Positions 1 through 64,000 of a stretch of DNA of 64,000 nt are shown here, in pieces. The notes under the pieces were generated by a model that ran no database searches, was not told the origin of the DNA, and saw nothing but the letters and a program-made list of their open reading frames with translations. How positions within the stretch are numbered: the stretch's first letter is position 1; each line of letters opens with the position of its first letter. The stretch is from Octopus vulgaris (lineage: Eukaryota). The stretch is taken from NCBI GenBank assembly GCA_951406725.2, contig OX597821.1:98580001-98644000 (forward strand). The letters run 5' to 3'. A program made the position numbers and the translations under genes.

Positions 1-60
1 AGGATGTTTATAACCAGACAAAAGCACTCTGCACAATTAATTTACATGGACCAGTACTAC

Positions 61-93
<33 letters not shown>

Positions 94-142
94 AGTATTG
101 TAGTCCCACATTCGTGCACTGCTTTGGCACATAAAATGCACC

Positions 143-352
143 ATCCAATTGTGGCCGTTGCCAGCCTCGTGTGGCACGTAAAAAGCACCCACTACACTCT
201 TGGAGTGGTTGGCGTTAGGAAGGGCATCCAGCCGTAGAAGCACTGCCAGATCAGACTGGAACCTGGCGCAGCCTTCTGGCTTCCCAGACCCCAGTTGAAC
301 CGTCCAACCCATGCTAGCATGGAAAAACGGACGTTAAACGATGAGGATGATA
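143..352 (+). mobile_element. Retro-repeat family A (RTE-type 3' end, (GAT)n tail)
   Basis: GGCGTTAGGAAGGGCATCCAGC...CCATGCTAGCATGGAAAA.CGGACGTTAAACGATGA; about 10 copies in the window. Confidence 0.8.
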
Positions 353-600
353 ATGTTTACTATTATACAAACATCCTTGACAACATAGATATGAAACAAT
401 TTTACTGGAATGATTCCCTCAGAAATGCCCTACAATCAGAAGCTCCCCAATACAATGTTTCTACTTGCTTTTTCTTTTCCTGACTCTAAAACAGCCTGTA
501 ACCCTTGAACTGATGAGCTGTATCTTTTCACACAAGCCTCATTCAACGTACTCATCTCACCTTCCCTCCCATCATGCCTACTGATAGATCTCTTCACTTG

Positions 601-825
601 CTCTTTACTCTTTACTCTTTTACTTGTTTCAGTCATTTGACTGCCGCCATGCTGGAGCACCGCCTTTGGTCGAGCAAATCGTCCCCAGGACTTATTCTTT
701 GTAAGCCCAGTACTTATTCTATCAGTCTCTTTTGCCGAACCGCTAAGTGACGGGGACGTAAACACACCAGCATCGGTTGTCAAGCCATGCTAGAGGGACA
801 CACACAAACATATACACACACATAC

Positions 826-880
<55 letters not shown>

Positions 881-1040
881 TATACGACAGGCTTCTTTCA
901 GTTTCCATCTACCAAATCCACTCACAAGGCTTTGGTCGGCCCGAGGCTATAGCAGAAGACACTTGCCCAAGATGCCACGCAATAGGACTGAACCCGGAAC
1001 CATGTGGTTGGTTAGCAAGCTACTTACCACACTGCCACAT
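601..1040 (-). mobile_element. tRNA-derived SINE family B
   Basis: Head GGCTGTGTGGTAAG...GGTTCAGTCCC (A/B box-like), internal (TA)n/(TG)n and (AAGAGTA)n tail; more than 10 copies in the window. Confidence 0.9.
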
Positions 1041-2062
1041 AAATTTCTCATCCTTCTGCTTAACAACTCAAAACTTCAGGAATTCCTTTCATGTCCACAT
1101 TTTCCCGGCAGACATTGATCTACAAGTCTTCAACTGGAACTTCGACCACATCAGTTTCACCAATCCTAACAGGTTTACGAAAATTATTGACTAAATCCAT
1201 TCCTCCTCTCACTGACTTATCTAAACTTCTACTAAATCTAATCCCTAAATCCAACTCCTAGGCCTGAACTACTAACGTCCCTAACCATCTATACTGTAAA
1301 TTCAATATAGACACAAACTGTTCATGGCTGACGAAAGTTAAGGGAGAGAACTGCCTTCTGACTACTGATTTTGGTAATCTGCATTGTTCTCTGATCTTCC
1401 TAATCTGATTAAATAACCGTATTGTTGTCACGATCACACAATTGACGTATAACACAATGTATGAAAAACACTATGAACTTTTGATTTTTGAGTTCAGGCC
1501 TTGTCATCATCATTGTCTTGGTTGCCGTTAATATCACGGCTTATCCGTTTCATCTGTATTTACATTCTAAGTTCAAATTCCTCCGAGGTCCACTTTGTCT
1601 TTCATCCTTTCGAGGGTTGCTAAAATATGTGCTAGTTGAGCACTCGGCTCAATATAATCAACTTACTTCCTTCCCCCGAATTAGCTGGCCTTGTGCCAAA
1701 ATGTGAAACTCATCACGATCACCAATTTTATCGCATGAACATACCTTTTTCTCCATATTCCCACTGTCTTCTACCAGGCATTTTCTTTATACCTCTCTTA
1801 TTGTCTTATCATAAATTATCGTTGTTGCAATCGTCATCACCATTACCTGATTAAAGTTACCACTCAGTAGTGTTTTTCCATTTATCCCCAATTCCCCTCA
1901 ATGCTTCTTTTAGTTTAAAGAACTAGGTTTAAAAGGCAAAAGAACAGATTCAATATGTACATGTGCCAGTATTGAATCACCTTGATATTTCATTAATCAA
2001 GCAATACATTAATGAACCAACAAGGGGCTTTTCTGAAACCATGTATTTAATGTAGCATACAG

Positions 2063-2460
2063 ATAGGCGCAGGAGCGGCTGTGTGGTAAGTAGCTTGCTA
2101 ACCAACAACATGTTCATGGGTTCAGTCCCACTGCGTGGCATCTTGGGCAAGTGTCTTCTGCTATAGCCCCGGGCTGACCAATGCCTTGTGAGTGGATTTG
2201 GTAGACGGAAACTGAAAGAAGCCTGTCGTATATATGTATATATATATGTGTGTGTTTGTGTGTGTGTGTTTGTCCCCCTAGCATTGCTTGACAACCGATG
2301 CTGGTGTGTTTACGTCCCCGTCACTTAGTGGTTCGGCAAAAGATAGAATAAGTACTGGGCTTACAAAGAATAAGTCCCGGGGTCGATTTGCTCGACTAAA
2401 GGCGGTGCTCCAGCATGGCCGCAGTCAAATGACTGAAACAAGTAAAAGAGTAAAGAGTAA
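2063..2460 (+). mobile_element. SINE family B
   Basis: Full-length copy, AGGCGCAGGAGCGGCTGTGTGG...AAAGAGTAAAGAGTA. Confidence 0.9.
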
Positions 2461-3587
2461 TATATACAAACATATCACAGTAGATACTATGAATATTATA
2501 CAAGAGAGCATTTTGTTATTATTAATAAAGTAACAGTGTCTTTGCTGACAGCTGTGTGGACATCTTAAATAACTAGTGAAAGCATGGTATATTCTACTCA
2601 ATTATATTCACTTGCAAATAATGGCTGAGGCTTGATGTGGCTGTGTGGTAAAAAGCTTTCTTCCCAACCACATGGTTCTGGGTTTGGCCCCACTGTGTGA
2701 CACCTTGGGTAAGTGTTTTCTCCTATAACCTTGAGCCGACCAAAGCCTTGTGCGTGGATTTTGTAGAAAGAAACTCTGTGTGTGTGTGTTTGCATTCTTG
2801 TCTTGATTAAGTGATAGTTGTAAGTGAATGCCACTCATATAAGCTATGTCATTCAAAATGTCAGGCCATGGGGAAATATTATTGTGTTTGGAAACATATG
2901 AGGATTAGCAGCAGGAAGGGCATCAAGTCATAGAAAAACAATCTGCTAATAAACTCTGTCTGAAACCATTCAAGCATGAAAAAGAGGATTTTGTGTGTGT
3001 GTGTGTGTGTGTGCATAAGGATATCATTACCATCAAAATCATCATCATTTAATATCCATATTCCATTTTGGCATGGGTTGGATGGTTCAGTAGGGTCTGA
3101 CCAGCCAGAGGGTTATACTGGGTCCAGTGTCTGCTTTGGCAAGGTTTCTATGGCTAGATGTCCTTCATAATGCCAATCACTTAACAGAGTGTAGCAGCCA
3201 GTGTTTTTTTTTTTTTTTTTTTTCACCTGAAACCAACACTAGTCAGGTCAGCAAGTAACTCGTTAGACAAGGACCTCTTGATGAGTAGTAGCAGAATTGA
3301 GGGAGGTGGGTTTGTTCCAGGTGTTGAGAGGCTAAAGCATGATGTGGTAGAGGAACATATTTTGGTGTAGAGAAGATACATGGCATCCACAACAGGAAAG
3401 GGAAAAAGAATGGTGAAAATGGGGAATCAGAGCAGACCGTCAGGGTACAAGAAGATGGATAAAGAGTGTGCAGACAGAGAATAACGGCTAGCTACACATG
3501 CACGCATGCACGTGCACAGATACATCCACACATACAAAGATGTGTGTGTGTGTGTGTGTGTATGTTTGCATAATTACATTGCGTGTG

Positions 3588-3634
<47 letters not shown>

Positions 3635-3774
3635 GTTTAAATATTTGTTGTGCAAGATTTTTTATGTGAAGTCGTGTGTTGAAACAGATATTGTTATATT
3701 TCGGAATGGTCATATATATATATAGTGCGTGTGTTTTTATTGGCTAAACTGGCAATATGACCATTCCGAAATAT

Positions 3775-3817
<43 letters not shown>

Positions 3818-4168
3818 TTCAGCAACAATTTAGATTCAAATGAATATGGTACTTAATTTAGATGCACCAGAATTACCCTCACTCCTACAACTAGTTAAAC
3901 ACAACCATAGTTTTGGTCAGTTAGTGGCTGGACTTCACAACCTAATGTTCTTAAAATTTAATTCTACATCTTTATCTGTATATCTACCTTCTCTAAAATG
4001 TTACTACTTGATTTAAAAGCTTTTGTATTATTGGAAAACCTATATTTTTGGCTGAAGAGCACTCAACATCTTAAATCTGCTGTAATAATTACAACTTTTA
4101 ATAAAATGTTGTAGTGCGGAACAATTGTACCAAATTACGAGTCATTCTTGTTGCTTCATTCTTGATTG

Positions 4169-4217
<49 letters not shown>

Positions 4218-4804
4218 TGGTGGTTGAATTGGGTTCTGGCTCCATATAATGATACACAACACTCATGAACAATTAACAGAGTTTTATTCACCACACAAAA
4301 TAATGCAACAGCAAAGTTTATACTCTGGAAAGAACAATACTGTAGTTATTACAAAATAGCTGATTCAGTAGGCTTTATAAATATGGTGTCATGACAGGAG
4401 AAAAAATACTATGCTCAGTTCATGTCTGCAAAACTGTAGCTGTTGTCTACTAGGTTGAGTAAGGAGTCATTAGAATGACTTAAATGCAGCAAAATGATAA
4501 TGTTGTTAGCCCAATTGTGACTGCTCACAAACCGATGCAAAAAGTGAGACATGTGAAATGAATAGGCCAGTCTCTGAATGACAAGAGTGGAGACTGATTT
4601 CACCCGATTGTCTTTAACATTCAGCAAAATTGGCACTAAAAACATGCCTATTTATAAGCCTTGTAAAAGGATGTTCTAGAAGATTCTAGAAATTGCATCA
4701 AGTGATGTCTCAATGCTGATTAATCAATTACTCAGCTGATTACATGGCTGTTACTAAGCCATGATTTTAACTTGGTAATCTGACGATTTGAATTTTAATC
4801 TGCT

Positions 4805-5095
4805 GCACGTAAAAAGCACCACCCGACCGTGTCCGTTGCCAGCGCCGTCCCGACTGGCCTCCGTGCCGGTGGCACGTAAAAAGCACCATCCGTCCGTGGC
4901 CGTTTGCCAGCCCCGTCTGGCACCTGTGCAGGTGGCACGTAAAAAGCACCCACTACACTCACGGAGTGGTTGGCGTTAGGAAGGGCACCAGCCGTAGAAA
5001 CACTGCCAGATCAGACTGGGCCTGGTGCAGCCTTCAGGCTTCCCAGACCCCAGTTGAACCATCCAACCCATGCTAGCATGGAAAGCGGATGCTAA

Positions 5096-5125
<30 letters not shown>
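4805..5125 (+). mobile_element. Family A copy with internal ~60-bp tandem units
   Basis: Three GCACGTAAAAAGCACC units, then the conserved 3' end and (GAT)n. Confidence 0.8.
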
Positions 5126-5127
<2 letters not shown>

Positions 5128-6084
5128 ATATATATATATATATATATATACTCAGTTCTACTGCATGGCACCTCTATGGGCAGTTCTACTGCATGGCACC
5201 TCTTGGATCAACCATATGAACCTATACCTTCAGGTTATCAATAACAAAGTTATGTGTCAGCTAGTTGCTGTTTCTGTTTCTGTCTCCTGTAAGCAAATTA
5301 ACATCTTTTTTAGATTTCCTCAACAAAAAAGATAAGAATTCTGTGCAAGTATAAACAACACTACATTTTTGAAATGTAACCCTGTGGTACATAGTTCATC
5401 TCAACAGAGACACTTCTTGTATTTAATTTTATGATGGTAGCTCAGGATGAAGCCAGCTTGTCATCTTGATTATGACTTCTAGAAGGGCCTCTAATATCCC
5501 TGAGTTGGAAGCAGAATTGAATGCTTTCTTGTAGTCTGGCCAGATTGCAACCATATTACTCCTTCTTCTTTGCTATAGCGCCTTTGACATCACAATTTTT
5601 ATCTTTCTTTCCTTATTCAACTGTGATGATATTGTTTCTATCATAGAACTTCCAGAGGAATAGTTCCACATATTTACATTATAGCATGTATTTGGATGTT
5701 CTTATCTTTGTGAGTCATTTTATTTTCTTCATAAGACTCGTTTCTGCCAACTTCAGCTGATTTAGTATATTTATATCCCTACAGAGAGTTTTCTGGTAAA
5801 AGTTCTTAAAATATTTCTGAGAAGTCAGTTTTTGTGCCAGTAGCTGACGATAAAGTCTCTTTTTGCTGCTTTCCACTCTCACAGTCTTACTCTGTCATAA
5901 GGATATCAACTGGATACTTTTGGTGTAAGACTGGGCAGTCTACTGCTGATCTTCTCAATGTTCTGGTCAAGCTAGGGCAGTTGCTCTTGGTGTCTCTAAA
6001 GCATTTGGTAGGGTGGGCTTCTGTGAAAGCTCCAATCCTTTGGTGTGTCATGTTTCAGGCTGAACATCATCTCTTCTTTCCTTT

Positions 6085-7075
6085 ATGACCATAGGATCAA
6101 GGTTATTCTTGATGGTTAATCTTCATCTAGTTACTCTATTAATACTGGAGTTCCTCAAGGATCTGTCCTGGGCCCAGCTCTTTTTTATCAATGATCTATC
6201 TGATCATATCGTCTGTCAGCTAGTAATCTATGCTGATGACCCTACTTTGTACTCTTGTTTGGACTAATTTGACAGATTGTCTGATAAGATTGAGATCACT
6301 GCTAACCTTGAGAATGATATTTGATCTCTTGTTGAGTGCGATAAGAAATGGCTTGTAATATTCAATTCATCAGAAACTAAACTTCTTTCAATTAATCCTT
6401 TCTTGCTATCACTTTTGGTGGATGATATTGACTTACCTTCATCTCCTAGGAGTGACTTTCTGTAATGACTTTTCATGGTGGACTTACATTGTATCTATTG
6501 CCAAATCAGCTGCAATTAAGGTAAGCTCACTCCTTTGTTTGAGGAGTTAATCTCACTCTTGAGACTATTCTTTATCTTTATAAGTCTACCATTTGCCCTG
6601 CATTGAGTACTGTTGTCACATATGGGCAGGTGCTCCTACGGATTGTTTAACTCTGTTGGACTGCATTCAATACTGTATTTGTAATGCTATTGGGCCTGAT
6701 CTATCTCCTAAATTGGATTCACTCTCTCATCATCGTCCCGTGGCTTCCTTGTTTCTTTTCTATAAGTATTTTCATGGACATTTTTCAGCTGAGTTTTCTT
6801 CTCTGATTCCTCCTTTAAGAACTTACAGCAATCAGTGTACTGTGCAATCTCCCAAGTGTCATAAAGTACTTTTCAGTACCAGTTTCTCCCCTTGCATCTC
6901 TGAACTTTGGAATTCCCTTCCAGTCTTGTTTTCCTCTTCAATATGACCTCCTCCAGTCTTTTAAGTCTAATGTACATCATCACCTATTGACTTCTGTCTA
7001 GTGTCCATTTAATTCTAGTAGCTCTTACGTTTTTAGCAGTCTAAGGAACTTGTAACAAGCAACTGCTTTAAAAAG
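6085..7075 (+). mobile_element. CR1/L2/Jockey-group LINE 3' relic (RT)
   Basis: GVPQGSVLGP, FINDL, YADD, YKSTI.PCIEYCCHIWAG and WNSLP motifs, with frameshifts and stops. Confidence 0.85.
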
Positions 7076-7114
7076 AGAAGGTACAGTCAACACTTTTGAA
7101 TTTTTTCTGGTCAT

Positions 7115-7325
7115 ACTCTTTTACTTGTTTCAGTCATTTGACTGCGGCCATGCTGGAGCCCCGCCTTTAATCGAGCAACTCGACCCCGGGACTTATTCCT
7201 TTGTGAGCCCAGTACTTATTCTATCGGTCTCTTTTGCCGAACCGCTAAGTAACGGGGACATAAACACACCAGCATCGGTTGTCAAGCAATGCTAGGGGAC
7301 AAACACAGACATGCAAACACACACA

Positions 7326-7391
<66 letters not shown>

Positions 7392-7556
7392 CATATATAC
7401 GACGGGCTTCTTTCAGTTTCCGTCTACCAAATCCACTCACAAGGCTTTGGTCGGCTTCGAGGCTATAGTAGAAGACACTTGCCCAAGGTGCCATGCAGTG
7501 GGACTGAACCCGGAACCATGTGGTTGGTAAACAAGCTACAAACCACACAGCCACTC
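7115..7556 (-). mobile_element. SINE family B
   Basis: Near full-length copy with an expanded (TA)n. Confidence 0.9.
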
Positions 7557-9000
7557 ATCTCTGTTCACTCAAAGTGCATCAGACAAGTGATATCTGAGTC
7601 AAACTCCATTCTTCTTCCCATGTAACAACCATTTTCATCAAGTCTTCCTGTGCAGTTCTTTGCCTTATCTTCACTGGCATGCCTCTCTCTTTCCTCTGGC
7701 ATTGGTCCACTTAGTGATTTTCCTAACAGTGAGCATAGTACATAACCAAACAACTTCCTTCATCTGGCTGAGATGATGTCTTGCAGTTTATTTAAGCCAG
7801 CTCTTCTTATGATTTCATCATTTGTGATGTGGTCATACCAGGTGATCTTCAGAATATTGCCAAACCTGAGCACCAAAACGTTAATCCGTTAATCGTTAAT
7901 AAACAAAGTTAGCATTTTTGTTAACAATTTAACTTTTTAAGATAACTTTGGAAATTATTATTGAACTAATTAACTTCCGTTACATTTTACATTTGACTTC
8001 CGTTACATTTATAAATAAACTTTTTTAGTTTAATTTTTAGTTTGTGTTTCATTTGAGTTTTTTTTTTTTTACCCCTTTCTGGCTCTAAAAGCCTTTAAAA
8101 ACCTAAATAAGAGCCAAAACTATGAAATCAGCCTTTTTTAAGGTCTTGTACAAATTAAAATTATGCAATCAGCCTTTTTTAACTCTAAAGCAAAAAAAAA
8201 ATAAAAGCTATAGTTTTGGGGTTCTAAAGCCCTTCAAAAGGCAAAAAGAGGGCTGATTTTATAGTTCTGGCACTTTTTAAAGGTGATTTTAGGTAGTTTT
8301 AGAGCAAAAACTGATTTTTTTTTTGTTTTTTTCGATAATAAAAGTTAACATTAATGGTTTATTGATAACTTTCATTACATTAACTGATTAACAGTTATTG
8401 AAGTTAACTTTTTGGTTAACAGATTAATGGTTAATGAAGTTAACTTTTCAATTAATGGTGCCCATCTCTGGATATTTCTAAGGCACTAGCAATGAAAAAC
8501 ATTCACCATATTGCAAATCCTGTCCATCTACCTTCATATTTCACTTGCATACAATACTGTAGATGTTGTGATAAATGCGATAAAGAAGTTTAATTCTTTG
8601 ATGGATGGAAGAGTATGACCATACTGGTCTCAGTCATTGAAAAATTGCCATTGGTCTGTTAAGTCTTGTCTTAACATCAATCTCCGCTTTTCCATTCCTG
8701 CCAATGTTACTACCAAGGTATGTAAAAGAGTCAACAAATTCAATATTTAGTCCACCAAGATTGATGGTCTTGGGTTGATTTTCAAGTAGGTGTAAGGCTT
8801 TTGTCTTTCACTAATTGATACAGAGACCAAACACTTGTCATCTCTTGCATGATTTCAGGGGTATCACTAAACAGATTAATATCGTCTGCAATTTTCATCA
8901 GTCTGCAGTGTCCCCAGCTGACGTCAATGATTTGGTTAAATTTCCCTTTTCTTACCACAGATTTTTCTCCAAAACTATTTCTGTACCTTTGCAAAAAGAC
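7557..9000 (-). mobile_element. Degenerate RTE-like LINE fragment split by a MITE
   Basis: Minus strand ADDINL, FTYLGSNI, LKITWYDHITNDEII and RRMKEVVWLC-like C-terminal RT remnants on both sides of 7861-8470. Confidence 0.65.
7861..8470. mobile_element. hAT-type MITE
   Basis: Imperfect TIRs CAAACCTGAGCACC / GGTGCCCATCTCTG; GTTAA-rich subterminal repeats; 8-bp flanks AATATTGC / GATATTTC (6 of 8 match). Confidence 0.65.
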
Positions 9001-10134
9001 CCTCTCTGACTTTTATTGATCTTTCTGCTTGACTACTGATTGATTTTCACTGATTATCTAATTCATTATTTTTCTTTCAATTAATCTCTTCTGATGACCA
9101 TGTTTTCCACTGACAGCTTTTAATTCCTGTTTGAGGTGATCAATTTTACTATATCCAAACAACATTTTCTTTATTTCAGTTTTCAATTTTTGTTGTTGAG
9201 AAGTGTAGCTACTTGTTCGTATATATTCGACAATCTTCTGTCAGTTAGTGACTTTTATTTTCAGTTGTCCAAATTCATGAAGGTATATATTTTATTATTA
9301 TTTTCCCTCTCTTTAACAGTTGTGAAAAGGGAATATTGTGTTATAAATATTCCTTTTCTGTTATTGTTCAGCATCAGGTCTGGAGGTCTCCTATCAAAAC
9401 TAGTTAGACATGATCTGTGTTTTCTGATGCAGTGTTAGATACAAATTAATCTTTTTTTAAAACAGTACATTTATTATTGTGACGTGTGTGTATGTGTGTG
9501 TGTGCATGTACGCGCGTGTGTGTGCATATACATACATATATGTCTCCATGTCTTTGTATCTTGCTGTTATTTTCTCTATCTCTCAATCTCTCTTATTATG
9601 TCTTATGTCTGTGTGTCTGCTAATTATCTTATATAATTCTCTATCCATCTCTTTGTCTTTCATCTACCTGTGTTTCTACCTATCTAGCTGTCAGTTTCTC
9701 CATCTATCTTACTTACCGTCATCTGCCTATTTTCTTTCTTTTTCCTATTCCTCATTATATCAGACTTCACTGTTACCTATTTACCTATCTATTTACTTCT
9801 CTTCCTTTATATTTACTTTCCTACCTGCTTAATAGTTTTTCATGCATTAATCAGTTGTCCAGTTTGACACCACTTACCTGGCGGGCAGGTCCTTGGCTGC
9901 CTTCAATGAAGTTTATTCTGTTTTAAATGTTTGGGCCAGGTTACCAGTTTGAGGATAATCTATTTCCTCCTTTTCCTCTGCCTACATCAGAAACCCTGAA
10001 AAAAAATGGGCATGAACACTGCTACTTGCCCTCTAAGTGATAAAAAAAACCCCAGTTTTTACTCTATCAAATCAAAATTTTACCTGTTTCATTGTATATT
10101 CATTCCTTTGTTACTCATTGTCTATATTTTCAAC

Positions 10135-10530
10135 TACATACCTATTTATCCACCTATCTACCTACCTAACTACCTACACACTTACCTAAACCTACCCACC
10201 TACCTACAAACCTACCCACCTACCTACAAACCTACCTACCTACCTACATACATTCATACATACATACATACATACATACTTATGTACGTACATACATACA
10301 TACATACATACATACATACGTATGTACGTACATACATACCTACCTACCTACCTATTTACCTACCTACATACCTAGCTACCTACCTACCTACCTACTTACC
10401 TACCTACCTACCTACGTACCTACCTACATACCTACCTATCTACCTACCTACCTACCTACATACCTACCTATCTACCTACCTACTTACCTACCTACCTACA
10501 TACCTACCTACCAACCTACTTACCTACTCA
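10135..10530. repeat. (CCTA)n/(CATA)n compound microsatellite
   Basis: Direct observation. Confidence 0.95.
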
Positions 10531-10624
10531 TCACCCCAACTGTTTCTATCTGTTTCCTTTTACTATCTTTCAATATATTAATTTATCAATTTTTCAATAC
10601 ATCTATAGAGCTGCAGCTTTAGCC

Positions 10625-10666
<42 letters not shown>

Positions 10667-11368
10667 ATATATATATATATATGATGTGTATACAGAGGCC
10701 TATAATAATTTTATAGACAGGGTAATAAAATGAAATGTTAATTCAACTTGTAAAATTATCTCAAATGAAATTAACGTTTGTCTCAGTATTTTGTAGGTCA
10801 TCCTTCAGCTAATATCATAGCTTTAACCTGATTAGGCTTGGATTTAATTAAATCATCAATGACATACAGATCCGTGTTTATCCACTTCTTGCAGCTCTAT
10901 AACTGACATAATATTTGATCATCTTACTCACAACCTTATATCAATGTGTTCCCATTCTATGTTCTCTTAGATTAAACTGGTTGTTTTGAGCAGCCCATTT
11001 CAGTGATTTGATTCCATGAGTTTTTTTTTTTTACCAAGCTTGAAACACCTTATTTGTATGGCATGGAGGTTCCATCTTTTTGAAAAAGATTGGTATTCTC
11101 ATCAATTCCACACACTGGAACAGGTGGCTAAAAGATCCTTTTTTCAAGTATTTGACAGTATTTGGGGCTATTTAAATTATATACAAAAAAAAAAAAAAGA
11201 ACTCTGATCTACCTGTCACCCAAACTAACCACTTCTACCACAATAACTCAAACTCCTTTATATTTAACTCTTTCTCACAAACAATCTGATTTATGTGTTT
11301 CAGTTTTGTTTCACCATATATGTATCTGCCTTGAATTGGAAAATTTGGTAAGATTTGCTTTTGACAAC

Positions 11369-11760
11369 GTGGAGGCGCAATGGCCCAGTGGTTAGGGCAG
11401 CGGACTCGCGGTCATAGGATCACGGTTTCGATTCCCAGACCGGGCGTTGTGAGTGTTTATTGAGCAAAAACACCTAAAAGCTCCACGAGGCTCCGGCAGG
11501 GGATGGTAGTGATCCCTGCTGTACTCTTTCACCACAACTTTCTCTCACTCTTACTTCCTGTTTCTGTTGTACCTGTATTTCAAAGGGCCGGCCTTGTCAC
11601 TCTCTGTGTCACGCTGAATATCCCGAGAACTATGTTAAGGGTGCACGTGTCTGTGGAGTGCTCAGCCACTTACATGTTAATTTCACGAGCAGGCTGTTCC
11701 GTTGATTCGGATCAACCGGAACCCTCGTTGTCGTAACCGATGGAGTGCTCCTAAAAATTA
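11369..11760 (+). mobile_element. tRNA(Arg-like)-derived SINE family D
   Basis: GGAGGCGCAATGGCCCAGTGGTTAGGGCAGCGGACTCGCGG...GGTTTCGATTCC head; flanked by a TTGACAAC duplication. Confidence 0.88.
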
Positions 11761-11877
11761 TTGACAACCCACTCATCAAATCGGGCATAAAAGGAGTATG
11801 TATGTATGTATGTATGTATGTATGTATGTATGTATGTATGTATGTATGTATGTAGGTATGTATGTATGTATGTATGT

Positions 11878-13540
11878 CGTGATTCACAAGGAATTCTGCG
11901 AAGGTGGCAAGAACACTTTGATGAACTTTTGAATCAGCAGTCTGTAGTTAGTGAGGATGTTCTCAATCTCATCCCTGGATTACCCGTGAAGGCAGCACTC
12001 GCGGAACCTCCAAAGTTGGAAGAAGTTGCAATGGCTGTCTCAAGGTTGAATAATGGGAAGTCTCCGGGTATGGATGGCATACATGCAGAGTTGTTACAGC
12101 ATGGTGGTGAGAAACTTCTGCAGAAACTTCACTCTTTGTTTGGTAAGATATGGACTAGTGAATCTGTACCTGAGGACTGGAGAGATGCAGTAATGGTGGT
12201 CCTGTATAAGGGAAAGGGCAACAGGAATGATTGTGGTAATTATAGGGGAGTATCATTGCTTTCTGTCATAGGAAAGGTTTTATGCAGGATACTTCTGGAT
12301 CGTCTGCTGAAATACGTTGCAGATTGTGTTCTTCCAGAAAGTCAATCTGGCTTTCATGTGGGACGTGGCACTGCTGATATGATCTTTTCAGCTAGACAGC
12401 TTCAGGAAAAGTGTGTGGAACAGGGTCTGGATTTGTATCAGGTTTTTGTCGATCTGACAAAAGCCTTTGATACCGTCAATAGAAAAGCATTGTGGAAAGT
12501 CCTCCAGAAACTTGGGTGTCCTGAAAAGTTCCTTGCTTTGGTTAGGTCTTTTCATGAAGACATGAATAGTAGGGTGAATGTTAGAGGGAAAATGTCGGAG
12601 CCCATTTCAATAGAAAATGGAGTGAAACAGGGGGATATTCTGGCGCTGACCCTATTTTCCATATATTTCGCGATGGTGTTCTGTATTGCACTCAGAAGCT
12701 GCAGATACGGTGTTTACGTCCATTATCGAACCTCTGGCAGCATAATTTAATATCAGGTACCTTGCTGCAAAAACAAAGGTATTTACCTCTATCATAAGAG
12801 ACTTTCTGTATGCAGATGATTGTGAGCTAGTAGCACACACAGAGATTGATATGCAACACATTTTGAATGCATTCTCTGATGCTTGCACTGCCTTAGGATT
12901 GACAGTCAATCTCAAGAAAACTGTTGTCATGCATCAACCTGCCCCTGGTAAGCAGTATAGTGTACCAAATATCTATGTGTATGGTAAATGACTTGATGTA
13001 GTTGATCAGTTTGTCTACCTGGGAAGCACTATTAATAGATATGGCAATGTGGATGATGAAATTCCATATAAAATTAGGAAAGCAAGTGTTGCTTTCAGAA
13101 GGCTAGAAAAGCGCCTCTGGAGTCAGCGAGACATATGCAGAAAGACAAAGATAAAGGTGTACAAAGCATGTGTGCTCCCTTCTCTTCTCTATGCCTGCGA
13201 GATGTGGGTCACATATCGATACCACCTTAAACAACTGGAACGTTTCCATCAGATGTGCCTCAGATGGATCTGTGGCATTAAGTGGGAGGACCGCATCAGT
13301 GATCTTGAAATATTGGAAGGCTCTCGGTGTGAAAGTATAGAAGCTCTTGTGTTAAAGCAAAGGCTCAGATGGAGTGGTCATCTGGTCAGAATGAAGGATT
13401 CAAGGATGCCAAAACAACTCTTTTATGGAGAGTTAGCTAAAGGAGAACATAAACCAAAAAAGAGGTATAAGGACATTGCTGAAGGCTTCCTTAAGAGATG
13501 CTTGCATCTCTCCTGACACATGGAAAGGCATAGCTATTGA
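11878..13540 (+). mobile_element. RTE-clade LINE, 5'-truncated, RT pseudogene
   Basis: Motifs NYRGVSLLSVIGK, SQSGF, FVDLTKAFDTVNR, GVKQGD, FLYADD (about 12805) and RLRWSGHLVRM..RMPKQLFYGEL; frameshift near 12745 and an in-frame stop near 12989. Confidence 0.93.
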
Positions 13541-14052
13541 TCGTATGTTTTGATACTAACGCTTCTCTGTGTAGGAAGCAGTGAGTTGTAATTATAGATG
13601 AATTTTCTTTCAATGTTTTAGTGATGAAGCCTTTATACTTTCCTATCATCAATGGTGCACCATCTATACACATGCCAGAACAGTCATTCCATGAAAGACC
13701 ATGGTCAGTGAGTTACAGATTCAAAAATATCCTCCCCAGTGGTTGTAGTGCATAATTCTTTGCAAGACATAAACTTTTCAACAATATCTATGTCAATGAA
13801 TCTGCAAAACCCAAATAGTTAGCACTTATCACCTACATCAGTACTCTCATCCACTTGCAAAGCAAATTTTTTTTATTTAATTTTATCTACTTCACAACTT
13901 GTTTATTAATATTGGTTGACATTTTAGATATTCTATGAATGTATTATTGAAGAGAGATACTTTTGAAATTTGCTTCTTTGCCAAGCATTGTTTCAACATG
14001 ATTTTATAGGCGCATGGTTTTATAGGCCAAGCATTGTTTCAAATATGATTTT

Positions 14053-14470
14053 ATAGGCGCAGGAGTGGCTGTGTGGTAAGTAGCTTGCTAACCAACCACA
14101 TGGTTCCGGGTTCAGTCCCACTGCGTGGCATCTTGGGCAAGTGTCTTCTGCTATAGCCCCGGGCCGACCAATGCCTTGTGAGTGGATTTGGTAGACGGAA
14201 ACTGTAAGAAGCCTGTCGTATATATGTATATATATATATATGTATGTATGTGTGTGTTTGTGTGTCTGTGTTTGTCCCCCTAGCATTGCTTGACAACCGA
14301 TGCTGGTGTGTTTATGTCCCCGTCACTTAGCGGTTCGGCAAAAGAGACCGATAGAATAAGAACTGGGCTTACAAAGAATAAGTCCCGGGGTCGATTTGCT
14401 CGACTAAAGGCAGTGCTCCAGCATGGCCGCAGTCAAATGACTGAAACAAGTAAAAGAGTAAAAGAGTAAA
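14053..14470 (+). mobile_element. SINE family B inserted in the hAT transposase
   Basis: Full-length copy. Confidence 0.9.
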
Positions 14471-14633
14471 CAGTAATAATGTTGCATGCAGGAATAATGA
14501 TTTCTTCACCAGTTGTATGAGGCTTCATTTTCTTTGCTATCAGTTCTGCAACCCTGAAGGAAGCTTCAAGAGCTTTGTCTGATATTAATACTCTTTTGAC
14601 CATTTTACTTGCTGCCTAACTCTGCCCTTCCAA

Positions 14634-14634
<1 letters not shown>

Positions 14635-14669
<35 letters not shown>

Positions 14670-14790
14670 TTAGCGTCCGCTTTCCATGCTAGCATGGGTT
14701 GGACGGTTCAACTGGGGTCTGGGAAGCCAGAAGGCTGCACCAGGCCCAGTCTGATCTGGCAATGTTTCTACAGCTGGATGCCCTTCCTAA
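14635..14790 (-). mobile_element. Family A, 5'-truncated
   Basis: (CAT)n followed by the reverse complement of the family A 3' end. Confidence 0.8.
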
Positions 14791-15957
14791 CAAATGAGAA
14801 AAATATGATAAGCCCTTCTGTGACACACCAGGGTTTTGGTAATAAGGTGCTGATTGAGCTTGCTAGGTACCATTGCTTCATTGCTGAGGGTCTCTCCACA
14901 AACTACACACACATTAACTTTTATAGAGTTTTTGGTCTCATATGATTCCTATTAGATTGAATAGTTTAAGACATTTTTAAAAAAAATTATCTTATATCAA
15001 TGTTTTTATCAATTAATCAGTATAAAAGTACCTATGATATTTATATTAAAAGATTGCCTAAAACTTTAGTTTTACCACAAATATGATTTTATATTTTCTC
15101 TCAACTAATAAGAATATGACATGTTTTTATAGTTTTAACTTTAATTGCACATTAATTCAATATTTCTTATACTTAATCTCTATTAAAATACCATATTAAT
15201 GTTTTTGACAAAAATACAAAAATTATAAATTTGATTTAAGAACAAAAAATGAATTCAACTAAAAACTAAACATTCCAGAATGTAGAGCACTTTAAAAAAC
15301 ATATTTCCTACTTTCCTGACACTTTTTCATTTAAGTATATCCTTTACAATAAATAAATAAATTTCCTTTTTTCTGTTTTGTTATTTTAATTGATATAATA
15401 AAAAGATTTTCTGTTTCCAAAAGTGGTTTTATTTCTATTTATAAAATAATCATTTGATAAAAAAAATTACATTAAAATTGGTAGTGCCACTTAAATGAAA
15501 AAGGTCCTCTTCTGATTTAAAACAAGTGAAAATGATGTAAATTATCTTTTTATTTACTACTCAGAGATAATACAAGAAAACAAGATAGTGTGGTTGTGAT
15601 AAAAGCAAGATAAAAAAAAGCTGAAATATAAGTATTAGTATTTAGAAATATCAAAAAGATTTTTAAAACTCAAAAAAATAATAAACACAACACATATTTG
15701 CAACAATATTCTGGATATGAAAACGAAACTTCATTTTTTTAGGTTTCACCTTCAAAACAAATTGATGAAAACAGTTTAAAATGGCGTCTTTTTGCTAACA
15801 TTTTTATGTTATGCTTACATAATATTTACTGTTAAAATAGTATCAAAATGTACTTTTGACTCGAAATGATCAGTCATGATAACACATATATATATATGTA
15901 TATTTCACAGCACTCCAGGGTGTTGTAGCACACCGGTTGGGAACCTGTGTTCTAGAT

Positions 15958-17230
15958 CATCAACATTGTCTTGTATGGGTGCTTTGGATACTATGTTGAT
16001 ATCATCCACGTAACAGGAGTACATGGTTAGGGTTATGGAGTTCTCTGCTAATTTCTCTTTGAGTCTCCTATCCCACCATACCATAAATAGGTTAGCCACA
16101 TCTCCAGCAATACTGATACCGATACCGATGACTCTACTTTCCTCTTGGGCATATATCTTGTTATTAAACTTAAATATGTGGCCCTTGAATGTGATCTTGG
16201 TACTCGCACCCACCACATGTGCAACCATCTTTTTAACCTGATCATCGTTTTCAGGGGTCTGTATAGCTCTGGTCCATTCATTATCTTTCTCTAGGGGTCT
16301 TCCTGACCATAGAAGTTATAGTAGAGGGTCTGCTTCTTACCAATTTAGTGGGGTAGAAACAACTAAGGTCATATTCATCCAAGTAACCATTGTCACATGC
16401 CAGTCTCAGGGGGAGGCCCAGTTCTTCCTTGTCAACACCACGAAACTCCACATCGCTCCCGCCGATCACCTTCACACATTTCTCCACAACAAAATCAACA
16501 TCAATAGATGGGTATAAAGATACCACGTCCATACTGCCTTATATGCATCCCATCAGATTGTAGGCATGGTTGCAGTCATTGATTCTGCAGAGGAGGTTCT
16601 CTGTACTGTCACACACATCCGGTACATTTTGATCAGAGGGCGTATGATCATAGAGAGGAAGTAGGAGATCCAGCAGTTGATGATAACATTGGCTCCGCAG
16701 ACTGGTCTCATTGGTGGTCCTGTTACTGGGTCAATGATTGCCTTATGGTCCTTGTGGAGCCCATACAGTGCTGGGATGTTGTTATTAGTGGCCTAGAAGT
16801 GTGCTATTTTGCCCCTAAGATGTTTGACCACATTATATGAGCATTAAGGATCTTCTCTCTCTCCTCATACTCTCGTACCCTTGTTTCCTTCATATTGGTG
16901 ATGTTGGGTTGCATCACTTGGATGTAGTTTGGCAGGTTGTCTATTGACATTCTGCCGGACTTGTCTGTGGAAAAGCGCACAACTTTCCTATTTTCTGTGC
17001 GCTGTATGAGCTTACACAGGATACTCGCAGACTTCTTGTCAAATTGCTGTGCCTCTCCGTCTTCTAGTGTATTGTTCTAAAATCTGTCTAAGTTTAGTAC
17101 TGACTATGGTCAAGCATGCTTCTATTCCATCATTTGTCTGTTGAGGGATGCAAACTCTTTTGTTGAAGGGTAGGCTTGTCAGATAAATACAACTCATATC
17201 GGTAGGGTTTATCACATAAATTGAAGAATA
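15958..17230 (-). mobile_element. Penelope-like element, degenerate RT
   Basis: PALYGLHKDHK, MRPVC, MDVVSLYPSID, FKFNNKIYAQ, IAGDVANLFM and YVDDI motifs across frameshifts; cut by the hAT insertion. Confidence 0.8.
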
Positions 17231-18200
17231 GGGAGTGAAAAGGGTTTGTGTCATTTATACCTGTTGTACTACTTTCTATCCTATCATTTCTCTGGTTAGT
17301 AGTTGTGTCTTGTTGTTATTGGTTGTGGTGGTGTTGGTGTTTCTATGTGAATGTGGTGGCTTCATGCAGGCATAGCATCGATGCGATCCTCGATAGTCAA
17401 ATTTCACTTAGCAATTCAACAGCATTTTTCTCACGGTAAAACAATGGTTTTTCTGTGAGTGACAGCTGTTGCATTTGCCAGATGCCTCCACTAAGCAGAA
17501 TAATATCTTTGCCACTTGACCCTTCTAACCTCTTCTAGGCCACCGAAAGCTAGAATAGCGATAACAGACCGCCAGCAAAATCCATTGCTCTCAGCAATAT
17601 GTCTCTCCTTTTAACTAGTTTGGATAATTATAAATACTAAAACACCGTAGGAAAAAAGTTAGTTGGCAATAAGGAGATGAGGATGCAGAGGCAACTACAG
17701 GCAGACTCCAGTTAGTAAGATAATTCAACTGAAAGAAGGCTTACGGTGAGAATGTCAACTATGATACAGTGTCTTATTATCACAACACCACTGTTGTTTA
17801 AATGTCAGGCACAATGAAGGTATCATTTTATCGGCTTCCTACACTTAACATTCACTCTATCTTCCTCTAATTCCTAGCTAGGTAGCTAGCAGTTGACCGA
17901 ACATAAACAGCATCAACATACAAGAAAAGATAACTCTATTGCTTTTACATGATACACACACCTGCTCGCCAAGGCATGGCATACAAAGTAACGGTAAATA
18001 AATATTTCTTCACAACTTCGATCATTGTTCTTCGTTCATCTTGTCCATCTTGCAACAACAGCACTCGTCACAATCGCTGTCAACTCCAGCATATATCATA
18101 AATGCAAACCGTTACACTGGCAACCAACATCTTAACAACAACCGTTACAATTGGTGACCCTCGACTGCAACGAAGAACTGACCGTTATATGTATTGCTGG

Positions 18201-18430
18201 AGGGCGGCGAGCTGGCAGAAACGTTAGCACGCCGGGCGAAATGCGTAGCCGTATTTCGTCTTCCGTTACGTTCTGGGTTCAAATTCCGCCGAGGTCGACT
18301 TTGCCTTTCATCCTTTCGGGGTCGATTAAATAAGTACCAGTTACGCACTGGGGTCGATGTAATCGACTTAATCCGTTTGTCTGTCCTTGTTTGTTCCCCT
18401 CTGTGTTTAGCCCCTTGTGGGCAATAAAGA
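18201..18430 (+). mobile_element. tRNA-derived SINE family C
   Basis: GGCGGCGAGCTGGCAGAAACGTTAGC (A box), GGTTCAAATTCC (B box), GACTTTGCCTTTCATCCTTTCGGGGTCGAT core and AAAGAAATA end. Confidence 0.9.
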
Positions 18431-18633
18431 AATAAGTATGTTGACCTTCCTCTCACTCGCATCCCTCCCTCCGTTGCTGCTGGTGCTGCCCTTGCCCCAC
18501 ACTTTAATGTTACTCGTGTATCTTTTTGTGTTTGTAAGTTCGTTCATATTGCCATCGTGGTGGTTGTTGTTGTTGTTGCGCCCGTTTGTGAAGTTACTGT
18601 TGTTATAATCAATGTGTTCAAAGGTATTATTAT

Positions 18634-18862
18634 TGGCGAGCTGGCAGAAACGTTAGCGCGCCGGGCGAAATGCGTAGCAGTATTTCGTCTGCCGCTACGT
18701 TCTGAGTTCAAATTACGCCGAGGTCGACTTTGCCTTTCATCCTTTCGGGGTCGATAAATTAAGTACCAATTACGCACTGGGGTCGATATAATCAACTTAA
18801 TCAGTTTGTCTGTCCTTGTTTGTCCCCTCTGTGTGTAGCCTCTTGTGGGCAGTAAAGAAATA
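18634..18862 (+). mobile_element. SINE family C
   Basis: Full-length copy. Confidence 0.9.
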
Positions 18863-19031
18863 GCTATTTAAAATGCAAAATTATTTATTTAAATATGTTT
18901 TATAATTTTGATTTTGTTTGTGAAATGAAGCAATTTTTGGCGAATATGTTGATTAATTAATAAATTAATTTGTATCCATTAGATCTCTGTGTTCCAACTC
19001 GATAATGTTTGGTGTGTGTGTGTGTGTGTGT

Positions 19032-20604
19032 TTGGGTCATCCCATAAATAATGCGGTTTTTTCAATTGCATGAACTAAAAATCGGAGGGGGACGGGATAA
19101 ACTACCTGCATCAACTTGCTATAAAAGCAGGTAGTAATTTTACCTTGTACTTATTCTTAGTGCAAGTTTTGAAGAGTGCAGTTCGATTTTAACAGCTATT
19201 TTTTTTCAAAGGTATAATGGAAGTGACAAAGGACCATATTCGGCATATTTAGTTGTATGAGTTCAATAAAGGCAACAATGTAACGAAAAGTGTGAGGAAT
19301 ATTAATGCAGTATATGGGGATCGGACAATAAGCGTAAGCCAGTGTCAAAGGTGATTCCAGAAATTCCGAACCGGAAGATGAGCCTAGAAGATGAGCCTCG
19401 TCCTGGAAAATCTGTTGAGCTCGACGAGGAGGTCCTGCAAACCCTGGTGGAACAAAATCCCACCGTAACTGTTGAGGAACTAGCAGAGAAGTTTGAATTT
19501 GGTCATTCAACCATTCACTGCTACCTACGTGCCATCGGAAAAGTCAGCAAATTGGGTCGATGGGTTCCTCACAAACTTTCCGCGTCTAATCGTGCGCAGA
19601 GTGAATGTGTATGTGCTCTTTCTTTGCGATCACGTCTCACGAATGAACCTTTTTTGGACTGAATAGTGACGGGTGATGAGAAGTAGAATCTCTATAAAAA
19701 TGTCAAGAGCCGAAAACTGGTAGAAAAAGATGAAACACCGGCATCCCAGGCTAAAGAAGGTCTTCACCCATATAAGGTGTTATTATTTGTTAGGTTCCAC
19801 AAGAGATCTCGTGGAAGCGTCATCCAACCAAAATGCAAATATATGGGAAACTACCACCTGTGTCATCTCTTGTGAAAGGTAGGAGAGTCCAGTTTGCTGG
19901 ACATTGTTGCAGAGCTGAAAACGAGACAATTTTTACTCTTCTCCTCTAGAAGCCATCTACTCGCAATACCAGAGGGCGCACACTCTCCTACCCTGATGTA
20001 ATCTCCAGGGATACAGGCATCCAGCAACAGGACCTCCGTAATGCTATGATGGGCCATGAAGTCTGGCGTAGCATGGTAAAATCCATTGTCTCGACCACGG
20101 TCGAACAATGATGATGATGATGATTTGTTAGGTGGGATATGAAAGGTTTAGTCCACTTCGAACTTTTAAAATCAAACCAAACGATAAGAAAGGAGATCTA
20201 CTGCTGCAAGCGCTAGAAGAATAACGACCATCTTTGGTTCCAAGATGAAAGGTGTTCTTCCATCAGGATAATGTTCGGCCACATACAACGAGGATGACAT
20301 TCCAAAGGCCGGAGCAGTCTGAATGGGAAACAATGCCCCACCCACCATATTTGCTGGACATTGCCCCCATCTGATATCATTTATTCCGCAGTCTTCAAAA
20401 TCATTTGGACAGAAAAAATATGAATTCTGTAGACGAGGTCAGTACAGTACTGAAGGAGTATTTTTCGTCACGGACAAGTGAATTTTGGAAAAGGGGCCTT
20501 GCAAGTCTACCAGATAGATGGAAGAGCATTGTAGAAAATAATTTTAGATTAAAAAAAAAGAACTTAATTTTGAAAAAGTATGAAAAGCTGCATTATTTAT
20601 GGGT
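19032..20604 (+). mobile_element. Full-length but inactivated mariner transposon
   Basis: TIRs (A/T)CCCATAAATAATGCGG...CTGCATTATTTATGGGT; transposase from ATG 19217 with WVPHKL, IVTGDEK, HQDNVRPH and PHPPY motifs; several stops and frameshifts. Confidence 0.92.
19796..20122 (+). mobile_element. 3' fragment of an RTE-like LINE inserted in the mariner
   Basis: Encodes ISWKRHPT...RRVQFAGHCCRA; (GAT)n tail; 11-bp TSD ATTTGTTAGGT at 19785-19795 and 20123-20133. Confidence 0.85.
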
Positions 20605-20619
20605 CTTTCTTTCTTTCTT

Positions 20620-21265
20620 TCTACCTACCTACCTACCTACCTACCTACCTACTTTCCTACCTGCCTGCTTGCCTGCTTGGATGCCAAACTACTTATCCAC
20701 CTCCCTACCTGTTTATCTAAACACTGTACAAAAATAATCGATCAACACATGTCCAGTCATCAGCAATTAGATCAGACGAAAATTGACAAAGATGTGTATG
20801 TATATATGTATGTATGTATGCATGCATGTATGTATGTGTTTGTATGTATGTATGCATGTATGTATGTATGTATGTATGTATGTATGTATGTATGTATGTA
20901 TGTATGTATGTATGTATGTATGTATGTATGTATGTATGTATGTATGTATGTATGTATGTATGTATGTATGTATGTATGTATGTATGTATGTATATACATG
21001 AGTGTGTGTATATGTGTGTGTGTATGTATGTATGTGTGTGTGTATATGTATGTATGTGTGTGTGTGTGTATGTATGTATATATATATATATATATACATA
21101 AGTGTGTGTGTATATGTATGTATGTACGTATGTATGTATGTATGTATGTATGTGTGTGTGTATATGTATACATATACATAAGTGTGTGTGTGTGTGTATA
21201 TGTATGTATATATGTATGTATGTGTGTATATGTATGTATGTATGTGTGTGTGTTGGTGTGTGTGA
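20620..21265. repeat. (CCTA)n plus long (TATG)n/(TG)n compound microsatellite
   Basis: Direct observation. Confidence 0.95.
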
Positions 21266-21646
21266 AAGATTGTATGTGTGGTGCGCGCGCGTTTGCGTCC
21301 TTGTCTCTAGAAAGTGGAGTGATTGACGAGAGAGCTTTTAGCTGTCATTGGGTGAAAACACACAAGCACATGCATGTAGACACTTGCACGTACATGTGGC
21401 CGTGCGTATGTCAATATGCGTGAAACACGTAACGCACACAACGCAGATATACTTACACACACGTTCGTATGTAATCTCATATGTTCGAAAGGAAAAACAG
21501 AAAGTTGCTTCTAGACACACGTACATGCGTCTTATGTTTACGCAATTGATCCTATACGCGTGTATGTAGGTTTGAAACTGTATGTGCTTTGCTTTTTGTA
21601 AGTTACTCTCTTCATGTTGGTTCTATACATATATACCTCTGTACAT

Positions 21647-21865
21647 CAGTGGTTTTCAACCAGGGTTCCGCGGAACCTTAGGGTTCCGCCAGTACAGTCC
21701 AGGGGTTCCGCAAGAAGTTACAAAACTGCTAAAATCGGCAGTAATTTTTAATTCTCCTGCGCAGATATGTGTGCATAAGACTATTAAATTATTGCACAGG
21801 GGTTCCCCGAGCCAGTGGAATGTTTCCTTGGGGTTCCGCTCCAGCAAAAAGTTTGAAAAGCACTG
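21647..21865. mobile_element. hAT MITE (219 bp)
   Basis: TIRs CAGTGGTTTTCAA / TTGAAAAGCACTG; perfect 8-bp TSD CTGTACAT; internal GGGTTCC motifs. Confidence 0.92.
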
Positions 21866-21950
21866 CTGTACATTGTTGTTAATTACACACTCGCGCGCGC
21901 ACACACACACACTATACTTGGTTGACGGAAACTATATAAGTCCGTACTAA

Positions 21951-22364
21951 GGCGGCGAGCTGGCAGAAACGTTAGCACGCCGGGCGAAATGCGTAGCGTA
22001 TTTCGTCTGTCGTTACGTTCTGAGTTCAAATTCCGCCGAGGTCGACTTTGCCTTTCATCCTTTCGGGGTCGATAAATTAAGTACCAGTTACGTACTGGGG
22101 TCGATGCAATCGACCTAATACCTATGTCTGTCCTTGTTTGTCCCCTCTGTCTTTAGCCCCTTGTGGGTAATAAAGAAATAGGTATTTCGTCTGTCGTTGC
22201 GTTCTGAGTTCAAATTCTGCCGAGGTCAACTTTGCCTTTCATCCTTTCGGGGTCGATAAATAAAGTACCAATTTCGCACTGGGGTCGATATAATCGACTC
22301 AATCCCTTCGTCTGTCCTTGTTTGTCCCCTCTATGTTTAGCCCCTTCTGGGCAGTAAAGAAATA
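21951..22364 (+). mobile_element. Dimeric SINE family C insertion
   Basis: One full copy plus a 5'-truncated copy within a single 15-bp TSD, TATATAAGTCCGTAC (21933-21947 and 22365-22379). Confidence 0.9.
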
Positions 22365-23104
22365 TATATAAGTCCGTACGAGAGACTTCATCTATTGCCT
22401 AGTGTCTGATGCCTTTCGCGAAGCACGCTCTCTTGCAAGGATTCGGCCAGGATTCTGGTTTCTGGATAATTTTTCTCTCACTAGCCTTTTGTTGGGAGGG
22501 GGCCGCAGTCAAATGACTGAAACAAGTAAAAGAGAGTAAAGAGTATTATTTTCAAAGAGGTGTTCTCATGTAGTTTTTTGCATCCCTTTGACGGTAAAGA
22601 AGTTACAAAGCATTTAAAGTTAGCCACTGGGAATTGTACATCGGTGACATACCGTCCATACTCATCCAAGCCCCTGACCAGACTTTGGTGCCTGGGGGTG
22701 CTTCAGAATATTCTGAGTGGGCACTAATTTGTAATAATGTTAAAATGGTGTTTCGAGATAAGTGTATCACTGTAAATCTGAGGGTGCACCATTAAATAGA
22801 AAGGGACCAGTACCGTCCTTAGCGATGGCCATGTACTGATCTTCATTGCCATGAAGAATGCTCACATGAAACTTTTACATGGTTTATCACTCTGCTTGGA
22901 ATCTATGGCTACCATGTGCGGTCCTCACCCCACGTCATACCTCTGTCAGGAAAAGCTAAAATTTCGACCAAGGGGTTCTCGTTTATTAAAATGGATCCGC
23001 TATTAGCTATCTAATTTACGAAAACCACAAAATTGAAATAAATTTGAGATTCCAAAGGAGCTGCAAGACAGAGGATTGGTCAAACTGGCTATATATAAAT
23101 AAAT

Positions 23105-23500
23105 GGCTTCGTCCGTCCTTACGTTCCGAGTTTAAAATTCTACCGAGGTTGATTTTACCTTTCATCCTTTCGGGATCGATAAAATAAGTATCATTTGATC
23201 GATGTCATAGAATTAGCCCCTCCCCTGAAATTGCTGGCCTTGTGCCAAAATCTAAAACCAAAATTAGCTCTGATAAAAGAAAAGGCGGCGAACTGGTTGT
23301 ATCGTTTGCACGCCGGGCGAAATGCTTAGCGGCATTTCGTCCGTCTTTACGTTCTGAGTTCAAATTCCGCCGAGGCCAACTTTGCCTTTCATCCTTTCGG
23401 AGGTTCGATAAAATAAGTACTAGTTGAGAATTTGAGGGTCGATGTAATCGACTTACCCCGCCCCATGAAATTACTGGCCTTGTGCCAAAATTTGAAATCA
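23105..23500 (+). mobile_element. Two older family C-related SINEs with an alternative 3' tail
   Basis: Same head and core, but the tail is GAAATTGCTGGCCTTGTGCCAAAAT. Confidence 0.75.
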
Positions 23501-23869
23501 ATATTAGCTCTGATAAAACTATCAGTATTTCCACCGTCAACACACACTTGCGTTGATTGATGGTTAATTATTGTTTTGATGAAACAACTTGATGTTTTAA
23601 TGAAGCAAAAAAAAAAACCAATGTTGGACATTGCTTTACACGCATTACAATGGTGTCCTTGGGGCGTTATTAGGTAATTTATACAACCGAGAAAAATCAT
23701 TTAATTTTTTTCTCTCACATGACAGATGGCATTTCTAGCTGGACATTTTCTCTGGACATGCCTATACTCCGCCATATTTCTGCTGAAATATTTTCGTGTT
23801 CTGTTGTTTGTTTTCCTCTGTAACAGTAATACTGTTGACAAAAATACTCTAATTATAAACGCTGGTATT

Positions 23870-24420
23870 CTTTAGTAGAAAGTCCAAAGCTCTGGGTTGC
23901 GAAACTGATGTTTAATCATTTTAGCTTTTTGTTTTCGAAGATATCTGAGTTCTGTTCCTGTCAACGTTATTCCAGGAATCAAAACACACACACCTGTTAT
24001 TAAATATTTAATATATATTGTTCCGCAGTTACATCTTTTAGCCAGTAGTTTCAAGTTTGGAAGAAATTGATCGAGGTTTTCTGTTGGCTGTTGTATGCAA
24101 GTAGCGATTTTGTTGTCTGGTAAAAACTTCATCCAACGATTTAATGTAGATAACAGTCTCTGTAATTTATTTTGTCCTCGTAATTGTTACATATAGTAAT
24201 GAGTTCAAATAGTTCGCGAAATAAGAAGACGTGTGGTCTGTCAATATACGGAATACTGGCAAGAAAATCTTCAGACATACGTGATCGGTGTTTGAATTAC
24301 GAGACGGTTAACGCAGAACTCTGCCCATAATAGAGTTACTTGAATGAACCGTCGTTAGAAATTAACGAAGAATAAATTGGTGTACTGAAGACTTTATTCA
24401 ACAACTACTAATACAGCACA
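23870..24420 (-). mobile_element. Possible gag-like remnant of an LTR element
   Basis: QQPTENLDQFLPNLKLLAKRCN resembles the gypsy gag Q..E....F...L..LA..C pattern; heavily decayed. Confidence 0.4.
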
Positions 24421-24724
24421 ACTTTTGGCTTACAGAAAAGGCTCGCTCATCACGTGTTACATCAATTGTTGAAGAATGTATAAACACTCCAATTTCTGAG
24501 ATTTTATTCTGAGAAATGGATTTGTTTTTGATTCCATATTTGTTTGGGTAATTTCCACAAACCCCAGAAAATGTTCGTTTATGTTTTTTTCCATTGCCGA
24601 CATTACGGATGCGACAGAGAGTTGTGATTGTGTTCAGTGTTTTTCATGGAGGTGACAGTGGGGATGACAATTGGAAAAAGGGACAAATTGCCACGGCTAA
24701 GAAAACTGTTTCTTTCTTTCTTTC

Positions 24725-25118
24725 TTTCTTTTACTTGTTTCAGTCATTTGACTGCGGCCATGCTGGAGCACCGCCTTTAGTCGAACAAATCGACCCCGGG
24801 ACTTATTCTTTGTAAGCCCAGTACTTATTCTATCGGTCTCTTTTGCCGAACCGCTAAGTAACGGGGATGTAAACACACCAGCATCGGTTGTCAAGCAATG
24901 CAGACACACAAACATATACACACACATACACACATATATATATATACACATATACGACAGGCTCCTTCCAGTTTCCGTCTACCAAATCCACTCATAAGGC
25001 ATTGGTCGGTCCGGGGCTATAGCAGAAGACACATGCCCAAGATGCCACGCAGCGGGACTGAACCCGGAACCATGTGGTCGGTAAACAAGCTACTTACCAC
25101 ACAGCCACTCCTGCGCCT
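24725..25118 (-). mobile_element. SINE family B
   Basis: Full-length copy. Confidence 0.9.
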
Positions 25119-25181
25119 CTAAACTTTAAAAAAAAAATTCGGTCAACATAGTGACGAAGAAAGAAGAATTACACGGATGGA

Positions 25182-27120
25182 GTGTAAAGGACGGAAACTG
25201 CTTCTTACCTTGATCTAATAAACGGATCCCAAAAGGAACTCCTCAATCACCAGCTGAAACTTGTTGTGCGACCCTGAAGCACACTCCACATTACCCGCTA
25301 GCAAGGAGATAGAATTTCTTACGACTTCTTGATCACGCGCATCCGTTCTCCGTCACTGCCAGCGAAAAGAGCACGGTCGGATCACCTGCTTTGTTACCCT
25401 TACCTGACATTACTCCCCGCTTACTTTGGATGCATCAACCACTAATGCTGTTTTGCATTTCTAGCTCACAACCCACTATTCCACACGCACACACCCTCTA
25501 TCTGAAGGTCTCATTCTTCAAAGTCATCCATCCATTCACCTAGCTAGATGGAGTCACCCTTTTTGTGACCTTTGCAAGATTGTGGTGCTGATCTCAACTT
25601 CTACTTGTCCTTCGTTACCTGAGGAGCTGATAATTCTATGGACGTCCAGGATGTGACGCGGCTTTCCGTCATGTGACACATTATTTCGGGAGTTCCCTTC
25701 CGTCACCCTCCCTTTCCACCATTGAATTGTGTACTGTACGTTGGCTTGTTTCACCCAAATTTTGTCCCCGATCTAAACGGATGCTGAACCTTCTTCCTCG
25801 AAATGCTGCTGCACTGTGCTCCTGTATACATTCATATCGCAACACTGCTCTTTATAAGACCGACCCTTTGTTTTGCTCTGAGCGACATGAATCAGAAGAG
25901 TTCCTCAGTTAGGAAAGATTCGCCGTTTCTCGGCCATAGCTTTGATTGTCTGGAGGTCTGTTGGCCCAGTTCCATCTTATCTCTCCTAAGTTTAAGTCCC
26001 AGCACAGCATCTCCTACTATAATCTCTGATGGTTTCACAGTCAACCAGAACCTCCTAAGATGACCTAGAACCTTTACTGCTGATATTGTAGTTTCATTCA
26101 CCAGAATGTCATCTACAAAGAAATTAGTGGCCTGCTCCACTTAGGCCATTATTCCCAAGTTCGCCATGACTTTTGGTATAGAGTTCAGCCGATCCCAGGC
26201 GAATCAGTATGTCCTACCCATGTGTTTCACCATCTAGTACCTCCACAGTTTCTCAGCTACGTAGAGCTGCAGATACACCGACCTAAGATCGACGATGGTC
26301 GGCGATCCCAATATTTGCCTTCACGCTAGCAAAGTCTCCCTACAGACATCTGTGGTTTCACTGCCTGTATGACAATACGTGCTCATTCAGTTCCCGAAAA
26401 TCTAGTACTGACCGAACGTTATTTTTCGTCGGTTGAACCACTGCCATCATCGGGAACACACTGCTCTTCACCTTCTTTTCCCAATGCATTTAAATACCTT
26501 CTTCAATTTAGCTGGTCACATCTCTCTCGAACTCATTTCTGGCCTCTTCTTTCAGGGTATGCTCTTAGTAGCTCACCTTGTTTCTCAACGTCGGGAGATC
26601 TCTCTTCCAGAAACATTCTACTGTCAATCGCCCGCCTCAAACTTAATCCGGAAGCCCTTGTTTTTTTTTTAGTTTGTCTGTGACATTCTTTCCCTCAGAG
26701 TTTGATCCATCGATCTCACTGCCATCTTCTTCCGGCCGCATGCTGACAACTCGCGATGCACTGGTCCCCAGATTCTATTCCTGTTGAAGTGAAATAACCA
26801 ACTTAAGGGCCCTAGAAGGGAACAGGGTTAGATATAGAAGCATCAGTATAGTGGTGGATGGCGGTACAAGGAATGCCAATGATGGTACAGGCGACTGTGG
26901 TCGACTAAGTTGTGGATGGCGTTGATGTAGTGTAAAGGACAGAAAAGGTCTCTTATCTCGATCTAATTGACGATTCCAAAACGGAACACCTCAACCACCG
27001 ACTGAAACTTGTGCTACTCTGAGATACTCTCTATCCTACCTGCTAGCTAGCGATAAATTTCCGAGGTAAAATCGACCGCTTTGTTACCTAACGTCACCAC
27101 CTTCCTCACTTCCAGTGCAT
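25182..27120 (-). mobile_element. Degenerate gypsy-like LTR retroelement relic
   Basis: Diverged direct repeats beginning GTGTAAAGGAC at about 25182 and 26930 flank RT remnants (IVDLRSVYLQL, FFVDDILV, HLRRFWLTVKP). Confidence 0.6.
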
Positions 27121-28559
27121 CACTCAGTAAGTTTCCCTTTCTGGCGCATCACCCACATGTCAGAATGGATGCAAATTCAAATTTCGTCTCCTAATTAATA
27201 ATAATAATGAGAGAAAAACAGAGAAAGAGAGTGAGAGAGGTGGGAGATAAAATATTTCACAAATATCGCCGACGGGAAGGAGGCTGTGGTGCTGGCATAT
27301 ATCAGAGAATTACTGATTTTGTGGATGTGTCCTGTGTTTCATCAGCAGTCACTAACAAAAAAATATCTCTTCTTTTAGGACAGTTACCACAAATATTGGC
27401 CTAATTTCTTCCTCACAGCATTTGATAAATATATTTTGCATTTGTGGTGACAGACATGGAATTTTTATTGCATTTCATTTAACTTGTTGAAACTGGAGGA
27501 AAATGCATTGCCTATAACCTTGGCAGGGCCTCCGAGACTGGTGAGGTTGATGCTATTAATGTTCTATTTAAACTGTTGGAGGTCAACACTGCAGGAAAGA
27601 CATGAGTAGGAAAAAGACTCCAGGAACGTGATGTTCGGGGGGGAGAAAGGACTGGACATAATGGTTAGTACTGGGCTAAGGAGGTTGGACATACAAAGAA
27701 TGACGAGAGATGGACAGACGAGTGGTGCAGAATACCTGCGTGATGGAGGTACAACACCAGCCAACATTCTTTTTAAATGTTTTTCCCCGAATGGGATCAA
27801 ATTCAGCTTACAACTCTATGAAATACTGGAAGCTTACTGAAACCCTCTTTTCATCTGTATCTATTATCCGCGCAATGGATATAGCCCTCATTTCATTTAC
27901 TAAGCGGCTTAGCTATCACATCTATATTGACTGTACAGTTGTTTCATTTCTTTTATTGTCAGCTATCTACTACCCTAACCAGTTCACAAACAGAAACAGT
28001 ATAAGACTAACGATAATTAGTTTTCTTTGCATTTGAAATAGTCTTGTCTCGCTATTATTAACTTCAGTCTTTGATGGCTTAACTTCTGGAGGTTTTATTG
28101 CTTTAGAAAATTAGCCCTAATACTGTTTAATGCATTAACTCCGTTTTACGAAATATAAAAACCAATAAAATCATCCTCATATAGAATCACTTACGAAAAA
28201 ATTACGTCAAAAATAACTTAATGTGCTAATATCGATTTTTAACATTAAATAGAATTTATTTATGAGCTGTGACTATTGTAAAAATCATTTTTAATTTACT
28301 GATGAAAACGATTTGGGCAACCAATCAAATCCCTAAAGCTATTCATATTTCGATGTGTTTACGAATATTTTTGCTTATGTATTATCGTACGTTCATATAA
28401 CAATATCTGCTCAGCGATATTTCTGAAGCTCACATCATGATTGAGGTTCGGGACAAATCTGCAGATTCCCATCAACCCTGCTCTCTTTCGGCAGAGGATC
28501 ACTCTTCTGGGATACTTCTTTTCGTTGCGCAGCTCACCATACTGTATCTCGAATCGGGA

Positions 28560-30120
28560 CAATGTCGACAAACACGATGTCACCATCCGTTCGTGTGATA
28601 AAGAAAGGGGAAGCCCTAGGACCGAGGACGCCGAAGGTCTCAACAGCGAGTTGCACAAATAGGAGTCTGTCAGAAAATGGCTCGTACTTCGTCATCTGCT
28701 CCTCTGTGTTGCGGCGGAAGCTCCCGAGTTTTGACGGAGGTGACACGGCTAAGCGATATACGAAGGGCACCCAAAAGAAACCGGAATTTTGCAATGCTAT
28801 TTTATACACTTAGTTTTACGTGTTTACACTTTTATCGCCTTCAAAGTATTCTCTATTTGAAGCAATGAATCGGCCCAGGCGCGTTTTCCACTGATCGAAG
28901 CAGTGCCGGAACTCTTCCGAAGTGATGCCTTTTAACACCTCCGTTATTTTTTTTTTGTGTATTTTTTCTTCACCTTTTCCACATTTGTAAATTCAGTAAC
29001 CCAAGTTTTCATCACCTGTGAATACTTTCGAAAAAGGGTCGGATCAGCTTCCAACTGTTCTTTCAGTTCACGACACATATTCACTCGTGACTGCTTTTGA
29101 TCTTCCGTGAGCAAGCGAGGCACAAATTTTGCTGTAATTCTTTTCATTCGCAATTCCCTCGCTCAAAACACCAATCCAAGATACACCAATCATATCAATG
29201 TTATCAGTTGTTCAGTGACGGCCCTCCAAGATCAGTTCATAAATTTTCATGATGTTTTCATTCGTTCGGGAGGTCGACGGTCGTCCTGAACGAAGTTGGT
29301 CTTCAAGCAACAAGTGACCATTGCTAAAGTGTAAAATCCACTCGTAAACTTGTGTTTTGCTCATAGCAGCGTTTTTGCAAGCTGTCTGATGCATGACAAC
29401 TGCTTTGGCCGTCGTTTTCCCCAGCAGAAAACAGAATTTCGCAGAAGCACGCAGTTCCTTGTTTCAGCCATCGCAAAAATAGACGAACAGGGGAGAATTA
29501 CTGCAAAACAAAGATGCACTACGTGGCAGTACGACACTACACGAAGACGCCAGTCGGCAGATTGATACCCGAGGGTTACATAAACTGGCTTCTAGCGGGG
29601 GAAGCCCGAGCAACGGACTTGTCTCACCGAGAACATTCCGGTTACTTTTGGGTACAGGAAAAAAATGTATCCCATCTAGACACTTAACCGTCGCCGTAGT
29701 TGATTCCAGCAGGCTCTAGTTGTGACCTCGGTAGTAGCAAGTCCTTTTAAATAACGTCCTTTAGTATGGTTCAGTGAGGGGAATATGTCTCACACTATGA
29801 TAACAAGAAAGTATGCACAGTCCAAACTCGTTGACATTAGCTCCACAGTTGTATTTCTTCTGTAGTTTATACGGAAATTGAAACTCATAACAACTCCGAG
29901 AAAGATGCCAGTCGACGAAGAGTACCGAGTTAAATGTAACTCTGCGTAACAACCTGGTATTGTATCCATCGACTTCCCCCACTATACACTTGTCCACGAG
30001 TTTCTCCATATCACATACGAACCTAATGTGGGCCGTGGGTTCCAAACAGGCTATTCTGTCCTGCAGAAAACAGCTTATCAACGCGACGTGTGATAGCACA
30101 GTTCCACCAGTACAAGGATA
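28560..30120 (-). mobile_element. CRE-like RLE non-LTR relic (zinc knuckle plus endonuclease), interrupted by mariner
   Basis: CGANVNEFGLCILSC near 29820 and KYEPF...FVQLAVETFGVLGP near 28620-28690. Confidence 0.55.
28757..29655 (-). mobile_element. Internally deleted mariner (second family)
   Basis: MSKTQVYEW...RSGRPSTS and AKFVPRLLTEDQKQSR; imperfect TIRs ACCCAAAAGAAACCGGAA / TTCCGGTTACTTTTGGGT. Confidence 0.88.
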
Positions 30121-30164
30121 CAATCAATTCTTTACTAACCTCCTGACTGTTTCGCTACCAAACA

Positions 30165-31015
30165 GTGGAGTTTATGTTCAACGACTGGCACCTTTCTCGA
30201 CGATGCGTTCTTATGCATCGGTGTTGTCCTAAGCCCCAATCTCAGGACATACTCGAAGCTAGTTTCATAAACACAGTTAAAGAGCTATTGTCGACGAGTT
30301 TGGACTGCACCCGCTCTCTTGTCGTGGGACGTTTCTTTCAACACATCATACTGAACGGTGTCATTAAAAAGGGCCTCAGCGCCAACGCTTTCCTGTCACG
30401 ACTGGAGCCTATTAGCCTCGACTGCAAAGACGGCAAGCATCCAGTCGGAACAATCTTGTCTCCGTTCGAAGAAGGCATAGGAAGCACTCCGTCGGTTACG
30501 ACGACGAGGGTTCCGGTTGATCCGAATCAACGGAACAGCCTGCTCGTGAAATGAACGTGTAAGTGGCTGAGCACTCCACAGACACGTGTACCCTTAACGT
30601 AGTTCTCGGGGATATTCAGCGTGACACAGAGAGTGACAAAGCTGGCCCTTTGAAATACAGGTACAACAGAAACAGGAAGTAAGAGTGAGAGAAAGTTGTA
30701 GTGAAAGAGTACAGCAGGGATCACCACCATCCCCTGCCGGAGCCTCGTGGAGCTTTTAGGTGTTTTCGCTCAATAAACACTCACAACGCCCGGTCTGGGA
30801 ATCGAAACCGCGAGTCCGCTGCCCTAACCACTGGGCCATTGCGCCTCCACTCGAAGAAGGCATATCGCTCATCTGAAACACCATGTATTGTGCTATATTC
30901 TTCGTTGCTACCCGTGTCACCTCGGCTAAAACACGGTAGCTTCCGCTTGCAACACAGAGGATTAGAAGATGGACATATCCCTCTTCAGACCAGTCGCTAT
31001 TGAGCCCTCCGACAC
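30165..31015 (+). mobile_element. CRE-like RLE non-LTR relic, interrupted by a SINE
   Basis: VDEFGLHPLSC..QHIILNGVIKKGL...LEPISLDCKDGKHPVG (the RH..LN...EP...DGKRPDG pattern); resumes after the SINE TSD. Confidence 0.65.
30480..30850 (-). mobile_element. SINE family D
   Basis: 14-bp TSD TCGAAGAAGGCATA (30466-30479 and 30851-30864). Confidence 0.9.
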
Positions 31016-31422
31016 TCTTCATCTCAGAACAGCCGCTTTCTTCCTTCAAATTGTGATTAAGTCGCGCTTTCATTGCTACTATGTCTGATGCAGCACGTAT
31101 TGACTTCAAATTTTGACACAAGGCCAGCAATTTTGGAGAAGGGTGGTAAGTCGATTGTATCTACCCCGGTGCACAACTGGTACTTATTTTTTTCGATCTT
31201 GGAAGGATGAAAGGCAACGTCGACCTCAGGGGAATTTGAACTCAGAACGTAAAGACGGACGAAGTGCCTCTAATCATTTTGTCCAGCGTGATAACAATCC
31301 TGCTAGCTCGCTGCCTTCTGATGTAACACACATGATGCAGCTTTCTGCATTGCAACATCTCTTCTGTTCTATCTGTGAGGTGTGAGAAAAATTGTTTTTA
31401 AAAAAAATTAAATTGTCATTCA

Positions 31423-31845
31423 CACATAAATCGGAATTTCTTTTGTGATTTTCCATATTTTATAATATACCACATCTAAAAATACTGGGTTGGGGACTTT
31501 TGAAGGGATTTTTTCGCTATTTTTTGCCTGTTTTTCTTTTTGTTTTGTTCTTTTTCACACTGCCATTTTATAAAATCGTTGCCATATTTACCACGTGATT
31601 ATTAATTTTTTTCCACCCTTAATTGCATTTTTTCACACTTTTTTCATTCTCTAAAAGCATTTTTCTACACAACATAAAAATTAGATGATAAATATGGTTG
31701 CTTTACTTTCTGTGCGAATTAAAAGTGCTTCAGAATGTGATGTATAAAATAAGCGGGGACGGGAATCATTTTAGTGGTGGCCTGCTGTTCAAAGGGCTCG
31801 ATGTGCGAAAATCCCGAAAGAAACAGAAAAATTCCGATTTATGTG
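31423..31845. mobile_element. MITE-like element
   Basis: 17-bp inverted repeat CACATAAATCGGAATTT / AAATTCCGATTTATGTG around a non-coding T-rich interior. Confidence 0.6.
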
Positions 31846-32057
31846 ACAGCTATTCTGAAACTTGGCTCTTGGGCCAACTGCATGAAGATGAGTTGGGAGG
31901 TGTGAAATTAAGCCAGATTAGTTCTGAGATGTAAAATTAAGCCAGCCTTACAAAAAGCAAGTCTTACCACAAGTTGAGCAACAGAAGGATGACACTATTT
32001 CTATGTTTCACAAGATATCATTTTCCTGTAGATCTCTATATTTTTTGCATACTTTTG

Positions 32058-32269
32058 TTTCTTTACTCTTTTACTTGTTTCAGTCATTTGACTGCGGCCA
32101 TGCTGGAGCACCGCCTTTAATCGAGCAACTCGACCCCGGGACTTATTCTTTTTGTAAGCCCAGTACTTATTCTATCGGTCTCCTTTTGCCGAACTGCTAA
32201 GTAACGGGGACATAAACACACCAGCATCGGTTGTCAAGCAATGCTAGGGGGACAAACACTAACACACAA

Positions 32270-32332
<63 letters not shown>

Positions 32333-32491
32333 TATGACAGGCTTTCAGTTTCTGTCTACCAAATCCACTCACAAGGCATTGGTCGGCCCGGGGCTATAGC
32401 AGAAGACACTTGCCCAAGATGCCACGCAGTGGGACTGAACCCGGAACCATGTGGTTGGTTAGCAAGCTACTTACCACACAGCCACTCCTGT
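32058..32491 (-). mobile_element. SINE family B
   Basis: Near full-length copy. Confidence 0.9.
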
Positions 32492-32494
32492 GAC

Positions 32495-32700
32495 TTTACT
32501 TCAAGATCTTTTACTGTAGACCAGATCTTTTTTTCGCCATTCATTTCTGTCAAGAGCAGTAGATTCAACATCATTATATGGTATATTCAACTTCCCAAGA
32601 CTGGTTTTCAGCAAGTCTTTATGCCGTTTTTTTTTGGGGGGGGGTGCACTGTTTTTGCTCCCCAACAAATTGCTCACCATATTAAAAACCCTGCTTAGGG
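32495..32700 (-). mobile_element. RTE LINE extreme 3' coding fragment
   Basis: KKRHKDLLKTSL...ALDRNEWRK, typical of RTE C-termini. Confidence 0.55.
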
Positions 32701-32968
32701 ATGCATTCACCCCACCCCTTCATCCACCGTATTACATGATCAGTCACTTCAGCTGATTGGAAACCAGCATAGTGTGAATTGATGAATTTCATACTTTCTC
32801 TCATACCTCTGTATCTGATGTAAACTAGGGTAAGCGATTTCTAGCTGATCCTGAGAATTTGACGAAGACATTTAAGTGAAAGTATTCTAAGAATTTTATA
32901 TGATGGTTGTAAACAGCCCAACTTTCCAACATATGAAGTGTGAGCCAAAACCAACTACAATATATTGG

Positions 32969-33003
32969 TCCTCGGTAGTATAGTGGTAAGTATCCCCGCC
33001 TGT
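32969..33003 (+). pseudogene. 5' half of tRNA-Asp(GTC), truncated inside the anticodon
   Basis: TCCTCGGTAGTATAGTGGTAAGTATCCCCGCCTGT corresponds to the first 35 nt of animal tRNA-Asp-GTC. No 3' half seen; followed by TTTT and a SINE head. Confidence 0.8.
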
Positions 33004-33683
33004 TTTTAGGTGCAGGCGCGGCTGTGTGGTAAGAAACTTGCTTCCCAACCACATGGTTCCGGGTTCAGTCCCACTGCGTGGCACCTTGGGCAAGTGTCTT
33101 CTACTATAGCCCCGGGCCGACCAAAGCCTTGTTAGTGGATTTGGTAGACACGATAAATGCACGATAAACCAAAATTTTTATGCTGGCCTTAATGCATCAT
33201 TATAACCACACACGATTCCTAAGAGAGCCAAAAGATTTTACTGCTTTTTGAATACAAGATGCAATTTCTGTGTCCAAAGTTCCTTTTCAGTTGCCGAGGT
33301 TATTTAGAAGCAACGGATCTTCTCTGTTTGACTCACGCTTTTTGAAATTTAAAAATTGAATGAAAATTTTCAAATTTGATGTATTGATATTATTTTTCAC
33401 GCTGAATCTGATGTTGAAATCAATTAGAACAAAATTAAAGGAATTGAAAAGTGTGAGCCAAATAGAACCCCCCAACATGTGTGTGGCTTTCGATTGGTTA
33501 AAATTAATCAGAATTAGAAAACTTTAAAAGTGATTAACCTTTTATTTATGAATCTATAACAAAAATGAATTTCATCTCCATAATTAACAAACGAAACTAC
33601 ACCAATACACCAAATTTGAAATCAATTGGAACAAAATTAAAGAAATTGGAAAGTGTGAGCCAAAACCAACTACTATATATTGG

Positions 33684-33714
33684 TCCTCGGTAGTGGAGTG
33701 GTATCCCCGCCTGT
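33684..33714 (+). pseudogene. Second, more degenerate copy of the tRNA-Asp 5' half
   Basis: TCCTCGGTAGTGGAGTGGTATCCCCGCCTGT with a 4-nt D-arm deletion; same upstream flank and same SINE junction as 32969. Confidence 0.7.
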
Positions 33715-33718
33715 TTTT

Positions 33719-34127
33719 AGGTGCAGGCGCGGCTGTATGGTAAGAAACTTGTTTCCCAACCACATGGTTCCGAGTTCAGTCCCACTGCGTGGCACCTTGA
33801 GCAAGTGTCTTCTACTATAGCCCCGGGCCGACCAAAGCCTTGTGAGTGGATTTGGTAGACAGAAACTGGAAGAAGCCCGTCGTTTATATATATATATATA
33901 TGTGTGTGTGTGTGCGTGTGTATTTGTTTGTGTTTGTTCCCCCACCATCGCTTGACAACCAATGCTGGTGTATTTATGTCTCCGTAACTTAGCAGTTCGG
34001 CAAAAGAAACTGATAGAATAAGTACTAGACTTACAAAGAATAAGTCCTGGGGCTCGATATCTTCGACTAACATCCTTTAAAACGGTGCTCCAGCATGGCC
34101 ACAGTCAAATAACTGAAGTAAAAGAAT
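33719..34127 (+). mobile_element. SINE family B variant (partial duplicate at 33008-33148)
   Basis: Head GGTGCAGGCGCGGCTG..GTAAGAAACTTG; same body and tail as family B. Confidence 0.85.
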
Positions 34128-34872
34128 ATATATATATATAATCTACTATAGGCGCAAGGCCTGAAAGTTGGGTGGAGGGGCTAGTCAATAACATCGATCC
34201 CAATGCTCGACTGATACTTATAACGGAAAGATTCGAATCAACGACATATATTTGACTGACAATAAAGGCATGCTCTGGTGTGGGTTGATACATCACTATA
34301 GTTTGTTTGTATTTTTTACCATTAATCGTTAATCTAACGACGTCGTTCACAAGCAGTGTCAAATGCTTTGATGAGGTTTTGTAAAACTATCTCACTGTCA
34401 GGTATCAAATCCAGTCACCGGCATAAGATTAGTAGCGGACATAAGATTAGTAATAAGAAGCCTAAATAGCAAAACACCCCTGGGGTGGATAGTACAAATG
34501 CAGAACTTTTTAAGTGTGGAAGGGAGAAAATGACTGACATTCTTCACCCATTGATTGTTTTTCACTGAAGAAGTCCCACCAGATTGAGTAGACGCAATTT
34601 TTATATCATTATTCAAATCAGGTCCGATAATGCGGGAATTTTCGTGGACTATCCATCCTGTCTGTCAACTGTGGGGAAAGTGTAGACCCGTATGCTTTTG
34701 GAACGACTAAAAACATTCTTGTAACTTCGTACATACATACATACATACATACATACAATAGCTGTGTGGTAAAAGGCTTGCTTCTCAACCACATAGTTCC
34801 GGTTGACCAAAGACTTGTGAGTGGATTTGGTAGGTGGAAACTGAATGAAGACTATATATATATATAAATTTA

Positions 34873-35103
34873 AGGCGGCGAGCTGGCAGAAACGTTAGCA
34901 TGCCGGGCGAAATGCGTAGCCGTATTTCGTCTGCCGTTACGTTCTGGGTTCAAATTCCGCCGAGGTCGACTTTGCCTTTCGTCTTTTCGGAGTCGATAAA
35001 TTAAGTACCAGTTACGCACTGGGGTCGATGTAATCGATTTAATACCTATGTCTGTCCTTGTTTGTCCCCTCTATGTTTAGCCCCTTGTGGGCAGTAAAGA
35101 AAT
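34873..35103 (+). mobile_element. SINE family C
   Basis: Full-length copy. Confidence 0.9.
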
Positions 35104-35490
35104 ATGCAGGAGTGGCTGTGTGGTAAGTAGCTTGTTTACCAACTACATGGTTCCGGGTTCAGTCCCACTGCGTGGCACCTTGGGCAAGTGTCTTCTACTA
35201 TAGCCTCGGGCCGACCAAAGCCTTGTGAGTGGATTTGGTAGACGGAAACTGAAAGAAGCCCGTGTGTATGTGTTTGTCCCCCTAGCATTACTTGACAACC
35301 GATGCTGGTGTGTTTATGTCACCCGTTACTTAGCGGTTCGGCAAAAAGAGACCGATAGAATAAGTACTGGGCTTACAAAAAAAAAGAATAAGTCCGGGGG
35401 GTGGGGGCTCGAGTTGCTCGATTAAAAAAGGCGGTGCTCCAGCATGGCCGCAGTCAAATGACTGAAACAAGTAAAAGAGAGAGTAAAGAG
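35104..35490 (+). mobile_element. SINE family B
   Basis: Directly abuts a family C SINE. Confidence 0.9.
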
Positions 35491-35971
35491 AGAAATTGAT
35501 GTAACGACTCTCCCTAGACGCAAAACACACACACACACACACGCATGGATGCATAGATGCATGTAACAGCCGTGTGCGCTCGTCCCTCCCTCCGTCGTCA
35601 CTTTGACACTTTCACTCGTCTTCCCTGTATTTTCTATCAACCGGCGTCTGTTGACTTTAGCGTTTTGTTTTTATTTGTAACGTTACGTCACGTGTGTGTG
35701 TGTGTGTGCGCGCGCTCATGTGTGTGCGTGTGTGTGCGCACATGTATGGGGGAGGTGGTGTGATACAGACAGCTTCATATAGACACAAAAGCACACACGC
35801 ACACACATACACATACACGTGCACGCATACACACACACACACACAGCACAGGGAGACATATTTTGTATCTTTAATGAGAGCATGCTTGTCTTTCAATCCC
35901 TCCCCCCCCTCTCTCTCTCTCTACTCTTTCATACACACATGCCCATACACAGCTATGAACTATATATATAT

Positions 35972-36107
35972 AGATACATCCACGCACGCAGGCACACACA
36001 CACACACACACACACATAATAGATTTCCATCCACAAATACATACATACACATACACACACACATCCACATTTACATGTATATATATTTGTATGTGAGTGT
36101 ACATATG

Positions 36108-36142
<35 letters not shown>

Positions 36143-36145
36143 GTA

Positions 36146-36207
<62 letters not shown>

Positions 36208-36230
36208 CAGATACATCTAGATATCCACGC

Positions 36231-36263
<33 letters not shown>

Positions 36264-36346
36264 TACACAATAGATTTCCATCCACAAATACATACATACA
36301 CACACATCCACATTTATATGTATATATATTTGTATGTGAGTGTACT

Positions 36347-36380
<34 letters not shown>

Positions 36381-36407
36381 GATACATCTAGATATCCACG
36401 CACGCAG

Positions 36408-36442
<35 letters not shown>

Positions 36443-36480
36443 AGATTTCCATCCACAAATACATACACACACACACAGAC
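35972..36480. repeat. Higher-order tandem repeat, about 2.5 units of 170-240 bp built from microsatellites
   Basis: AATAGATTTCCATCCACAAATACATAC occurs three times; GATACATC..CACGCAC three times. Confidence 0.85.
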
Positions 36481-36635
36481 ACGCATACTCACGCTCAGCG
36501 TTTACACACTGTCCAGTATTAAAACATCTCTATGTTGTAGAGAAGAAGAAACTCGTCAGCTTTGATGTCGAGGTAAATACACAACACACTTTTATATACA
36601 TTATATATACATTTTGTTAGTTTTGTGTAACACTA

Positions 36636-36992
36636 TTTCTTTCCGTGTGTGTGTTTGTGTGTGTGTTATATTTGTTTCTCTCTCTCTGTATCCCTTGGTA
36701 CTACTAGCGAACAGTGGTCCCGGTGTTAAGCTAGTCGTGACTAGTCGATCCTAAGCAAAGTAAAATAAAACACAAAATAAATAAATTTTTTTTTTGGCTC
36801 AAAGTAAATGATTTTTGTTAAACAGAGTAAATAAAAACACAAAAACGCAAAGTAAGGATCGACTAGTCATGACTAGCTGGCGCGGACGCGCGACTGCGCG
36901 TGTGCGCGCACCGGGACCACTGTTCGCTAGTAGTACCAAGGGATACAGAGAGAGAGAGAAACAAATATAACACACACACACACGGAAAGAAA
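36636..36992. repeat. Long inverted repeat (arms 36636-36752 and 36855-36992)
   Basis: Near-perfect complementary arms, e.g. TGTATCCCTTGGTACTACTAGCGAACAGTGGTCCCGGTG / CACCGGGACCACTGTTCGCTAGTAGTACCAAGGGATACA. Confidence 0.95.
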
Positions 36993-37026
36993 CTGTTCTC
37001 AAGTAGTACCTATCCCTTTATGTATC

Positions 37027-37099
<73 letters not shown>

Positions 37100-37644
37100 C
37101 CTATCTCGATTTCTGTCTCTACCTCGAGTATCTTTTTTTTCTCTTCTCTCTACCCATCAGTCTCTCCCTCTCACTTTCCTTCAATCAAGAATTTCGCTAA
37201 ATTCACTGAAAACGTTCATTGCCCTATTTCGTTCGTTTGGTTCTCTGTCTCATCTTGTTTCATTGATTGCATAAGAGTTTACCCGTCCTACTTGCACTAT
37301 CACCCTTCATACCATCTTCCGAGTATAAAAACTACTCCTCATATATTTCGATATCATAAACAGTTCTGAAGAGAAAGTTAACTTGGACGTGGTGTACAAA
37401 CAGACACTAAAACCCAGTCTTCAGAACTGCTTCTACTACTGATGATGATGACGATAATCCTCTCTACTATAGGCACAAGGCCTGAAATTTTGGGGGTGGG
37501 GACTAGTCGTTTACATCAACTCCAGGATGAAAGGCAAAGTCGACTTCAGCGGAATTTGAACTCAGATTTCTAATTTTTGGAGTTATACCCTAAATTTGGC
37601 AAGAAGAATATAATCTACCTGACTCCAGTATCTGATTTGTACAG

Positions 37645-37700
<56 letters not shown>

Positions 37701-38769
37701 AAGTTGACTTTGGTAGGATTTGAACTCAGTTTGGCAGAACCGTTAGCACGCCGGGCAAAATGCTTAGTGGTATTTCGTCCGCCGTTACGTTCTGAGTTCA
37801 AATTCCACCGAGGTCGACTTTGCCTTTCATCCTTTCTGAGTCGATAAATTAAGCACCAGTTATGCACTGGGGTCGATATAATCGACTTAATCCGTTTGTC
37901 TGTACTTATTCATCCCCTTGTGGGTAGTAAAGAAATAAGTATGTTGAATACATTTTCACATATAATGCCTCCAAACGTCTGTTCCTACCCTACATTCACC
38001 TTACCAAATTACTGGATCATTCTGTCTAACCATCAGCTACAATCATGGGATAGCCGCTTTCTCAGTCCCCACCCACTGGCTTCGTCCTCTTTCTCTAACC
38101 GTTTTACTGTCGAAATCAGATATCTCTTCTCGAAATTTCATTACCCTTAATTACTGAAAGCAGTTTTATGTACCGAACTATCACTTGTTGAGGAATGTCA
38201 TGTCTGGAACCATGTTTGGAACCAAGTTCACTGAGGCAACGTGACCTGCAGAAAATACCAAATCTATTTTTTGAGTAGATACTTAACATTATTACCAGAA
38301 TAAACATGAAACTTAATTTTGCAGTCAAAGATTTAAGTTTTCCAGTTGTTACCAAGTGCAGTGACCCCCAAGTTGACAAATAATCACCCAACCCCACTAA
38401 AATATATGGGGATAGATTCCATTTTGTTTCTGTTTATTAATGAGAAAACAAAATGGCATTTGCATCCATATAATTCTTCTTTGCTGACATATTGGACAAG
38501 TTTTAAAAGTTTAAATCAAGATTTTTATCATACATGACAATTTTCCTGTCTCTTTAATCACCACAGGATCACCCAACCCCCACCGTGAAAAGGACCGATC
38601 AAACGCTCAAGGCTTTGTCTTCTCGTATAACATCCAAACTAAATACTTCAAATAAAAACAGCAATAATAATAATTCTTTCTATTATAGGCAGAAGACCTG
38701 AAATTTTATGAGGGTGGGGGCCAGCCAATTGCATCTATCCCGGTACTCAACTGCTACTGGTTTATCAAC

Positions 38770-38840
38770 CCATCGGTGGTTCAGTGGTAGAATGCTCGCC
38801 TGCCACGCGGGCGGCCCGGGTTCGTTTCCCGGCCGATGCA
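38770..38840 (+). tRNA. tRNA-Gly-GCC: tRNA-Gly(GCC), probably a retroposed pseudogene copy
   Basis: Matches the standard animal tRNA-Gly-GCC (GCATCGGTGGTTCAGTGGTAGAATGCTCGCCTGCCACGCGGGCGGCCCGGGTTCGATTCCCGGCCGATGCA) except G1>C and T-loop A>T (TTCGTTT). No encoded CCA; followed by ACTTAACTTTT; lies inside a TSD together with a SINE. Confidence 0.88.
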
Positions 38841-38853
38841 ACTTAACTTTTGA

Positions 38854-39083
38854 GGCGGTGAGCTGGCAGAAATGTTAGCGCGCCGGGCGAAATGCTTAGC
38901 GGTATTTCGTCTGCTGTTATGTTCTGAGTTCAAATTCCGCCGAGGTCGACTTTGCCTTTCATCCATTCGGGGTCGATAAATAAAGTACCAGTTTCGCACT
39001 GGGGTCGATATAATCGACTTAATACCTGTGTCTGTCCTTGTTTGTCCCCTCTATGTTTAGCCCCTTGTGAGTAATAAAGAAAT
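38854..39083 (+). mobile_element. SINE family C fused downstream of tRNA-Gly
   Basis: Full-length copy; its 3' end abuts TSD TGGTTTATCAACCC. Confidence 0.9.
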
Positions 39084-39564
39084 TGGTTTATCAACCCAAA
39101 AAGGACGCAAGGCAAAATCGACCTTGCTGGAATTTGAACTCAGAATGTAAAGGCTGACCAAATGCCTCTAAGCATTTTGTTCAGCGTGCTAACAGTTCTG
39201 CCAGCTCGCCACCTTAATAACAACAACAATAGTAATCATAATCCTTTCTACTAAGCACAAGACGCAAAATTTGCGGGGAATGGCTGGTTGATTATATCAC
39301 AACTGGTACTTGTTTCATCAACCTCGGTGGCATTTGAATCAGAACATCAGAAAAACGAAATGCCACGAAGCATTTTACCCAGCACAGTAAGGATTCTGCC
39401 AACTCACCACCCTAACAATAATAATCCTTTCTACTAATAGGCACAAGGCCTGAAATTTGGCAGGAAGGGATAGTTGATCACATCAGCATCAACTCTGAAA
39501 GGAGGAAAGGCAAAGTCAACCTCGGCCAAATTTGAATTCAGTATGTAGCAACAGATGAAATACC

Positions 39565-39800
39565 TATTTCTTTACTACCCACAAGGGGCTAAACACAGAG
39601 AGGACAAACAAGGACAGACAAACTGATTAAGTCGATTATATCGACCCCAATGCATAACTGGTACTTAATTTATCGACCCCGAAAGGATGAAAGGCAAAGT
39701 CGACCTCGGCGGGATTTTAACTCAGAACGTAACGGCAGACGAAATACGGCTACGCATTTTAGTCCGGCGTGCTAACGATTCTGCCAGCTCACTACTTCAT
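39565..39800 (-). mobile_element. Young SINE family C nested in an older C-related SINE
   Basis: 16-bp TSD CAACAGATGAAATACC at 39549-39564 and 39801-39816. Confidence 0.88.
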
Positions 39801-39858
39801 CAACAGATGAAATACCACTAGGCACTTCGCCCAGCATGATTCTACCAGCTCACTGCCC

Positions 39859-39896
<38 letters not shown>

Positions 39897-39899
<3 letters not shown>

Positions 39900-40448
39900 G
39901 CCCTGATGCAGTACCAGGCAGTGGCTCTCATGGCTTCTGATCTTAAATGATTGGAAGTGTTATCATGTACATTGTTTTGTCTTGGTGTAAAAGATAGGCT
40001 TACAGCAAATATTCTGCTCAGTACCACAGATTTGCTTCTGAGTTGCTTGACCATAACCAGCTGTCCCTTGGTGGTTGACGATGTGTGCATCTATGATCTT
40101 GAGCAGAAGTAGTGGGGGAGCCTCATCATAGCCATGTGTTGAGAGGGATTCTTTGGGGTTTGAATAATTCACCTCTGGAAACATTGGTGTTTCATTCAAC
40201 ACCCTTAAACAACCCTTATTCAGGGACCTTTTCAGTGGGATGGGCTACTTGACCTGAAGGAATTTCTAACTGGGTCCCACCTGCAAGGTTGTGTGCTGTT
40301 TATCTTCATATGAGATCCCCATGTCGCACACGTATGGTTGTGATGCATGTGTCTGGTGTACCCTTATCACATGAGTAGTCCTGATGGGTATACTGGGCTT
40401 TGTATATTTGTACGCCAGTGCAACTTTGATGGCATGCACTGCTCTCTC
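39897..40448 (+). mobile_element. ~550-bp non-coding repeat family E in (TAA)n
   Basis: Starts AATGCCCTGATGCAGTACCAGGCAG, ends GCACTGCTCTCTC; (AAT)n on both sides. Confidence 0.8.
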
Positions 40449-40745
40449 AATAATAATAATAATAATAATTCTTTCTAGTTCTGATGCAGGCCAGCAGTTT
40501 TGAGGGGAGGGTCAAGTCGGTTACATCAACTTCAGTACTCAACTTGTACTTGTCTTATTGTCCCTGAAAGAATGAGAAACAAAGTTAACTTTGGCAGAAT
40601 TTGAAATCAGAATGTAAAAAAGCAGAAGAATTGCTGCTAAGCATTTTTGTCTGACACACTAACATTTCTACCAGTTCAGTGACTTCATAATAATAATAAT
40701 AATGATTTCTGATTCAAGCATGAGGCCAGTAGTTTTTAGAGAAGG

Positions 40746-41030
40746 AACCATCCGAACGTGGCCGTTGCCAGCGCCGCCCCGATTGGCCTGGTGCCGGTGG
40801 CACGTAAAAAGCACCATCCGATCGTGGCCATTGCCAGCCTTGTCTGGCACATAAAAAGCACCCCCTACACTCACGGAGTGGTTGGCGTTAGGAAGGGCAT
40901 CCAGCCGTAGAAACACTGCCAGATCAGACTGGGCCTGGTGCAGCTTTCTGGCTTCCCAGACCCCAGTTGAACCGTCCAACCCATGCTAGCATGGAAAGCG
41001 GACGCTAAACGATGATGATGATGATGATGA
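40746..41030 (+). mobile_element. Family A
   Basis: Tandem units, conserved 3' end and (GAT)n. Confidence 0.8.
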
Positions 41031-41614
41031 AGTTAGTTAATGTCATCAATCCCAGTACCTGACAGGTACGGTATTTTATTGGCCCTGAAAGATTCAATTT
41101 TGCCTGGGACCTATAACTTGGCAAGCACTAGTTGGTGCCTTTTTAACTAAAAGAAGAGTCCATTGTGCGTGCGTGTGTGTGTGTGCACGCGTATGTGTGT
41201 GTGCACGCGTATGTGTGTGCGCGTATGTGTGTGCGCGTATGTGTGTGCGCGTGTAAGTGCGTCCGTGTGTGTGTGTGTGTGTGTGTATTAATAACAATTG
41301 CTTTTCTGTCAAGTTATGCAAAAAAACTAATTTAACAGTAAACTAAAGGATTACTCAGTACTTTTTAGTAGAGTACATATTTATTAAACTTTTACTAGGC
41401 AAAGGTTGACAGTGACTTCAAAGTTTAAACTTGTTTGCCTTTGTGTGTGTGTATGTGTGAGTGTGTGCGTGTGTGTGTGTTCATGTCACCTTGTTTTGAG
41501 ATTGTGTGCTAATTGTAAACAAGCAGCACTGTCATACAAGCGACGTTCAGTTGTGATCTTCTCTGAAAACATGTACTGCCATTATTTATTTATTTCTTCT
41601 TTCTTTCTTTTTTT

Positions 41615-42008
41615 CTTTTACTTGTTTCAGTCATTTGACTGCGGCCATGCTGGAGCACCGCCTTTAGTTGAGCAAATCGACCTCGGGACTTATTCTTTGT
41701 AAGCCCAGTACTTATTCTATCGGTCTCTTTCTGCCGAACCGCTAAGTGACAGGGGACGTAAACACACCGGCATCAGTTGTCAAGCAATGCTAAGGGGACA
41801 AACACAAACACACGCACATACATATATATATATATACATATATACGACAGGCTTCTTTCAGTTTCCGTCTACCAAATCCACTCACAAGGCATTGGTCGGC
41901 CCGGGGCTATAGCAGAAGACACTTGCCCAAGATGCCTCGCAGTGGGACTGAACCCGGAACCATGTGGTCGGTTAACAAGCTACTTACCACACAGCCACTC
42001 CTGCGCCT
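41615..42008 (-). mobile_element. SINE family B (upstream intron of PAQR)
   Basis: Full-length copy. Confidence 0.9.
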
Positions 42009-42550
42009 GTTCAAAAGGCTAGAAAAATATTACCTTGACTTGGGAATAAATCCCTGTTGGCAACAGCGATAGAAAGTCTGCTTCAACAGATTTCATCTGA
42101 ACCAAACAAATTTGGAAAAGCAGATAATATGATGACAATGATGAGAATAACACTTAACATTCATTTTTTAAATTCACATTGGTGTGGAAGTATTTTGTTA
42201 GGGTAGTTGTTGTTGCTTAGTCTCAAATCCAGCTGGACTATGATCAAAGGTGCTCCAGCTAGGACCATGCTGTCTTATTTTTCAAATACAGTATGACTAC
42301 TTTATCTAGTGTGTCTTTCATTTTTGTAGTTGGTAAGATGTGATTTGAGGGAAATTTTGGTTATTTCTGGCAGGTTAATCAAACACATACTAGCACTATT
42401 TTTGATGTTATAGGGCAGTTGTATTTACTGCTGACTGATGGCCCTTTCTATTACTAACCATTCACCTGTGAAGTAGGTGTGGAACCCAGATCAAGTAGAG
42501 TTAAGTGCTATACCTAGCACCTTACTTAGCCACTTTTTTCATGCTTTTGT

Positions 42551-42938
42551 TAGGTGCAGGAGTGGCTGTGTGGTAAGTAGCTTGCTTACCAACCACATGG
42601 TTCCGGGTTCAGTCCCACTGCGTGTCTTCTACTATAGCCTCAGGCCGACCAAAGCCTTGTGAGTGGATTTGGTAGGCGGAAACTGAAAGAAGCCCGTCAT
42701 ATATATGTATATATATGCGTGTATGTGTTTGTGTGTCTGTGTTTGTCCCCCTAGCATTGCTTGACAACCGATGCTGGTGTGTTTACGTCCTCGTTACTTA
42801 GCGGTTCGGCAAAAGAGACCGATAGAATAAGTACTGGGCTTACAAAAGAAAAAGTCCCGGGGTCGAGTTGCTCGATTAAAGGCGGTGCTCCAGCATGGCC
42901 GCAGTCAAATGACTGAAACAAATAAAAGAGTAAAAGAG
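42551..42938 (+). mobile_element. SINE family B (upstream intron of PAQR)
   Basis: Full-length copy with a small internal deletion; inverted relative to 41615-42008. Confidence 0.9.
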
Positions 42939-43204
42939 CTATAGATTTCTGCAGTATTACATATCTAGTGGTACTTTGGTCAGTTAAAATGGAATAGAGT
43001 TAGTTGCATGGCTGGAACTTTTAGTACAATAGACTTGATGCATTATAGCCTTTAGTTTTTGTACAGCTAGCTGTTGAGTTAAAAGACCACGATACAGTGA
43101 TTGTGGTAAGATTTGAGTGTGAATATTTACAACTACTGATTGAAATTATGTTTATTGTTGTTTGTTCAAAATTGATGTAGGTTTATCAATACATGAAATA
43201 TATT

Positions 43205-43239
43205 CACTGACTTTCTGTGCTTTTTGTTTATTTTACTAG
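43205..43239 (+). promoter_or_regulatory. 3' splice site (branch point, polypyrimidine tract, AG) of the intron preceding the PAQR coding exon
   Basis: CACTGAC branch-like motif at 43205-43211, T-rich tract, then TAG|G with the exon starting at 43240, 20 nt before the ATG. Confidence 0.75.
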
Positions 43240-43259
43240 GAAATACTTCAGCTGAAGAA

Positions 43260-44279
43260 ATGGTACAACTAATGAAGCCAACTGTTTCAAAAGAACATGT
43301 TCCCCTCCTCTTTCACGAACCACATGTTTTGTCTGGTTTCCGACACATCCACCAACCATGGACTTACTACTTTCTCAGCTTATTTCAAATACATAACGAA
43401 TGTCTGAACTCATGGACTCATCTCATTGCAATGCTCCTTGTCATCAAGAAAATGATGACCTTCTCCAAGGAATTCAGCCTATTCACTGACCCTTACATGT
43501 GGCCTTTGACCTCAGGTATTATAAGTATTGTCATTTTATATCTCTGCAGCAGCTTGGCCCATTGCCTGCAATCACGTTCTGAACTTGCCCATTACACATG
43601 CTTCATGTTTGATTATGCTGGAATTGGTCTCTATGGAATTGGCAGTATTATTCTTCATTACAACTACTGCATGCTTCCGTCTTTCAACATTGGAATTTTG
43701 CAGAGCTGGATCATTCCTGTTGGAGTGATCCTTGGTGTTTGCGTGTGTCTCTGTTGCAGTATTTCAAAAGTGCGGTACAAACGACCTTACCCATTTATTC
43801 GAAAAGTCTGGCAACTGGGTTCTGTTGGCGGAATCTATGCATTACTTATTTTACCAATCGCACATCGGGTTTTATTAATGATTTTGACATCGGAGTGGGA
43901 CAAAGGCCTCCCACATCACATAGAACAGATGATCTGGTTTATAATGGCTGGGTTCTTCTTTGGTTCAGACATTCCACAGCGTTTCTTCCCTGGAAAATTC
44001 GACTTTTTGGGACACAGTCACCAGTTGTTTCATATTTGTATCATGATGGTCTCATGGAAGCAGCTGGATGGTATTTACGAAGATATAGTAGAATGGAAGA
44101 CATCATTGTATGAGAAAGACCCTCCAACATTTTCTAGCACATTTGGGGCGATATTTTTGACAATCTTTATAAATTTAATTGTTGTTGTTATTTTCACGGA
44201 AAGCGCAAAACAATTCATTAATCAAGGGAAATCCTGTGAGAGAAAAACAGACCATATCTCGGTGAAGAAAAAAAACTAA
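43260..44279 (+). CDS. PAQR7/8-like: Membrane progestin receptor, PAQR family (mPR alpha/beta; PAQR7/PAQR8-like), 339 aa, single coding exon
   Basis: Uninterrupted ORF with PAQR motifs EPHVLSGFR, HNECLNSWTH, SSLAHCL, DYAGI and PQRFFPGKFDFLGHSHQLFH, plus about 7 hydrophobic helices. First in-frame ATG is at 43260, just after a splice acceptor; the track's TTG start at 43224 lies in the intron polypyrimidine tract. Confidence 0.95.
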   Translation: MVQLMKPTVSKEHVPLLFHEPHVLSGFRHIHQPWTYYFLSLFQIHNECLNSWTHLIAMLLVIKKMMTFSKEFSLFTDPYMWPLTSGIISIVILYLCSSLAHCLQSRSELAHYTCFMFDYAGIGLYGIGSIILHYNYCMLPSFNIGILQSWIIPVGVILGVCVCLCCSISKVRYKRPYPFIRKVWQLGSVGGIYALLILPIAHRVLLMILTSEWDKGLPHHIEQMIWFIMAGFFFGSDIPQRFFPGKFDFLGHSHQLFHICIMMVSWKQLDGIYEDIVEWKTSLYEKDPPTFSSTFGAIFLTIFINLIVVVIFTESAKQFINQGKSCERKTDHISVKKKN

Positions 44280-44306
44280 CTTGTAGAAATTTTTCCAAAT
44301 ATTTAA

Positions 44307-44312
44307 AATAAA
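44307..44312 (+). promoter_or_regulatory. Candidate proximal polyadenylation signal AATAAA for the PAQR gene
   Basis: AATAAA about 30 nt after the stop codon; AT-rich context makes a chance match likely. Confidence 0.25.
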
Positions 44313-44384
44313 TGTATGCAGATGTGATAAGAGGAACAAAAAAAAAAGTAGAACATCTTTGTATATTGTCATGCACACACACAT

Positions 44385-44446
<62 letters not shown>

Positions 44447-44770
44447 TCACACATATAAAATACTGTATTGGCTAAAAATCATAGGTTATATTTTGTAGTA
44501 CAGTATAGTATTGCAAAGGTAAAAAAACCAGTTAGCACACCAATAACATGTGTGTGCGTGTTTGTATGTGCATATGGAAGTAATGTATAATATGTTTACA
44601 AATCAATGTGCTTAATTTCATAATGAAAATATAGAATCTGTAGATAATGAGATAAAGATGGGAGCCTTGGCAGTTGGAAGTAAGGGTCAAACCAGTCAGT
44701 TTTTCACACTGAGTCTAAATCTCTGTTTATTAAACACATTATACATGACTTCTGTATTCATATTTACAAC

Positions 44771-44805
<35 letters not shown>

Positions 44806-45751
44806 TCATGCATGTAAACAAGCTTCAATGTGTGTGTGTGTGTGTGTGCATGTGTGTGTGCTTAGATTAATGGTTTTTGTAGTTGTTTATTTACATAGAA
44901 TTTCAATAACAAATATATATGGTTGTTTTACAGCAATCCTATTGACCACTGCTTCTTATCTTCTTACTCATGCCCCCCACTGTCACATAAATATCCACAC
45001 AGAACAGGCAAAAGTGTCAGGAATAAGGCTGATGTCCATAATCAAGCCAGCTCAGTTAGGTTAAAAACGCATGGCATGCCTTGCTTCCTATCTCAGCTGT
45101 TTGTTAAACTCCTCCTTTTCAAACCAACACCAGCACCTTGCTTTAACCCGATGAAGGACAACTTCCACTAAATCACTGCCCCCACCAAAGCATAAATCCA
45201 CTGTTCATCACATTGTCATATATTGGCCCCTAAAACAAACCAGTATAACTGTTACATAAGTAATATATACATGTTTATATATATATATATGTGTGTATGT
45301 GTGTGAGAGAGAGAGAGAGACAACAAGCAATGAAAAAGTCAAATTTGAGCTCCCACATAATCATCTTCATCATTATCATCATACTTATCGTCATACTTAT
45401 TGACTACTAGCATTAAACCAATTTGTACTCCTTCCTTAATATTTTTGTCGCTGTGCCTCTATTAGAAACTGTTACAGATGGCAAATGGTTGAATCCAGAA
45501 ATGGGATGTATATAATATACCTATTATATGTATTTATATATACTTACATATATATATACCTCCACAGTTTGAAGAGGTATATGGCCTTCACCATTCTGAC
45601 AAGTCATCCGTAAAGCTAAGTGTTTTATGGGTGTGAAACCATTGGTTGCTCTATCACCAGACATATACTTAACTGCAGATATATATGTATATATATATAT
45701 ACATGGAAGTGGAATGAGTGCTCAACACTGCATTGGTGGATAAATAATTTC

Positions 45752-45916
45752 GCTACCATTGCTTTCATGTTATGACGAGTGGGAAAATATCCAAGTATGT
45801 TAATTTTTCAAGCCGATCACATGGAGGTGAACACTTTTCTCTATGTGATCAGCTTGGAAAATTGTTAAGATACTTGGATATTTTCCCACTCTTCTTAACA
45901 TGAAACTAATGGTAGC
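45752..45916. repeat. 165-bp imperfect palindrome (foldback/MITE-like)
   Basis: GCTACCAT..GAGTGGGAAAATATCCAAGTAT..GATCACAT / ATGTGATC..ATACTTGGATATTTTCCCACTC..ATGGTAGC. Confidence 0.9.
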
Positions 45917-45954
45917 CTTAAGTCACAAATAAAATATATATATGTATGATTGTG

Positions 45955-46016
<62 letters not shown>

Positions 46017-46055
46017 AAAAGAGGGTGTGTATTTCCATGCAGGAAAAATATAGGC

Positions 46056-46315
46056 AAATTTGATGTTGAAAATGCACCTAAATTTGATAAACTGGTAATT
46101 GTTTCAATTAAATTTATTTACATATATACCAAACTAATTTCAACAATATTTTTTGTTTATCAATGGTAAAAATTTAGAATTATGAATTTAATTCTAAAAT
46201 GTTATCATTTATAAACAATAAATATTGTTGAAACTAGTTTGGTATATATGTAAATAAATTTGATTTAAACAATTACCAGTTTATCAAATTTAGGTGCATT
46301 TTCAACATCAAATTT
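46056..46315. repeat. 260-bp near-perfect AT-rich palindrome
   Basis: Arms of about 127 bp, about 8 mismatches by eye, 6-nt loop; the same peptide KFDVENAPKFDKLVIV appears on both strands in the ORF track. Confidence 0.95.
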
Positions 46316-46382
46316 ATATATATATGTATGTATGTGTGTGTGTGTATGTATGTATGTATGTATGTATGTATGTATGTATGTA

Positions 46383-46429
<47 letters not shown>

Positions 46430-46438
46430 ATGTGTGTA

Positions 46439-46473
<35 letters not shown>

Positions 46474-46882
46474 ATGCATGCATGTATGTATGTGTATATA
46501 TTTGTATGTATATGCATTTAGGTGTACTAGTAAAGGAAAACACACTCTGTACATGTCATACAGTACTTTCAGTTATATGAAGCTGTTACTACTCCATTTT
46601 CCAATTTCTATTACATTTCTTAGAATTCTGACAAGAAAAGACTCATCTTCATTTAAAGAAACACTACTCTGTTGTATTGAGTACATTTTCTCCCTCTTTT
46701 GTACACCCAAATACAAACATGCATCTATGTATCTCTGTTTGTGTGTATTGACTTTTATGGTGTAAACAATTCAAGCCCAGGAAGATTGATTTCAGGCTCA
46801 TTATACTTAAATAGATTACAGTCTATATCTCTCTAGAAAATGCTGTTTAGCACAAAAGTCATTTAACTAATTTACATATATT

Positions 46883-47295
46883 CATCATCATCATCATCAT
46901 CATCATCATTTAGCGTCCGCTTTCCATGCTAGCATGGGTTGGACGGTTCAACTGGGGTCTGTGAAACCAGAAGGCTGCACCAGGCCCAGTCTGATCCGGC
47001 AGTGTTTCTACGGCTGGATGCCCTTCCTAACGCCAACCACTCTGCGCGTGTAGTGGGTGCTTTTTACGTGCCACCCGCACAGGAGCCAGACAGAGCTGGC
47101 AAACGGCCACGAACGGATGGTGCTTTTACGTGCCACCGGCACAGGAGCCAGACAGAGCTGGCAAACGGCCACGAACGGACGGTGCTTTTACGTGCCACCG
47201 GCACGGGGGCCAGGCGAGGCTGGCAACAGACACCTACGGATGGTGTTTTTTTACGTGCCACCGGCACGGAGGCCAGACGGGGCGGCGCTAGCAAT
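46883..47295 (-). mobile_element. Family A with four internal tandem units
   Basis: GTGCTTTTACGTGCCACCGGCAC repeated four times at about 60-bp spacing. Confidence 0.85.
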
Positions 47296-48512
47296 ACATT
47301 GACAATACATTTACATTGACGTAACTTTTAAACCTAAAGATGTACACATTATTCGGTTGTTGCTTCCCTTATGCATTCCATATTTGAAGACCATAGTGTT
47401 CTACGCATTTACCCCCATGTACAACTACTGTTGCTACTACTAGTACTTCTACTACTACTACTACTCCAACTCCTCCTCCTACTACTACCACCACCACCAC
47501 TACTACTACTACTACTATGTACTGCTATTGATGTCAATATTGAAGCAGTTTTAAAGGAAGGATTGAAAGTAATGAATCAACTAAAAAGAGAGCAGTGTGC
47601 TGTCAGTTTTCTACATACATCATCTGTTTTAAAGTATATAATCTACACTATTTTATTAGCAAACAATGTTACCTGTGTAATTGTATGCCTTTTTGTAAGG
47701 AATTGGCATGACAGGTGAAACAGTGTTCACAGACTTTACGAGTTCTTGTAAAATGGGGTCAGAGACAGCTGGTTCAGTTGCTCACAGTTATTCTTTGATG
47801 TCATTAGTCAAAAGGAAAGCATGAAAGGAGTACCTTACTCCTGAGTTTGGTCTGTTTCATAAGTTACTCCAGATCACAGAGACTGTAAACGGCAGCGGTA
47901 TGATACAGCTTGTTACTATTGTTATTGGCTTCCTGGCACTAACCTGTCAAGAACCTAGGCTACCTCCATAGGGTCAGCACATATGGAATGTGTATCTAGT
48001 TAGGTGTGTGTATGTATACAATGCAAAAAGTATTTTACTATCCTTCATATCACCTGAATGAGACTCAGCATTCCTTGTGTGTGTGTGTGTGTATGTATAT
48101 ATATCTATATCTGTCTGTCTGTATGTATGTATATATGTATGTATGTATGTATATGCATATACATATGGCAAATATTCTTCTTACCCTATATGCATATACA
48201 GAAAACCAAAAGTTGATATTTTGAATGCATTTAACATGCATGTTTCAAGTAGTTATATAGGATAACTACTATGTTATACTACTCTCTTCAGTCACTATTT
48301 CATTGTGTGTGTGTGTGTAGCTGGGTCATCACTATCATCATTTTTTAATATCCATTTTTCCATATTTGAATGGATTAGATGGTATAAAAACCATATGTGC
48401 AAGAGAAATGATTGTACTGGTACAGAGATTAAACATTGATGTATGGTCAGCTGTGGGACAAAAAGTGATGTAATGGTTGTTGAAGAGTGAAAACTGAGGA
48501 AGACATGAGAAT

Positions 48513-48820
48513 ATCATCATCATTATCATCATCGTTTAGCGTCCGCTTTCCATGCTGGCATGGGTTGGACGGTTCAACTGGAGTCTGGGAAGCCAGAAGG
48601 CTGCACCAGGCCCAGTCTGATCTGGCAATGTTTCTATGGCTGGATGCCCTTCCTAATGCCAACCACTCCATGAGTGTAGTGGGTGCTTTTTATGTGCCAG
48701 ACGAGGTTGGCAAACAGCCACGATCGGATGGTGCTTTTTACGTGCCAGCAGCACGGAGGCCAGTCGGGGCTGCGCTGGCAACGGCCACGCTCGGATGGTT
48801 CTCTTACGTGCCACCGGCAT
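48513..48820 (-). mobile_element. Family A
   Basis: As above; further copies at 51725-51925, 51957-52100 and 57690-57805. Confidence 0.8.
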
Positions 48821-50002
48821 CACAGCTACGATTTCCATTGATGTTGATTGATTTTGATCTTGATTTTGTTTTTGTTTTTCACTTGCTTCAACAGGTCTTC
48901 ACAAGTGGAGTTTTGTGTCCCAAGAAGGAAAGGTATGCATAAAGTGGACTGAGGCCATGGGTTATGGCCTCACTTGTCCTGCCAGGTCTTCTTACGCACA
49001 GCATACTTATAAGGTGAAATCTCAGCATGGCGGATCATAGTGTGGAATAAAAGTTAACATTAAAATGTAATGATCAAGTTTTACTGATGTAATATAGTCA
49101 GGTAAAAATCTTTGATTTACTGGGATTATCCAAGTAATTAGTAAGCAAAAACTCCCAAAGAGAGTGTTTAAAATCTAAAAGCGGCTACAAGCAAAGCCAA
49201 CAACACTTGACCAATTAATCAAACATTTTGGGCATTGTAAACAATTCAAGCTGGAGTAGATTTGGTCTTTAAACTCACACACTCATACACACACACAAAT
49301 GCATTTTTTCTTTCATTTGAATTGATCAATCTTTGTAAAATTATATATATATTTACCTTTTATATGTCTGCTTTCATCAAGCTTTGTGACTCTTCTATAC
49401 TAGAAAGGAATCATCTCTCTTTGATCATCAGCATTTTTCTCTTGAAGAAGTTGGGATGAAACAGAATTTATTGTTAAAATTTGAGGGGAAAATAATTGCC
49501 TAATTTGCGATAAAAAGGAAGATTGATACGTTTGGGTAGATAGGAAGAACATAAGAGTGATGTTGAGAGGAGAAATGAGTTTTGAAAGAAAAATATAAGT
49601 TGAGGCATGAGAGAAATAGGGAGGGTGGGAGGTGAAATGGGGGAAGGATGAAATAGTTTAAAGTGAATTACAGATTTATTACATAATAAATCTGTTGGGA
49701 GGAGAGGATGAATATTGGGGGAAATAATAAGCTAAAGAGATGAGAGAGAGAGAATAGAAGATAGTAAAAGGAAAAAAAAGATCTAAAATGAAGCAATTAC
49801 AATTATCCATGCATTTATATGGCTTTAGCCCAGTGAAGGTGGTGTTTGCCACTTACATAATAGGTGATTTTCGAAGTGTTTACATTTTCTGAACTTCTTT
49901 GATGTCTGGATTACGGAGGCTTTACACGATTCTCCTTTTATCTGTCATACATAGTTTTGCTGATGACTCTGTGTGTGTGTATGTGCATGTTATTATTTTT
50001 CA

Positions 50003-50049
<47 letters not shown>

Positions 50050-50321
50050 CACGTGACCGACCAGACCATCAGATGTTGTTACACATCGCTGGTCACATTG
50101 CGTTCGCATTGTTTTAGCCTTCGAATGACGCCACCCCGCTGGCTAAGCGAGCAGGCCAAAAGACGAAAGAGTGGGAGAAAGAGTGGTGAAAGAGTACAGC
50201 AGGGATCACGACCCCCTGCTGGAGCCTCGTGGAGCTTTTAGGTGTTTTCGCTCAATAAACACTCACAACGCCCGGTCTGGGAATTGAAACCGCGACCCTA
50301 ACCACTAGGCCATTGCGCCTC

Positions 50322-50324
<3 letters not shown>
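50050..50324 (-). mobile_element. SINE family D variant with a different 3' half, in (TA)n
   Basis: Shares the head and about 150 bp with family D, then an unrelated tail. Confidence 0.8.
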
Positions 50325-50370
<46 letters not shown>

Positions 50371-50422
50371 TCAGTAATTCATATATCCAAAAAGAAGCAT
50401 ACACTAAAACATTAGAGTAATA

Positions 50423-50638
50423 ATATATTTAGAAGGTTGCTTGTTATGGCTGATCAGAGCAGGACCATTGTTTTGCATTAATTAAGCGCTTAGCTGTATA
50501 GGGGACTTGCCATACTGAAATGGCCAGGCGTTATGTGCCTCTGGCCATTTGAGTCTAATGAGTCACCCATTCAGCTAAGCGCTTTATAAGTGTAAAACCA
50601 CTCTCTAATCAGCCATAACAAGCAACTTTCTAAATATA
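50423..50638. repeat. ~215-bp imperfect palindrome (MITE-like, TA-flanked)
   Basis: TTTAGAAGGTTGCTTGTTATGGCTGAT / ATCAGCCATAACAAGCAACTTTCTAAA, plus inner stems AAGCGCTTAGCTG and AAATGGCCAG. Confidence 0.88.
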
Positions 50639-52124
50639 TATATATATTTATATATATAGCCAAGCACAAACCACATGCAACCTAAATTTTCTTACCAAAT
50701 CTGCACTGACTCCCTGAAAAAAATCTTTGAAATGTCCTTGAAGTGGGTAATGCCAATATTGTCTCCTTCAACATCAGAAATGCAGCACTGCACATATTAA
50801 GAAAATGGTATCACACCTCTTCCTCTTTAAATACGAGCAGCATGCAGCTAAAGCCCTTACAACTACTTCAAATGCTATGCCTTACTACCACTGAGAATCT
50901 CTTCCAGTGAATGCTCATCCTTTACATAATGGTAATTTTTGTGAATTGGGACAAGGCCAAAGAATTTTACTTTTAAAGCTGAAGATATTAATTCATGATT
51001 CTTCAGAGCAGAAAATCTTTTTACTCTGAAGATAAATAGAGTTTTAGAATTAGAGATCTGGGAATGTGGTCTGTATGACTTTGTGAATGGAGATTGTGTT
51101 AGAGGGAAAAAAATCATGTATGAGAATATATAACTGAAAAATCATAGTTTTGAATATATGACAGAACTGAATATATAGAATATATGATTAGAACTGCTCT
51201 ATAAAAAATTATGACCATTTTGATTAGAGGAGGTAACCACTGTATATCTCTGCATTGAGAAAACAGACTATAATTTGCAAATGAGGTTTAATAACATTGA
51301 AACATGTCTGTATCTATCATTTAGCCTGATAAACAAAGATCTGGTTTTCCCACTAAGCTTGAAAAAAATCTGTGAAATGAATTCTTAATGTCTAGAAATT
51401 ATTTTCCCTTTCCCTTTAGCAGTTACTTAACAAATTATTTGATGTTTTGTTTTTCTTTCTCCCAACTATGGGGCAAATTTTAATTTATTAAAAAATTTTG
51501 TGCACATCATTCAATATACCACCACCACTACCACCGTCATCATCATCACCCTTATCATCATCATTTAACATGCTCCATGTTCCATGCTGGCATGGGTTGG
51601 ATAGCTCTGGTGTCTGCTTTGGAATAGTTTCGATTCTCTTCCCATTATCAACCACTTTACTGCATATATTAGATGCCATTTTTGTGCTACCATACAGCTT
51701 CAAAACCTGAAATATATGTAGCTGTCATCATCATCATCATCATCATCATCGTTTAACGTCCGTTCTCCATGCTAGCATGGGTTGGACGGTTCGACCGAGG
51801 ATCTGGGAAGCCAGAAGGCTGCACCAGGCTCCGGTCTTATCTGGCAATGTTTCTACAGCTGGATGCCCTTCCTAACGCCAACCACTCCGTGAGTGTAGTG
51901 GGTGCTTTTTACGTGCCACCTGCACAGAAATTATTCATAGCAAACGAGAATACTACATCATCGTCATTTAACGTCCACCTTCCATGCTGGCATGGGTTGG
52001 ACGGTTTGACTGAGGGCTGGTGAGCCAGAAGGCTGCACCAGGCTCCAATCTGATCTGGCAAAGTTTCTACAGCTGGATGCCCTTCCTAATGCCAACCACT
52101 CATTATTGTTGTTGTTATTCTTAC

Positions 52125-52475
52125 TATGTGGCAGAATTGCGAAAACACTGGAAAAAATCTTTTGCAATATTTCTTCCAGTTCTTTACGTTCTGAGTTCAA
52201 ATCCCACTGAGGCTGCCTTAGCTTGTGAGGGGCAATAAAATGAAGGACCAGTCAAGTACTAGGGTCGATTTATTCAATTAACTTCCTTCCTTCAAAAAAC
52301 TGTTGGCTTTGTGCCTAAATCAGAAACCATTATTATTGTTATTATTTTCTAAATCCTTTCAAGATCACCATTACCTTTCATTCCTCCAGGGTTGATAAAA
52401 AAAATGTACCAGCCAAGATGGTATCAACTAACCGCTTCTTTTGAAAATTGCTGGTCTTCTGTCAAAATTTGAAAC

Positions 52476-52541
<66 letters not shown>

Positions 52542-53715
52542 CATCATCATTATTATTATAATTATTATTATTATTATTATTATTAAGGTGCAAGCTGGTG
52601 GAATCGTTAGCATGCTGGACAAAATGCTTATAATAATAATAATAATAATAATAATAATGGTTTCAAATGCTTAGAAGCATTTTGTCTGTCTTTACATTCT
52701 AAGTTCAAATTCAACTGAGGTCAACTTTGCCTTTCATCCTTTGTAGGTGGATGAAATAAGTACCAGTCAAGTACTGGGGAGTCGATATAATTGACACTAG
52801 CACCCCCCCTTCCACTCCAAAATTCCAGGCTTTGTGCCTATTGTAGAAAGGTTTATTATTATTATTATTATTTTACCATACTAAACAAAATGCTTAACAG
52901 CATCTCTTCTGGCATTATGTTCTGAGTTCAAATACTGCCAAGGTTGACTTTACCTTTCCTCCTTTCAGGATTGATAAAATAAGTACCATTTGAATACTGG
53001 TGGGGTCGATGTTATCAACTGGTCCCACCCAAACAAAGTTTCAGGCCTTGTGCCTACAGTAGGAAAGATTATTATTATTATTATTATTTTTTTTTTTTTA
53101 TTATTGTTATTATTATTATGCCAGTGAATTAGTAAATCACTATGGTAACTGATTAAATGCCTTGCAGTTATATTCCATGTTCAAATTTTTCCAATATTTG
53201 ACAAATTTATCTTTCGTCCTTCCATAGTTGATTTAATTGATTGTTCCTATCGCACAAAATTTGTGGCCTTATGCCTAAGTTGTAAATCATTATTATTTAT
53301 ATTATTAAGCATTGGATAAAATACCTTGCAGTATTTCTTCTGACTTTTTATGTTCTGGGTTCAAATCCTACCAAGGACAATTTTGCCTTTCATCCCTCCA
53401 AGTACCAGCTAAGTACTTGAGTTGATGCATTCAACTAATCCTTTCCCACCAAATTCTAGGTTCTATGCCTGAGTTAGATACAATTATTATTAAAAAAAAG
53501 CAAGCTTGGAGAATCATTAGTGGGTCAAACAAAACGCTTAGAAGCATTTCTTCTACCCCTTTATGTTCTGAGTTGAAATCCCACTGAGGTCAACTTTGCC
53601 TTTCATCCTTTTGGGATTGATAAATTAAGTACCAATGAAATTCTAGGGGGTCAATGTAATCGTCTAATCCCCTCCCCCAAAACTTCGGGCCTTGTGCCTA
53701 TAATGGAAAGGATTA
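52125..53715 (+). repeat. Array of about 7 old, co-oriented C-related SINEs separated by (ATT)n
   Basis: Repeated GAGTTCAAAT..ACTTTGCCTTTCATCC..GTACC..CTTGTGCCTA blocks, CpG-depleted; a similar cluster sits at 58695-59345. Confidence 0.75.
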
Positions 53716-53733
53716 TTATTATTATTGTTATTA

Positions 53734-53768
<35 letters not shown>

Positions 53769-55989
53769 GTGGAAAAGTAGTACTGGTAGAGTGTCTGACA
53801 AATATCTTGTGGTATTTTATCACATCCCTTTGCATTCAAAACCTAACAGAGTTGGTTTTTCCTTTTTCATTTAAAACTTTTAAGTCAATCCATTAGTTAT
53901 GAAACTTTATGTTTTGTGAGTTGAGCACTTGGAAGTAAATATTCTCTTGGTGGATGTTACAATCACTATTTTACAGCCAGTTGTGGAATTCTATTGGGGT
54001 TAAAGTTTGCTGTTATGTCAACTGGTTTGAGCAACTGCACAAAGATTTCTTAACTCAGCCAGCTCCTGCAATCCCTTCCTGAAAACAAATAAATAAAATC
54101 TGTTAAAAAAAAAGTAGTAAGGAATTTGTTAAAGAATGTCTAGTAGGTCAACAAAAATGTAAAAAGATGTTTTGCTTGTTTTGTGTGGTCCCTATTTTAA
54201 AAGACAAGTGAATTTTTTGAAGATGATTTGGCTGTTATATTGATATCACAAAATGCACTTTTTAGTAACCAAATGAAACTGTGTTTTTTTTTTTAAATTT
54301 CTCTCACATCAGTTAACATCACTTTTCAATTTCTATTCATAGATTAAAATTTCCTAGTGAATTGAAGAATTTGTTATAGATTAGAACCTGAAGAGTTGGT
54401 TTTTGCAAAAAATGTTCATTAGTATTAGATTTTTAAATCCCTTTCATTAGAAGTAGCCTTGTTCCAAACTAATAACAACTTACAAAATATATTTTTTACA
54501 CTGTTATGCAACTATGGATTTTTTTCCAAGAAGAAGGAGACTTTTTACTTTTTACTTTTTTCTTTTTTTCTTTTTCTTTTCTTTTTTTTTTTTTTTGCAG
54601 CTTTAGAGCAATTTTGTTTAATTTTTTCTTGCAGCCAAGAATTTCTCTTCTTCAACTGTTAAGCTACTTAACTATGAAGTAGGAGAGAATGGGGTATTTA
54701 TTTGTTGGTTACTTGATCAATTTCATAACAAACAGAGTATCAGATACAGACTTAAGTCATGCTTTTAAGCATGAAACAATAAGGGCTGTTGTTATGAAGT
54801 AGGGTCCTGAACATGTGGTTCTTAGCTCAAACTTCTAGTACTTATAACTTTACACCAGGTGGTTGATTAGAAAAAAATCCTTAAAGCAGTGGACAAAATA
54901 CATAGTGATATTTTTTTCCAGTGCTTTACATTAGGAGTTCAAATCCTGCCAAAGTCAAATTTGCCTTTTATCTTTCTGAGGTAAATAAAATGCCAGTAAT
55001 ATACTAGGGTAAATTTAATCAACTGATACTGATGTCTTACTGGTTTGCTTGAGCAAGTGGCAACAACCAAGAATCTGGAGTATCCCTCAAAGAACTACTT
55101 GTGATTTAAGGATTGATGAAGGTGTAAACTCTTACAATCATAATGTTTCTGCAACTGACAGCAGTGACCACCCACCTCCAGCTATTATTAGCTCAAAAAA
55201 ACTTAATGATGGAACAGTACAACACAGAATTCTTTAAGGAATGGTATATGTGGTGTGTCCAACATCATGCCTGGTGTAAGTCAACAGAAAACAAAGAACC
55301 TTACAACTAATTGTATTATATAAACTCGCTCCATCTTTTTAGTCATTGCTTATATGAATGATTTAAAGTGGTGTTTTAAGCCATCAGATTTGGAAATTGA
55401 ATTTAAAATTATAAAAATGATCTCTTGAAAACTTTGAATGTTAATAACTAGTTACTAAATTTTATTCAATCATGGAAATATTTAATATAACTAACAATAA
55501 TGATAAGAAGGAAGGGAATTTAGATTTTCATTTTCCTCTTTCTATCTTTGGTCGCAGTTTGAATTTTTCAAATTCAAAACAATTATATTGTCATAACACA
55601 CGAAATTGAAATTCAAATGAAAATTTTGACAACATACTGAATTTTTTTTAGTTGGGAGCAGTATTAATTTGAAATCAAAGTTCAAATTTTAAAATTAAAA
55701 TTGTAAATTGAAAATATAATTTTGTTTAAATCAATTTAAAATTAAAATTCAAACTATTAAATTTCAAATTTCATTTAATCTATTTGAAATTTCATTTTCA
55801 GTAGATTATTCTTTTTTAAATTTTGTTTAATTTTTTTTCTATTATTGTTCATGCAAGCATTTTGGTTTTATAAAATCCAAAGTTATAAATCTTGAATGAA
55901 AATTTCTGTTCATGTATTAAGCATTAAGTAGTTCATCATCAATAATAATAATAATAATAATAATATTGTTATTGTTGTTGTTGTTGTTG

Positions 55990-56044
<55 letters not shown>

Positions 56045-56135
56045 GATAATCCCTGATAAAACTGTTTATAGTGATAATCCAATTTACAAACAATGAAACT
56101 TTTATATCATCACATGTGTGTATATAATATACATG

Positions 56136-56201
<66 letters not shown>

Positions 56202-57651
56202 ATATACATACATATGATATACATATGTATATGTATAATATGTATGTATATATGATATATTTGTTTTTATTGTATTCTATTTGATTCTTTGAATTTTAAA
56301 CTTTCCCCAAATCCATTCCTACTTTACCTTGAATGACCTCCAAAGAACACAAATTCAAAGAAGTCTAAACAAGGTTTTATAAGTTTTGTTTTCTTTTTTT
56401 CCAGTTCTAAAATTTAAACATGTGTCACAGAAATTTTCATATTCCTCAGATGTTCCCTAAATCTTACATATTTTTTGAAAGTTTTCTTTCTTTTTTGCCC
56501 CCTTTTTTTTTGGGAAAAATCACTATTTTAAGAAGCCATTGTTTTTTTTTTGTCTCCTTCTGTTAAACTGTCATAATTTTTTTATATATATTTCATGTCC
56601 ATCATTTATTTAATTTCTCTCATTTTTACAAACAGAGTTAAAAATTGCATTTTGATTCACTAAAACCTTTCAAATTTCACCACTCTTTTGAGAAAAAAAA
56701 AATTTCAAAATTTTTAAATAGAGTCACTATTTTTGTAGAATTGATTTTTTGCATTTTATTTTTTGTCAGTTTTTTGTGTATTTTTTTTTTTTACAAATTA
56801 ACAGTTGTTGATAAAAAGTTTTTCATAATAAATTCTTGCATCACAATCATCTTAACTTTTCAAATTTCATTTTAAATCTAATAATCATGATGATGATGAT
56901 GATAATAATAATAATAATAATAATAATTATAAATAATTTTGAAAAAAAAAGGACATTTGTTAAATGCATTCTAATTGAGAATTCTCACATTTCAAATAAT
57001 ATATTTTGTGTTTTGGAAAATTGTATTTAAAAAAAAAATGGATATATTTAGAAAAAGAAATAACTGACTTGTTTATATTTCTATCTCAAGATTGTTTCTG
57101 GAATTTGAACAAAGAATTCTTTAAAATATTTATCATTATTATAGTATTTAGTTATATCTCTTTATATTCTAAGTTCAAATCTCACTTAAGTCAATTTTGC
57201 CTTTTTACCTTCTGGGGTTCATAAGACTAAAGTGCCAGTTGACTACTCTCCTTTCCCTGGAATATGTGCCTTGTGACTTACAGTAATATCTGAGATATTA
57301 CTATAAGGAAGGCAGTGGATGGCTGAATTAGTAGAGTACTTTAAGCCTTGCATCACTTCCTTCCAATTCTGAGTTCAATTATTGCAAGGACTGATGGTGC
57401 ATTTTATTATTCCAGATAAAATACAATATCGGTCATTATTACTATTATTTTTGGTAAAATCATTTGAATGTCAAGCAATAATGCTTTGTGGTTTGTGTTC
57501 CAGCACTTTACATTCTGAGTTCAGATACTGCCAATGTCATCTTTGCCGTTTACCTTTTCAAGGTCAATAAAATAATACACTGGTTTAGTACTTGGTTGAT
57601 TCAATTGACTTAACACCCCAACCCAATTTATGGCTTTTTACCTGTTTTAGA

Positions 57652-57687
<36 letters not shown>

Positions 57688-57897
57688 CATCATCATCGTT
57701 TAACATCCGTTCTCCATGCTAGCATGAGTTGGACGATTCGACTGGGGATCTGGGAAGCCAGAAGGCTGCACCAGGCTCCAGTCTGATCTGGCAGTGTTTC
57801 TACAGCCATTGCCAGATCAGACTGGAGCCTGGAGCAGCCTTCTGGTTTAATAATAATAATAATATTAATAATAATGATGATGATAATAATAATAATA

Positions 57898-58455
57898 AAT
57901 GCCCTGATGCAGTACCAGGCAGTGGCTCTCATGGCTTCTGATCTTAACTGATTGGAGGTGTTAACATGTACATTGTTTTGTCTTGGTATAAAAGATGGGC
58001 TACAGCAAATATTCTGCTCAATACCACAGATTTGCTTGTCAGTTGTTTGACCTTAACCAGTTGAGCATGTCCCTTAGTGGCTGACGATATGTGCATCTCT
58101 GATCACGAGCAGAAGTAGTGGGGGAGCATCATAGCCATGTGTTGAGAGGGATTCTTTGGGGTTTGAATAACTCACCTCTGGAAACATGGGTGGTTCTTTC
58201 AACATCCTTAAACAACCCTTATTCAGGGACCTTTTGAGCGGGATGGGCTACTCAACCAGAAGAAAATTCTAACTGGGCCCCCACCTGCAAGGTCATGTGC
58301 TGTTTATCTTGATATGAGATCACCATGTCGCGCACATATGGTTGTGATGCATGTGCCTGGTGTACCTTTATCAGACGGGTAGTCATGATGGGTATATTGG
58401 GCTTCGTATATTTTACCCCAGTGTCACTTTGATGGCATGCACTGCTCTCTCACTC
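57898..58455 (+). mobile_element. Family E, full-length
   Basis: Colinear with 39897-40448; (AAT)n on both sides. Confidence 0.8.
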
Positions 58456-58476
58456 AATAATAATAATAATATAATA

Positions 58477-58508
<32 letters not shown>

Positions 58509-58536
58509 AATAATGATGATGATGATGATAATAATA

Positions 58537-58574
<38 letters not shown>

Positions 58575-58584
58575 CATCATCATT

Positions 58585-58622
<38 letters not shown>

Positions 58623-58693
58623 TATTATTATCATCATCATTATTATTAATATTAATATTATTATTATTATCATCATCATTATCATTATTATTA
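58456..58693. repeat. (AAT)/(GAT)/(ATT)/(ATC) trinucleotide tract with a strand switch
   Basis: Direct observation; quasi-palindromic. Confidence 0.9.
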
Positions 58694-59576
58694 AGGTAGC
58701 AAGCTGGCAGAATTGTTAGTATGCTGGGGGAAACGCTTTGTAGCATTTCATCTACCTTTACATTCTGAGTTAAAATTCTGCTGGGGTTAACATTACTTTT
58801 CATCCTTTTGGCTCAAATAAGTACCAGTTGACCAGTGGGGTTGATGTAATTGACTTTCTCCCTTCCTGAAATTGCTGGCCTTGTGCCAAAATCTGAAACC
58901 ATCATTATTATTATTATTATCATTAAGTGTTGAAAGGCAGTGAGCTGGCAGAATCATTAGCATGACAAGCAAAATGCTTAGCAGCATTTCGTCCATCTTT
59001 ATGTTCTGAGTTCAAATTCCACTGAGGTTGACTTTGCCTTTCAACCTTTCAGGGTCAATAAAATAAGTACCAGTCAAGTATTGGGGGTGATGTAATCAAC
59101 TAGCCACCTCTCCAAAAATTTCAAGCCTTGCACCTATAGTAGACAGGATTATTATTAAGTGGTAAGCTGGCAGAATTGTTAGCACAAAGGATAAGATGCC
59201 TAGTGGAATTTCTTTTGGCTCTTTATATTTTGAGTTAAAATCCTGCCAAACCCCACTTTGCCTTTCATTCTTTCTGGCTCTATGAAATAAAGTACTAGTC
59301 AAGTACAGAGGTCAATGTAATTGACTAACCCCCAAAATTTGAAATCTTTATCATTATTTAATAATTCCCTTGTAGATTCTGAGATAATGATTCTTATCGA
59401 TATCAACTTTACTTATCTATTCAGTGATTGAGAGCAGTCATGCAATGTTCCCTCTTTGCTCTGCATGTAGGCATGCTCATATGTTTTACAATGAACCAGC
59501 ACTAAAAAGAAATTAATGTACTTACAAAAAGTTAATTACCAAAAATAATTTACAAGTTAATAATTTTATTTTGTTA

Positions 59577-60593
59577 TACGAGGTGGGGGGTACCCCAAAA
59601 GGAACCAGAATTTTGCAATATTATTCTATTCTCTTAGTTTTACATGTTTAGACCTTTATTGCCTTCAAAGTATTCTCCATTTGAAGAAATGCATCTATCC
59701 AGATGCATTTTCCACTGTTCAAAGCAGTGCTGGAACTTCTGCAAAGTGATGCCTTTTAGGGCCTCCATCATTTTTTCTTCACCATTTCCACACCTGCAAA
59801 TTCCATAGGACCAACTTTCATCAGCAGTGATGACCTTTTAAAAATAAAAGAGCCGGATCAACTTCCAGCTGTTCTTTCAATTCATGACACCCAGTCATCC
59901 AAGAACAGTTTGTGAATTTTCATGATGTTTTCATTTATTCAGGAGGTCAACAATTGCCCTGTACGAGGTCTTCAAGTGACAAGTAACCGTTTCTAAAGTG
60001 TGAAAAACCACTTGTAAACTTGTGTTTTGCTCATGGCAGATACTTTATAAGTTGTTTAAGTTAAGTTAAGTTAATTTTTTGGCTCAAAAAGCAAAAAGCA
60101 AAAAGCAAGGCCATGTAGGGGGACATGGAGTTATGTGCAGAGAGGGTGTTCATGCAAAGAGTTCAGGCCATTTCTGGTCAAGAGAGACTTTGAACCGAGC
60201 GGTCGTCGGCATCTTCACTATCTCGACCGGCAGCATATTCCACGGATCTGCATCCCGGACGGAGAAAGCCCCTCTCCTTCGATTGAGATGAAATCGTCGC
60301 AGATAGAGCTTTTCGAAGTGACCTCGCAGCCTATGCTCTCAACTGTCTCAGCCACCATTTTTCCCTGCAGAAAACAGAATTTCACATACATATGCTGTTC
60401 CTTTGTTTAGCCATTGCAAAAATTGATGAACAGGGGAGAAGTACTACTTAACTGTATGACATCACTTGGTGCCACCAGTTGGCATACTGGTACCTGAGGG
60501 TTGTATCATGTGGCATCTAGCAATAGAAGCCTGCACTACAACAGGCTTTTACCACAGAGAACATCTTTGGTTATTTTTTGGTAACTCCTTGTA
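59577..60593 (-). mobile_element. CpG-depleted copy of the same mariner family as 28757-29655
   Basis: Colinear similarity to 28757-29655 at both ends and internally; interrupted by a LINE fragment. Confidence 0.8.
60056..60332 (-). mobile_element. CR1-like LINE 3' end inserted in the mariner
   Basis: Minus strand reads RLRGHFEKLYLRRFHLNRRRGAFSVR..DPWNMLP...FKVSLD*, then a short UTR and a (TTAAC)n tail. Confidence 0.75.
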
Positions 60594-60630
60594 AATTCAG
60601 TGCACACATCCTTTTGTCACGAGTAAAAAA

Positions 60631-61092
60631 GATAAGGGTACACCAGGTGCATGCATCACAACCATATGTGCGCGACATGGTGATCTCATATCAAGATAAA
60701 CAGCACATGACCTTGCATGTGGGGCCCAGTTAGAATTTTCTTCTGGTCGAGTAGCCCATCCCGCTCAAAAGATCCCTGAATAAGAATTGTTTAAGGATGT
60801 TGAACAAACCACTCATGTTTCCAAAAGTGAATTATCCAAACCGCTTAGAATTCCTTTTGACACACAGCTATGATGCTCCCCCACTACTTCTGCTCATGAT
60901 CAGAGATGCACATATCATCAGCCACTAAGGTACATGCTCAACTGGTTATGGTCAAACAATTGACAAGCAAATATATAGTATGGAGCAGAATATTTGCTGT
61001 AGCCCATCTTTTATACCTAGACAAAACAATGTACATGATAACACTTCCAATCAGTTAAGATCAGCAGCCATGAAAGCTACTGTCTGGTACGG

Positions 61093-61093
<1 letters not shown>
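60631..61093 (-). mobile_element. Family E, truncated, adjoining the Dong/R4 3' (TAA)n
   Basis: Reverse complement of family E, separated from the Dong relic only by (ATT)n. Confidence 0.78.
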
Positions 61094-61123
<30 letters not shown>

Positions 61124-61126
<3 letters not shown>

Positions 61127-62273
61127 TGTTTTTTTTTTTTATATCGTGCTTTCACTTCACCACTGAGCGCAGCTCTGTGTGCCTTGAGTATGTGCTGTGT
61201 TTTGTTGTGATGCTCTGATGGTTACTGTATTGAAAGTGTTTTGCGTAGGATGTAGGCAGTGCCCAGTAGTGCAATTTTCTGTATGTTATATGTGTTTGTA
61301 AGTCCTGATGTTTTTGTTATGCATTTGTTTGAATATTTTTTTTATCATGCCTAATGCACCTACTATGATAGGAATTGTTTCTGTTTTTAGATTCCACATT
61401 TGAGTTACCTCTATTTCCAGGTCTTTGTATTTTGAAAGTTTCTCCATTTCTTTTAGAGAAACATTGTCATCTGCGGGTATTGATACATCAATTAGAAAGC
61501 ATTTTTTTTCTTCATGATCTCTGACAACTATATCTGGTCTGTTGGCCTTAATTTCTCTATCTGTGTGTATTGGCTTATCCCAGAGTATGGTTGCTTTCTC
61601 GTTTTCTGTGAACTTTTCTAGGGTAGCTTCTAGTGTATGTAGGTCCCAACTCTGTCGTGTCTGTGAATATATTCCTTCTTAGCCAGGACTGGTCAGCCAG
61701 AGATAATATGATTTATTGTTTCTTGTCCATCTCCACATATTCTGCAGTTACTTGTTATATTTCTTTTCATTATATGTTTTTGATAATTTCTGGTGGGGAG
61801 GCTTTGGTCTTGTGCTGCAATTAAAAATTCCTCTGTCTCTGCTTTGAGTCCTGAGCTTCTCAACCATTGCTGGGATTTTTCTTTGTCTATTTCTTTTGCA
61901 TTTAGTTTAGTTCAGTATTTGCCATGAAGGGGCTTTTCTTGCCATCATTTTATCATGGTCCGTTGCTGTTCTAGTTTTAGTTTGGATTTCATTTGTTTTA
62001 TAGCTTTTGTTGTTTCTTCATCTTCTCCTTCTTCATATTTGTTAGGTGGTATGATTTCTTGTTTGTATTTGTCAGCTGAGAACAGATTTTTGTTTTGCTA
62101 GTGTTTTGCCGCTATTTGTATCAGTTTTCCTTGCTTCTGAAGTAGGTATTTTTGCAGTCCTATGGTGGTTATTTTATAATAGTTTTCCAGCTGTATAAGG
62201 CCTCTACCACCTTCTATACGTTGTATATATAGCCTTTCTATGTCAGATTTTGGGTGATGCATCCTAGATCCTG

Positions 62274-62277
<4 letters not shown>
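61124..62277 (-). mobile_element. Dong/R4-clade RLE non-LTR retrotransposon, 5'-truncated, embedded in (TAA)n
   Basis: HPKSDIERLYIQRIEGGRGL, AAQDQ, zinc knuckle CRICG..ETINHIISG*, RHD, and endonuclease NRPDIVV...LIDVSIP...EKLSKYKDL...PIIVGALG; stop at 61222-61224; TAA repeats on both sides. Confidence 0.9.
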
Positions 62278-62347
<70 letters not shown>

Positions 62348-62503
62348 TTCATTATTATTATTATCATCATCATTATTATTTGATTTATTTTCCAAATTTT
62401 AAAAAAGAATTCTTGTCTGTTAAAACTAATTTTCCACTTCCTGACCAAAATTTTCATCGTTTTTCATGTTTGAAAAATTATTTTTCCTCAGAAATTGTTA
62501 TTC

Positions 62504-62537
<34 letters not shown>

Positions 62538-62745
62538 CACATATTAATTATTAAGATTTTAGATATAAATTATATGAGATTTATGAGCATTAATGTTGTA
62601 CATGAGAAGAGAACAGACTTCTCTATAGGAGCAAATGTAATAGCTGCAGTGTGTGTGTGTCTTGTAGAAGGGTCTTGGTGCATTTCATATCCCAAATTAA
62701 TGCTCATAAATGTTCTATAAAATATAATACTTATATATGTATACA

Positions 62746-62801
<56 letters not shown>

Positions 62802-62907
62802 ATTTATATTGGAGAAATTTTTCTACTAAATATATATTGGGTATTGAACAGTTAACCAGTGAAAATTGGATGTTTTACATCCCTATAAGAGGAGCTTGTT
62901 TTCTTAC

Positions 62908-62963
<56 letters not shown>

Positions 62964-63037
62964 TATATATGTGTATATATATATAAGAATATATATATGT
63001 ATATATATGTACATATATATATATATGTATATATATA

Positions 63038-63260
63038 ACGGGAAGGTTTACGAAAATAAACAAAAGACGAAGGCAGGTCGAGTACAAACAAACAATTGTA
63101 TCAGTATGGCGCTCAGGAATAGAAATAAAACAAGTCTTTTATGTTTCGAGCCTACGCTCTTCGACAGAAAGATACACAAAAAAGAAACAAGGAGAGAAAA
63201 AAAATGGGTGTTGGAGCTAACGATCCAAATGCGTGTAGGAGCTAACAATCCAACATGTAT
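63038..63260 (-). mobile_element. Short TA-embedded repeat (Penelope pLTR/retrozyme-like) with a hammerhead-like motif, copy 1
   Basis: Similar to 63457-63650; flanked by (TA)n; minus strand has CTGTCGAAGAGCGTAGGCTCGAAAC. Confidence 0.55.
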
Positions 63261-63456
63261 ATATATAGGTATATATATGTGCATATATATATATATATAT
63301 ATACATATATATACATAAATATATATAACAAATAATATATTTATGTATATATATATATATGTGTGTGTGTATGTGTGTGTGTGTATGCATGCATATATAT
63401 ATATACATATGCATATTTGGGTACAGGATGTCACCAACTGTGATATATAAATATAG

Positions 63457-63649
63457 GGAGAGTTTACGAAAAAAACAAAAGACGAAGACAGGTGGTGTAC
63501 AACACAAACAGATGTATTAGTATAACGCTCAGGAATAGAAAAAGTCTTTTACGTTTCGAGCCCACGCTCTTCTACAGAAAGGGACACAGAAAAAATAAGG
63601 AGAGAAAAATATGTGTGTAATGGTTAACGATCGATCATGGTGTCTAACC

Positions 63650-63650
<1 letters not shown>
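63457..63650 (-). mobile_element. Same TA-embedded repeat, copy 2
   Basis: Shares GTTTACGAAAA..CAAAAGACGAAG, CGCTCAGGAATAGAAA and the hammerhead-like block with copy 1. Confidence 0.55.
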
Positions 63651-63691
<41 letters not shown>

Positions 63692-63693
<2 letters not shown>

Positions 63694-64000
63694 TAGCAGA
63701 GATACCTGGCGTTGCCCGGTTACTTTCAATTGAAGAATTAGAATTTTCTGTTATATTTTCTGTAATGAACTGGAATACCTATGTTTCTAATTTCATCAAA
63801 ATTGCAGATGAGGGTTATTTCCCTCTTTACACACCCTAAAAAAATTGTAATCGTGCCACATGTATCCCATACTACTGATTTTATGTGCATATTCCAAAAT
63901 TCCAGTATTATAGAACCTGTTAAAAGGATTTTGCTCCTGAAAAATGGAGGTCATGGAGCCCTAAAATATGAGAGTTAAGGCCCCTATTGGGGGTGGGTGT
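63692..64000 (+). mobile_element. Probable Helitron/Helentron-associated repeat, 5' part
   Basis: Begins ACTAGCAGAGATACCTGGCGTTGCCCGG right after (TA)n, a common terminus of invertebrate rolling-circle non-autonomous elements; runs off the window. Confidence 0.45.

Follow-up and report, generated by a model that had tools for sequence, protein, structure and literature searches.

A single-copy fusion of precursor tRNA-Gly(GCC) and a SINE, its likely source gene and a position 58 signature that likely reflects RNA methylation

Background

The closest kind of element described in the accessible text of published reports corresponds to retrocopies in which U6 RNA was joined to a LINE or a SINE by LINEs other than L1, namely U6-L2 and U6-Mon-1 in platypus, and U6 with L2, RTE or AnolisSINE2 in anole (PMC4476161). 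As in the insert analysed here, a Pol III RNA lies in front and a retroposon behind, in the same orientation and within one target duplication (PMC4476161). The two situations also share cuts on the 5' side of the small RNA, short LINE tails with short duplications and the proposal of template switching (PMC4476161). The material described below differs from these chimeras, as far as the open text of that report goes, by the use of precursor tRNA with a gene-specific trailer, by the many isotypes involved and by stops and errors at tRNA position 58.

Primate tRNA/L1 chimeras (PMC11838501) and tailless tRNA retropseudogenes (PMC5322556) are likewise tRNA sequences inserted by LINEs with a target duplication, and they indicate that unprocessed tRNAs can be used. 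According to the available account, the primate chimeras amount to 21 loci that are mostly antisense tRNA halves (PMC11838501), whereas the tRNA is sense here; tailless retropseudogenes are 3'-truncated and have no partner (PMC5322556), whereas the copies described below keep the 3' end and the trailer and are truncated from the 5' side. In human U6/L1 chimeras attributed to RtcB ligation, the oligo-U end is joined directly to the retroposon (PMC6789731), and several of the present copies similarly end in four T.

An R2-derived enzyme has been reported to copy individual RNAs serially and end to end, beginning at each 3' end and leaving no or a few added bases at the junction (PMC8594491), which resembles the joins seen here; that jumping was shown in vitro with a modified enzyme, whereas the acting enzyme in the present case is a putative LINE reverse transcriptase. 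The signature that m1A leaves in RNA-seq, as given in the accessible parts of two reports, consists of arrest 3' of the A and misincorporation, with T before U and a low signal for Asp and Glu (PMC4787781, PMC5066629). A similar pattern is found here, although the known signature stems from in vitro cDNA and the present one from germ-line insertions by natural LINE enzymes. Finally, template switching has been proposed to add new heads to SINEs, a family being recognised by shared masters and not by independent chimeras (PMC4494074). A search of titles and abstract starts in the open literature, with subscription papers outside its scope, found no report of sense precursor-tRNA-SINE fusions with trailers or of an m1A58 signature in genomic copies, and a literature search for a published name of the SINE families gave nothing usable.

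Structure of the insert

The window analysed here is a stretch of 64,000 nt (G000:C8:98580001-98644000) from a genome of 2.8 billion bases in 227 contigs. A tRNA-Gly(GCC) at 38770-38840 is the sole tRNA detected in it by ARAGORN and Rfam (RF00005, 55.7 bits, E 2.8e-9), and is also the one match that Rfam returned for the window. It is part of a composite insert that is located within an older SINE and has the following features:

38663..38771, minus strand: 3' part of the older host SINE, the insertion target (blastn to family copies in the window; the halves join in register with intact copies)
38758..38772, plus strand: left copy of the target-site duplication, 15 bp (exact repeat, in only two places in the window; its two final bases also serve as tRNA positions 2-3)
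38770..38840, plus strand: tRNA-Gly(GCC) retrocopy starting at position 2-4, without CCA (ARAGORN; Rfam; three positions differ from gene L260)
38825..38825, plus strand: T at tRNA position 58 (A in all 32 plain genes), likely a misreading of m1A58
38841..38853, plus strand: precursor 3' trailer of 11 nt ending in four T, plus two bases that match the source-gene flank, the second common to the SINE start (matching 13 nt of the flank 3' of gene L260)
38853..39083, plus strand: full-length SINE (family C), with 6.9% divergence from the majority sequence of 24 SINE partners in such chimeras
39084..39098, plus strand: right copy of the target-site duplication, 15 bp, flush with the SINE 3' end
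39084..39215, minus strand: 5' part of the older host SINE (blastn)

An initial annotation of this DNA had described a tRNA-Gly(GCC) without CCA, an 11-nt trailer ending in four T and a complete SINE, all within a direct repeat, and this arrangement is confirmed by ARAGORN, Rfam and blastn. The trailer at 38841-38851 ends in four T and directly follows a tRNA that has no CCA, while the SINE runs from 38852/38853 to 39083 (231 bp) and shares 89-92% identity with five other window copies across about 230 bp. The repeat had been correctly placed at 38758 and 39084, but it measures 15 bp instead of 13-14 bp; it is exact and occurs only at these two places in the window. Since the repeat ends in two bases identical to tRNA positions 2-3, the start of the copy, previously given as about position 2, has to be widened to positions 2-4, with the insert ending at 39098. 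Position 1 of the retrocopy is target DNA and the copy stops 1-3 bases short of that position. The proposal that the insert splits an older minus-strand SINE also holds, as the two halves align in register and without a break to intact family copies once the insert and one repeat are removed (compared by eye). The T that replaces A at position 58 (38825) had not been noticed before.

At the insert, the tRNA comes first and the retroposon second, in the same orientation and directly joined, and one 15-bp repeat encloses them both with none between the two parts, which supports the earlier view of a single chimeric retroposition event. A history in two steps, in which the SINE was inserted first and the tRNA later at its 5' end, or a DNA-level duplication, is very unlikely: the SINE part is indeed more diverged from its majority sequence than the tRNA part from its gene, as such a history would allow, but no further repeat flanks the tRNA, the similarity to the source gene (see below) ends 13 nt past the tRNA and is absent upstream, and 26 independent tRNA joins occur at the same SINE start. 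Under a single event, the tRNA part shows no change besides position 58 while the SINE part lies 6.9% from the majority of the 24 partners (range 3.0-7.6%); taken together, these values require a SINE template that had already diverged, and suggest that the insertion in the window is young.

Judging from its sequence, the tRNA copy is probably inactive, because the 1-72 pair and the A58 of the B box are lost and four T stand ahead of the SINE. The initial annotation had seen in such inserts a route by which tRNA gene copies are spread; this remains valid for them as a source of copies, but the copy in the window has lost two of the features just listed, the 1-72 pair and A58.

Contigs from four public runs were compared with positions 38990-39700 and gave only paralogous SINE matches, in an output swamped by repeats; two runs contained a 320-bp piece of the right flank and no contig of the four runs spans the join. 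Elsewhere, family C SINEs form chains of two or three, each later copy directly adjoining the one before it and beginning near base 49 (window positions 21950-22363 and 39488-39797; L262:3142-3710).

Source gene of the tRNA part

An exact search of the genome with the tRNA 3' end and the trailer gave five places (control 0), all of which are fusions that differ in their partner or their join, with tRNA starts at positions 1, 2, 11, 59 and 60. Two further chimeras having the window trailer (L155 and L226) bring the total to seven, each joined differently. The corresponding plain gene was missed by exact searches owing to one change in the acceptor stem and was recovered by a two-mismatch search. 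This gene, L260 (G000:C25:32253328-32253398, minus strand), is a full tRNA-Gly gene with the window trailer, an A at position 58 and no flanking repeat; a tRNA-His gene is located 1.5 kb upstream. The window copy matches its 3' flank over 13 nt, two of which lie past the four T, after which the similarity stops, and none is found upstream. Among the seven copies of this one gene the match to the source flank varies from 9 to 13 nt, indicating that the 3' end of the small RNA was not fixed, and five of them end at or just after the four T. The 5-nt leader of L260 is also carried by one chimera, L001, which comes from the same gene. The initial annotation had taken the precursor to be 5'-matured; the window copy, which ends short of position 1, is compatible with either state of the 5' end. 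At one acceptor-stem base L260 is unlike all seven trailer-bearing copies. On sequence grounds L260 is likely the source, in which case it would have changed later, or it would be the sister of the true source gene.

The initial annotation had left the choice between read-through from a tRNA gene into a downstream SINE (5' transduction) and a template switch or ligation onto a precursor tRNA, and had proposed as a check to search for the junction and for genes with the same trailer. That search led to L260, in which the trailer is present with no SINE behind it: none of family C occurs within 10 kb downstream, the nearest copies being about 3 kb upstream. Because the trailer of L260 is not followed by a SINE, read-through is refuted at the window locus, and a template switch or a ligation is favoured instead. 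The trailer names the likely source gene and settles this choice for the window locus. In favour of read-through it may be said that the flank match extends two bases past the four T and that a weak terminator may have been read through slightly, but the same trailer is found in seven different joins.

The suggestion that the insert could be a snapshot of a new dimeric SINE fares no better. The window join is single-copy in exact and two-mismatch searches of the genome; with up to two mismatches, the junction search returned four places (control 2), which correspond to the window copy, two places without tRNA and gene L260, so that the window copy alone has its join. The B box of the tRNA part is damaged, A58 being T, and a four-T terminator precedes the SINE, two features expected to impair transcription of the whole. 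Amplification of a chimera was considered for an identical join found twice with another partner (L190 and L202) and was rejected for this pair, the one checked, in which the tails belong to different subtypes. By the measure of shared masters, as worded in the accessible text (PMC4494074), the window locus does not represent a SINE family. Overall, an origin by read-through, or a role as founder of a dimeric family, is exceedingly improbable.

Chimeras across the genome

The 15-base 3' end of tRNA-Gly(GCC) is found at 68 places, which were assigned by reading the flanks of each to 32 plain genes and 36 chimeras. A 12-base search gave 103 places (control 12), of which 101 were examined; the 33 extra places yielded 10 further Gly-GCC chimeras, for a total of 46, after setting aside six Gly-TCC-like chimeras (all with A58), one base-deleted copy, one decayed copy and 15 unrelated matches. 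When L226 is added to these 46, trailers match a plain gene exactly over at least 8 nt in 19 of 47 chimeras, against a shuffled rate of 0.002, and the remaining 28 have no such 8-nt match. Most of the plain tRNA-Gly(GCC) genes (21 of 32) are grouped in two clusters (G000:C5:19.64-19.71 Mb and C7:47.11-47.35 Mb).

Across isotypes, tRNA ends with trailers are joined to the family C SINE start in 26 cases (control 0, the SINE start being required by the pattern). Twenty-four of these reach the SINE 3' end, and a non-simple repeat of ca. 10 bp or more, one mismatch allowed, was found around 12 of the 26, a count to be read as having no chance control. A further 60 tRNA ends are joined to a short LINE tail (control 0), which represents the 3' end of a LINE with a reverse transcriptase domain upstream (PF00078, E 1.2e-23); from its motifs, we take this LINE to be CR1-like. 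Exact non-simple repeats of at least 10 bp flank 4 of the 46 Gly-GCC chimeras versus none of the 14 genes tested, and three of these four have a family C SINE tail; this search performs poorly on the 46 chimeras because most LINE-tail partners lie in simple repeats.

The end points of the trailers vary, in copies of L260 as in those of other genes. In two chimeras (L075 and L055) the trailer is present twice, ahead of a copy that stopped at position 59 or 54. Among 30 short copies examined, three (L067, L072 and L155) contain an inverted copy of trailer and partner that starts at 58-59. In these three, and in L222, the inversion sets in at the point at which the tRNA copy ends, as would result from a folded-back cDNA.

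Several other arrangements were seen in the course of this survey. Other Pol III RNAs were captured in the same manner, including onto the LINE tail, as for U6 (L085 and L091) and for 5S RNA with its trailer (L087). A short Gly copy precedes a tRNA-like head in L063 and L070, and some inserts may be tripartite. A tRNA-Leu(CAA)-like precursor with both intron and trailer retained is joined to the LINE tail at L098/L187 (G000:C1:10209773-10209900), which points to unspliced nuclear RNA. Precursor copies of Ala(AGC), Ser(AGA) and Leu(AAG) keep the first anticodon A (L084, L173, L181 and L184), with no sign of inosine 34 in these four cases. At L066 (G000:C11:85949600-85951600), two tRNA-Gly genes 760 bp apart each have a 5S rRNA-like sequence right after the T run.

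Position 58 of tRNA-Gly(GCC) copies

When starts up to position 62 are considered, more than half of the Gly-GCC chimeras begin at 58-60 (27 of 46, with 17 at 58-59 and 10 at 60), none at 61 and one set-aside copy at 62. The 19 copies that read past position 58 have T in nine cases, G in two and A in eight (L226 adds one A, giving 9 of 20), so that this position is changed in 11 of 19 versus 0 of 32 plain genes (Fisher p 1.6e-6), while other positions of the same copies differ at 27 of 776 (3.5%). At least six different trailers are represented among the changed copies, and both A and T are found with one trailer. A variant source allele with T58 was considered and ruled out, since the changed copies come from many trailers. 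In addition, a G58 copy was found whose gene has A58 (L052 and L055).

In silico comparison with other isotypes relied on Glu and Asp, which have the same T-loop letters at 54-61; here modification levels are borrowed from human cells and the Glu copies are mostly Glu-TTC and not Glu-CTC. In the accessible parts of the cited reports, human Asp-GTC and Glu-CTC are poor in m1A58 whereas Gly-GCC carries it (PMC5066629), reverse transcriptase stalls one base ahead of m1A and reads it as T where a U comes next (PMC4787781), and m1A58 is installed on human precursors before processing (preprint 10.64898/2026.05.17.725798). Among the 69 joins of Glu or Asp to three partner starts, 60 include the T loop and all 60 have A58; of the remaining nine, six read past 58 with A and at most three begin at 58-60. 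In total, none of 66 copies reading past 58 is changed and at most 3 of 69 stopped. Applied to Gly, the identical rule finds the T loop missing from 10 of 17 joins and a changed position 58 in 3 of 7 (p 2.2e-4 and 7.3e-4 versus Glu/Asp), and the comparison of all Gly partners with Glu/Asp gives p 5.7e-11 and 3.5e-9. Copies of His, Leu, Ser and Gly-TCC that read past the site mostly have A58, with changes in 2 of 60 LINE-tail joins and 5 of 26 SINE-start joins.

The Gly-GCC chimeras thus display stops just 3' of A58 and misincorporation with T favoured before U, and the effect is missing in Glu/Asp, for which the human data, used as a proxy, show low modification. Stops and errors at 58-60 across these chimeras are likely due to a putative m1A58, and the T58 of the window copy is likely a misreading of m1A58 carried by the RNA. 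There is a small but real chance that T58 and the starts at 58-60 arose from ordinary mutation, a variant source gene or structural stalling at the T loop instead of a methyl mark. A single base such as that of the window copy can always be a later mutation, read-through copies of many isotypes keep A58, and so do 8 of the 19 Gly-GCC ones. Such causes do not readily explain, however, that the changes are spread over at least six trailers, that one trailer occurs in both states, that the gene of a G58 copy has A, that other positions differ at only 3.5%, or that Glu and Asp, with identical letters at 54-61, show neither changes nor stops.

The two Gly-GCC copies that pass 58 and carry one particular partner tail (L038 and L055) are both G58, while T is found in the changed copies joined to other partners. 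Going by these two cases only, the misreading of m1A may vary with the LINE enzyme. Of 11 Gly-GCC copies that pass 58 and start after position 2, four (L004, L040, L061 and L071) begin at 10-11, which could represent a second stop, at a methylated G9, a pattern noticed after the fact.

Mechanism of the fusion

The window insert is most probably a single-copy precursor tRNA-Gly/SINE fusion that arose when a LINE reverse transcriptase jumped from a finished SINE RNA to the U-rich 3' end of the precursor, with m1A58 likely misread as T. The LINE enzyme would have primed at the target inside the older SINE and copied the SINE RNA through to the SINE 5' end. It would then have jumped, at the cDNA level and not by prior RNA ligation, to a nuclear precursor tRNA transcribed from the C25 gene, landing on its U-rich 3' end, and the putative m1A58 would have been misread as T while the tRNA was copied. 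Copying may have stopped 1-3 bases before position 1, a two-base microhomology then joining the cDNA to the target. Each of the other Gly-GCC chimeras, including the six that share the window trailer, most likely has a similar origin, in a LINE reverse transcriptase jump to a precursor 3' end.

The main rival is a ligation, of the RtcB type invoked for human U6/L1, in which precursor tRNA and SINE RNA were joined as RNA and then retroposed. This we regard as unlikely, although part of the evidence can be read either way. Five of the seven copies from the L260 gene end at or just after four T in the manner of U6/L1 chimeras (PMC6789731), and the m1A58 signature would look identical after ligation. 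The LINE-tail partner, for its part, starts at a fixed point behind a tRNA-like hairpin ending in A-CCA, where a nuclease could cut. A Pol III SINE RNA that is whole from its start would carry a 5' triphosphate. As stated in the open text of the sources, precursor tRNAs end in UUU-3'OH (PMC5737608), and RtcB needs a cyclic phosphate and a 5'-OH and works far less well on a 3'-OH or a 5' triphosphate (PMC6789731). Ligation is disfavoured because the precursor 3'-OH and the triphosphate of a whole SINE make poor RtcB substrates. Moreover, unlike in the human U6/L1 chimeras (PMC6789731), the precursor ends are varied and should lack cyclic phosphate, and the partners often start at the family start and not at random cuts. 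Trailers that end at widely varying points, doubled trailers and fold-backs at 58-59 are expected of an enzyme acting on cDNA; the last two need cDNA-level events and point to jumps. A jump by the LINE enzyme thus remains the preferred explanation.

A LINE sharing the 3' end of the family C SINE was not found among 30 reverse transcriptase loci examined out of 150 scored (56077 candidates), nor among 67 tail copies in the fetched loci; one RTE-like copy (L230) adjoins the last 11 bases of the SINE, which is too short to count. Many of the best reverse transcriptase matches lie in open frames of ca. 949 codons, most of them from one family of near-identical and apparently young LINEs; 24 of the 30 loci cluster, and RTE-like copies are also present. 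The LINE tail, of which a 42-mer has 1419 exact copies, has a single fixed start in about two thirds of the first 30 copies (L091-L120). Just 5' of this start, at L159:6880-6990 (G000:C1:11.29 Mb), a 7-bp stem, a bulge, a 5-bp stem and a 7-nt loop are followed by A-CCA, an arrangement like the acceptor and T arm of a tRNA (z -2.55). The fixed start of the LINE tail may reflect either a stall of the enzyme or a cut by a tRNA-processing nuclease.

Conclusions

The insert in the window is a LINE-made chimeric retrocopy, a known kind of by-product, and is neither a new SINE nor the result of read-through. What is new here is that a source gene was identified and that a position 58 signature was found with an isotype control, and retrocopies of this kind likely keep a record of RNA modification. 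We consider it probable that the genome constitutes a natural fossil tRNA-seq library, in which several LINE enzymes jumped onto hundreds of nuclear precursor tRNAs and recorded germ-line gene activity, end processing and methylation of A58, perhaps also of guanosine 9, such that the modification levels of isotypes could be read from DNA.

The stops and errors at position 58, together with the isotype control, suggest that retrocopies record heritably both an RNA modification and the stage at which precursors receive it. If this is true, genome assemblies of animals without tRNA sequencing could reveal m1A58 levels and the activity of tRNA genes in the germ line, and would give insight into how natural LINE enzymes handle modified templates. 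For the origins of SINEs, copies of a modified precursor tend to lack the B box while those of Glu and Asp precursors are intact, which may have biased the choice of tRNAs that became SINE heads.
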